From: Ophelia neglecta
Lineage: Eukaryota
Assembly (NCBI GenBank): GCA_965285935.1
Contig: OZ260661.1
Location: 43,276,001 to 43,340,000 of the forward strand
Direction: 5' to 3'
Length of the DNA stretch: 64,000 bases
Shown: piece after piece, positions 1 through 64,000 of the stretch
Layout: each line of letters begins with the position of its first letter
Position numbering within the stretch: the stretch's first letter is position 1
Notes under the pieces: model-generated
Database searches by the model: none
What the model saw: the letters and a program-made list of their open reading frames with translations, nothing else
What the model was told of the DNA's origin: nothing
Position numbers and translations under genes: made by a program

Positions 1-439
1 ACATGACTAAAGTGGAATAATACATTGAATAATTGTAAAATGAAAAAATGATAAAACACCAAATGAAAAACGATGAACAGTCACATGCAGTATCTATTGT
101 TTAAACATATACATGTACACATATGTAGAAAATAATGGCCTAGGTAAAAAAAACTGTCAGATTTTTCACTTATAATGAGCTACATGTACAGTGGCACAGT
201 GTGCTTGTGATACTTATCATTAAAATTATTGCTTTTAAATTGACTAATTGATGAGTTTGGGGAGTGAAAGGACAGATATCCAATATCATGATAATTGTAC
301 TATCCTGTATCTAATGTCTAATCTAGGAAATCTCATTTGTTAAATTTTATTCCCTGTCATCCGAGATCCTTCTTTGCCTTCATGCAATATTTTAAGATAT
401 CATTTTGCTTCATTTTATTACATATGTTCGCTATTTTAT

Positions 440-1160
440 TAAAGACAATTTGAGACAAGGATGTACATGAACATTGAAACCAATCACGATATTATCTGTC
501 ATGTAATCTGTTCATGCTTCAATCCAATTTAATAGGTAAGCCAATTTGATATGTGATACTATGATATTTAAATGGTAATGTGAGGAAAGAAGTATCAGAT
601 GCACCAATTAATATCCTTGCTCCATATCTAGGAATTTCAATTATCTGCACTTGCAATTTCAGATTAATCTGTTGACACTCTTGATTATGAACACAGCTTT
701 TTTTCATAATAACAAAGACCTGGTGTTGAAAACTGACACTTTTCTTGGGGAAGTTGGACGAATTGTGTAAGAAATGGTAATAACAAGAATCCTTTTTTTG
801 TGACGAACTAGAAATTTTGTGTTGTCAGTCTTTAACTAAAAAAGGTTGATGGGGTATGTAATGTCTGGAAGAATTTGGAAGAAAATCAGATGTATGCAAG
901 GTCTCAAAAAGTATCAACAAATCAGAGGAACATTTTTATTGGAATGCCCTGTATAGGCTCCCTTTTCAAAAGAAACTCAGAGAAAATTGAAACTGGAACA
1001 TGATTCTCAACTATGTTGCTAACAACAGGAAATGTAGCCATGGGAAAGGGTGGGTTGACAAATGGTCTACGTTTTGCTTTCACATAAATGTTGGACCACA
1101 AATTTGATAGGATGTTTGAGAAATGATGTAGTATATGACTGTACCAGGGCACCATTTATT
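440..1160 (+). pseudogene. Highly degenerate L1/Tx1-like LINE ORF2 fossil (end of RT to zinc-binding C-terminus)
   Basis: Collinear motif remnants across frames: RQGC (453-464), YLGISI (625-642), WC*KLTLFLGK (721-753; cf. WxxRxLSLxGK), YWNALYRLPF (937-966), STFC (~1066-1077). Stops and large deletions are present. Confidence 0.5.
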
Positions 1161-4100
1161 GTGTGATGATTGGAATGGTAGGGGTGGTTCTGAGACAGCC
1201 AGGAACACCTAAATTGTTATTTGCAACTTAGCAGTGCCTGACAGTAATCCTGTGATTTTGGGGCCAGTTCTGCTCAGAATTTCAGCCAGAGCTAAGTGGA
1301 ACAGTTTGCTTAGACTGAGCAGTTCATTGAATAAACAACGACGCAAAAAGGAAATGATGGAACACAGGCAAATAAGAATAAAAATACTGAATGTAATTTG
1401 TTGAAAAGTGTGTGCCCTGAGGATGTATCCTGTTATGAATAAATATCTCCTACTGTTACAAAGAGAGTATATATTTATATACTAAAAAAAAGTTGTAAGT
1501 ACATTTATAACCTCAGATGGTTGACCCACATTTCCTGATTCATTAAACTGAAGTAAGCCCACAAGTTCTAAGATAGAGAGGCAAACCACTTCTATCAACA
1601 TGTGTGCCACATACATTCTCTGCCTGCTAACTGTTTCTGACTTCCATCTCTTATCAGGTGACATTTATAGTATAAATTATGGAGATTATCCTCAAAACAT
1701 GTCACATTTATAAAAGCTGGCTATACATCTAGATCTGTGTAATCATGTAAATGTAGCCAGGCCAGGATTGGACCTGCTCAGCAAATACTATTAATGTAAT
1801 TGTTATTGGTCATCCTGTAGCCAGTTTCCCTTGTCCAGCCGCCTGATGGTCTGTTGGTCTTAGCTCTGGCAGGTGATAACTCTTCTGGTACTGACCAAAC
1901 TAAACTCACTGGAGCCTGATGCATCAGACCATCATTCTTTTGGAGTTGGCAATTGATTATTTGCCTAATTTTAGGTGTTTTGACTAAGAGATAACGTGAG
2001 GTTGGGTCCTGCCCGGATGTATACCTGGAGGAAAGGAATCCATCATTGGTCAGCCTTTAAAATTGAAGATGGCCGTTAGGCCTCTCACCGTGCTGACAGG
2101 GGCAAAATCACTGGCTTGGCCAAGCCACCTTTTCTCTCCCACCATGTCTGCTAGTAGCATGTTAAGCATCTCTAGTATCTCACACCCTGTATGGAAGTAA
2201 GGTGAGAGCCCCATTTATTAAAGGTAAAAAACTCCATGTTCCTTCGCTCATGGTCCAGTTCATATATTGGTATGCCTTCCTATGTTTTGATGCCGTATCA
2301 TTTTCTTGTTTGTGTCAGCCATTAAGATAAGACACCTCTCAGTTCATGGAAAAAATGTAGAAGATACAACTGTGTTCCGAGTTCATTAGTGAGAGAAATA
2401 AGTGATAACACACCTCTCCCTAGGAGAGTTACTTCAACTGCTACTATGTATTAAGGTTGGAATTTCGTTGAATTGAAAAAAACCACTTTTCAATGTCATA
2501 TACCTGCGGGAAGCTAAGAAAATGATGCATTGGGTGGGGTAGGATGAATTTCCTAAGTATTTTTGTAGTAGACATTTTGCCTCCGTTAGATCACAGTGAA
2601 TTAGAAATCTAGCTGGGAGGCAGCGGGGGATTGTCAGGTGGCTCCGTTCATCATCTCTCTGTGTATGGTAGCTCTCTTTGTGACTGGATGGCATTCTTCT
2701 ACCTTTGCTGATCTCATCTGACAGGCCATGGAAATTTGGTAGATAGATCACTGACTACGAAGTTATGGTATGTCTGAAATCAGCCTGGAAGAATCCTTGT
2801 TATAAAAATGGAGACTATGTTGTTATGATGGCTTATTGTCAAGGGACCAAATGCCCAGTTAAACAGTCCTGATTGGCCTATTAAATATTGATACTGCTGT
2901 GGTATTTACTACAGCTCGTAGGAGATGCTGGAAGTCATCTGGGCTGGGATCACACCAAATCCTTGCTCTGATTGCTACAAAAGATGGATTGCATAATTAC
3001 AAATTCATGTATTTTACCTCCCTCAGAAAAGAGCCCATGAAGAATAAAGCTTCAATTATTCATTGATGGCCATTGGCAGGTTTTGGCGTCACCAGCAGGC
3101 CTGTGTATGAATGCTGGCACCACCTTGGTAATGGGAGGGATTCAGTCAAAAAGCTTTGATGGGAGGCCTGGGGTGCCTGTGTGCCTAGCTCAGTGTGGAT
3201 TATGGTATGAGTTATTGGGTGAGTTATGGTAGAAAGCGGCTGGACTCAAGCAAAAGATAGCCAAATAGTCATGGTGTATAGCCAGTGCTGGGCCTGAAGC
3301 CCTGCAGCCCTCACCATACATCACCCTGGCTGACACCCTGCTATCTCCCAGAGACTGATATCTAGACAAACCTATATACACCACTACATGCTGTTTATTT
3401 TAGAAGCCCCATACAGGGTGTCTGTTGTCTCTTTTTTCATGTTTATAGTATAGTGCCTCATTTGGAGGTGGCATCAAGCCATGACCAGGTCGCTAGTATG
3501 CCATATAAACTGACCTTTTACACAGACAGTGGACATTTATCAAGTTGAAGGGAGCTAATGATAACCATTTGGGTTTCTCTGCCTTATCAGCCACCCTGAC
3601 TACGTACATGTATAATGTTGACATATTTCGATAGTACTATATGGAACTTGAGATCTGTGCTCAATTTGCTCATTTGTTGTTTTTTGATGAGTCATACTGT
3701 ACATACGAGCTGTGAGCCTATAATTTCTTTTATCAGGGCATATCCTGTGGTTAGGAGGTAGATGTCACACTTTTGATGGCTGAAGTCTCAAGACATAGTT
3801 CTCCAGAGTTAAGTTCTTCCAACTCAGCACCCCTCCATTTCTGTGCTCAAGGAAGACTACACAACATCTGTGCCCATTTACCAGTTGTCACCTCCTTCAT
3901 GTATGCAAGCTGTGGGATGGAACCGCATGGATGGCCAACCTGAAATTTAAGGGTCTGACAAGCATGGTGTAAATGAAAGTGGTGCCACTGATCTGTGACA
4001 AATTTATGGGTCTTCCTGACAGGAGATGGCAGCTCATTAACAAGTATTTGGGTCAGGATGTGCTACAATCACATCTAGGTCATTGACATGTATTCCCAGG

Positions 4101-7100
4101 TGCTCTTAGAAGCCAGTCGCATCTGTCAAGGTGTCATTTTCAAACAAATGTGGATCATGGACAGGGAGATGGACTCATTGCAAACCTATGTTGGTGTCAG
4201 AGGGAGTCTTAATTTATTGTACCCTGGTCATTTGTAACTGTAACATGCATGCTAGAACAAGCTAAAATAATGTTTATCTGTGGTCAGTGTCACAACATGT
4301 TTGATTTATATGAGGTGGCTAGGAGATGTGATTAATGAGTAGAAGTTTGGTATGTGTAATCTATCCCAGCACAGGTGAACACAAAGATGATCTGGGTATT
4401 GCATTTGTCTGGAAGTCACTGGCGTGTTTTACTGCTGCTATCCAGGTATTTTTGTATACCACAACCCATCATACATCATGTCATTCCATTAAAAACAGTG
4501 ACCAGTTTACATGCTAATTCTTGTGCTATATAGTAGGTCCCTATGCCCACTCTTTGTATGCAAGCACCTGTAATTGATCCCCTGTTACTGAGGAGATAGG
4601 CTATTAGATTAGGCCCACAGGTATGGCTGATTGTCTGGACCTGAATACTGACCTCCCCACAGCACCATTACACTCTCCATTTCCAACATCAGCTCACACA
4701 TCTGGGGCTGTCAGCTAGCCCTTTAAGGCAGGATTTACAGCTTGATTCAACTTTTTCCCCTACAACAAAGAACCAGGCATCACCAAATGACCAGACATTG
4801 ATTTTCCGGAGTTAGTGTGGTCAGTTTAATGTGTCTGGATGTAGAATCATTTTTCTAAGCTTGCTTTTTATGTTTTGGTTTATATGTAAAATTGGGATGA
4901 TGTTTTTGTGAACAAGGGTGTCATCATGAACAAATGATGACAAAATGACCATGTCCCAAACAAAATAAACTTAAGATATTGCTATAATTATATTCTTTTT
5001 AACCGCCATCAACTTGAGTCCATTAGGTGCTGCTCCGAGCATTCAAGCCACGTGACTGCTAGGATGACACTGCCTGTAGAGTTCTGTTACAAAGACTCTG
5101 GTTCCTGTCACACTCTGGTTTTGTCACTCTGGGCTCATCACATGTCCATCTCAAGTGACAAGGATATGTTTTGGATGAAAACATGTGTTATTCTTTCATC
5201 ACACACACTCATACATATATATGTATGTATTTATAAAATAATGTATAGCATGTCCCCAGTCCAGTGGTGTACAGTACATGTACACATATGTATACCCGAC
5301 AAAAAAATGGCTGCAAAGTTTTCGACAGAGGAGAAGATAGCAGTCTGGAGCAGGTTAAAAGGCCTTTACTTCTGTTGTCTGTGGGAAAGTTGTTTGTGTT
5401 CTGTAGTGTTTTACACTTCCAGATCTCATCGCTGCTCAGCTTCCTGTCATTCCCTATTACTTGGCATCTGTCCACCTGTCATCTCCTCTGCTCTTTACAG
5501 ATTCTTATTAACTCCCATTTCAATTAAGTCTCTTGGGCCTTTCTTCTGGGGGCCTGAAATGTGCAGCTTTCACCTTGAATTGTAGAGGAGCAGATGCCCC
5601 TGTGATTGGTTTAGATGTGCCATTATCAGTAAATGGAACTTTTTATTGTAGGGATTGATTCCTTGAAAAAGCATGTTCTACCCAAGTGGCTAGACATGCG
5701 TGGAAGCACGGAGCCAGCTTGTTTGGAGCAGAACACTGCAAAAACTTAAACAAATATTTGAAACTTGCTGAGAGAATACATCCATGAGTGCGGATGTAGT
5801 TTTGATGAAATCTCAAGGGATTTGTGATTTCTACCAGGGGCCAGCACTGGAATTCTTGGTAATGTCCTGCCTGGAGTAATGCAATAGTAATATCAGCAGA
5901 TCATTTGTTGGAAACTGAAGATTCATAATCAAATGAAAACTAGCACTGAGTGGCCCTCACTGCCATCTTAAACAGATGTAAAGGGACATGCCTGGCTGTC
6001 ACATTAAAGGAATAATCATACTCAGTTCCTTTCAGCAGCATACAGTTTTCTATGCATTTAGCTGTCAGTTCATGGAAATCAGGCAAGATATGGATCAATT
6101 GTGCTATGCACAGCGATCAATGTCTTGGCAATAGAAATCCAAGGCTGCCACTTGAAGGGCTGGCAAGTGGTGATCTGCTCCTTCAGGAATGCTGGGGAGT
6201 TTACAAAGCTCCACGTCACTCCCTGTCACTGAAAGTGTGGCCAGAATATCTCAGGTCATCACACAGAAAGCCAAATAGAAAAATATGAAGTTGGCTCATC
6301 AGGACATAATAGAAGCCTGCAGTTAAGCGTTCTGCCTTCCTCCAGACCTTTCACCATGTGTAGTTGATCATGCTCTGGGCACAAAGGGACATGAATGTGG
6401 GTCAAGTAGAGCATAAAGTTCTAACATGTAGACATTCATTGCTATGCTGTGTGCCAGGACTGCCATCTGTCTCTGACTGTCTCTACACTGCACTCTTTGG
6501 CTCCAGTTCTTCTCATATATTAAAAATTCTTTAAAGGTTGTTGCAGCCATTTTCCTTACTGCTGCACATCATAAATGACCGGGCAATCTCTCAGCCTCGC
6601 CAGGCCGCATGAGGCAATGTTTTCATGCACTGCTTGGGCAAATACAGGGACTGCATCAGAGGTTTGGAGCAAATCTCTACATAAACTACCAATAAGAAAA
6701 ACATGATGGTAATGGAAAAGTCCTACCATTGGCTTTAAAAACCAATAGTTTTACATGCTGCATCGGCATTTGGGGTTTTTTAGTGGAAAGTTTTTGCCAT
6801 TTTGCTCAGGAACTTAATGCAGCTCATGCAAGTTGATCATGCTTTAAATATAAACTACATGTGGTTGTCAACAGGTCAACATATCCAATAGATATCATCT
6901 AATTTGCTAACTAATCCCAGATATTACATGCGCATACTGTGGTAGGTGTACCTGCTGCCTATTAAAAAAGCTAAAAAAAAAAACAAGTTCACTGTTTGCT
7001 TTTTACTGCAAAAAAAACCCCTGCTCCATTAGATCACTGTGTCAAAGTTGCCAAGTTCTTTAACCTGAATATGAGCCCCAGTTCATATCTGAATGGCTGA

Positions 7101-10100
7101 GCAATGACTCAGATCAGACCACCCAGAACAGTGAAGAAACAGCTTCTAAATGTAGTGTGAAAGCTAGCAAAACCTTCAGTCAAAAGGCAATATTTGTTTC
7201 CTCTCATTGTGAAGGCAGGCAGCTCTTTAGATTTTGATGCTTTGTGCCTAGAATAACAATTAGATGAAGATGAAAGCCCTCAATCCCATTATGAGGCCTT
7301 CTGAATTGAAATGGTAAATTTGACACAGATTTAAGCATGCAGCTAGCCTCAGTCTGTAGCCATGAAGCCATGCAATCAACCCTCACCTGTGGCTAAATCC
7401 AAGGTATCAGGGATTCTGAGCAGGCTGTTTTGGAAGAGAACCAAGTGTCATAGGTCCCTTATAATGATATGATAGACTCTAGCCCAGGGATGTGCCCAGA
7501 GGCATTGATCTACAGTACACTGGACAACACTCAGCAGCACTTGGACCTACTCAACTGCCACATTATCTTTCCACTAGTTAATAATTCAGTGTGGCACTTG
7601 TGTTAATGACAGATTCCCAGGCCACACAAACCACATCAGTCCAGAAGGGTTTCTTTTGGTGGCAGTATTGTCTTACCTCTGTGGTGGCCTCCATCACTCC
7701 TCCCCCCCCCCTCCCCACAGATACCTGATAGGCAAAGGTACATTAGGTTATGATTGGAGATATGTGTCTTGACACTCTAGGAGTGGTAATCAGCTGGGCC
7801 ACATTGCACTGCAGGTTACCAAGGTATGCAGAAGGCAATCAGGTTCAAGTGTTGTTACTCCTATTGCTCTGACATCATAGATTACACCAACTCAATTCCA
7901 ATAGCATTTCATTGCTGCCAACACATATCAAATGTGATCTGATGGAAGCAATGTTTATCATATAAAATTAAGGTGATTGTGTTCTTGGCAGTTAACATTA
8001 GGCGGGCACTGCAGACATTCCTGTTTTACATTCCTTGAAGGTTCTTAGAGTAAGGTTCAAGGTGAGGTTTAATGATTGGATGTTGCATTAAATTCTCTAG
8101 TTGTGTAAAATTATTTATTTCACAATGTCCAACGTGCAGCCTTGCACTAACATAGCTTGAGAGAAATTAACCCAAGATTGGTTCCGGTTCTATTAGAATG
8201 TGAATGTCCCTGTAGGAGGTTTTACCCGATGGAATGACATCAATAACTTAGCACAACTAGCCTCATCCTCCTCAGAATGGCACCAGAAGGTGCAGCTAGG
8301 GAATCGTCATTCTGGTTCTGCAGTTGCTTCCTGCTGAAAAATGGCCAAGGCCTTGACTTAGGATTTCTGCAGGCATTTTATGTAGATCAAGATTCCAACT
8401 GCAGGAACAGCAATTTTAGTTGCCTCCCAATAGGAAAGTTCAATGAAAGTCAGTCAACGAGGAGACATGGTAATTTGGGAACAAACTCACCAATCTAAAA
8501 GAAGTTTGCCCTGTTGGTGAGCCGCAGGTCCCTCAGGTTCAATTTTGGTGGCTATCTGCTGCTGGCTGATCTGTGTCTTAGATATTCTAAGAGGAGCTGT
8601 TTTTGTACTGTTTTCTTTTTTGTCTTGCCTGGCAAGTAAAGGGCAGGGCCCTAGCGGATGTGCATGAGAAAATTATGAACCCACAATCAATAGGTCTGGC
8701 TAAAGAACAAGGCAGCCTTCAATACTAATCAGAAATGCCTGTTCAGTAGACTAGGAGTGCAATTGAATCATTGAATTATGGGCAGAAACACCGAGTTGCC
8801 CATCACTTGCAGAATAATGATCATACAATGGAGATGATTTGGCTGGCAGATGGATCATGTAAAATATTAGAACTGCACAAGCTGCAGAGTAAGAAAGTGT
8901 TTGTGGTACACTGTGAGAGCAAGGAGGTGTATTGAAGATTTCTGAGAGGTAACCATACCAGCAGCCCAGAGGGTCAAGCTAATTCATCACCTACAAGTTA
9001 CTTAATTAGCCCAGACATTTTCTGAACTTTGATTTTTCAGTACACTGTAAAGGAACAAATTTCGTGAGCAGCAACTTTAGCATTTTCCACAAATGACAGT
9101 GAAGGGGAAAAAGTTCCTGTGCAAATAAAATAGTAAAACAGTTAGATATACATGTATATGCATTATCCAGACTCCAGCCTGTCCTTAAACTTGAATCTTT
9201 TCAAATGTAAAAAATACACATGTGGTTGATTCATGCTGCAAAAAAACCCCTGATTTACAGAATGTAAAAATCAGCATGGAAAACTGGGCCAGATCTTGAG
9301 TTCTAGGTATAAAACAGCTCATGTGTGAGCAGTGTGACATTTGAACATCATGGCTGCACTACTTTGAGTTCTTTTTAATGTATATGTAAAGCAATTTCAC
9401 GGAAGCAAATTCCTGATATTTCCCCCTCTCTGGTAAAACTGTGGCAGTCAATAAATAACCAAGTCAGTTTCCCAGGGCCTAGAGTTACATGCCATTTTTT
9501 TACCTATCAACCCTTAACCCAGAACTGGAATGAAATGTTGAAAAAGGTTTCATAAAATCTCCTTCTCCCAGGCCTACCAGTATTTCTCATTTTGTCCTCA
9601 CTTTTCCAAGATGATGGATCAGATTCAAAGTATTTTAATAAAGGTAGCCTGCTGACAAAATCATTTGTAAAGATTACCAAAAGGAGCCCGTTGTTATTGT
9701 CTACAGTTTCCTCTGGTGACTCAGGTGAGCCTTCTTTTAATGGAGCATAGTAGAGATGTCTTCACTTTTTTGTGCTACTTCCAAGGAGCTTGAAACCATG
9801 TAAGCCTTTTGTTAATGCTCCTGCTTAGTGATTTTTTGTTAGGTATTGTTAGACCATACAGCTTTACAATTACCTTGATCAAGAGAACCTATTGTTGTCG
9901 GTTTCTGTTGGGAGACAGAAATGAGACTTGCAACTCATGATGAACACTTGGTGGGTAACATTAAGGCACAACGGCAGGCCATTGTATCTTGTTTGTTACA
10001 ACATCAAATCCCATGCAATCAATGAAGAAAAGGCCGGGGAATAAAGAAGACCATCCATTTTACCAATATGGATGGTAGGGAATATAGTTTTATTATTTCT

Positions 10101-13100
10101 TTTGTGATTTCTTTCATATATAATAGCCTTATTTTACATTTGATCACATTTTGCTGTGAACACCTACATTAGGAGCACATCAAATAAATGTCTGCTTTTC
10201 AATCTTAGTGATTGGCCTGACAGATAGTGCTAAGAAACGCCATGTCCTTGGAGCTGCTTGATACAGCCATTTTCTATGTGAGGCATGCACATGAAAAGGA
10301 TCTATTCTTCTCATGAAGATTTGCATTGAATATAGTGTGCCAATTGCTAATGCGGAGGTACAATTGCAAATATTGAATGTCTACAATCCACTGATCTCAC
10401 AGCCTGGTAGATGGTTCACATTAGGCAATATAATTTCACTTGTTCCTTTACTAGACTGGCTGCACTGTTTTTTCTGTTGGAAAGTTGGAATACATTTTCA
10501 GTCAAGTTTTTAATTTATTCTTCCAGAGTCATTGGTTATGGCAGCAATTTACTAAAATAAGTCATATAAACATGTTGTTTTTCTTTGACAGGTTCATTTA
10601 TATTAAATTCTAATTGGGACTCCAGCAATCCATGTGTATTTCAAATGTTTCAATTTTATATATGCCAAGTCAGAACATTATATATTTTTAATTTTTTATA
10701 TTTTATGTTTTTACTCCCTGGCTGTTTTTATGTATAAAATACTCTTTTAAACCAAATATTAAAAATGCATGGCCTAAGGGGAAATTGAGTTGTGCACTTA
10801 TAGCTTTATTAAAGGTCTGAAATTAGTTTCTGAGCAAAGTATTGCCCAGTTAATCATGTAGGAAGTGCATGGACAAGGGCATGGAAAATGTACATGTACA
10901 TGTACTGTACATGGATGCATTTCACCCAAATCGCTATTTCTCACACCTAATATATATATATAGCAATCCATAACCACTGGGGAGGGGGGGGGGGGGGGGT
11001 TGAGTGGGTAGGGGTGCATTTAGGTAGGCCCTATGCTGGTTGAGTAGGTGCAGGTGCATTAAGGTAGGTCCTATGCTGGACACTGGCTACTGCAGAAGGA
11101 TAAAAAGAGGCAGAGTCGACTTTTTAAAACCCCTGCTGAGTAGCCTAAAAAAACATTAAATAACCACTTCTTAATACTGCCAACCATTCTACAGCTAATG
11201 GGTGTAGGTCTTTTAGCCTTGCCTCACTATAAAAGGGTGCATTTTCCTTACTGATTTAACAAATCATATTAGCCAAATTGCCCAAATTTATCTTGCCACC
11301 TATTGCCATTGCAAATGATATTGGCTGTCGGATGTGAGTGAATGGAATATCCATAGGACTATGAATGATGGGAAGACCTCAACAGCCATCAACTGGGGTT
11401 CTGCTTGAAAACGCCAGCCTTGAGACCAGATACATATTTTCGTTATTTCATTGATCACCATTTTTTAGGCAGCAAACATTGGCAGCACTTTTGCTGGTAT
11501 AAATGTTTTGAGTGATGGTAAGTGCTACTAAAAGTTTTAGAAGGGGTTCCCTACACAAAGTGAAATATGTGCCGCTTATGGCGAAGTATTGGCACTGTTG
11601 CCCGCAGTGATTGCCTGCATTGTCAGTATTTGATTTAGGCAGAATGCCTCAAGAGTATTTTAAGCTTGGTAAAAAGGTTTAAGTTAAAAGATAAGTCAAG
11701 GCAAACTGTGGAAATTTTTCATTTGAGTGAATCAGATTACCAAACCCAGAAAATAGATTGTTTAAGAAGAATGTGCGCTAAATGAAAAGTTGTGTGGATT
11801 TGCCTGGATTGACTTAGGAGCCAATGAATTCATATAGGTTAGAAGCACCACAATTTATGCTCCTTATATTTTCTGAGCACTGCTGTATCTTGGCTGAGGA
11901 AAGAATCACTATGCTTTTTACAATATTATTCACTTCTTACCAAAGCCTGAATAGATTTATTGTGAAATACACAAAACCAATATTGAACAAATCATGGTTA
12001 ATCTAACTTTATTCTACATTTTATTTGAAAAAGATAAAGCTCAGATCAATAGCTAATATCAATGTTATGTTCCAGCAGTCATGCTTTCCGTGCTCTCATG
12101 CAATCTCTCGGAAATCAGAGAAAATTAGACCCAAGTTTTGTCTTACTCAAGGTCATATTGTTTGGGACTTGTGTTTTGATCTGCTACATGTAGTTGTTTG
12201 GTGATTCATCTAAGTATTCTGGTTATTGGGTGAGCACAATGGATGGGCAGTGCTGAGGCAGACAATAAGGCCATCTAAACTGACTGATGATTCCCATTTA
12301 TAACTCATGGCTGCAGGTAATATATCACCTCTCAGAGGAATCCCACCTGCAAAAGAACTCTTCAAAGGTTGTGGATAATTGCTAACTTTGCACTTTTGTT
12401 CCTATCTCAAGGCTGGAGACAAAAGTGATTAACTTGATGCATTGTTGACTATAGTGTTTGCATACAGCTGCGTTTAGTGCCACGCGACTCGGAGTTACCG
12501 GTGTATCGCTGATAGTGCCCAATTCAATGAGAAAATTGAAGGGAATTCCCGCGTCTGAATTGATTCAATTGTTGGTACAATGTTCTGTGTTAGAGACAAT
12601 TGCTGTGGATTTTGCCTGAAAATAGTAATTTGTCCTGATCACTTTCAATTGGTCCCTGTTTGTAGACAAAGACCATTGCAGTTAGAAAAGTGGCGCTCCA
12701 GGTGAGAAGACCAGAAAAAGGCCAGAGGGCCCATCATTCTCACATCAATGGCTTGCAGGAGGACATAGCTTTGTCTCTACACAACACACCTTCTTCATGG
12801 ATCAGCATTGAAACAAGGGTCCCTTAAGCCTCAGATGCCCAAACTTAATATGTTCATCGCCTCCAAACCATTAATTTACCAATAACCAATTAGGCTGGCA
12901 ATTGTTATTGGCATCGAGCAGCGCAAGCTTTTTTCCACCAATCTAGCCAATAGACTGTCAACAAAAGTGTTAAGTGCTTGATTTAAATTTTAGATTTAAT
13001 TTTACAGTGTTGGTAAGCAATCAATGGCTAGCACATCTGCTGTGAAAGGGAGCTGTAGGGAGGGCATCAGGTTAGCTGGCTACTGTAATTCTGTGACTCA

Positions 13101-15767
13101 TGTGGCAGCTTTGTCTCCGGTTTAAGCAGGCACCCTGCAATTCCCAATGTTTGTCCTGTATCTACTGTAGGAGAAATTGTTTGAATAAAACATTGCTAGA
13201 ATATTTGTTGTTAGTAGGTGACAGCCAGTAGAGTAATCTCCATTCCTCAATTAGGTCCTGAAATAACAGCAGAAAAAATCAATAAACATCTAAAGGAAAA
13301 TCATTGGAAATTCTGTGTTGAAATAAGCTCATTATAAAGGATCTCATGATATGAAGGACTTCACAGTCTTTTGATCTTTTAGGTTTCAGAGTGAGAAAGG
13401 AAAAATCTGTCTTGGATTATGCAAATCTTACCCTGTTGAATGGTTTATTTAATGATTTAAATGTGCCATGGCAAAAACTGCACTTGTTGCTGGTAATGTT
13501 CTTTGATGGATTTCCTTGAATTATTGATTACTAGGTGTTGCAATTCAAAATAATGTCTTGGGCTTTCATAAAGTCCCATGGAAGCCATTGTTGGGAACTT
13601 TGTGGTGTGACTAGAAGTCAATGACACCTCCTTTAACACAGTGTAATTCATAGGAGGTACAGGAGTTGAGATTAGGAAGCTCTCAGATCTGGCAGATAAA
13701 GGGTGTACGATTTGATCAATTTGAGTAAACTGATAGAACGTGTAATGCTTCACCCTCTTTCAACTATAAAAAGCTTCCATAACTTGTAGTCATGTCAGGT
13801 GTCAGCATTCATTGAGATGTGGGGACTTGTTTTACTTTGCCGAGGGCAGTAGCTATGGCAAAGTGCCAAAAATGGGATGCTGTAATGATTCCAAGCAAAC
13901 ACAGGCAAAAAATACTGTAGAATTTACAATGTAAGATAATTGGACATAATAAGCAATAACATGGAGGATTTGTGTGCCATTTGGCTTTGATTATTTCCAC
14001 ATCATGTCACTCACTGCCTCCATCTAGTGATGTGATTATTTTAAATGCAGTATCTACAGGGTGTCATTGTTCACAATGCAGTCAAAGGGTCATTTCCCCC
14101 CTCTATAGGGGATGGGTTGTGGTTTGAATGTTAAATGGTTTACAAAATGTCCAGACAAAATTCATAAGCCTGTGCCTGCCCATACTGGCAAGAGAAATAT
14201 AGAAATATGAAACAGCTATGTGTGCTACTCCCTGCAGAAGACCTGGGCTTGATGGATATGTGTCGGGGCTTGAAAGATAAACTTGTGTTTGAAAGAAAGA
14301 CATACCAAGGTTTCAAACATATACCTGGGTTTGAAAGAACGTGTGCCTGGGCTTGGAAACAAGTACCTACATGTACATGGCTAGAAAGGGAAATCTCATG
14401 TTGTCAGCCATGGCACTTCATACCATATCACTTTTGGTCTAATTACTTGGAAGCCCTGGTTTGCATCAGGAAATCACAAGGAGGTTTCTTAGCATACACT
14501 GATTGACCATAATTGCTAGCCAGATAATAAATTTACCTGGAACAGCCTAGTCTTTTTCCAGATAGCATTACATGATAGAGAAATATGGATATTAACTAAC
14601 CAAATATCAGCCCTGTCTGGTGCCCTGGTGTTTTCAGAAACCTTTTTTTATCAAAATGTAGCGGAATAATAAACCAGTGAGTTTATTTGTGGCAGTGTGC
14701 CCATTAATACTGTATCTCTCATATTTATTAAGTATGTTTCACATGAAACCCATATATAAATCATTTAATTTGAGGTCAAAACTTGGCTGTCCATCCAGAT
14801 TTGTTTATTGTGCATAGTTTGACTAACTTTTGGACTTTTTTTAATGTGCAAACTATCTGATTTTTTATCATAAAATTTTGCTATTGGGGATTATTATAGG
14901 CAATAAATTAATAATGAATTTTTATGATACACCCAATAGTGGAGAAAGCCCCTAAACGTATCACTATCAATAAATTTATGTATAAAGCTGATGTTGTTCA
15001 GGTGTGAGGTACTTCAACTTTTCCCATTTTTTATGTTTGTACAGTTATGTTTGTGTAGAGAAATGCAGCTAGTTATCTTCACACCAGGGATCTTTGGTTT
15101 ACCTGAACTGCCAACCTTCAGGAAAGTCATTTATCTTCCTAAATATTGTGGTTGTAATAATTGGCTATGATTAGAAGTATGCTTTGGTTGATAGGGCAGT
15201 ATTTCATAGAATCCATGTCATGTCAGTAGATGAATGATATAAAGTGCTCTTAGCTGCTGACTAGATTATGGTGATTTGAGGCAGATTGCATGCTTGCCAA
15301 CTGGATAGGAACCCCAGGCCAGGATGGTGATAAAGGTGAGGAAAAGGTCACCCCCTACACATGGTCAACATTAAAACACTACTTAAATTGTTGCTTCTTT
15401 AACTATTCACACCTGCCTGCCTTCAATTGTCCCTGTTGGCTATAATTATTGCCCTATCTATGTAATAATCACCTGATCTAACAATTACTGCTGATTATGT
15501 AAACTTTTCAGGCATGCACCTCCCATGACCTGTGAAAATTAATAGAATTTCATATAATTATCCTGGAACAAGGCGGTTGGCTTGGTAAGCTCAGGTAAAC
15601 TGGGTATGGTTGTTCTATGTGTGATCCTTGGACCAGGTACCAGGTACCTGGTACCATGCTGGCTGTCCTGGCTGAAGGGCCTAGTGTAGGGGCCTTTGGC
15701 CCCAGTGGAGGCAGTGTCTCATGTCCTGCTGTTTTGAACTGTGGGGCTGGGCCTCACAGGCCCTCAC

Positions 15768-15863
15768 AGCCATCTCACATGCCATCTGAGTAGTCCTTTG
15801 ATACTCTGGAGATCACTAGCCATCTCACATGCCATCTGACTAGTCCTTTGATACCCTGGAGAT
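15768..15863. repeat. Tandem duplication, 50 bp period, ~2 copies
   Basis: AGCCATCTCACATGCCATCTGA.TAGTCCTTTGATAC.CTGGAGAT starts at 15768 and again at 15818. Confidence 0.9.
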
Positions 15864-18800
15864 AGCTCAGGGTCATGTAAGAAGTGTAGAGAGCATGCAT
15901 GTTACTGACCTACCACTGTGCATTCTAGATGTCATTTGGATAATACAGTGGTTCAGGTAAAGCCTTTAATGGTGGATTTATTCAGCTATTTTTATCTGCT
16001 GTTTAAATGTTCAAGGTGTTTTGGGCTATTTATGAAATTTTTATACTTAGTATATATACCAATAGATCAGACAGAGAATGAACAGGTTAATATGTTACCA
16101 GTTATTTTCTACTTTTTCAACTCTGCTGCTCTGACTCGTTTATGGCTGGGAGTGTCTCACGTTTCCAGACACATCATTTTACATACACCATAAAATAGGA
16201 TGATTGCTCCACCAATCAAGTTACCAAGCTCTAGATAATGGCCAGCCAGGAAATTTTCCTTGGTGCTGACAAAGAGTCACATTGTTTCCTATTTTTGTCT
16301 TTCATTAAACTTGCTTTGTTCAGTCTTAAAGATTCTCTTCTTGATCAAGACCTGGCATGATTTTAGCACAAGAGTTTAAAGTAGTGAGAAGCACCGATCT
16401 GTTGAGTACTCAATGTACTGCGATTCTGTGTACATCTGCTTTCATTTTTCGCACTTCACCACAGAACAATTCTCCAAAGATCTCAAGTGGCATTCATTAG
16501 CACAATGTGCAGTGAGCATTCCATTAGCACAATGGTCAGATTAATAACTCTGATCAGTGAAACAGGTTAGTTAGTACTAATAAGAATATGTGAACTATGT
16601 TGCTATGGTGGTATGCAGGTTTTAATCTTATTCCCTGTTGTAATCTTATCTCTTTTTCTAAAACTATCTCACTTGTGTGCAGGGGATTCTCTCAAAGGCA
16701 GAAAAATGGTTCATTAACAAGCTACTTGGTTAATTAATTGCCAGCAGAGCAGGCAGAACGCTCCCTCTTGGCAGGCAGCTGGAGGCCTGAGTGGTTCTTC
16801 TGTCAATATTAGGAGAGAGCACTGGGGCTGTAGGTCTGTCAGGACAACAAGTGTCCCCAGTCCCCTGCCTGATGGGACATTGTTGACAATAGGTGTGTGC
16901 CTCCCCAGGGACCAGATTGCTGCCACCATGGGGCCTAACACAAAAATCTAGTGCAGCAGTAATTAATTTCCTGCTGAATTATGGTCTCAAGGCTGATATC
17001 TCTTTATGTGATATTATGGGCCTCTGTTCTCATGCCTCACTGCCTTTCATAATAGTTCCTGACGAAATTCATCAGGCATTTTGTGAATTTGATTACTGGA
17101 ATCAATATGTAATTAAGAGTAAGGGGCTAGCTTCTTATCCTCCTCCCATCCTCTCTCACCTATAAAACTAGTCTGAGAGGCTTGGTGGTGACTGATAAAC
17201 AGCCCAGTTTGAAAACAGCTTACCCAGCAGTTTTAAACTTGTCAAAATAGGGAACTTAATAATAGATCTAGAACCATCTCTATTTGGAATAGACGAGAAA
17301 CCTATTCATTTAAAGAGGCACAACTACAATTGAATCTTTGTCCTTCATTGGCTCTGTCCTGCTGTGTCTCCATGACAGGGTCATACATGGCTCCCAGACA
17401 AGCGATGGCCGCCCTTCAAAATTGGTCTTATAAAAGGTGTCAGCTGCACCTTTTTGACAGTAAATTTAAATTTTAAAGACATATCAGACAACTGTATGAA
17501 CCTGACAAAGATATATATAAGTGAACCAATTTCAAATTTCAACACAGCATGTGCCAGTTTTAGCACAACATAATTGTCTGTTCTATGTTTTATGGTTGTC
17601 AACCTCTCTTCCCTGGAATTTCTTAGGCATTGCAAGGGAGAGAGAAAATGCTGTAGCTCACGTAATTTCTGTAGCCTGGTGTTGAAGGCAGACACCGGCA
17701 TCCACCCAGGAGAGGAGTAGGGGATTCAGGTGCCAAGCTGTGGTGCAGTTCTCACCTGCAGGGCAACTAGCACTATTTCATCCTCTGGAATCTGCAATTA
17801 GCCTACCTAACTTGACAATTACTTGGCCGAAATGGTGGACACATAAATCCCGCTGTGATGGTAGAAGTAATGTGTTTACCAATAGCAGTGGTCACGCAAA
17901 ACACCTTTATTTTTACCAGTAACATAGCCAATTTTCTGTCCCTCTTTCATTTTCTTTCTAAGTGTCTTAATTTCAACTGTCTTTCAACCTTAGTGCATGA
18001 TTGGCAACTGATGTCCAGTGTGATGCCAAACTATCTTCTTAGAGAACATTTGAGTCAAAACTAGGAATAAAACATGCTTTCTTTATCAAATGGATGTCTA
18101 CTATAGAAAGAGAGGAACAGCTGTGTTTCTGTACTTAAAGAATTACTGAAATTTATTGCTTCAATTGTCTTGGCTTGTGTATTTTTAATTGGAAATATTG
18201 TTAGCAAACTGTTAGAGTTTGGGGATTAATTACATGAGAAGTTTCTATTAGTAACACTCCAGCAGTTATCTTGTCAGAGATAAAGATGTAAAGTGCAGTC
18301 TGAGGCCTCCATATTCACTTTATATTATAATCACACTGATTGACAATCACTGAAGCTGGACATGATTTGCTATAAATTGCAAACCAGGATTACTGTCCAT
18401 TTGTGGATGTGTCATTGAATGACATAAATACTGGGCCATTGTCAGCATACTGGTCACCTCTATCACATTTGTCATTACTGCCGAGGGACTATTATTATAG
18501 TGGATAGAAGGTAATTCAATGTAATTAACTCAAACTAACCACCAACTGATCATTCTTATAACAGACAAAGTCTGCACTTCATTGTTACATTGAATGTTGG
18601 AAAGTGAAATAAATGTTAGTTAAAACATTAAGCTGTGGTGATCATTTTAGTAAGTCCAGATCAGGAGCTCCTAGCATTATCATGGCTTTAACCTGCCATT
18701 GTTTCCAAGACATAAATAAGTTCCCCATAGCTTTATATATGAAAAGAGCATTGTCTATTAGTGCAAACTCTGTTAAAGTTTACATGCCAGCTTTTTGTGT

Positions 18801-21800
18801 GTACTCAATCGATTTCCAAGTGATTGCCTGAGTTCACAACTTCTGCCTCCATAATAGAGTAATAAATTTCAGCCCACACTAGAATGTTGTTTTGTCAGTT
18901 TTGCAGCCAATCAATAAGCAGTTTTCAAAGTTGTTTGGGTCTTTCCAATTTCGCAACTTGGCAAAGCCATGAATGGTAGTTCAGGGGTGATATGTGTAGG
19001 ATTTCTTTCCTGCCATGAGTTCTCTCTCCCTTTGAATGCCTAACATAGCAGTTGGATGCCCGGCCTTGACAGGGTGTTTACTGTGGAGAAGATGGATGGA
19101 GGAATTGTTGCCCCTCCCTGCACTCCCACAGGGGGCAGGGTGGGATGTGCTGCAGGGCTGAAGATATTGTTTGCAGATTAGATAGAGGGGTTGACAGGGG
19201 GCATTGTGTGCACCTGACAGCCCTTCAGATCTCACCTGCAGCACCCATCCCCTGCAAGTCTCCCCAGAAGGTCAGCCAGCCAGGGCACTCACTGGGACAC
19301 CCAATGACTTTGATCTGACTTCTTTATGATATCCCACACCTACCCAATACCATTGTGGGTTAAAACTGTCTTGGCAGTTATGAAAGAAAAACATAGGAGA
19401 ATAAAAGCATTTGTTAACACTAGAGATTGTCAGTCTACACTTGATGCTGCTCCAAGTGCTCTCTTTCCAGGTTCCTGTAATGTTTTTGAAGCTGGAAAAA
19501 TATTTCTTCTAAACAATTAACACAGTTTCTATTGCATAGATAGCTATAAGTACTGTTATCACAGATAAATCTCCTGCTTTCTTTCATGGTGCTTGATGTA
19601 AGCGGTTTTTACAGTGTCCTTGACTGTGCCACTGACCTTTTGGGTTGTGGTTGCCTTGCCCTGTGTCCTGCAGTGAGGGGTATGGTATTGATACAAGTCC
19701 ATGTTCTACCTGTGTTGTAAGCTGATTGGTTCCAGGAGACTGTATCAGGTTCCAGATAGCTTGTTTATTGGTTTGTGTTCAGTATGGCTCCTATCCTCCT
19801 TTTCTGTCCTCATGTTTGGCCCATGGTCAAGGTTGGCCACATCATCTGTTATCCAGCGGTTCACATATTTCTGAAGTTAACTTTCCAATTATGTAGTCCC
19901 TCACATTTATCATCTTATTTGAGGCAGTCATTATCCAAAGAGTTTTGAAGTATGCCTATAGCATCTATCTTGCAATACTCCACCAAAAATTGTTAATTTA
20001 TCATTCTCAGCAAGTAATTTTGTGGATCAATGCTGATGAAATAGACAGTTTTGCAGCCTTGTACAGTATAAAAGAAATATTTATGTGTGATCATAAATCA
20101 CATTTAGACTCTATTGAGTATACTAGTTTTGCCTATTGGTGGAACATATCACATAACTTCTATTTAATCTTCAAACTGATTGTGGCACTTGTTTTCTACC
20201 ATGGAATTACTATTCTGTTGTGATTGGGAGGTTTTGTTTTCACTTGGCTAGCATTGTTGCTGCAGGAGAAACACAGATACAACACTGATTCCAATCTAAT
20301 CTGCTTGAAGTATAAATAAAGTTTTGTGGCATGTGATGTGGCGAACATAACTGATAGCAAGTTGTAGCCGCTTTTGTTGTTGGCATGGTATAATAATTTT
20401 GTTATTTCCTTTCCTGTTTTGAACATCACATGATTCTAAAAATATAACAATAATTAAATAAAAATGGACTATCCAGTCTATTTGTTAGACATTTAGAAGT
20501 TGTTACCACTGGCTGGAAACCATATCTGCTCCCAGATGATTGCATGCCACACTACCGTTTGCTGGTAACTTGGTTTTGAAGTTATTTATTGTGCTTCATC
20601 TCATCAGTGCAGTTTTTGGTTTGGTTGCGGATCCAGTTACTGTTGTGTAGTCAATCATTTTATGTTTAACATGGAAAAGACCTACAGTGTGTTGTTCAAT
20701 TAACAATCTGAGATGCTGGTATTAGTTGGTCAAGTGCACTGGCCAGCAGGTACAAGATTGTAGTATTACATACTGTTTACTGACTGATTGCTGCCTTGAC
20801 CAAGTTACACATGTAACATGCAAATTATTGCTTTAATACCTAGCCCTGAAAAAGTTAATGGTCCCTTTGCATGAGAGCATCACATAATTTTAATTTAATG
20901 GTTGTTATCCTAGATCTGATATTGGAGGCATTTAGCTTTAATCAAAAACATGCAGCTGCTGTACCAGTGGTCCCTAAACAGGATGAAGGAAAATGAACGA
21001 AAAACACGAAACTTCAGCTGAAACTTAATCTGGTGCTGATGTAAATATCTCTGAGTAAATAAAATGTTGGGGATGTCTACATGTGCTTCAGATTTATACA
21101 GGGTCTCAGATCAAGGTTTAGACATGATTATACAGCTATCAGTGAATCCTAACACTGCCATAATGGGTGTTGAAAAATCTCAGAAAAAACTCATCGTGAA
21201 GATTGGGTTTTTGACCTTTCAGTCTGGCTGGGGACAGTGTGCTTTGGTGCTGCTTCTTCTTCAACTGCTTCTTGACTCTCATCAGCAATGCTTATCATGA
21301 ACATGTCATGGCCATTCAGGAAGGAAATGAATAAGAACTTCTCCACGATATGCCATTTTGACCTAGAGCAACTAAATTGGACCAGTTTTTCACTGAGCTT
21401 ATAAAATGATGTCAAAAGACATCATTGATGCTGGCTTTCCCTCCATGAAATCATTCTGTAGAAATGAAAAATGGCAAATTGTATGAGATATAAATATGCT
21501 TCCCCATGGTGTATGCACATCAGCTCACCAACACAGCAGTCAGCTTTAAACCTCCTGACTATAAAATCTGATTGGAGCAAATGTATTGTTATGGTTCACT
21601 CATGCGAGTTGACATCAAAATACCCTGATAAAGTGAAGCTGACCCTTTCATTACATGATGTGTAAAAATGAAATATTACCATTTGACTTTGTAGTAAATC
21701 AAGTTTGCTTCACTGACCACAAGGGTGCAAGATTTTCTGGTTGAAGTAGCTAGGTCGTGGAACTGGCACTGTTGTGTGAGCAATGACGTTATTAGACTCA

Positions 21801-24800
21801 ATTTTAGGTCCATTTTTCTTATACTTCCTCTAAAGTACTCTTTTGTCCATTTCTGGAAAAAGTTGTTCCTTAAACAGTGATTAAGTGACTACTTAATTGA
21901 TGTATTTGCAGGGAAATCAGAAATATATTTTGTTTCGGAATATTATCAGTTGTCTTCCACTAAGTATCAGACCAACATTATTTTATTTTATTGACTACAA
22001 AGGAAGATTTGAGCCCCTGAAGAAAAAGACAAAATGATATTTACTGTCAGTTTGATTTGTTAATGTTGTATATGTACATGTAACTTTAGTCAATACTATA
22101 TCTGTTTTGTACATTGTTAGCTCTGCTAATAACATATAAATATTTCCATTAAATCCTGTTTCCTAGACAAATTCTTGATTGATTTTTCCAAAGCAAGGGT
22201 TGATCGCATCTGTGAAAGTCATCTGATCTTCTGTTTGTACCCTAATCTATCAAAGGAATCCAGTCATGCGCCTAATGCTGGATGTCAGTTTTGAACAGTA
22301 TTTGTGCCACAACCCGAAAAGGAAATATGCCTGGAGCTAGGTTTTCATTGAATTTTCTCGGTGTGTGTTAGTGCTAGAATTTGGCTGCATAAGATGGTCC
22401 CTGAGCTTGTTGAAGCACTTTGTTCCGGTCTTTATTACAGTCAAAGTGAGGCTGTTTGTCCTGGGGCATTCCTTCTGGGTCATCCTTTCCATGCATCCCC
22501 TTAGTCACTGGCCTAATTAAAATGTTCACGTGGCTAATGTGCTCAGCTTTTCCATATTTGGAGCAGTATGGTACACATATTTTGCTGTATCAGCTGGGCT
22601 ACTCTACCTGTGGGATTTATACTGAAACAAACTGGTTGAGTGCTGAACTTTTTATTTTGCTTTTACAAGAAGTAAGATAAAAGAACTGAGCCTGCCTTCT
22701 TCAGATTGGTAATTGATTATAGTAATATGTTCATGTCATATGAGATGGTAAAATGATCCTCAACATCGCAGTGTTGGTTTGTGTATACACTGTAATTGCT
22801 TTCAAAATCATGATTTTAAAGTCTTAAAAGACTCAAATGTCTGGCTCACTGTCTTACTAGATGCCAAGAGCTTTTAGCAGATATTACATTAGGCAAATTT
22901 GTCACTCTGCTCACATGATATTGACTGTTAGCAGATTCATATACTTGGTAAAATATGAGTAGTACTGACAGGTTTATCTTGGCACAAGTAGATTTAGCAA
23001 TGGTTACCTGCACACAATATCAGATTTAAGTGCTCTTGAAATTACCTGGGTGAAAGTAATATAGAGCTATGCCTACAATATACATGTATTTGTAATAAAA
23101 TACCAATGGTCCCTTCAATCACCGAAACAGATCATTGAACTAAACGGAAACCAAAACCAAGAAGCCCGGAACTTCTTTTACTTCTAGCCATCACAAAACC
23201 AAATCAAAGTGTGTCAAAAAACCCAGCATTTCATCGTCTGTTCATCGAGAAATGATCAGCTGTGTCTAAACTGCCAGCTTCATGTGTAAAATACCTGACA
23301 ATATGAGACAGAGGAGAGGTAGGTTTTGACTGGCCCACGGGAATGCAGTAAACATGATGGAATGGGTGCTCACTACAGAAAACACTGTAATTGCAGGACT
23401 CAAAAGGATGATTCAGAAATCTAGAAGTCCTCATTATTCTGCATAATTAAGCAATCAACAAGACCAGGAAAAAATTGTACAAATCTAATATTGATAAAAG
23501 GCTGGGTGTGCTTCTTTAGAAACTGGATATGCCAGACTGGACTGAGGTTAAATGTGTCAGCTTTTCTTGCAGGCAGTGGACAAGATGTGCCCTCTCCTGG
23601 TCCGCCCACCATTAGGAAAATTGCTGCCACAGTCAATTGCTATGCATATACATAATTGATCTTCTTTTACACAGCCAATTTCATATTATAGGCTGCTGCA
23701 TTTTATACCGAATCTCACCGCAGATCAGTCCAGTCATATAAAATATGTGTATCTGACAGACATACTGAATTAATCAAATACATTTCTGAAGTTGCTCTGT
23801 TAGCATGCAAGGAGAATTACGGTTTTCAGTATCCTTTACTCTCTCCCCGAACCCCGTGTGTGTCAACTTAATGGTTATGCTGTCTTGTTTAATAAATGCC
23901 CAGGTTTGAGCCAGAATAATTCTGTGGCATTAACTAGGGCATGGCCAGGTACAAAATGTATGTAGAATAATGGGGATGGCCATCTGATCTCACTGTCAGA
24001 GGCTTAGCAGTCAATTTGAGCAAGATTTTCCCCTGATAAAGCAATAATGCTCTGGATGATCATCAGATGGGTAGGGCTAAATTAATTTACCTCCAATAGT
24101 GATGCCCCGTAGTTATGCCAGGTTTGTTCCAGATGGTACTTGCCATTCTGTAATAAGGAAAGAAGGGCCCCTAAGGCTGGACTAGGGTAACATAATTCTA
24201 GTAGTCCAGTAACATGATTATATTGCCTTTTTCCCCCTTAACTCTGGTGGGAGAAGTCAATGACCGCTTTGGCTAAAAAAAAGCGAAGACTTTAGCATGT
24301 ACCTCCACGAGCCTGATTTATATAAAGTCTGATAAATAAAGCCTCTGCGCCCATGACAGATATATTATTGCCAACTTATACAAAATGTTTGTGGAGAGCT
24401 TAAACTAATCTTCTATAAGAAATTTATTGCTTCAAAGCTGCATTTGTGGTGTTGCACTGGGATGGTAGAGCTTTGTTATCTGCCTTTTACGAGAGCAGGA
24501 GAAGAAAAATTATCAGTGAAAAGGATCAGATAGATTGTTTTTTGTGTGTGGTATTTTCATAAAGCAAGCGGCAGATAGCCATGTTTTCTTTGACAGCCAC
24601 ATAGTTTTTCCATTGGCTTGGCAATGCAAAGGAGTTTGATGTTAAATCCTGTTCAAGGTTCCTACTGTCCTATAGACAATATGCACTTCAGACCTGATAT
24701 GGTTGTTTGAAGGAAGCAGGAAAGCAATGCCTTTAATTTAAGTAGAAAGGCCCCCAGAATTAATTTGAATCCTCTGCCATTAATTTTTTCAGGTTTATCA

Positions 24801-27800
24801 TTTGTTAGCTGGTGGTCATGAAACCTGCCAAATCCCACGGAGAAGTCATGCTCCAGCCTTAGACGGATGTCCAGAAACCTTCAATGTGTCACATCAGGAT
24901 CATTGAACATTTTATAAAGTTTCTCCTTTAGTGGATTTCTGCCATCAAACTGATGAAAGCCGAAGTTGCCAGGGCTACCTTCTTCCAGAACTCGAACCAT
25001 TCTCGATAATGTTGCAATGATGTGAGCTATCAGTTAAAAAGAACTCATGCATCATTACAAATGAAAAAAAAAGGTTCACCTTTATTGCACAATGCATAAT
25101 GCAGGGTCGTCCATGATTGAAGAATGTTTTTCAAAGTGCTGGTGAGTTCAATTGATCAGTCCCTTGGCCATTCACATGAATCTGCTAGGCTGAGGAAACT
25201 GGCCCTTTGTTATCAACAGAGCAAGGAACTCTCCAAAAGATCAAAAGCATGCAGTGCTTTTGGATTTACAGTCAGACTAATATGCAGACTAGTATGCATG
25301 TTCACACACACAATAGGATTATACAAATATTGGACAATACATGTGTCTTTCATCTTTGGCTACACAAACTCTCATACAGTACACTCCAACACCTACTGCC
25401 ATTTGCAGGGTTGCCTTCCATATAGTGTAGCCTGGGGGAAGGATGTAACACTTTGATGGGATCATGTCTCTGATCCTCTAGCTCTTTATAGTCAAGAATG
25501 GTACCAGGTAGAGGCAAGGCAGCCCAGCAACCATTCATCTGTTCTTTAAATGTCAACTGCTCTCATGTAATCTGAAATGTTTTAATGGTCTTTCTGCTAT
25601 CAGTAAAAGCCTGGAGACTAGGCTAGAAATGGCCAAATTAAAACTGTAACATAAACCCAGGTTATCAGTTTTGGCTGGTTGGATGCGGGTGTGAGCTTGA
25701 CAGCAGGATCTGCCACCACAGCCATGATTATCTTCAGGACTGTACTTTCTCCATGTTTACAACCTCCAGGGCACAGTATACTCTGGATTGTGGAAATAAA
25801 GCAAACTCCTTCTCCACCATTTTACTTTTTACTTTTGTTCTTAGATGGACTGCCAATGTGCTTAAATACAGGAAGTGACATCATTTTATTTTTCTCCATG
25901 GCCCCCTCTTTCTTTGACACCAGCTGCCCATATTGGTGAAACGATATTTCTCTATTTCTCAAGCAGGTAATTTGACATGGAGTTTTTCATCCAGTTATCC
26001 CAAAATTAAACCTTAACAGTTCATTTCATACCATTCCTAGTCAAAATGTATTATCCCTTTGAACACTGGTAATCAAAGGCTACAGAATAGATGAGCTGGA
26101 AAAATTAGCTTAGATTAAAAAAATATAGAGTTCACCAGAACTTGCCCTTTAAGTAGATGCCCAGCACACAGTGGTAGCATGTACGGATGGGCGAAAGTTG
26201 GCGGCCAGCCAGGAATCAATTACCTTAATTTTAGGATGTGTGTGCCTGCTTGGCTGTCATTGCAGCCTTGCCTTCTGGAGCCAATGTGCCACGAACTTGT
26301 CCTCTTGATGGTTCCTGGGCTCTTAGTGCTTTCTAGAGGTGACAGGATTGCATTGCCATCTATCGCTCAGCAATATTGCTTATAGGATGATGAGGAAGTG
26401 CTATAAATGCATCCTAGGAATCATGGATAATCCATTTCTTTTCTGCTAATAGACACAACCATGTTAAATATGCTGTTCCAAGGTGGTTAGGCACATCAGA
26501 TTCTACCAGGTTTCAAGGCAAATTGTACCATTTGTAGCCATCATTTGTTCAGCTACCAATTTATTCTAAATATACCTATCTATGTATCAGGTTGAAGATC
26601 ATAAATTGCCTAGTCCATGCTGACAAAAAACATTTATGTTGGTGGGAGACAGGCTTGATTATAGGAACATCTCTTTCATGCACTCTTTTACCTTTTGCAT
26701 AAATGGGACTATGCCTCATTCTCACAGCTGGTTCTAAGATCAAGAGGCTACAACTGGCTGTTGGGATAGGGTCCCAGTGGGAGAGGGTTGAGGGCACCAG
26801 CCTCTCCTCTGTACCTACACATAGGTCCACCAGCTCCTGCTGACCCTGGCCTCCTACATCTAGTAAATCTGGTAAGGATTCACAAGATAAACTTGGACAA
26901 CCTTCATTTTTCAATCCATAAATTTTGTATGTTTGTGCTGGGATACAAGAAACCTCATATTCCTCTAGATTCTTATAGCCCAGCTTTGTGTCACACCCCA
27001 AATTCAATTGTAAATCTATCAGCCATTGTGATGGTTATAAATTTATCTGTTTTTCTCATATGCTTATCATGTGCAACCTTGACTGATGGAGCTGTTGTTA
27101 AATATACAAGTATTTGTACATGAATGTGGGTTAGGGCCACCATAGGTCCTGCTACCCTTATTTTCTGGGGCTAAATTATAACCCTGTATCATGCAAGGTT
27201 TTTCATCCAATGTGAACCCGTCATAGTCCGCTGTTGATTAGAGGACATTGTGCCTGGCCAAGGCTGTTCTACATAGATTATATATCTCCTTTCACCATTC
27301 AATCATACCAGTGTGATTGGTGTCAAATTGCTGAAAAACCTTCATTTGCATCCAGGGGCTTGTTTTATACATGATGTAGTGCCAAATGCAAACAAGCATG
27401 AACAGCCGGCAGTTTATCATTGAAAAACATGTACATAATTATGTATGTATGTATGTACCTCTGGGGAAATTGTATGTATTATTAACTACAGATAGTGTGA
27501 GTGTATGTGGTATTAATATTGAACTTAAAGCTATATGGGTGACATGTTTACAAGTCTAATGATCTGTACTCAGTAACATATAAGTTATACTAGGCAGCTG
27601 TATGGAGCTGGAATGTTAAACTATTCCATCATCCCATGCTAATAGACATGTACATTTGTATGGTGGGTTTCAACAGCCACAAATCAAGGTAATGTATTGA
27701 TGGCATGTTGATCAAGCCCTAAGCCAAGGTAAAGCCAAGTTTAATCACTTCTAAACTGAAGAGCAAACACTTATGAGGGGCTGATCAGCAAATGAGTAGG

Positions 27801-30379
27801 TATACTAAGTTCATGAATCTTTAGCTGACCAAGTGGGGAAAAATACAAAATCAGGTACCACAGTGACTATACTTTTATATTATTTTCTTGGTTCAACTTC
27901 GACACTCACGCGGACACTCTATGACCATCTGCTGGTCTGATGCTGTCAGAAGGATGGGGTTCCACAGAAAATATTCCAGGCACATGTCCATCACCATGGA
28001 TCGCAGCCAACCAGAATAATAAAATGAGCCTCACATTTGCAACTTTTGCTTGTCTACATAAAATGCCAATTAAAATGTCTGACCTGTGGCATTCATCAAG
28101 CTTTACTATTGGAACACATGGCAGGGTTGCTGGGTCATGAAATTACTGCTTTAACACTGATCTTGAGAGACATAAGCAGTGAATTTTAATTACTGATTCT
28201 TAATGTTTGGAATTAAGTTCTCCTGTTTTTTCTCCTCTTTGCTTGACTGCTTCACAGTTTACACTGAGGTATGTGTGTATCTTACTAATAAACTTGCCCT
28301 GCCAATTTGCTTTTTGCCTTAAAATATACTGTGCCCGGAGAGTGATCGAGAATGGAGATCAAAGTGGAATTGTGTGATCTAGGTGCTGAGCAAAATGTTT
28401 AGGGGTCCTGAAGTGTGCAGGATTGAGGAGGTAGGTACAGAAGGGCAAAAAAGAGGGGGGTGGGGGGGGGTATTGGCAGTCCTGGGTTTGACAAAGCCAC
28501 CATTGCTACCTCTAGGACAGGATGTATCCATCATTCTACTGACCTCCGGCTTGTCGGCCAACCAAATAAATTGATACATGCCCACTTTTACATGTCCACG
28601 CCTTGTGAGGCTTCGTTATTCATGAAAGTCCTGGGTCACAAGTGGTAGGGGTCATGGGTGTGTTAGATTTCATATCAACACAAATCACCTTCCGTTTCCA
28701 TACCAGTCAAGGCTGTGGTGTCATTCCATTTGTCACTGTACCTATAATGGACTTGTTGATCCACTTGATATAATGATGTTTGGTACATTGTCTCTATATA
28801 CTGGTACATGTACATGAACAAAACAAAATAAAATTTGTCTTTAAAAATACGATGCACCACTATCTGTGTACATGGGAATAATGCTTATTGCATTTGTAAG
28901 AACCTTACCTGAGGTAAGCCTGTGGAAGGCTGGACAAGAGGAGGGCTGGACTCCTGTTCTCTTGTTTTTATTATTTAACATTGTGTTGTAGACTAATCTT
29001 CATATTTTTCAGGTTATTTTCCTCGGCCTAGACAGAGTCACAGTGCATGCATATTACTATACTAATGATAACAATGATCAGCAGGGAAGCATTTGCTTAA
29101 GCTTTTTGACAAGCCTGAATGAGAGCATTTCTAACTGTAATGAACATGCTATCATGTGTTATGAGAAAGGTCCCTCCTATTTTATATACATGCACATTCT
29201 CATTAATAGTAACTTTAGGAAGAAAACACAGCATGTTCAGTGTTAATGTTGGAAACTGATTATCCTGTATCTATATATAGTTACATGCTGGTAAATCAGG
29301 CTGAAATATGAGTGGCAGGCCTGTGATGTGGCCTTTTGTTCAGGGTAGGTGAGGGCAGTGTCATCAATGACCTCTTCTCCTTCTGCTGAGAACCAGATGG
29401 GGCACGGTGACAGATAATACAAGCACAAGGCATGCAAGACATGGAAAGAAGGCTTTGAAGTTTGCAGCAAGCACCTGTACTGATCAACTCTCCTTGATCA
29501 ATGCTGATCATTGTCTTCATTTGCCACACAGCCACTTGCATCAGGTAGGTTCACAAGACATGCAATTATGGTAATAATACAATTAATGAGGCTGCCTGCT
29601 AAGAACAGAGTAGAGAAGGAGCCAAGAGACTCTTCAAGATCTATAGATGTTTTAGTCATGCCTGTGCCCTGGCAAGTTGTAATTATAGAGAAAAGGCTCC
29701 AGAGCAGCCTAGTGCACTATGGTGTCTGTGCCAACACTTTCTGGCATTGCCTTCCCTGGCTCAGCCATACCAGCCTAGCTTACAAGGCCTCCCTTCTAAT
29801 ACACTGTTGTCAGTTAAGAGCACTCCAGCAGATTTGGCTGACTTAGTCCTGTTAAAGCTCATTACCAAACCCAACTGTCACTGACACAAAACCTGTCTCA
29901 GCCACCTTCATTAATGGAGCAGTGTTTTAAAGCAGTGTGTTTTACCTATCAGGGATAATTAGGCAATTATTTGTGGTATTGATCAGCAATGGAGTTGAGA
30001 ACCAGGGTCCACTCTGTGGAATCACCCTCTGGGTTAGCCAACCTCTCCCCCATGGCCTTGTTTGCCAACTCATAAGATATCAAATGAGATAAGCCAGGCC
30101 ATTAAGCAGTGGCATTCTGGTCCATCCAGGTGTTCTCATTGTTATATATGGCTCTCAGTAATGGACCCCTCCACTGTATCTCACACAAAACTGCTGGGAA
30201 ATTGATCCCAATCAGCTCCTGGATAATAGCCAGGCAGGATAGGAATTAACTGGGGTCTTGTTCCTTTTTTGAGAGGTGAAACAATTACCAGATTACACTG
30301 TTGCCTTGTGCATACATGTACATACATGCAGATGTATGTGTTCACCATAGGATGAGGTTCACAGATGGCACCTAGGCAA

Positions 30380-32495
30380 CCACATTTGGTCAACAGTAAT
30401 TATATATCAGGAGCTTTTAAATTATTATATTTAAGAGAACTGATTTCCTCACTATATTCCATTAGGCCACAGAAGTTTAGCAAGTGTACACTCTGCATAT
30501 CGTAACATGACAGACAACACTTCCCGAAAACTCCTTCTCTACACCTGCTATCATTAACATCACATCATTTTCAAGAAATAATATCCAATGCAATATATTT
30601 ACTGTAGATATAACCACAAAGGTTTATGGACTCTTCTCTCATATCTGTTCTGGTGTTGGTTGACATGGTGGAGTGTTGGTGCTCGCTGGCATATAAAGAG
30701 CCATAGAGAACATATTGGAAAATAAAGCTTCTTTTTTACATATTTTGCATGTGTTATGTCAGAATAAGGGACAGTTTCACATTGCAGCCATTTGATCAGA
30801 TGCCTGTGAGGCATAAAACCCCAGGGCCTGATCAGGGAAACTAAACTCTCAGTGATACTTTAGAATAAACTAACAAACTGCATTTACCTGGTTTTTATGC
30901 TTAAACATAGGTTCTATATTCATCTAATAGATGACTAGTTTTTTTTCATTTTCAAAGTCTAGTTAATAATAAACTTTGGTGGCAAACTTAAGAATGGGTC
31001 TTGTATTGAAATAGCCAAGTTCCTTTATAAAAATTTTAATTTAAAAAAAAAACAAAAAAGCTATGGCCCAACCTTAATGTAGAAGTAAGGGTGCTTCTGA
31101 GACTATAGAATAAGTGTCTTCTATTAGACAATTTACTGTATGCCAAGTTGTCTTGCACTGAATCAAGAAATTAATCTCACTAGTTAGTTTTGCAGTGGTA
31201 TTTATATGGCTGATACTACTAGTAATGTTAGGGGTGAACAAGTATTGTTTTGTAATACTAGAAGAGGAAAAAAAATTAATGTCAGGAGTGTAAAAATGTC
31301 TTTGAAGCAGATAAAATAGTGATATTCTCAACCTCTCTTCCATGCAGTCCATGAACAGAGGCCAAACAGTCCAAACAAAGTGTTTGGACTTACGATTCAG
31401 TGGTTTAGTTGAAAATATCCTCTGAACTATAATTGTATTATCTCTCAAATAGTTCTAGTCACCGTCAGACATCATAGAATATTGCTCCTTTGCTGGTAAA
31501 AAAACTAAACAGTCCCATAACATCACACCTCGACCACTAGTATATCATTTCTTTCAAATTATTTGCTGGTACATGTACATGTAATTGAATTAATTGGGTT
31601 TGGTATTTGCACAGTGAAGGTGTTACAGCCATTTTCACCTGTTTGGCCTGTGAATGTGAAGCCCTGTCAATGATGGCAACAATATGATCTATTATGATAA
31701 CCATTAAATGCATGTCAGGCACCTCAGAAGGTTTTTTTGTAATAATGGAAAGGTGTGTCCTTTCTGAAGAACATTGACTGTAGTTGCCATGATTGTGTGC
31801 CTTGGGGATGTAAGGTATATGAAGAAATTGAATGTCTTGACTAAGCATTCCTCCATTACATTGTGCCAGCCATCTGAGCACAGCTTAGAAATAGAGCACC
31901 TCATGGTTTTTCCTTTAGGGAGTCCAAATAAATTCTATGAAGAAACTATACACCCATGATGAAGTCCAGTACATTGCCTATCTTAACCTTAACATTTGTC
32001 CACCATGTTGCAATGTAATATTGTTTATATGGATCTATTTGGGGGCCTTGGTTCTATCAACACTATTCAGCTGTTTGCAGTCAATATTGAAAGAGAATAT
32101 CAACATGGTGAAAAGCAATTCTCAATGATATGTCAAGCAAATGTAATAGAATACCTAGTTAATTAACAATGAAGAAATGGTTGCCATCAGCTAGGTTTTA
32201 AAGAAGATTGATTGTAAAGAAACTTACTAGATACTTACATCAGTGTATGGTAATTATAATTTGTCAGACAGGTTCATCTTTTACACAAGGTAAATATTAT
32301 AAGCAGTCAGCAATAGTTTGTGCTATGGCAATTGCTATCAACAGAGTCAACGTAAATATAATATTACAAGTCTGATAAAGTTGTTACATTTATATTAATT
32401 AAACGATGCTGTTCATTTTTCTTAAAGATATCCAAGTCTCACTTTTCACTAGTTATGTATAAACTATCAGAATCAGAACGTCTTGTTAAACAAGG
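30380..32495 (-). pseudogene. Degenerate L1/Tx1-like LINE ORF2 fossil (endonuclease end through RT)
   Basis: In order on the minus strand: LDIFKKN (~32410-32435), WWTNVKVKI (~31980-32010), TWHTVNCLIEDTYSIVSEA (cf. NWRPISLLNxDYKI), FIKE (cf. GFIKGR), LDFE (~30950-30962), LIKWLQ...YSDI, RYAECTL (~30485-30505; cf. QYADDTTL). Confidence 0.5.
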
Positions 32496-32737
32496 TAATT
32501 AACAATTATTTGCGTTTGAGGAACGAATTAGAAAATAATTGTGTTATTAACAGACGGCGACGCGTCTGTACGGGTAAGCTGCTCGAAACAGCTTTTCTCT
32601 GAATAGCTCGTATAGCTAACCAGAAAGCGTGGCTGCCACGGGAGTGGCCCTCCAAGGAGCGGCCGGTTCAGCGGACACGGCCTCTGAAGTCATTCTCGGC
32701 TTGACCACGAAGGGTGCACTACCTAAATTAGAATAAC
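32496..32737 (+). repeat. Split direct repeat A1 (242 bp), 5' terminus of the element
   Basis: Matches 37238-37479 at a constant offset of 4742, with one mismatch seen (G32572 vs A37314). Confidence 0.95.
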
Positions 32738-32742
32738 TAACC

Positions 32743-33447
32743 ATGACCAGTACAGAAGCCTTGGAAAAATTCAAAGCCGATATTATAAAGGAGTTTGAGG
32801 GCCAGTTCGCAGAACTACAGCAAAAACAAAGTTCGCTAGTAAGCAGCATTACGAAAAAATTGCATCCTGACCACCCACAGCACGAATGGAAGCGACAAGG
32901 AACGAAAAAGCAATACGATTTCAACAACAGCGTTAAAGATCATCTGACCACTGCCCAAGAATCATTGGAGAACAACGACCCTGACCAGGCCAAATCATCA
33001 ATTATACAAGGTATCGTCGCTATAGAAAATAGAAACAAACTTATTCGTATCGCCGATACTACCCCCGACGGCTGGGCCGTAGTAGACGAATATACGACGA
33101 GAGGCATCGCAGACGACTCCGACGACGACAAAAAGATACGCAAAGCCGAAAAACTCGTCAAGAAAAGGCGGGAAGAAGAGCGGGAAAAGAGGCGCCGCAC
33201 CCCACAAAATCGCAGAGGCTACCAAAGACGCCAATACTCTAGTTACTGGAGACCTGCCCTGGCCGCACCTCCAATTCGTCCAAGCCTTCCATCCTACCCC
33301 ACCAGCTCCTTCTCAAACATCAGACCAAACTTCACTCGACAAACAAGCGATTCCTGCCATTTCTGCGGAAATTTTGGCCATTGGCACCGTACTTGCCCAG
33401 CAAGGCTAGCTTCCCTTTCGGCAGCCTCAGACAGCAAAGGACAATAA
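32743..33447 (+). CDS. gag: Gag-like ORF1 (234 aa) with CCHC zinc knuckle
   Basis: CHFCGNFGHWHRTC is C-X2-C-X4-H-X4-C at 33355-33396. The segment RNKLIRIAD..GW..V.EY....IADDSDD.KKIRKAE resembles Gag of animal YR retrotransposons. The ATG lies 6 nt after the end of A1, with an in-frame TAA just upstream. Confidence 0.88.
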   Translation: MTSTEALEKFKADIIKEFEGQFAELQQKQSSLVSSITKKLHPDHPQHEWKRQGTKKQYDFNNSVKDHLTTAQESLENNDPDQAKSSIIQGIVAIENRNKLIRIADTTPDGWAVVDEYTTRGIADDSDDDKKIRKAEKLVKKRREEEREKRRRTPQNRRGYQRRQYSSYWRPALAAPPIRPSLPSYPTSSFSNIRPNFTRQTSDSCHFCGNFGHWHRTCPARLASLSAASDSKGQ

Positions 33448-33526
33448 AAAGCTAAGTACACAACTTAGACTATTATCATATCCTACCCCCTATCGAGATA
33501 TTCTTCGTCATAGCTTATCATTCAAG

Positions 33527-35536
33527 ATGTCTAAAATTATCAAACCAAATATTCCAGAAAAGAAACAAATGCCTATTTCGGTCGTGGGTCGCCTAAAACA
33601 AAACCTTAATTTTTGGAAATCAATTGGGGCATCAAAGGAAATCATCAAAATTATAGAACATGGATACGTAACTCCCTTTGTAGGCAACCCCCCTCCCATT
33701 TACCTCAAAAATAACAAGTCTAGCCGCGAAGAGCCCACATTTGTTAATGACGCGATAGCCGATTTACTATCAACAGGAGCGGTCATAAAAACGCCAAAGC
33801 CCCCGCGCATTGTAAATCCATTGACAGTAGCTATCAATGAAAAAGGCAAAAAACGCTTGGTGCTCGATTTAAGACACGTCAACAAATATGTATACCACAA
33901 AAAATTCAAATTTGAAGATTTAAACACAGCGCTTAACTATATCAAACCAAATTCCTATATGTTTTGCTTTGACCTAAAATCAGGTTATCATCATATAGAA
34001 TTATGTTCTACCCAAAGGGAATATTTTGGTTTTGCCTACCCTGACAAAGACGGGAATTCCCAATATTATATTTTTACTGTTCTACCCTTCGGGTTATGCT
34101 CAGCCGGACTTGTATTTTCCAAAGTCCTAAGAGAGTTAGTCAAACACTGGAGAGCATTCGGTATACAAATTGTACTCTACCTAGATGACGGTATCGGCGC
34201 CGAAGATACGCGCGAAATCGCTTGTACACACAGCGCCATAGTGAAAGAAGATCTAGCAAAATCAGGTTTTGTAGAGAATTCAGAAAAGTCTGATTGGAAT
34301 CCCACGAGAAAACTAACTTGGCTGGGATCCACAATTGATACAGAGAGCGCAAAAATTTTTATACCAGCCGAAAAGGTCCAAAACATTCTCGAACTTCTTC
34401 AACAAGTGTTCCAAAACGACCATTTGGTAACCGCCAGATTTATTGCAAAAATCGTGGGAAAAATAACCGCGTGCTATCAAGCTCTAGGTGACACCGTTTA
34501 CCTGAGAACGAAATTTCTCCAAATGCACGTAATATCAAGATACAGTTGGGATTCCACAACACTAGTAGGCGCCAAACCCACCAGCGAATTACTTTTTTGG
34601 TTAAAAAACATACAAACCTTAAACGGCAGGCCGTTCATTGAAAATGAAATCACAACCAAATTAGCATTTTCCGACGCCAGCGGTACAGGTTGCGCTTCGT
34701 GGATCAAAGGAGCACAAGCTCCACAAATCGCACATAGACAGTGGTCCGATCTAGAAAAAGTTAAAAGCAGTACTTGGCGAGAACTCGAAGCAGTACGTCA
34801 CGGACTTTGGTCCTTCGGTCAACCACTAGCAAACCAGAGAGTACACTGGTTTACAGACAACACAAACGTCGTCCCTATTATCAAAAAAGGCAGCATGGTT
34901 GAGGAACTCCATTCACTCAGCCTCCGAATCAACGATATCTGCTCCATCCGAAATATTCGCTTGCAAGTTTCATGGATCCCGCGAGAACAAAACCAAGATG
35001 CCGACGCATACTCGCGAATAATAGACATCGAAGATTGGGTAATAGCAAACCATATCTTCAAATATTTGAACCAAATTTGGGGCAAGTGTGATATAGACAG
35101 ATTTGCCAGTTCAAAAAACCACAAATTACCACGTTACAACTCCCGTTTTTGGGACCCAAATTCCGAGGGAATAGACACATTCACACAAGATTGGTCCAAA
35201 ACATTTAACTGGTTAGTGCCACCTGTTTACTTGATAACGAGAACAATACTACATGCACGCATTTGTCATGCAGCAGGCATACTAATTGTCCCCTTTTGGC
35301 CATCTTCCACATTCTGGCCACTAATCACAAAGAGAGGTGGGGTAGGATTCAAAGAATTTGTCAAAGCCTATAGAGAATTTGGCAACATTTATCAACACGG
35401 CGAAAACAAAAAATCTTTGTTCGGATCCAAAAGATTCCAAGGAAAATCTTTGGCTCTTTACATAGATTTTAAGCCCGGACCAGTAAGTATATATGATAGG
35501 AACTTGCAATATCCATGTTATTGGCAAATTGATTAA
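33527..35536 (+). CDS. pol: Pol: reverse transcriptase + RNase H + C-terminal DNA adenine methyltransferase-like domain (669 aa)
   Basis: RT motifs: RLVLDLRHVN, FDLKSGYHH, LPFGL, YLDD (34178-34189), TWLG. RNase H D-E-D-D residues: FSDASG, STWRELEAV, FTDN, NQDADAYSR. MT-like motifs: IDRFAS (DRFAS at 35096-35110) and WLVPPVY (VPPVY at 35216-35230). Confidence 0.95.
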   Translation: MSKIIKPNIPEKKQMPISVVGRLKQNLNFWKSIGASKEIIKIIEHGYVTPFVGNPPPIYLKNNKSSREEPTFVNDAIADLLSTGAVIKTPKPPRIVNPLTVAINEKGKKRLVLDLRHVNKYVYHKKFKFEDLNTALNYIKPNSYMFCFDLKSGYHHIELCSTQREYFGFAYPDKDGNSQYYIFTVLPFGLCSAGLVFSKVLRELVKHWRAFGIQIVLYLDDGIGAEDTREIACTHSAIVKEDLAKSGFVENSEKSDWNPTRKLTWLGSTIDTESAKIFIPAEKVQNILELLQQVFQNDHLVTARFIAKIVGKITACYQALGDTVYLRTKFLQMHVISRYSWDSTTLVGAKPTSELLFWLKNIQTLNGRPFIENEITTKLAFSDASGTGCASWIKGAQAPQIAHRQWSDLEKVKSSTWRELEAVRHGLWSFGQPLANQRVHWFTDNTNVVPIIKKGSMVEELHSLSLRINDICSIRNIRLQVSWIPREQNQDADAYSRIIDIEDWVIANHIFKYLNQIWGKCDIDRFASSKNHKLPRYNSRFWDPNSEGIDTFTQDWSKTFNWLVPPVYLITRTILHARICHAAGILIVPFWPSSTFWPLITKRGGVGFKEFVKAYREFGNIYQHGENKKSLFGSKRFQGKSLALYIDFKPGPVSIYDRNLQYPCYWQID

Positions 35537-35874
35537 ATATACTTTATTAATTGATTAATAGTTCGACAGATTACTGAAATCGATAGTACAGAATTTCACT
35601 GTATATATATACATATATATGTATATAAATTTCTCAACTGGAGCGTCAGCCCAGAAGTACCACACGAGATGGTACGATACACAACCGGGTTTTTTCTCCC
35701 GAGGCCTACAAAAGGCTAACTCACCCAGGCAACGAGCCTGTATAGACAAAACATTGAATAAAAACTAATCAATACGATGAAATACCCACACGCACTAGCA
35801 CGTTAAGTAGCCTAAATTTAAGACCAAAAAAGTACACAAAAGGACACGCAGTGCATATATGACACATATAAATT

Positions 35875-36918
35875 ATGTATAACACATTATTTTTTAAACT
35901 TACAGAGATCCTAAGCCACCATACCAGTGACTTTCAGCATCTACAAAATCCAGAACTTCAGAGTTTAGTCGCCAAGCTCCCGGACACTCTACTGGCCAGC
36001 AGAGCAACAAGCACCACTTCGTCATACGAAGGAGCCTTCCGAAGATTCAAATCTTGGATATCGCACTTCGAAGAACTCTCATATCTCCCAGCCACCCAAG
36101 TCTCCGTAACACTGTACCTCCTTTCCTTAATTCAAGAAGGGAAATCGACCTCCGTGCTAAAAAACGCTCACTCCGCCATAGCGTGGGCACACAAACTAGC
36201 AGGTTTCGAAAATCCCACGGACAACACAACAGTAAAACTAGTATTCGAAGCCGGACTAAGAATTAACGGTAAACCTGTCAACAAAAAAGAGGTCATCACT
36301 GTGGATATTCTCGCAAAAATCGTAAACCTCTGTGACACTGAACAAAACTTCATGTCTGTAAGGAGAGCAACATTGTGTCTACTAGCTTTCGCAGGTTTTT
36401 TAAGATACAGCGAACTAGTAAATATCAGACGCTGTGATATCGATTTCCATCCACAGCACATGACGCTGTTTATCGAAAAATCCAAAACTGACATTTATAG
36501 AGATGGTAAAATACTAGTTATTGCAAAAACCCATACAAATTTATGTCCTGTAACCATGTTGGAAAAATACCTCTCAATGCTTTCATTGTTAAACTCACAG
36601 TCCGATGAATTCATTTTCAGAGCAGTCTCACCATTGAAGTCCTCGGAAGGATACAAACTCAGAGAGAATCCTCGCCACATTTCTTACTCTACAGTAAGAG
36701 ATTTACTTAAACACGCATTAATTTCAGTGAAAGAAGATCCAACCAAATTTGGTCTACATAGCATGAGAGCCGGGGGAGCCTCTGCAGCGGCAAACAACGG
36801 AGTTTCTGACAGAATGTTTAAAAGACACGGTCGCTGGAAGAGCGATACCGCCAAAGACGGTTACATCAAAGACAAACTAGAAAGTCGACTTGCTGTAACT
36901 TTAGCATTAGGCTTATGA
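35875..36918 (+). CDS. Tyrosine recombinase (347 aa): N-terminal core-binding domain plus lambda-integrase-family catalytic domain
   Basis: The catalytic set is complete: R177 (FLRYSEL), K204 (KSKTD), H295-x-x-R298 (HSMRAGGA), W321 (HGRW), Y330 (DGYI). The true start is uncertain. Confidence 0.95.
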   Translation: MYNTLFFKLTEILSHHTSDFQHLQNPELQSLVAKLPDTLLASRATSTTSSYEGAFRRFKSWISHFEELSYLPATQVSVTLYLLSLIQEGKSTSVLKNAHSAIAWAHKLAGFENPTDNTTVKLVFEAGLRINGKPVNKKEVITVDILAKIVNLCDTEQNFMSVRRATLCLLAFAGFLRYSELVNIRRCDIDFHPQHMTLFIEKSKTDIYRDGKILVIAKTHTNLCPVTMLEKYLSMLSLLNSQSDEFIFRAVSPLKSSEGYKLRENPRHISYSTVRDLLKHALISVKEDPTKFGLHSMRAGGASAAANNGVSDRMFKRHGRWKSDTAKDGYIKDKLESRLAVTLALGL

Positions 36919-37157
36919 AACATATTTTTCATTGTATTTCAGAAACCAGTAGCTTGATGACCGAATCTCAGCACTATATGCCTTGAATTAGGCCTACAGC
37001 AAAGCCGATCGCCTAAACATATATAACACGTACACTATTGTTAACTCGTCACTGTACACTACACAATACCGTATGCACCGTAAAAATTTAATAAAGGCAA
37101 TTATTAAATATTGATGCATAATTCATATCCATATTTTGACTCAGTCTTTATATTCCT

Positions 37158-37240
37158 CGGCAGTCGCACCCCCGTGAAGCCACCCTTAAAGTAAGGTGTT
37201 ACTTTTCATTCTATAAATCAGCAGAGCTGACAGGTAATAA
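37158..37240 (+). repeat. Split direct repeat B1 (83 bp), internal, overlapping A2 by TAA
   Basis: Matches 38070-38152 at an offset of 912, with one mismatch seen (A37215 vs G38127). Confidence 0.95.
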
Positions 37241-37479
37241 TTAACAATTATTTGCGTTTGAGGAACGAATTAGAAAATAATTGTGTTATTAACAGACGGC
37301 GACGCGTCTGTACAGGTAAGCTGCTCGAAACAGCTTTTCTCTGAATAGCTCGTATAGCTAACCAGAAAGCGTGGCTGCCACGGGAGTGGCCCTCCAAGGA
37401 GCGGCCGGTTCAGCGGACACGGCCTCTGAAGTCATTCTCGGCTTGACCACGAAGGGTGCACTACCTAAATTAGAATAAC
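37238..37479 (+). repeat. Split direct repeat A2 (242 bp), internal
   Basis: Direct copy of A1. The B1-A2 join reproduces the predicted circle junction. Confidence 0.95.
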
Positions 37480-38063
37480 ATAACTAAATTTTCCTTTAGA
37501 TCAAGAAAAAATTTACTGACCTCGTTTCTTTCAGCACTATCGGGTTACTGAAACAATATTTCTTCAAAAATTTCAGAATGGAGAGAAAAAGAAGAGACAA
37601 CATTAAAGATACCCTGTTTATCTAGAGGAAAAATCGTTTATAACAATATTTATTTTAACAGTTCATAACGCAACTCTTTGATATCTTTAATCTACATTGG
37701 GCAAAATAAAAATCCCAGGAACCTTTTAACAATCGCTTGTTAGCTGGTCACCGAGAAGTGCTTTTAAGCATACTCTACAGCAAACGTAAAACAGGGCCTG
37801 GTGCACCTCCCCGAGTTTTCCTACATAAATAAAGATGTAGGTTTTTAAGGGGTTGGGTGGCCGCGCGATTGTACGGATATTAATTGTAATGCCCACACGC
37901 TTTGTATTTAAATTGAGTGTACAGCTACATGGTTCAAAGTAACAGCACATGCTATCGAAATATAAAATACAATAAACCTATATTTACTTCATGTATATAT
38001 AGACGTAGATAAGAATAATTGTATACGACTACAAGAAAAGATGTACACTCCCGATTAATACTT

Positions 38064-38069
38064 AATAAA
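38064..38069 (+). promoter_or_regulatory. Candidate polyadenylation signal of the element transcript
   Basis: AATAAA lies immediately before B2, so cleavage would fall inside B2, as the split-repeat replication model expects. Other AATAAA hexamers occur in the AT-rich spacer. Confidence 0.4.
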
Positions 38070-38152
38070 CGGCAGTCGCACCCCCGTGAAGCCACCCTTA
38101 AAGTAAGGTGTTACTTTTCATTCTATGAATCAGCAGAGCTGACAGGTAATAA
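38070..38152 (+). repeat. Split direct repeat B2 (83 bp), 3' terminus of the element
   Basis: Direct copy of B1, ending ...GACAGGTAATAA. CpG-poor host-like sequence resumes afterwards. Confidence 0.95.
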
Positions 38153-40799
38153 CTGTCAATTGAGAGGAGTTGACCTTCATGGAAATGAGCCAAAGCATGT
38201 AAACCAATAAGAATTGTTTTAATCATCTCAGTAGATTAACTATTGGTGTAACAGTAAAGTCAAGATTTGTGGGTGGAGGCCACATGCACCTGAGATAGAG
38301 CCGCAGCTCTAGGCCTACAAGCCTAACTGGTCTGCTACATGTTTAATGAAGCTGGATTGAGGGGTGAGCTGGGATTATATGCAGATATTGACAGCTTGAT
38401 GATTGATGATATACGGAGCACTATACACTGACCGAAGGTCAAAAAGTCTTTCATACTTAGTGATCAGAGAACCAGGCTGGTTGGAAGTCAACTGCCTTCT
38501 CTCTTTGAATTATAAACTTACTATGATAATGTTCATCAGAATTCTTGCTAAGCTAATAACCTTATGACCTGGGTCCTGACCACTGCCCTCAATTTTGGTA
38601 ACTTATGATATGACTCCTATAACTCACAAATAAATGTCTAATTCTACACATCCTTTGGAAGATCCAGTGTCATAATATGCCCATCTTGTAGATATATTGT
38701 CTTATATATCATTATAATCACTGGCCTTTCTCATACCCAGCGAGATGTATGTAACCTCATATATACCTAGGCCTCCCCTCCTCATTGCCCCTGTGCAGGC
38801 AGCAGACATCTCTGGAATCTAACAGTCTCTTGATCAAATGCTTCCTATCAGCCTCCTGCCACTGGCCATGGGAAATGAGTAAGGGTATATTTACTCAGTA
38901 ATAGACTCAAGATATACATGTTTACTTCGCTCCCTGTGAGCTTAATTGAGGTCAAGCTAAATGCCACTCTTGCTTGCTGACATTCTTGCATGTCCGTTAA
39001 TTATCCAGTTATGTTCATGATTTAAGCTTTTTTCAACGTCCTAAATTGAATTATTTTGCGTGCTAAATTGAATTATTTTGCGAGTTAGATATTGGGTTTG
39101 ACACACATTTGAAATCAGGTGTATATTTCCCACAACCGCCAATCCCACTGGCACATGGAATGGATTTAATCCATCCCGCCTGGATCGGAGCCTATCTGAG
39201 CAAGTAGTCCCTGATATAAATGGTCCAGCCAACCATACCGCATTGATAAACATTGCTCCTTCATTAAGATCTAACCAAAAAGTTTTATGACTTGCGTAAA
39301 TGGGACGCCAATCGCCAGAACTTTACGATATTGGTAATCGGGGCGGACATAATGGCAGCCCATTGATGGTAGAATGGAGTGTCCAATGAGCCAACAAAAA
39401 CAATCAGGAGCCTAATCATTGCTCACATCCTGGGCTACATGATAATCATTGTTTATGTGCCAGAATACATGAGTACCATTGACGTTGATTTGTGGATCAT
39501 TCAAATCACTCTGGACTGATAACATTAACGCATTTAGGATTAAGTGCTGCTTTTGTACTTATGAGCTATTGTTGGCTGAATGAATTAAATTTGAGTTATC
39601 TTGATTTCCTTTTGATAGAAAATTCCCATCCTATGCAATTTTCATTGACAACTGCTCATTATTCACAATGTTATTAATGTTAGCATTGGACAGTAGGTCA
39701 CATGTAATATTATTGTCCAAACATGGATGACGAGCAATACTCTAGTTAGTATAAATATAGCCCAAATATGGCCCAGGTTTATTCAAGTCACGAATGTGAT
39801 TGTCTTTAGCCATGAATACTCATAATCACACACATGTGGCTCCAGAGCTGAGATTATTGGTCTCCTGCACACATAATGGTTATAGATTGCTGGCCTAATG
39901 CAAAGATTTATTTTCTTTCAACTGGAAATCGGTATATGCATAGAAGGAGATAGATTACTCCTGATTAACAAGTATGGTGTTTATTTAAAATGGCTTCCAC
40001 ATGTAACGTCTAAGCATGGTCACTAGCATATTTGATGTAATTCTTCATTTGGTTGTTTTCTCCATGCAGGATGACAGTTACTTCATTGCCTTTCCCCTTT
40101 GTTATTAAACAAGGTTTCTTCCTATTTGTGGCTTTCTCCACTCTATTAGACTTATTCGATTGTAGCCCTGTTAGCCATGGTCTGACACATGTAGACAATG
40201 TCCTGACTTGTCACATTGTCATGCTTCGACATTGTCCTGCTTGCACAATGACAGAAGCAACAGTGGCTTTCCAGAAGCCATTCCCCATATGTCTTTAACA
40301 ATAGGAAGCTTTTGATGGGTACTCTACATGTAATCATTAGACTCTTGCCCACGCTTTCAAAGTTAATGCTTGTTACTTGCAATCTGAATATTTAGGACAC
40401 CTGTTATACATGTATGGTCCTGATAGAAGATTCTGATGTAGTTGATTTGAGCTACTGAGCTCTGCTGTTATGCAAAACAAAATGTCTCTTTCAGAGACAT
40501 GTAGAGACATGTGCAGGAGAGCCTATTAACCTTTATTAAGTGGCCTGGGGAGTTGCCAGTGATTGCTAGCAGTTATATTGTACTGCGCTGCTTTCCAGGA
40601 AATGAGGGCAATTCAGTCCAGAAGATCATTCTCAAACATCACACCTTTGTCATCACATTGTTTGTTACTACCAGTATACCAAAGCAAGGACAAAACTCTC
40701 CACAGAGAGCCTGCTAGGTCAAGATTATAGGATGACTTCCTGAAGCTACTTCATTCAATGGTATAAAAAACCAGGTGAAGACAGTTTTTTTGGCCTTCT

Positions 40800-41900
40800 G
40801 AGTAGCAGAAATGCTGCCCTATAACCTATTTAGTCCACACTCTTTGCCAGTGATCTACAGAGAACATGAACCCTCATACTAGGTGTGATGGATATAGGAA
40901 AAAATTCACCTATTGTCTTTAGCTCTCTCAGCCCATCAATTATTGTTATGAGTACCTCATGTCTATATTTTATCAAATAAATAACTCTTTTTCACATCCT
41001 TTATTTCATGGCTCCTTGGTTTATACAGTCCTTGCATGCTTTTTCATTGAACATGGTTGGTTTCTATTGTCAACCAGACCAGAGAATGGGGCTACCTATG
41101 AAGCTTCATTTTTGTTTGCCAATTTTGATTGGTTAGATTGCTGAACCTGTTTTCTTCTTATATATAGTATTGACATGTGGTCAATTTTCAAGACTATTAT
41201 CCCCCAGCATTTCTTCATTTTGGAGCTTACATGCCCAGTAATGGGTCTTCTTAACTATTCATGATCTCCAGCTGTTAGACAACAATCCAATGGTCTTGAA
41301 GGAGTCTGTCCAATAGTAAGTGTCCTTTCATTTTTGTCTGTCTGGTATACATGTACAGCACCAGGTAATGTTCATTTAAGTGGTCTCTTTCATTAGTTTG
41401 AATCCTCAATGGATTCACTTTATTATTTGGCTTTCATCAGAAATGTTAACTACATTTTGTACATATAGGCACAGTTTATTACCTCAGTATTTGGCTAATG
41501 TGCCCAGTAATCCCCCTGTATGGCAGGCATACATGCAACTGTATGGTACAGGGATAAACTTGGCATTGTTTGCAGAGGAGTGCAACATGGAGATGGATGG
41601 AATGGAAAGCTGCTTGGGGTGTTGATACAGGTATTACTGTCTAAATAATTAAGGAAATTAGACAAGCTCAGCAGAGAAATATCATCAATGCTTCTGTAAG
41701 AACTGATGTATCTGAACTGAACTAGACAGTAGATTTCCCATTGGGTTTGCAGGGTATTCAATGTTGGCTCCAGTCCCTCTTGTCATGCAAACATTGGCCT
41801 TCCTGATGTTTAGAGTGCTTTTGGACTTGTAATGATTTTACTACTTCATCAATGTTACCAAGTTTTGTAAATGGCATTCCATTGAATTTTTTGATGGTAC
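40800..41900 (-). pseudogene. Degenerate LINE (CR1/L2-like) RT fossil
   Basis: In order on the minus strand: NIDEVVKSL, SSYRS..ISLLSLS (cf. NYRPISLLS), FLMKA, NAGDNSL (cf. YADD), NWQTKMKL (cf. WxxxNxLxLN). Each motif is weak, but they are collinear. Confidence 0.35.
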
Positions 41901-41910
41901 AAACCAGCGA

Positions 41911-43590
41911 TGAGAGACTAGGAGAGAAATGGGAGATGTGGGAGACAATGTGAGAGATGGGAGACATGGGAGACAATGGGATGAGAGAGAGACAGAGACA
42001 GAGACAGAGACAGAGACAGAGACAGAGACAGAGACAGAGACAGAGACAGAGAGAAATGGGAGAGACGGGGAGACAATGAGAGAGAGATGAGAGACATGGT
42101 AGACTACGAGAGGTGAGAGATGAGAGAGAGGGGAGACAATGAGGGATGAGATGTGATGAGAGAGATGGGTGACAAAGGGGAGATGAGGGTGATGGGAGAG
42201 ATGGGAGACAATGAGAGATATAGGAGAAAATGACAGATATGATGTGATGAGAGAGATGTGAGACAATGGGGGATGAGATGTGATGAGAGAGATGGGAGAC
42301 AATGAGGGATGAGATGTGATGAGAGAGAGGGGAGACAATGAGGGATGAGATGTGATGAGAGAGAGGGGAGACAATGAGGGATGAGATGTGATGAGAGAGA
42401 GGGGAGACAATGAGGGATGAGATGTGATGAGAGAGAGGGGAGACAATGAGGGATGAGATGTGATGAGAGAGATGGGAGACAATGAGGGATGAGATGTGAT
42501 GAGAGAGAGGGGAGACAATGAGGGATGAGATGTGATGAGGGAGATGGGAGACAAAGGGGAGATGAGGGTGGATGAGAGAGATGGGAGACAATGAGAGACA
42601 TAGGAGAAAATGATGGATTTGATGTGATGAGAGAGAGGGGAGACAATGAGGGATGAGATGTGATGAGAGAGATGGGAGACAATGGGGGATGAGATGTGAT
42701 GAGAGAGAGGGGAGACAATGAGGGATGAGATGTGATGAGAGAGAGGGGAGACAGTGGGACAGAGGAAGGTTGAGGTGAGAGATGGGAGACAATAAGAGAC
42801 ATAGGAGACACTGAGAGAGATGAGAGCCAGTGAGAGAGATGAGAGACATAGGAGACAATGACAGAGATAAGAGACAGTGAGAGAGATGAAAGAGCTGAGA
42901 GATATAGGAGAAAATGAGTGATATAAGAGACTATGAGAGAGATGAGAGACAGTGAGAGAGATGAGACAGATATCAGTCGATGAGAGAGATGCGAGCCAGT
43001 GAGAGAGATAAGAGACATAGGAGACAATGAGTGATATGAGAGACAATGAGAGAGATTAGACAGATATAAGTCGATGAGAGAGATGGGAGACAGTGAGAGA
43101 GATGAGAGACATAGGAGACAATGACAGAGGTAAGAGTGATATGAGAGACAATGAGAGAAATGAGAAGCGTAGGAGACAATGAGAGAGATGAGAGACAAAA
43201 AGAGAGATGGGAGACAATGAGAGAAATGAGATTCATGACAGACAATGAGAAATGACAGATATGAGAGACATGGCAGATATTGAGAGACATGATGGACAAT
43301 AAAAGAAATGAGACCAAATGAGAAGTGACAGACATAGGAGACAATGAGAGATGACACAGGAGACAATGAGAGAGATGAGAGATGACGAGAGAGATAGGAG
43401 ACACTGCAAACATTCGGAGACATGGGGGACAATGAGAGAGATGATAGGTGTTTGGAGACATGGGAGATTAGAAGACACAGGAGACAATGAGAGATGAGAG
43501 GAGATGAGAGACATGGGAGACATGGGAGACGATGAGAGATGAGGATGACAGACATGGGAGACAATGACATAGATCATAGGTGTTGAGATA
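41911..43590 (+). repeat. Purine-rich (GA) satellite with a (GAGACA)n core and a 36 bp higher-order unit
   Basis: About 10 copies of GAGACA at ~41989-42049. The unit GAGAGAGAGGGGAGACAATGAGGGATGAGATGTGAT repeats near-perfectly at ~42250-42540 and ~42630-42755, then degenerates towards 43590. Confidence 0.95.
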
Positions 43591-45099
43591 TGGCAACCTA
43601 CTAACCATCCACTAATTGAGTGTTAATTAATAGTTTAATTTATAGGGACATGACATTTATTAGTTTCAAGAGGTCTGTGTGACCTTTTTTGTGTTTCTGG
43701 TAAGTTTGTTCTGGTTAACCTACCAGTGAAATTCAAGGCCTGCAGCAAATAAAGTAAATTATCAATCAATATCATATTCAATACACAGCACAAGTGTTAC
43801 CAGTTTCTAATCAGGTCACCATTTTCTTATTGATGGCTCAAGAGGTTAGCTTAGCCAGCCCTCTAAGTTACTTTCAAATGTTGTTTAAATTGAGATTTTA
43901 TCTCCATTGTTTAGCCCACTGAGCTGTATTGCACTCTTTTTGCTGCCTCTATCTCCTTGTGGGGGTGTTCAGTCTCATACTGGGACTTGAATTCAAACTT
44001 AGATTGAGTTCCATGAACCAGATTGGAGCAGGTAGTGTATCAGGCCATACATGACCCCCACCACTTCCAGGCTATCTGATTGAAAATAGATTAAAGATAG
44101 TTGGCTAAGCTAATTATAAAGGAGCAAGGCTTGGCCAATGGATTGCAGATTGGCATTGATTGGACTCTAAACTATCTAATCATTCTCCCCTTGGATTGGG
44201 GCTGCCTGGTCCAGGCTAGGACCCTGGGCATGGGACTTTCTACTGTGTAGTTCATATTTGGCAACAGTATCCCAACTATGCTGCAGTAGCTGAACATGGT
44301 ATACATTACACTTTCACATAGGTTGAGTGTTTGGCTCTTGCCTAGTGTGATAGCTCATGGTGGACTATTTTGTACTTGACCTTACAGATTAAATCTCCCT
44401 GTAGAGTACCTTCCATACCATCTCAGACCAGGTGGTGATGTGATAGCCTGCTTCTCTGAAAGCATAAGAGGTACAAATCTAGTTTTTGTTCTTGTGATCC
44501 ACATTATGATAAATACAGATACATTTAAATTACACACACATAAATATTTGGGCAGCATGTCTGAAATATACAACCAACATTGCTAACTTGGATGGACACA
44601 GATTCTATCCACACAAAATGGTCGGAATATAAAAATGGCCAGAAAGCTAGTAACCAGGATGTCAAAGACTCCTTTATGATTTTTCCTCCTTCTGATGCAG
44701 AAATGCATAACTTCAGCAGTAAGTGGGCTTAACTTGTCTGAAAAGTGTCACAAATGACCAAAGGGCTGTTTGATATGCAGATTCAAGAAAAATACGAAGT
44801 GTTAAAAATCACTAGAGCCATGAGTAGCTGGTCGAGCTGTGTTGACATACCTCTCCACTGAGTCTGGCCTAGTTTCAGTTGGAACAAAAATGAATTGATT
44901 GGTTCAAAGCTCTCAACAAACAATCAAAATTGGCCAGTAGAGCTTATATTAGTTCTTGGCATTCAGATTGGTGTTGGGTAAGATTATATTAAGGCCATTT
45001 TGATGTTGCCATGTCTTATGCAATGTAGGGACTGCCTCATTAACTCAACTCATTAGCCATTCCAGGATGACATTCCCCTCCATAGTGCTGGCTGCTCTA

Positions 45100-45960
45100 T
45101 TATATATTAGATTGCAGATTCTTCATGAGTGAAAAACTGACTGCCTATTCATAAAATACAAAAAATTGAGGTGTAAACTGATTAATTATTGCTTCTAGTG
45201 AGATAAATTATCTGGTAAGATTGATTCAGTGGCATAGGAGCAGCTGTTAACCCAACATTAAATGTCTTGTTTGTTCCACATATTTATCCTTGTATTAATA
45301 CCTTTAAGTGCAAATCTTATGGAAAGTAGTGACAACTTCATCTTATTTATAGGATACTAAATTCTGATAGCATCTGCATTTTTTAAATAATTAATTACAT
45401 CATGATCATTAGCAAGTTATGATAAAAAGTAAGTGCGATGAGACCCATTAATTTGTCACATACTTGATAGAGGAACACATCCTTAAGAGGTTGATTATAA
45501 GTTTTCACAGTTTAAAAGACAGGCTCCTTAACTGTTTCTAATTGATAATACAATGTTTTATGTGTGTCTTACAAGGAGTGAAGACTTATGGCAGTCCATT
45601 AACTACAATAATAACAGAAGCAAACAGTTATATACAACTTTTAGAGTAATTATATCTAAAGTGAGAGTAAATGGTGCAAACTGATTTATCTGTGTAGATG
45701 TGGCTGGGGAAACAGATACATCCATCATATGTGGTGTCAACCACCGTCCGCCTCATTGTATCCAGTAATGACCATGTTTGTGTGCTATATGCCAAACTTT
45801 TCTCCATAATACTAATGGTTGCCCGCAACTCAATAATCTGGTCAATTGTGCTTGCATTTTGCAATATGACAGCCCTGATGAACAGTCATAATCAGGGATG
45901 AGGGAGTCCAATATGGATCTCTGAACCATAACTGTTAGGTCAATACTCGTTTGTGTGGCC
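45100..45960 (-). pseudogene. Degenerate LINE (RTE/CR1-like) RT fossil
   Basis: STIDQIIELR...MEK (cf. STIDHIFxLRxxxEK), L*GCVP at ~45470-45490 (cf. QGCVLSP) and NADAI at ~45365-45380 (cf. YADD), in the expected order. Confidence 0.45.
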
Positions 45961-46619
45961 ACTCCCGATGACTAGCGGAGCCGGTGACATTTACAATAAT
46001 GCCTTCATTTTTGCTGTGTCCTCCTTTGAGGTTCCAGTGAGTGGTCATTACATTAATTTATAAGTGCATGGATTTGATTTGTTAATGCTGTAGCCGGTCT
46101 TGTGGAGGGGTCTTGTCATATTTTTCTGACAACCCATGTTGATGTGCCTGACCACTGTGTGGACGTGAAGGAGGGACCACTGTCTGAGGTCACTCCAAGG
46201 TCAAATAGCCACCGGAGGCACCCACTACAGGTCTCTCTGGCTTTATAATGGCCAGTCAGGCTGTTATGGCATTTCACAATGAATTATTTTCTTCATTTAT
46301 CAAGTGCCCCACAGTGCTTCAGAAGTGATTGCCCAGATGTTGTAGACACTGATATAGTAGTATGAAGGATGGTGTATTGCCATTCTGGCCCCATAGCACT
46401 TGTCAGTCCTCACACATCTCACACTTCACTCCAGTTTACCTGATGATGAGCTGCCAGCCTCTGGCTTAATGTTTAGTATAACTGGGCAACAAGTCTAGCT
46501 TGTTTTGTAATCTTTTGTATCCCCTCTTCCATCAGTTACCAGGAGGTATTCATCTCCCGATATGTCTTCTAACTCTGTGCCGAAATTGAACACGACTTGT
46601 TAAAATTTGAACTGACTTA

Positions 46620-46810
46620 AGTGCAGTGGGCTGTGTGGCCTAGGGTTTACACTTCACATAGAATTGCTTCTTGCTCATTTACCTTGTCAGAGAGAGCTTT
46701 AACAGACGGGTCAGACCATGATACTTGAAGGTATAATAGTTGCAGCACACAAGCTCAACTCTGCATGCCATTCACTACCTCATCAGGTGGTATGACTACA
46801 CCAGGGAGAT
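46620..46810 (+). mobile_element. Possible decayed tRNA-derived SINE fragment
   Basis: A-box-like TGGCCTAGGG at ~46636, followed by a SINE-core-like GGGTCAGACCATGATACTTGAA. No clear B box. Confidence 0.2.
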
Positions 46811-47019
46811 GTGATCTATCAAATCAACTCCTAGAGCTTATTGGACTTACAGCCAGGGCCCTCACTCCTGTAGACTTTCTGCAAATCTATTCAACACTGT
46901 TCTCTTATTTTTTCTCCTGTGTTTACTTTTCTTTTTTATTTCCCAGATTTATATGTTACGACATTTTTAAAACTATAAACAACATGCATAATATATGAAT
47001 ATTTATAAAGATGACTGTA

Positions 47020-47500
47020 ATCAGTCTGTCACTCAGGAGGACTGCACAGCTAGTGTTCTCACTCCTGGAGAGATTTTACAGCAAGGCTTCTCACTCCCAA
47101 AGAACTTTACAGCCACAGTCCTTTTTCACTCAAAACTATATAATACAGCCAAGCTTCCCAATACCAGAGAACTGTCATAAAAGACTGCACTGTCAGGGGT
47201 ATCACTCTAAGAGAACTGTTCAGGCTCAGTTCTCACTCTCAAAGAACAGTTGGATGTACAAGACCAAAGTTCACTTAGGATTCTCACTCCCAAATAACTG
47301 TAAAGGCTGGGTTCCCACTCCTTTCACCATACAACCAGGGTTCTCAATCCCAAAGCACTGTACACTCACTCCAAAAGGGCCAAGGGCCTCACTTCTAAGA
47401 ACTGTATAGGCTAGTTCTTACCCCCAGAGAAGAGTACAGCCAGAGTTCTTACCCCATGAAAACTGTACAAGCTGGCACCTCACTCCAGAGAGTTGCACAA
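47020..47500. repeat. Old degenerate ~30 bp tandem repeat
   Basis: Recurrent TTCTCACTCCCAAAGAACTGTACAGCCAG-like unit. Confidence 0.7.
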
Positions 47501-50500
47501 TTATTGCTAATTTTCATTGAAAACAGTCTTTAGCTGTTTTGCCATAACCTGCCAGTTAGCAGGTATTTTTGCAGATTCCTCTCCTGTTCCTAGTAATATA
47601 ACCCAGCCTTGTGTCAGTTTAAAGTCCGACTGGTTCATCCTGCTCCTCATACTTGTATGATATTACTTCAGCAGATGCTGGTAAATACAATATAAACAAG
47701 ACCATTTTGCTACTAAAAAGTTGACATTTGTTCTCCGAAACATGCTTTCCTTTTTACTAAAGGCAGATGCCTGCAAAACTAGAGGGATGATTCAGACTGT
47801 TAAGCTCAGGTTAAGAATTCTCTTTGGTGGGAGTGGTGTGGTCGCTTGGAAACAGGCTCTAAACGAGATCTGGTGGCCTACACCAGCTTCTGAAGTAACT
47901 TAATGATTTCTCTGATATGAGGCCTGAGACATCAGATAATACACTCATCTGGCATCTTCCTTTACTCAGTGGTAAACATTTCACAACACACCCATAAAAA
48001 ACAATACATGTACTAATGTCAGGAGCTTAAGACATGGTTATGCCTGGGGGTTGAACAGGGGCTCATGAAAATTTAAAAGCTCGGCATCGTGTAACATGAT
48101 GATGAAGTCATATTGATGTCATGGGTAAAGCAGCCAAAAGATTTCCAGAAAGCTGCAAGCAGGTGCAAGAAATGCAAATGGGTACAGATAATGTACACAA
48201 GAATAATTTGAAATGATTTATCAGAAGCAAATCAGTTAGTCATAAAAGCAGCTTTCATCTCTACATGTATCAAATATCTAGATGATGAATGCTCAGGCTT
48301 TTATCACCTACTAGACTTTTTTTTCAACATTAATAGTTAATATTTGATGTTAATGGTTGAATATTGTCTCATTTTGGTAAACGCTGTAATTAGTTTCCAA
48401 GCACGAAGCTCACCTGTTATAAGAAATCATATTTGAACATGATGGTTAACACTTTGGATGCCAAACAGAAATGCGATTTGATTCGTACAGATACATTAGA
48501 ATAAACATAAATTTTCAAGGGGTTTATGTCTTTAACCAGCTATGTATCTTCTAAAAGGAAAGAACCTGAGCAATGATATAAAACAACCTCAAGTGTGATA
48601 AAGCCATATTTAATTTTATCCCACTATCTCTAATACAGAATGATAGGAAAAGATAAAGAGCCTACTTTGAAATGAGTACTGATTTTAGAAGCCTTTGTCA
48701 CACAAAGTGTGGAATATTGATAAATATCTTTTATTTTTTGAACTTCAGTTTTGTTGACCACAGTACTCCGCTGTGATAACATTTTGAACCACACATATGT
48801 GTTCAGAGGGGCAGGTTTGTGTTTAGTTTCCTGCTTATGACAATCATAATAAGGTTTTTATTATCCGTAAACATTTCATATGGAAATTATAAAACATATA
48901 TCAGGGGAGGCTGGTTTTTGGCATCTGTAGGGCAGTATCTACAGCCTGACCAGAGATGTTAGGCAAAGACAAACTGTGTGCAAGTTATGACTACCACTTG
49001 ACCAGCTAGAAGACCATCTGAACTCTGGTCTAGTACTTCCTACAAGTGCTATCCAGATATGTCCTAGTAGACTTGTACAATACCAAGGCTTCTCTCCCTC
49101 TCAAACTCCAGTTCTCACTAAAATTTTGTGTGTAAATGTGGAAAAGGACCTCGCCCATTGTGGCTCCTGTTTCTGGCCACTCTTGACCTCTGTATATATT
49201 TGGTTGGAGCATGGCCATGGTTAAGGTATATATACGTACCAGCTAGGGGCTTTGGCCTAGTACACACCGGCTATGAGATCTGACTTTCTGAAACCTTTCC
49301 TCGTTTATGTTGAGACCATTAACAGTTTCTTCTAGTGATATGGAGGCAACGTGTGTTTTCCCATCAACTGGAGAGCGGGATTTATCTCGAGGGCTTCTAG
49401 TTTTTTCATTCCTTAGATGAAACTCAAGCCACTGTGCCAAGCTAAACTTACCAGCCATTGAGAGGCACACTGAACCATAACCAACATTAAATTTCAGAGT
49501 ACTACTGCCCAAGCCATTGCCACTGTCAATTTACGGAGTGGTTCAGAGCAGAATGTCTCTATGCCAGCTGCTGGTGGCTCATTGGCTGGGCAGCAGGGCA
49601 GTAAGCAAGGTGCTGGTAATACTTTTTCCGGGGTTATTTATGAGCAATGACACATCCCTAGAAATTGTTAATAATAAAATGAGATCAGCTTCGAAAGTAG
49701 CAGCGTTCTGAGTTGTGCAAGTGTGCGTGTGCAGTGTTCTTCATGTAGTATCCTGCTCTGTATCCGTCTGACAAAACAGACAAGGCTTGGCAAGCAATCA
49801 AGGTTTGTTGAACAAACCATTCCTTATGATAGGCGTCTGACCTGGAAAAAACAGAGGAAATGCCTGGAAATTTCTCATTGGATCAGCAGTATTTTGGTGG
49901 CTGGCTCATGGTAGCTTTTATCACTCTGTCGTCAACCTCTCTTGGTTTTCACTTTTACCCATCAACAACATTATTGGACTTCCTCTGGCTCATGTTTTAT
50001 GCAACCAGATAAGGGGGTCATCTGTCCATGTTATGATAATTATAGGCCTAATGGACTCAATAATGGTAGTGACTTGCAAAGTTACTCTATAAAAAATCAA
50101 AATTATCTGCCAAGATAACAACATTTTGTGGGTCATTAAGAAGGCAAGTGGCTCCTTATTGCAGGGTGTAACACTGTAGATGTGTACTTTGATTAGGGTA
50201 AACCACAATATCCAGGGCTGCAAGCCCACAGGAAGCAGTGCAGTTGTCATATCGGCTGCTGAGATCAGCCTTGTTTCAGTGTGTAGATTTCTTATCCATT
50301 TTGCTATAAACCTGGCCGGAATCTATCAAGAACCGTGCCTGGACTGTCAAAAGTGTTCTGATGACTTGCCTTGATTTCTTCTATCTCTGCGGCCATAATG
50401 CCTGATTTCATGGCTGTGAATTTTCACTCACCTCTCTATTAACTGATAAAGCCAACATTTCAAGGGTTTTTTTTTATTAAGAGGGATAATTGTTTGGCTT

Positions 50501-53500
50501 AGTCATCCTAATCAATGGCCCAGAGAAAGATAGACAATTCCCTGATGTTGTTAGAGGTCTATTTGGGTCCAAGTTTTGACCCTTTAGAAATTATAAGGCT
50601 TTGACAAAATCTATCAGTACTTGCAAGTCACTTGCAAAACCTGATCTTTTTATGTTCATAAAGTAAGCAAGTGATAAGCTTCACAAAAACAGGGTTCTTC
50701 ATGCATAATTTGCAGTGTTTCTTACATGTAATGTGGTTTTCTTCACACACATGTACATGTACATGTAGTTGCTAGACATGCTAAGCATAGGGAGAAACAA
50801 AGCATTAATGAAGGAATTCGTTTCATATGTCATTGTTTACTTTTGGCTTTATTTGTGTGTTGAGAGGTGTGAGGTATTCAGTTATGCTATGGACAGTGTT
50901 CCTACAGTTCCCTGCCTTGTTTAGCTGGTGCCATTGGGACTTGAACCCCTCCTATCTCATAAACTAACAGTCCCCATCAGAGGGTCTGAACCAGGGGCCA
51001 AAGGCCGCTCTACCTCTGCAAAACACAACACTGGTCAAATATGTGAAGATCGGAGACAGGTCAATGGATATTGGTTCAGCTGGGCTGAGGTCCTTTTTGT
51101 GTATAAACACTGAGGCTTGGGATCTGGGCATACCGCCATTCTGGCATGCATTCACCTACAACAATATTTGATATCACACGGAAAGACTAATAGCCAGCCA
51201 GTATAAAACACAAATTGTTACCACAAAAAGTAAAGTTCTCTGCTGGTCTCTTTAAATCTATTGGCAACTATATAGTATACACATGTATATATCCATTGAT
51301 GTATGATCTGCAACTCACAAAGGGCAATTTAAGGAATTGATAGTGTTATTGCAAGTCATTGAGCAGTGCAGTCATCTGAAATTTCATCACTGTTTGAGCT
51401 TATCTATAATCTATACAACTGATGCAAGGACTACTGTGTGAAGCTGATCTTAAATCATCACAGGCTTTGCAGATTTTGTTTTCCATGTAGGAGGGCCACC
51501 AAATGATGTCATTTGAGTGTAAATGTTTTGATAAAACTTCTTATGTGCTTCAGTTCACATGTTGGCTTGACTTTTGACTGCTACATAGAACACCATTTTG
51601 ATATTCAAACTTGACTGACAAAGACCCATTTTATTGTCAAAATGTTTTTTCTCGCTTTAAGCAATTGTTCCTCTGTGTTTTTTTCTACAATTTCATACAA
51701 TTTATACATCATGTAAAGCAGGGGGAAGCGGATTTGACAAGGCCTCCTGCTGTGTCATTTAGATGTCTGATTTGATGTATTAGGAGGATACCGTCTGGGA
51801 GATGAGAGTTAATCCAAGCAGGCTCTCACACATGCTTGCTGCACCTATTACTATTGATATCTGTTGCAGATTACATCACCCAGTGATGTCATGTATTGAC
51901 TTTTATGCATAAATTGGTAAATTAATGTGGCAGTCATGGACCAAAGGCAGCACTGTGGACTTTCCAGGGAGCTTAATAGATCTGGAAATCTATTTTCCAT
52001 TCCCTGGTTGCAGCCAGTCATTGATAGTTAAAATATTAGCTTTGCAATTCAGTGAGATGTGAATAATCAAATGTGAATATTCGTTTACAGGGCTGGGTAA
52101 ACTTTTTGCCTTGATTCTGGCAAGTCAGCCTACAGATGCTTTTTCCAATGCCTGGTTGATTGTCATGTTAATTAAAGTATAAACACATACGCTGTGCATG
52201 TTCATGGCTCATGTATCTTCGTATTGATCTGCACAAAAAGACAGGCGGTGTCATGGTAAGATAAAACCTGAAATCTCATACAATTGATTACCCAAACATT
52301 CTCCCATTATTGAGGTCAATATTGTCAGCAGATCAGGCTATCTATTTGATAGTACCAATATTAGTTTAAAGTTCCCTTGAGTTACATAATGCTGTGGATA
52401 AAGCCCCCTCCATTTCACATCAACAGAACTGCTTGGTTCTCTATCCCTGTCTGCCATGATAGACAGCTTAGCTATTGATATCCAGATTGATTTTTCAGCC
52501 ACTGTAATTCTGCACCAAATATGTTTGTGAAATTATCCATCTTTTCCCCTCTGCCCTAGAAACCTTTGCCACGTTGCCTGGATGGCCTGCTATTGCCGGG
52601 CCATTCTGACAAAATAGCTGCCATTGACTCGTGATTTTTTACCAGGCTCTTGAGTATTTCTGCTGTTCACAAGAGCATAGCGAAGAGAGATTGCTTCTGA
52701 TTCCAATTGATTCCATGGTTTTTCTTGGCAACAGAATGTTATAAATCCCCTTTATAGGATGGGAATAATCTTTTATTGGTTAGCAGGAAATTATAACTTG
52801 GTGTTGGGTAATACACACTAATTGAGAGTGTATTTCATCAGAGATCCCAGCCATAACCAACAGATCAACATCTTACCATCATGTTGGCTCAGTCTGGGAG
52901 TGATGTCATCAGTCAAAGCAAGACAAAACCAATAAAGATTGGGTGCCTGTCTGATTATTGTTCATAGCAGCCAAGACACCCATAGCCTCCAATATTGAAT
53001 AACCAAAGATTGGAAAAGTCAGGCAGGAAAAATAAGAAACAGATGTATGGGGATCATTGGTGGTTAGTTGATGAGCTCCTGACTTAGCATGTCCACTCTG
53101 CTTGGCTCTTGTGTGTGTGGCCACAAGCTGCTTCATAGAAATTGAACCAACTCCCCTGAACTCTCACAGACCCAAAATATTTACAACACTCTCCTCTAAT
53201 CTGGGCCAGATAAAATAAATCCCCTTAAGGATGGACAACAATCCCTCATTTGTGTGTTCAGCATAGCCAAACACTGTTTGTATCCCCTTGTGAAGTCTGC
53301 CCACAAATAAACACTTTGATTGCCTATAATCTTTTATTTATGTTGTGACTCTTGCCATCTATTGAAAAACAGGTGCAATTTCAACGAGTTTTGTCTCTAA
53401 GCAAATAGAGAATATATCTTATAGACACTTTCTGTTTATCAAAGCAAAAAAAGTGTGATCTATCAAAGGAGTCTTGTGGTTTATACCCCTTGGTTTAAAA

Positions 53501-55585
53501 GATATAATGATCTCAGTTTTTTTTGCTTTGCGTGCAGGTTGATGGGTACAAGAGAAAGAAATCACTGGTTTTTTTTTGCAAATCTGTTGATGAACATCAG
53601 TTTTGATTGTCATCCCATTTGTATTTTACTCAGCCACTTGATATGAAGTGATTTATGAAAAAACATTTGTAATAAAAACACTCTCTGCGTCAATGACTTG
53701 AAGGAATTTCATATAATAGATGATACAGTACACTTATATTGCAGAGATGTGCAAAGCTATTAGATTGCATTCTCCTATAATTGTAGCTGTTGTATATAAA
53801 AATAAACTTGATCAATAGAATAAGATATGCAATGCATAAAAACCAATGATTTGTTTGTTCTTATGATTTTTTCTCTTTCCAGGTAAGTGTCACATTTTCC
53901 ACAATTCATCTTACGGCCCAGGTACATGTAAGTACACAATAAGTTTAATATTACATTTACATGGTTACCATGTAAATGAAGGACATACATAGTCACAGTC
54001 AATCTCACATGTGTACATGTAGATTGATTGGAGTTTCAGATACATGTAAACAAATCATTTTTCAAATCATTACACATGTGTACATGTAACTATGTGTACA
54101 TATAAACCTGGTTTAGTCTAATCTCCTAGATGTCATTTTAATACTCATAGGAAATTGCTTGGTAATTGGCAAGGGATTTTATATCTGCTAAACAACTGCC
54201 ACCTGGAATATCATGTATTGGTGATCAGTTGTACATGGCATCAAAAATGGCACAGGTTTCCTATTAAACTCGATCTATTGCTCCCCAAGGAGGGTGTAGG
54301 CTGAGCAAAACTTGGGAGGCTAGATCAGTGGAATAATGAATGTCATGTTGGCTTGGATGAGTGCTTTGGGGGCCACAGCTGAGGGATTTGGACCGTAGAT
54401 TTGAATGTTACCTCCCTCATTTCAGGTCAGTTCAGGCGATCATCAATCTAAATTGTTATTTTTTTCACTGAGAATGTCATCCTGTCAAATCCTCCGGTGG
54501 GTAGGTGATGGTAATTCTTCAGTCTTGGCAGCCATCTAGCTGGGAGTGTTGCCGTGCCATAATTCCATGTGCTATTTAGTATATTTACCCTCACCATAAT
54601 CTAATAATATAACTATATTTTTTGTATATCTGGCAATTGAATCCTTAAGCGATAGTCATAATCCATCAGTACTAAATTTATCTCCTGAGAGGGCAGGGTG
54701 TTCCTGAGAAAATTTGAATTGATTATACATGTTTGACAGGATGTCGTCTCTCTGTCAGTTCCTATACAGAGATGTCACCAGATTCATTACAGCATACCCA
54801 GATCCCTGCCTACCTGCAGTCCAAGCCAATTAACCTGGGCTGAGCTGCAGGCCAAAGGCTCGGCTCCTCTGTTGATGCTCCTCTTTCCGAGCCAATCTCC
54901 TGTTTCTTTGGTTGTTGTAGCCTGTCCGGGATGGATTGACCGCTTTCTGTCAGCGTTCTATATTACAGCAGGATGCCAGCCTGCTTTAAGACAGCAGGAA
55001 GTGGCCGGCAACTTGGAACTGAAATCTGAATGCTGCCATTCACTCCATTCAGCCTGTTGAGGCTTGGCTGCCATGACAAATTACATATGATGCCAGTTCT
55101 GTGGTGAAATGTACATGTAAATGATAAACATGATGTATATGTACATTGTACATGTATGTGTTGTTGATTAGTAATTTCATCCTTTCTTATCATGCCTCAG
55201 ACTTTCAGTCCTGAAGCCATGTTAACTTCATTCTGAAGCTATGCAGACTGTCTCTGGGTTATCTCACTTCATTAACAGGCATCTATTAAAAATGTCTAAT
55301 GTAATTTTAAAATGGAAACAGAGAAAATATAGCAAATGACAACTCATTTGTGGGTGACCACTCAGCATCATTATTGTTAATGTGAGATCTCTGTCAACAT
55401 CAATGCTGAAGCCCTTCATACTAGTAATTTTCTGTTGTTATACATGTTGGCATATGGAAATACCAGTAGTTTGAAAAACAAGCGAAAGTGACAATATTTG
55501 CCCAGGTATTGTGACAAAATAATAACCAGAGTGTCCACCTGATCCATGCATCTTCCTAGACTCATCCACAACAGCAGATCTACTT

Positions 55586-56272
55586 AGCAATGCATAGTTT
55601 TCACAAATAAGCTAGTCTAAGAGTTTGACTGGCTATCGTAGCATAGCAGCAATGCATTGTGTTTCACAAATAAGCTAGTCTAAGACTTAGTCTGGCTATC
55701 ATAGCATAGCAGCAATGCATTGTTTTTACAAAGAAACTAGTCTAAGAGTTAGTCTGGCTATCATAGCATAGCAGCAATGCTTGTTTTTACAAATAAGCTA
55801 GTCTAAGAGTTAGTCTGGCTATCGTAGCATAGCAGCAATGCATTTTTTTTACAAATAAGCTAGTCTAAGAATTAGTCTGGCTATCATAGCATAGCAGCAA
55901 TGCATTGTTTTTACAAATAAGCTAGTCTAAGAGTTAGTCTGGCTATTGTAGCATAGCAGCAATGCATTTTTTTTTACAAATAATCTAGTCTAAGAGTTAG
56001 TCTGGCTATCATAGCATAGCAGCAATGCATTGTTTTTACAAATAAGCTAGTCTAAGAGTTAGTCTGGCTATTGTAGCATAGCAGCAATGCATTTTTTTTA
56101 CAAATAAGCTAGTCTAAGAATTAGTCTGGCTATCATTGCATAGCAGCAATGCTTGTTTTTACAAATAAGCTAGTCTAAGAGTTAGTCTGGCTATTGTAGC
56201 ATAGCAGCAATGCAAGTTGTTTTTATAAATAAGCTAGTCTTAGAGTTAGTCTGGCTATTGTAGCATAGCAGC
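55586..56272. repeat. Minisatellite, 11 copies of a 61-64 bp unit
   Basis: Unit approx. AGCAATGCATTGTTTTTACAAATAAGCTAGTCTAAGAGTTAGTCTGGCTATCATAGCATAGC. The anchor GCTAGTC (or a variant) occurs at 55611, 55674, 55736, 55797, 55859, 55921, 55984, 56046, 56108, 56169 and 56233. Confidence 0.97.
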
Positions 56273-59200
56273 TGTCATTCAACCTCACCAAATACAATTT
56301 CATTTCAAGTGGGTTGGCCTTTTCAGCCTCAGAGGTTTTTCACACCATTGTAAATGCACACTCTTCACCTTTTCAGCTCTGTGGAAACCCCACACCTCAC
56401 CACCTTAATTATGATGAATAAGGTAAAATTAATTTGTTAACAATGTGAAACAATGATGTCTTAAAACAGCATATTTCTGCTTAGGAATATGGAAGACAAC
56501 AGAAGGTTACCACCCTTCTCTCCAAGGAGAGAGAAATAAAAAATCATAAACATAAGAAAAAGCTTAAATATATATGAAATATCCTGTGGAATGCTTATGT
56601 ATACAAGGATGAAATATTATTTGCTTAACATCCATCTTTTTTAAAAACAACCTCCTTAGCTTTTTTGTGCGTACATGTATGCTCCTTTTTTTGAAAATCA
56701 CAATAATGCTTTAGTCATAGGCATTATACATGAGGCAAGTGCCTTTTGTGGACAAGCCAGTTTGTTTTAGAAACTAATATAATTGTGTCAGTTGGACAGA
56801 GTAAGTATTGGCCATTTCTGTTGTGAAGTAGGTGCCCAGGCATTCAATGGCGAGGCAGGTGCCCAGGCATTCATGAGAAACTAGGTCTCTACTGACTCAT
56901 GGATCATGTAGTGCATGGAAAAGGCTAGGAATATGATTTTTGACCTCTTGTCATTGCTCTGTGTTGAGTAACACATGATAAGATTCACAGAGTCAACCCA
57001 GACCCTGGCTGTTTGGTCCAGTGTCTAATTGAGAGGAGCTGATGATATGTGTGAAAAATGCTGTCTCCTGTGAGCTAATCTTGCCCCCTACCTAGAAATG
57101 TACTTAACTGGCCAGGGAACTGTATATACATTAGATCAGCCATGATACTCCTGTCTGCAGGCACCTTTTATCTATTGGGGTTTTCTGACTATTGGGGATG
57201 CCCTGAATTTGTTGGAGGTAATAGGCGTAGCCAGTTGTCTTTATGAAAACACTGAGATGACTTGGTTTTGTTATTTCTCTGACAGATTTATCCGGAGGAA
57301 TGGATCAAGGTGCTCGTAATCTGGAGCACGCTGGGGTCATGTCTCGGGCTGACAGAATGGCTAGATGTTCCAGAGGTAGTATTATCACTAGGGCCCACAC
57401 CTCAAGGGAGATACCCGTCTTAGAATTCCATTTCAGAGAGACCTTATCGCCATACATTGCCTTTGCATTTAATGGCTGATAGCAGACGGAAGTGACCAGG
57501 GACCCATTCATTCGTGAAGATTTAGTAAATGCCTCTGTAGCTTGAAAGAAAGCAAAAATTCTACAACAATCAAGTTTCAGATAATTGTCTGGGTCGGGTA
57601 GGGGCCTGCCCACTGGAATTGCTTCATATTTGTCTATTAAAGAAAAGTGTTGCTTCATTGGTCAAGGTTGATTTTAACATGGTTGGTCACTTGGTTTGGT
57701 TAGGAGATCGCTGGGAGATTGCAAACCCCATGACACATCTGCCAGCCCCACTTCGTCTGCCAGCCCCACTTCGATCAATTAAACCAGTTCATCTGGAATC
57801 AACTAATGAAAAGCAATTGATATTAGGGAAGAAAATTCATGCTCCAGCACACATACACACATACAAGTAAGGGCTCTTCTCCTATCTCCAGATCCACACA
57901 GTCTGAAATGCAAGACTTATTGGAAGCTGCAGTGACCTTTATATCACCTTTGAGATTCCAATTTCTTTAACAACAGTCCTAAAATTGAAACCCTGGGCCC
58001 ACTCAATCTCAGAGTGAGCTGGCACATGATTCTAGTTAGGGGTTCCTAGCACACCTAATTTGAACAGGGTATGGGTAATTCTGCTAAACTACTGCAATTT
58101 TGCTAGGAATGTACATGTAGCTCTTAAGTCGGGGTGGTGGTGGGGGGGGGGGGGGGGCGCAGAGAAAGGCTGTCTCTATAAATTTAAGCTTTCAATAGGC
58201 AAACCATAAGTGTGGGTGGTTGTATTGAATTTTAGGCCTTTTAACCTTCTCTACAGCAGGCAGTGTGTCCTTGCTCACATTCCTCATATACAACTTCTTC
58301 CAAGGAAAACACTTGTGTAATTCACTCTCTATAATGTCTATTATTATTTCTCATTTTACTTTACAATATTATAGTACTAATTCTAGAAGCAACTAATAAA
58401 AAGTGCTTTATATCAAGATAAAAGGAAAATAAATGATGACAGTGAACAAATAGACTTACATTCATTCATTTTAAACTCAGCCTTACACTTTGACATATCT
58501 CAAACATATACACATGCACATAATCTCCAATACAAATTATGCACACACAAATTAATTCCTATACAATTGCATAAGATTCAACACCAAATAAAAATAAGAA
58601 AGTTGTGTAAAAGAAGTATTTTCTATTATGAGTCCTACAATTCTTGGGTAATTAGTTGTCAAGTGCTAGTTAGAATAATTTGGTTTTAATTGAGATTTTA
58701 AAAAATAGATAGTGTTTCAATTTGTCCCAGGGATTGAGGAAGTTCATTTGAGGATATTACATATCTAACATAATTTGTGGCTGAAATTCAGATATACCGG
58801 TATATATTATGGTTTGCTAGCAAGTATGGTGGCGCTTGTTCATCAATTTCATTTTTTAAATTGGTTTCATGAGTACAGTTCAGGTGTTCTGTCAATCAGA
58901 GTTCTTTAGAATACACCTTGGTGAGCTGATGATACATTTGATTGCATGAACAATGTCTCTTTGATTTTGGTAATCACGAGTCTGTTGTTGAATAAAGGCA
59001 ATGAGGTGAACCAGTTCCTCTCTCTCTGTTTGTCTTAATGAATTTGTTACTGGTCAGCTCTGCTTGACATGGGCATAGATAATTTTAGAATTAATAGAAT
59101 TATTAGTTTTGGAGATCCTTTATGCCTAATACATCCGATTAGCTTGATTAATGTCTTAATTTCAAGTCACTGCAAACATAATAGGTTAGCTGATCTCCCT

Positions 59201-59763
59201 GGAGTCTGATGAATGGTAGTACTAAGGCATGCTGGGCTAGGCCTGTTTACCAAGTCTAGTGATGTATGGCTGACAGGACTTGTGCCTAAGCTCAGAGAAA
59301 GGAGCTGACTTGAAGAGGGATTTACCATAGCTGTCTCCAGAGACACCTTAACCATAGCAGCTCATAGCTTACAAATTGCAGATAGCCCTCCCTCCCCCCA
59401 TCCCCCCTCACACACACATCATTACTTAATCTCCTAAATATATACTGACAAGAAAAAATATGCAGCTCATTATCGCTGAAATTCACCTTCCCCCTCAGTA
59501 TTGCCATATCCCAAATGTATGTCACTCATTTTTAGCTCTGAATCACAGTAATACCTTGCTTGTCAAACCTCTACCAGAGGTCACCTTTGTAGCAGGCTAT
59601 AACCACAAGTTTTTGAATTGTCCACATACCACACCAACAAACAAAATGTAACCAGCTTCAACATAAACAGGTAGAAAAGTATAAGTGTACAATCTTAATT
59701 GGCACATAATAATAATTTTGAGATTAATGACTCAAAGGGCTAAAAGTACACTTAAGCAATATA

Positions 59764-60030
59764 GTAGTGGTTGTAATGGAAGGACTCTAGAATGGTGGTT
59801 GTAAGGGGAGGACTCTGGAAAGGTGATTGTAAGGGGAGGACTCTGGAATAGTGGTTGTAAGGGGAGGAGTCTAGAATGGTGGTTGTAATTGGAGGACGTG
59901 GGGTGGTGGTTGTAATGGGAGGACTCTGGAATGGTTGTTGTAATGGGAGGACTCTGGAATGGTTGTTGTAAGGAAAGGATGCTGGGGTTGTGGTTGTAAT
60001 GGGAGGACAATGGGTGGTAGTTGTTGAGGA
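59764..60030. repeat. G-rich minisatellite, ~9 copies of a 28 bp unit
   Basis: Consensus GTGGTTGTAATGGGAGGACTCTGGAATG. Confidence 0.9.
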
Positions 60031-60099
60031 CCTCTTATGTGGGATGCTGGTGGTTGTTGGTGATTTCTAATGGAGGATTCTGAGGTGTTGATGATTGGT

Positions 60100-61300
60100 G
60101 ATTCCTACCAATTGTTACTTTGTGATACACTATTACAAAGAGTAACTTTGATAATGTTGTTGTTTAAAACAAAGTTTCCTGGCCATTTCTATTGTCATTG
60201 ATGTTTGTTGTCCGTTTTTAAGGATTGCAGTGAACAGGGTAACAGAGTTTGGCTATTTTCCAAACTTTCAGGTCTCTCCCAATCAACAATACCATATGCC
60301 AGATGGGAAATCTGTATTGTGTTACCAACATCACATCCTAGATTGGCTGTAGCAATGAATATCATATTGATAACTTCCCTGTCACAGAGTCACAATACAC
60401 TGTCTTAGCTTTCTTCTGTTCACATTAAACCCGTTTTATGGAGAAAATTCTTCTGTTCACATGAAACCCATTTTATGGATACAACAGTAAAAATTATCCA
60501 TACAATTATTAAGCAGAATAGCTCAAGATGTTTTAAAAGGGATCAGGTACCAAATAATCAATATTTTCAAGTAAATATTATAACTATAGTCATTAACTAG
60601 TTTAGATAATGTTATAGATTTGTGCACTACTTTGGTCAGGTGCTAGTTTCTCACAATATATTCACACTTCATTAAATGTGTGAGTGACTTCAACATTTGT
60701 GCAAACCATGATAGAATATTCTTTGTAATGTAGGCTTCCATATTGCCACTGGTAATAGAGTATGTCAAACATTTCTAAATCCATCATTTCTAGCACCTTA
60801 TCGCACCTAGATCTTTCAATATTAGCAAATATTGGCTATAAGATAACTTGTGTCCATGTGAGAGAGCAAACAATGGTTAAAGTAAAAGACAAGACGCACA
60901 ATAGGAGTTTATTTGGCTACATGGACAATTACATTGTCCAAACCCTTTTGTTCCCCAAAGCATATATATTTTAGGGGGACAATTGTCAGTTGTTTATTAT
61001 ACAAACAAGCATAAAGAATTTTCTACAGGATTTTTAATGGTTGTTACCATATTCTGTGATTACTCCTAAGGTGCGTCTTTAAAAAAAATAATGCATTTCT
61101 TGTATTTTTAGTACTTGTAAAATCTTTATATGTGAATTGTGTATACATTGACAATGGTCACAAAATGGACATTTCTTTGTTGTGGATTCACCTTTCTTAA
61201 ATTGTTTCAATAGCTATTTGATCAAAAAACCAGGCTGCCAGGCCGGCTACATCTGGCTGTGTCAAAGTTCAAGGTTGGACCTTTGAATATCACATGAATT
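60100..61300 (+). pseudogene. Degenerate L1/Tx1-like LINE RT fossil
   Basis: SQYIHTSL at ~60652-60675 (cf. SQYADDTTL) and RSLFGYMDNYIVQTLLFPKAY at ~60903-60965 (cf. RxLSLxGRxxxxKTLxxPKxxY). Confidence 0.35.
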
Positions 61301-64000
61301 AAATCTTAACTTCATTATTGGTGATGCCAGTAAATCGTATGTAGTGAAACATGGAGGCCCTTCTATTTCAGGGGACCTTCCTCGCCCAAGTGTATGTGAC
61401 TTGGATCTAGTGTCCAATGTGGCATACACCAGAACAACATGTGTCCTGCCTGGGGGAGCTTCCAATGCTAGGCACACATTCCACCTAGGTGTGGCTTCCA
61501 GGTAAACCTGCTTGTTATGTAGGAGATGATGGCTAACTGGTCCCAGGACACCTGCACTGTGTTAGGCCTGTGTTACTTGTCACTGCCTTTTGGTCTTCCT
61601 GCAAAACAGCCAAATATATCAGGGGAAGCCTGTCTTCTTTCCTGTTTATGATGTTACAGATGGTATGTTTGCAGTGTGTGGTATGAGGTCAGTTTGAGTG
61701 GTTGTGAAGCCGCTAGCCTAGTTCTTCCTGATACAGAGCACATGGATGCTTAGGCCTACATGCAATGTCATGTGTGCTACATGTGGTAAAAGATGAATGC
61801 TCAAGGATGAAGTCACATAGCATGGCTCCAGATGAACAGTACTTTTTAACCCCCGTCCTATGATAAATTACTTGGCATATTTTTGCCTGATTAGTGTTTG
61901 TGTAGAGGGGACAGGCAGGAAAGCCATCATTCACTAGAAGAAGGAGTCTTTGCTTGCTTGTATCTAGGTAACAGATCGGTGGAAGATCCCACGGATGGCT
62001 TTGTGCCCTGTTCCATTAGTTTTAGCTGCCATTCAACATGTTCAACATCAGGGAAAGTTAGCCCAATGTTTGTGCTTGTCCCCCTCTCCATATTTGTTAG
62101 TGACGTTAAGATTGGTTGGACACCAAGAATGCCCATCACATTTTACCCTTACGAGGCATGCTTGGTTCTCTTAGCCTAGCAATACCAGCCCTGAAATGAC
62201 AACCTTTTTGTATCTCTTGCACAGTGAAAAAATAAAGTATGTACCATGGAATCTGTTGATAATAAAGTATGTACCCAACATAAACGATTCTCCTGTCTAA
62301 ACACAGTGCAATGCTCATCTACAACTGTCAGCATGTGTTTGCTGGAAGTCTTTAAATTTACTTGTTTAGCACTTGAGGGCCTTGCATAAATAAAATGATA
62401 AGAGATGGACATTATTTTTCAGTATATGCCTTAGACTACAGTCACTTGTAGCAGACTGGGAGTGGAAAAATAGTAGAAAGTCATTAAATATTGAGATTAT
62501 GTTGGCTGCAGAGTCCATGTAAGGATGCCCTGCCATTGTCCGTCAGGTACTTTATGATAATAATCAAAACAATAATTTGAATTGAAATAATGAATCTTTT
62601 ATGGTAAGAATATAGTAGCTGACTTGAGCAGGCACTAAAACCAAACAAATTTCTCATGATATTCCATCAGTATGCCTAGAATGTTCTCTATGCATATGTG
62701 AATTGCGGAGTGCCTGGTAATCAGGGTTATTACAGGTTGCGGGTCCCAGTAGCACTTTGTTTTCTATATATGCAGCTGCCTGACTATTTCCCTTTCAGTA
62801 GAGGAGTGTAGCCAGATATTGAGGTAAGGAGGGACGGGCTGGTGAGGGGCAGATAGCAGCAGGTTGTGTTGATGTTGGGCCCCACAATCCCCACATTACA
62901 TAGACTTATCAGCAGTTCATGCCTCAGCACATTGGCCTGGGAGTCAGATAGCCGTGAGTGTGAGGGGTCCTCCTCGGCAAGGCCTTCTTCACAGCCAATA
63001 CTTGTTTATTTGGTGTAAACTCTGGACAGAAACACTGCATAATACACTATTCATGTATAAGTAAACTTACCCATGAAAAGATTGATTTTTTCCACTGTGC
63101 ATTATATATGTATAAGCATGTTCATTGTCGAACCGTTCATAAAATGAACAAATATTGAATCAGACTACCGGTAGGTGAACTACACAATAGTCATGTACAT
63201 GTGTGTTTTCCTCCAGGCAAAGATTTAGATTCTAGCATTCTTAAATCACTGATTCTGGCTTTATTAAAAAAAAGGATACCCTTTGCCATGTGTATTCTTC
63301 CCTAAAGAAAAGCCTTGAGATCCACTGTACTGGCAGACAATTTCACCGTTAAAACAAATCCCTCTGCGTCATTGGTATTCATAAATCTGGGCAATCTTGC
63401 TGAATTACTTCCTTTCCCTTAAATAATTCAGTGTACCTATATGTGTATATGATTTATATGACTATATTAATATTGTCACCTGGCAATCCTTATTAGGATG
63501 ATGAATATAGAATAATTGTAGACAGTTGCCTTTCATTTCATCTATTTTTTTGCCTCTCATGTGAAAGTAAAATTCTAAACTTATCACCATCAACTAGGTT
63601 AATATCTAGATCTGGAGTTAAGTAAATGACTGTGAAGACTGCCACATGGAAAACTCCGGACAGAGCTGAGTTGATGAGAGCTTCTTGTCACATTATATGC
63701 CCAGCAGTGTTGCCCTATAGCAAATTGATCCCTCTAGTGCAGTTTTCAGGTAGTTTCCTTGCTTAGTTAAATAGATTTGAGCAGTTTCTGCAGTAAACAC
63801 TGTAGAAGCCCTGCCACTGCACTCACAATTGCCTGCAATGGGGAATGAATGGAGCTTTTAAAACCAAAAGCCTTGTACAGCGATGATCATCAGGCTAACT
63901 ATTGAGATATCCTGCCTTCTGCTGTTTTTACGGCTACCCTTGGTTCTCCCTGGTTCTTGTAACTCAGGCTAGGAAATGCATCCTGACACAGAGAGCAAGT

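Follow-up and report, generated by a model that had tools for sequence, protein, structure and literature searches.

The 338-bp gap between pol and the tyrosine recombinase (YR) gene of a retrotransposon in the window (the whole stretch of 64,000 nucleotides analyzed here) is very probably, judging from conserved splice signals, the 3' end of a ~2.9-kb intron (33011–35905) that runs from a donor in the gag codon Gly90 to an acceptor at the start of YR. With the same high confidence we predict that splicing makes a 426-aa Gag-YR fusion comprising Gag 1–89 and 337 residues of YR. The gap carries a hairpin array that recurs among related families, is variable in sequence, and has a putative function. 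Since unrelated hairpin runs recur at the pol–YR gap, the array is, on balance, probably under selection as a structure.

Structure, Class, and Age of the Element

The element encodes gag, pol, and YR and has the following parts (coordinates are those of the window).

32496–38152, retrotransposon with gag, pol, and YR, bounded by A1...B1-A2...B2 repeats
32496–32741, + strand, A1 split direct repeat, 5' end of the element (repeat comparison; empty-site joint 32495 to 38150)
32743–33447, + strand, gag ORF with a C-terminal CCHC zinc knuckle (ORF; homologous ORFs in sister families)
33410–35536, + strand, pol ORF with RT, RNase H-like, and Dam-like methyltransferase (MT) (ORF and Pfam)
35906–36918, + strand, YR exon (ORF open from 35872; Pfam)
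37158–37240, + strand, B1 repeat (repeat comparison)
37238–37484, + strand, A2 repeat (repeat comparison)
38070–38152, + strand, B2 repeat, 3' end of the element (repeat comparison; empty-site joint)

The gag ORF matched no Pfam model, and its zinc finger (C-x2-C-x4-H-x4-C, close to the C-terminus of Gag) was read from the translation. Elsewhere in the element, Pfam matches were obtained for RVT_1 (4e-18), Phage_integrase (7e-11), and, weakly and under the Pfam cut-off, Dam (2e-4, pol 542–616). The RT, MT, and YR domains all share one orientation, and the A1-B1-A2-B2 split direct repeats have their internal pair 3' of YR. By this structure and these domains, rather than by an RT tree, the element is an echinoderm-form Pat1-like YR retrotransposon, an assignment to be read with the warning in the available part of PMC4157794 that structure in YR elements can be homoplasious. 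According to the same source, elements of this form (order DIRS) have in common with the window element an RT, an MT-like domain, a forward YR, a CCHC knuckle in Gag, and A1-B1-A2-B2 repeats whose internal pair follows YR. An assignment to Ngaro, which calls for the absence of an MT domain, fails on the weak Dam-like match, and for a Dirs1-like element inverted terminal repeats and an internal complementary region are expected, whereas no inverted pair was found at the element ends.

A genome search identified 11 copies that are 99–100% identical, and contigs from two of three runs (one sample) join 32495 to 38150 and thus represent the empty site. The insertion is therefore likely polymorphic, and the near-identical copies together with the empty site indicate that the family is very young. 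The empty site skips 5,654 nt, with three letters that fit either side and no target duplication. In some copies (L008–L010), the A repeat is longer by an insertion of 28 nt (window positions 32570 and 37309).

Predicted Intron from gag to YR

Three sites in the element bear on splicing.

33008–33016, + strand, predicted 5' splice site in gag Gly90, phase 1 (exon end 33010, intron start 33011)
35480–35488, + strand, second donor-like site, GTAAGT at 35483 near the end of pol
35885–35905, + strand, T-rich tract followed by CAG, predicted 3' splice site, phase 1

We fetched 40 G000 loci from related families and used one representative per family, giving 13 families including that of the window; five distant loci (L077–L081), in which pol overlaps or abuts YR or YR is unaligned, were left out. 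In all 10 G000 families that have the Gly, its codon is GGT followed by A, which provides a GT donor in phase 1, and Gly90 is the one among 36 conserved Gly columns that is fixed for GGT (background 0.33; 5.5e-4 after correction). When GT sites were ranked with a weight matrix, the Gly90 donor came first or second in the eight families scored. At the other end, the YR frame starts at a T-rich tract plus YAG at the same position in 13 of 13 G000 families, in phase 1 in 11 and in phase 0 in 2. Loci outside G000, which come from metagenome and genome-bin collections and which we infer to be animal host DNA, have the acceptor in eight of eight cases and the Gly donor in four of the six with a gag match. 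The donor and the pyrimidine tract/YAG acceptor, as in a GT-AG intron, are thus conserved in matching phase. By raw count, a branch-point pattern occurs 15–45 nt before the acceptor in 6 of 13 families, not including that of the window. Several bins labeled as prokaryotic (L086–L092) contain gag-pol-YR elements with splice signals and are most likely animal host DNA.

The Gly donor is missing in two G000 families and in two of the six outside loci. The two families lacking the donor and having a phase-0 acceptor (L058, L061, L059, and L060) share a phase-0 GAG|GT ~70 codons upstream in gag, which is possibly the candidate donor of a shifted intron.

Automated gene models have the same junction. 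Four amphioxus RefSeq models of 433 aa (XP_078665737.1 and three cluster members; hybrid) join the Gag N-terminus to YR at the Gly90 residue, and XP_077866782.1 from Saccoglossus (437 aa, an automated prediction) does so at the identical residue; a second Saccoglossus model has its junction ~8 residues further on. These "integrase/recombinase xerD homolog" models carry host-like gene names and are automated predictions. The full Gag isoform XP_078674392.1 has Gly at the junction residue, and other isoforms break there too. In further database models (P0093, P0094, P0131, and P0126), the parts fused to YR are RNase H or full Gag and the points of fusion differ, but YR is entered at the same place, which is consistent with a shared acceptor. 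In the predicted fold of the amphioxus model YR is confident, the linker has pLDDT <50, and the N-terminus is one long helix (6 of 42 alignment rows) that is uninformative.

No consistent acceptor was found before pol in 25 copies, and pol therefore does not appear to share the splice of YR. Contigs of unrecorded kind from the three runs contain no splice joint, a result that has no bearing on expression. Within its first 60 nt, the spacer has a strong donor-like site in the window family (35483) and in two more of the 13 families, compared with 2 of 63 60-mers taken from elsewhere in the spacers (p 0.03). Judged by eye, use of the donor at 35483 in the window and of its counterpart in L063 would end pol two codons past the junction, near the stop position of other families. 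The 5' part of the gap directly after a donor-like site is replaced in L042 by a poly(A) run.

Start codons bear on how YR would be translated. In 10 of 13 families there is no in-frame ATG from the upstream stop to the acceptor, and no Met follows before codon 43.

Hairpin Array in the pol–YR Gap

The gap extends from the pol stop (35534–35536) to an ATG at 35875 and contains the following features.

35537–35905, + strand, pol–YR gap, predicted 3' portion of intron 33011–35905
35587–35627, no strand assigned, weak 5-bp hairpin and 22-bp TA palindrome (folding)
35638–35740, + strand, five back-to-back hairpins with GC stems (folding; identical in 11 of 11 copies)
35757–35762, + strand, AATAAA directly 3' of the array, possible cryptic poly(A) signal

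All seven stems proposed in the preliminary description of the gap pair as described. The five GC-stem hairpins occupy 35638–54, 35657–75, 35686–701, 35703–717, and 35726–40, within an island that is indeed richer in GC (0.53 at 35636–35742 vs 0.28 in the remaining gap). Upstream of them, the perfect 22-bp palindrome at 35606 is unique within the window; the weak hairpin and the palindrome are not stable (pair probability <0.7) and have a stem change in one copy. The loop letters reported to be shared are present, ACGA in two loops and CGA in two loops of A repeats. The loops are A- or T-rich, three of the five have one G or none, and the five hairpins have no common stem or loop, among themselves or with relatives. 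AATAAA is present in 5 of 13 family spacers.

The array folds better than shuffled sequence. As + strand RNA, 35580–35760 (181 nt) has a z of −5.3, reached by 0 of 200 shuffles, and the − strand of the same stretch has −2.3 when folded as RNA and −4.5 when folded as DNA; with the TA palindrome excluded, the core of five hairpins has −3.4 (1 of 200 shuffles). The result depends on window size, for 120-nt tiles over the array score only −2.6 and −2.7, and better-folding tiles of that size include two in pol (34971–35130, −3.2 and −3.8) and 3 of 155 in host DNA at −3 or lower, among them 31321–31440 (−5.1). With pairing limited to 30 nt, the entire gap scores −4.4 to −5.3, under all 128 host windows of 430 nt (lowest −3.8). 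The array is real but modest. Because its stems are almost all Watson–Crick, the RNA strand cannot be read from them. Over the 11 copies there are 60 variable sites in 3,261 nt, from which the core expects 1.9 changes and has 0, a difference that is not significant (P 0.15). In the genome search, the array matched only the 11 element copies, a lower bound, which counts against a captured host repeat.

The preliminary description had considered an RNA associated with RT. An Rfam scan, which it had suggested, left the gap without a match at E up to 5 (ribozyme, snoRNA, IRES, and CTE families) and over the element gave two chance snoRNA matches in pol. Descriptors for HDV-like, hammerhead, twister, and pistol ribozymes, Pol III boxes, and C/D RNAs had no match either, and these results speak against such an RNA or a ribozyme.

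Recurrence of Hairpin Runs among Related Families

Gaps in G000 range from 104 to 803 nt and do not align: among the 13 spacers, 1 of 24 local alignments beat all 60 shuffles, and it was on the opposite strand. No short word is common to these spacers above chance. A covariance model of the window array searched against 52 sources (493 kb) matched only the window array itself, the viral contigs searched contained no relative, and two broader searches, of 173 and 63 genomes, added no further locus.

We then counted hairpins with at least four pairs, three of them G-C, and a loop of 3–8 nt, and scored an excess where at most 3 of 100 shuffles reached the count; the rule was fixed after arrays had been seen, and three of the outside gaps include an unaligned pol tail. 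By this rule 11 of 19 families have an excess in the gap (6 of 13 in G000 and 5 of 6 outside), or 11 of 15 when only long gaps are considered. Among controls, an excess is found in 4 of 133 host windows, 1 of 39 pol tiles, and 1 of 13 3' non-coding regions, the last being the window's own, where it overlaps B1/A2. The difference between gap and 3' region has a Fisher p of 0.008 overall and of 0.07 in G000 alone (6/13 vs 1/13). A structured cis element, as first proposed, is supported by the recurrence of hairpins at this position but not by their sequence or architecture, which do not recur. The preliminary description held that a region unconserved in relatives, lacking covariation, and folding like shuffled sequence would speak against such an element, and half of this is what we find, since the array sequence is unconserved.

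Four families with gaps of 104–141 nt have no array, and two of these have repeats that are 98–100% identical and are therefore young, which indicates that an array is not required in every family. An excess is also lacking in four families with long gaps (L063, L059, L076, and L086). Because tandem duplication inflates hairpin counts, we asked whether the tandem units are themselves hairpins, which was the case in four of four families with gap arrays versus 2 of 44 host tandem repeats. In an arm-swap test, L088 (P 0.014) and L091 (P 0.03) have stem changes that compensate each other while the loop stays constant, an outcome that is not significant in the other five of seven arrays (L090, 0.12; L089, 0.07; L052, 0.33; L092, 1.0; L044, 1.0), and the test is biased toward a positive outcome because units were kept for pairing. 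In relatives, many loops expose G (GTGGG, TGGAG, CGGAGT, TCGGT, and GAG). Their arrays mostly end 100–200 nt before the acceptor, and the window array lies 165–320 nt before it.

The gap of L042–L045 and L067 consists in part of a 36-nt hairpin unit in five to seven tandem copies, the number varying among copies of the element. L026 and L029 have a long inverted duplication in the gap that was not seen, by eye, in L063 of the same family, and L088 comprises two complete copies in one contig, tail to tail.

A Model for the Array and Its Alternatives

Splicing from 33010 to 35906 would join Gag 1–89 to YR and leave out the zinc knuckle, pol, and the array. Two RNAs would result, a full-length one serving for Gag and Pol and as the template and a spliced one for Gag-YR, and the element would need to favor the full-length RNA for copying; without a mark, spliced RNA that was copied would give pol-less daughters. 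The array, absent from the spliced RNA if the predicted intron is true, would be a multi-copy protein-binding patch confined to unspliced genomic RNA, whose exposed loop purines the CCHC knuckle of Gag would bind, as in retroviral psi, leading to packaging and reverse transcription. Among the functions suggested in the preliminary description, a packaging signal fits best because the array sits in the portion that splicing would remove, and all 11 copies found retain the gap. By analogy, the array could plausibly, if somewhat short of probably, be a landing pad for Gag that selects genomic RNA for packaging, with the CCHC knuckle as the ligand. The intron also contains all of pol, however, and a packaging mark therefore need not be in the gap. 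More doubtfully, each family may evolve its own intronic hairpin array as a barcode for its own Gag, which would restrict packaging and copying to the family's own unspliced RNA; this reading joins such barcodes to a retrovirus-like splicing programme of Pat1-like elements, in which the conserved intron from mid-gag to the recombinase gives rise to the Gag-YR fusion.

Several other readings of the array have to be weighed. It might, though this is rather unlikely, keep the RNA unspliced or export it, as a splicing silencer or a CTE/RRE-like element that binds host proteins or Gag-YR. The location of the arrays upstream of the acceptor, at the distances given above, would suit this, as would the donor-like sites that 3 of 13 families carry where the gap starts, and Cer1 exports genomic RNA via a protein made from spliced mRNA (PMC10309623, in the part available). 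Yet families with short gaps share the splice sites but lack an array, and a single host factor predicts a common motif, which the family spacers do not have. That GTAAGT at 35483 acts as a decoy in such a scheme seems similarly improbable. To a neutral origin, in which RT slips or switches template at hairpins and produces duplications and perfected palindromes that the gap tolerates, we likewise give a small share of belief: the unit number of five to seven in the L042–45/L067 family, the lack of sequence conservation, and the absence of arrays in 8 of 19 families are what it would lead one to expect. Against it, RT copies the 3' non-coding regions too, and these tolerate change but have an excess in only 1 of 13, and the arrays of the window, L058, L088, and L090 consist of differing stems rather than identical duplicates.

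It is quite unlikely that the hairpins work in single-stranded cDNA, as a site for second-strand priming or recombinase loading; the minus strand DNA does fold well (z −4.5), and DIRS-1 has linear single-stranded cDNA intermediates according to the available part of PMC7192593, but nothing links such a site to the gap, and in relatives the stem mismatches are G-U rather than A-C by 7 to 3, leaning, though not significantly, toward + strand RNA (P 0.17). Still less probable is a role in double-stranded DNA, where palindromic factor sites would make up a promoter or enhancer internal to the element, the TA palindrome would serve as TATA box, and YR would start at ATG 35875. Repeated short palindromes and the in-frame ATG of the window copy agree with that arrangement, whereas half-sites in L088 and L090 change together around a constant centre, which suits a hairpin rather than a factor site, and 10 of 13 families are without an upstream in-frame ATG. 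Least probable of all, and in our view barely credible, is the IRES-like entry site for the recombinase ORF that was suggested initially from a structured non-coding stretch before a third ORF: the window family does have the ATG at 35875, but the acceptor at the start of YR is conserved and in phase with a conserved donor, the RefSeq models are Gag-YR fusions, the same 10 families have no usable ATG, and the gap has no Rfam match.

Comparison with Known Systems

Packaging of retroviral RNA requires sequence located between the splice donor and gag, and zinc knuckles recognize G where it is exposed (PMC7599994, in the part available). Like psi of HIV-1 and MoMuLV as treated in that source, the window array is a cluster of stem-loops 3' of a predicted splice donor that would be absent from spliced RNA, and a CCHC knuckle is available as a partner in the Gag of the element. 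However, psi lies in the 5' leader and is conserved within a virus group, whereas the window array lies near the 3' end of the predicted intron and is unconserved in sequence; unlike psi, the array is missing in some families, and Gag binding is here a proposal. CTE, RRE, and CERV of Cer1 are similar in that a cis element in an RNA with a retained intron goes together with a protein from spliced mRNA (PMC10309623 and PMC4829213, in the parts available), but the array has no Rfam match and the spliced product here would be the integrating enzyme.

Published accounts of Pat1-like elements, as far as available to us, describe three ORFs, to which the window element adds a predicted intron, a predicted Gag-YR fusion, and a hairpin array. 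The parts of PMC7192593, PMC9341512, PMC6681497, PMC4157794, PMC12477816, PMC3266345, PMC9210276, and PMC5633606 that we covered mention neither a gag-YR intron nor gap arrays, nor did the literature searched contain a report of either, and Repbase and subscription papers, which lie outside that search, may note the splice. Neither "splic" nor "intron" occurs in the available text of PMC3266345 and PMC9210276, "intron" is absent from that of PMC4157794 and PMC6681497, and the term "Gag-YR" is absent from the literature searched. The element type is thus known and its splice is apparently undescribed. Expression of the third ORF and the choice of RNA to be copied in YR retrotransposons are not addressed in the portions of the literature examined. 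The predicted intron would define an exact junction and implies that the enzyme probably exists as the Gag N-terminus plus YR, which bears on recombinase biochemistry and on the annotation of transposable elements and genes. Should the arrays indeed mark RNA for Gag binding, the Pat1-like/YR group would have its first candidate packaging signal, and the arrays would exemplify an RNA signal with fast turnover at a fixed address.

Elsewhere in the window, we observed a GA-rich satellite at 41900–43600 and minisatellites with units of 62 nt (55586–56285) and 28 nt (59737–60042).
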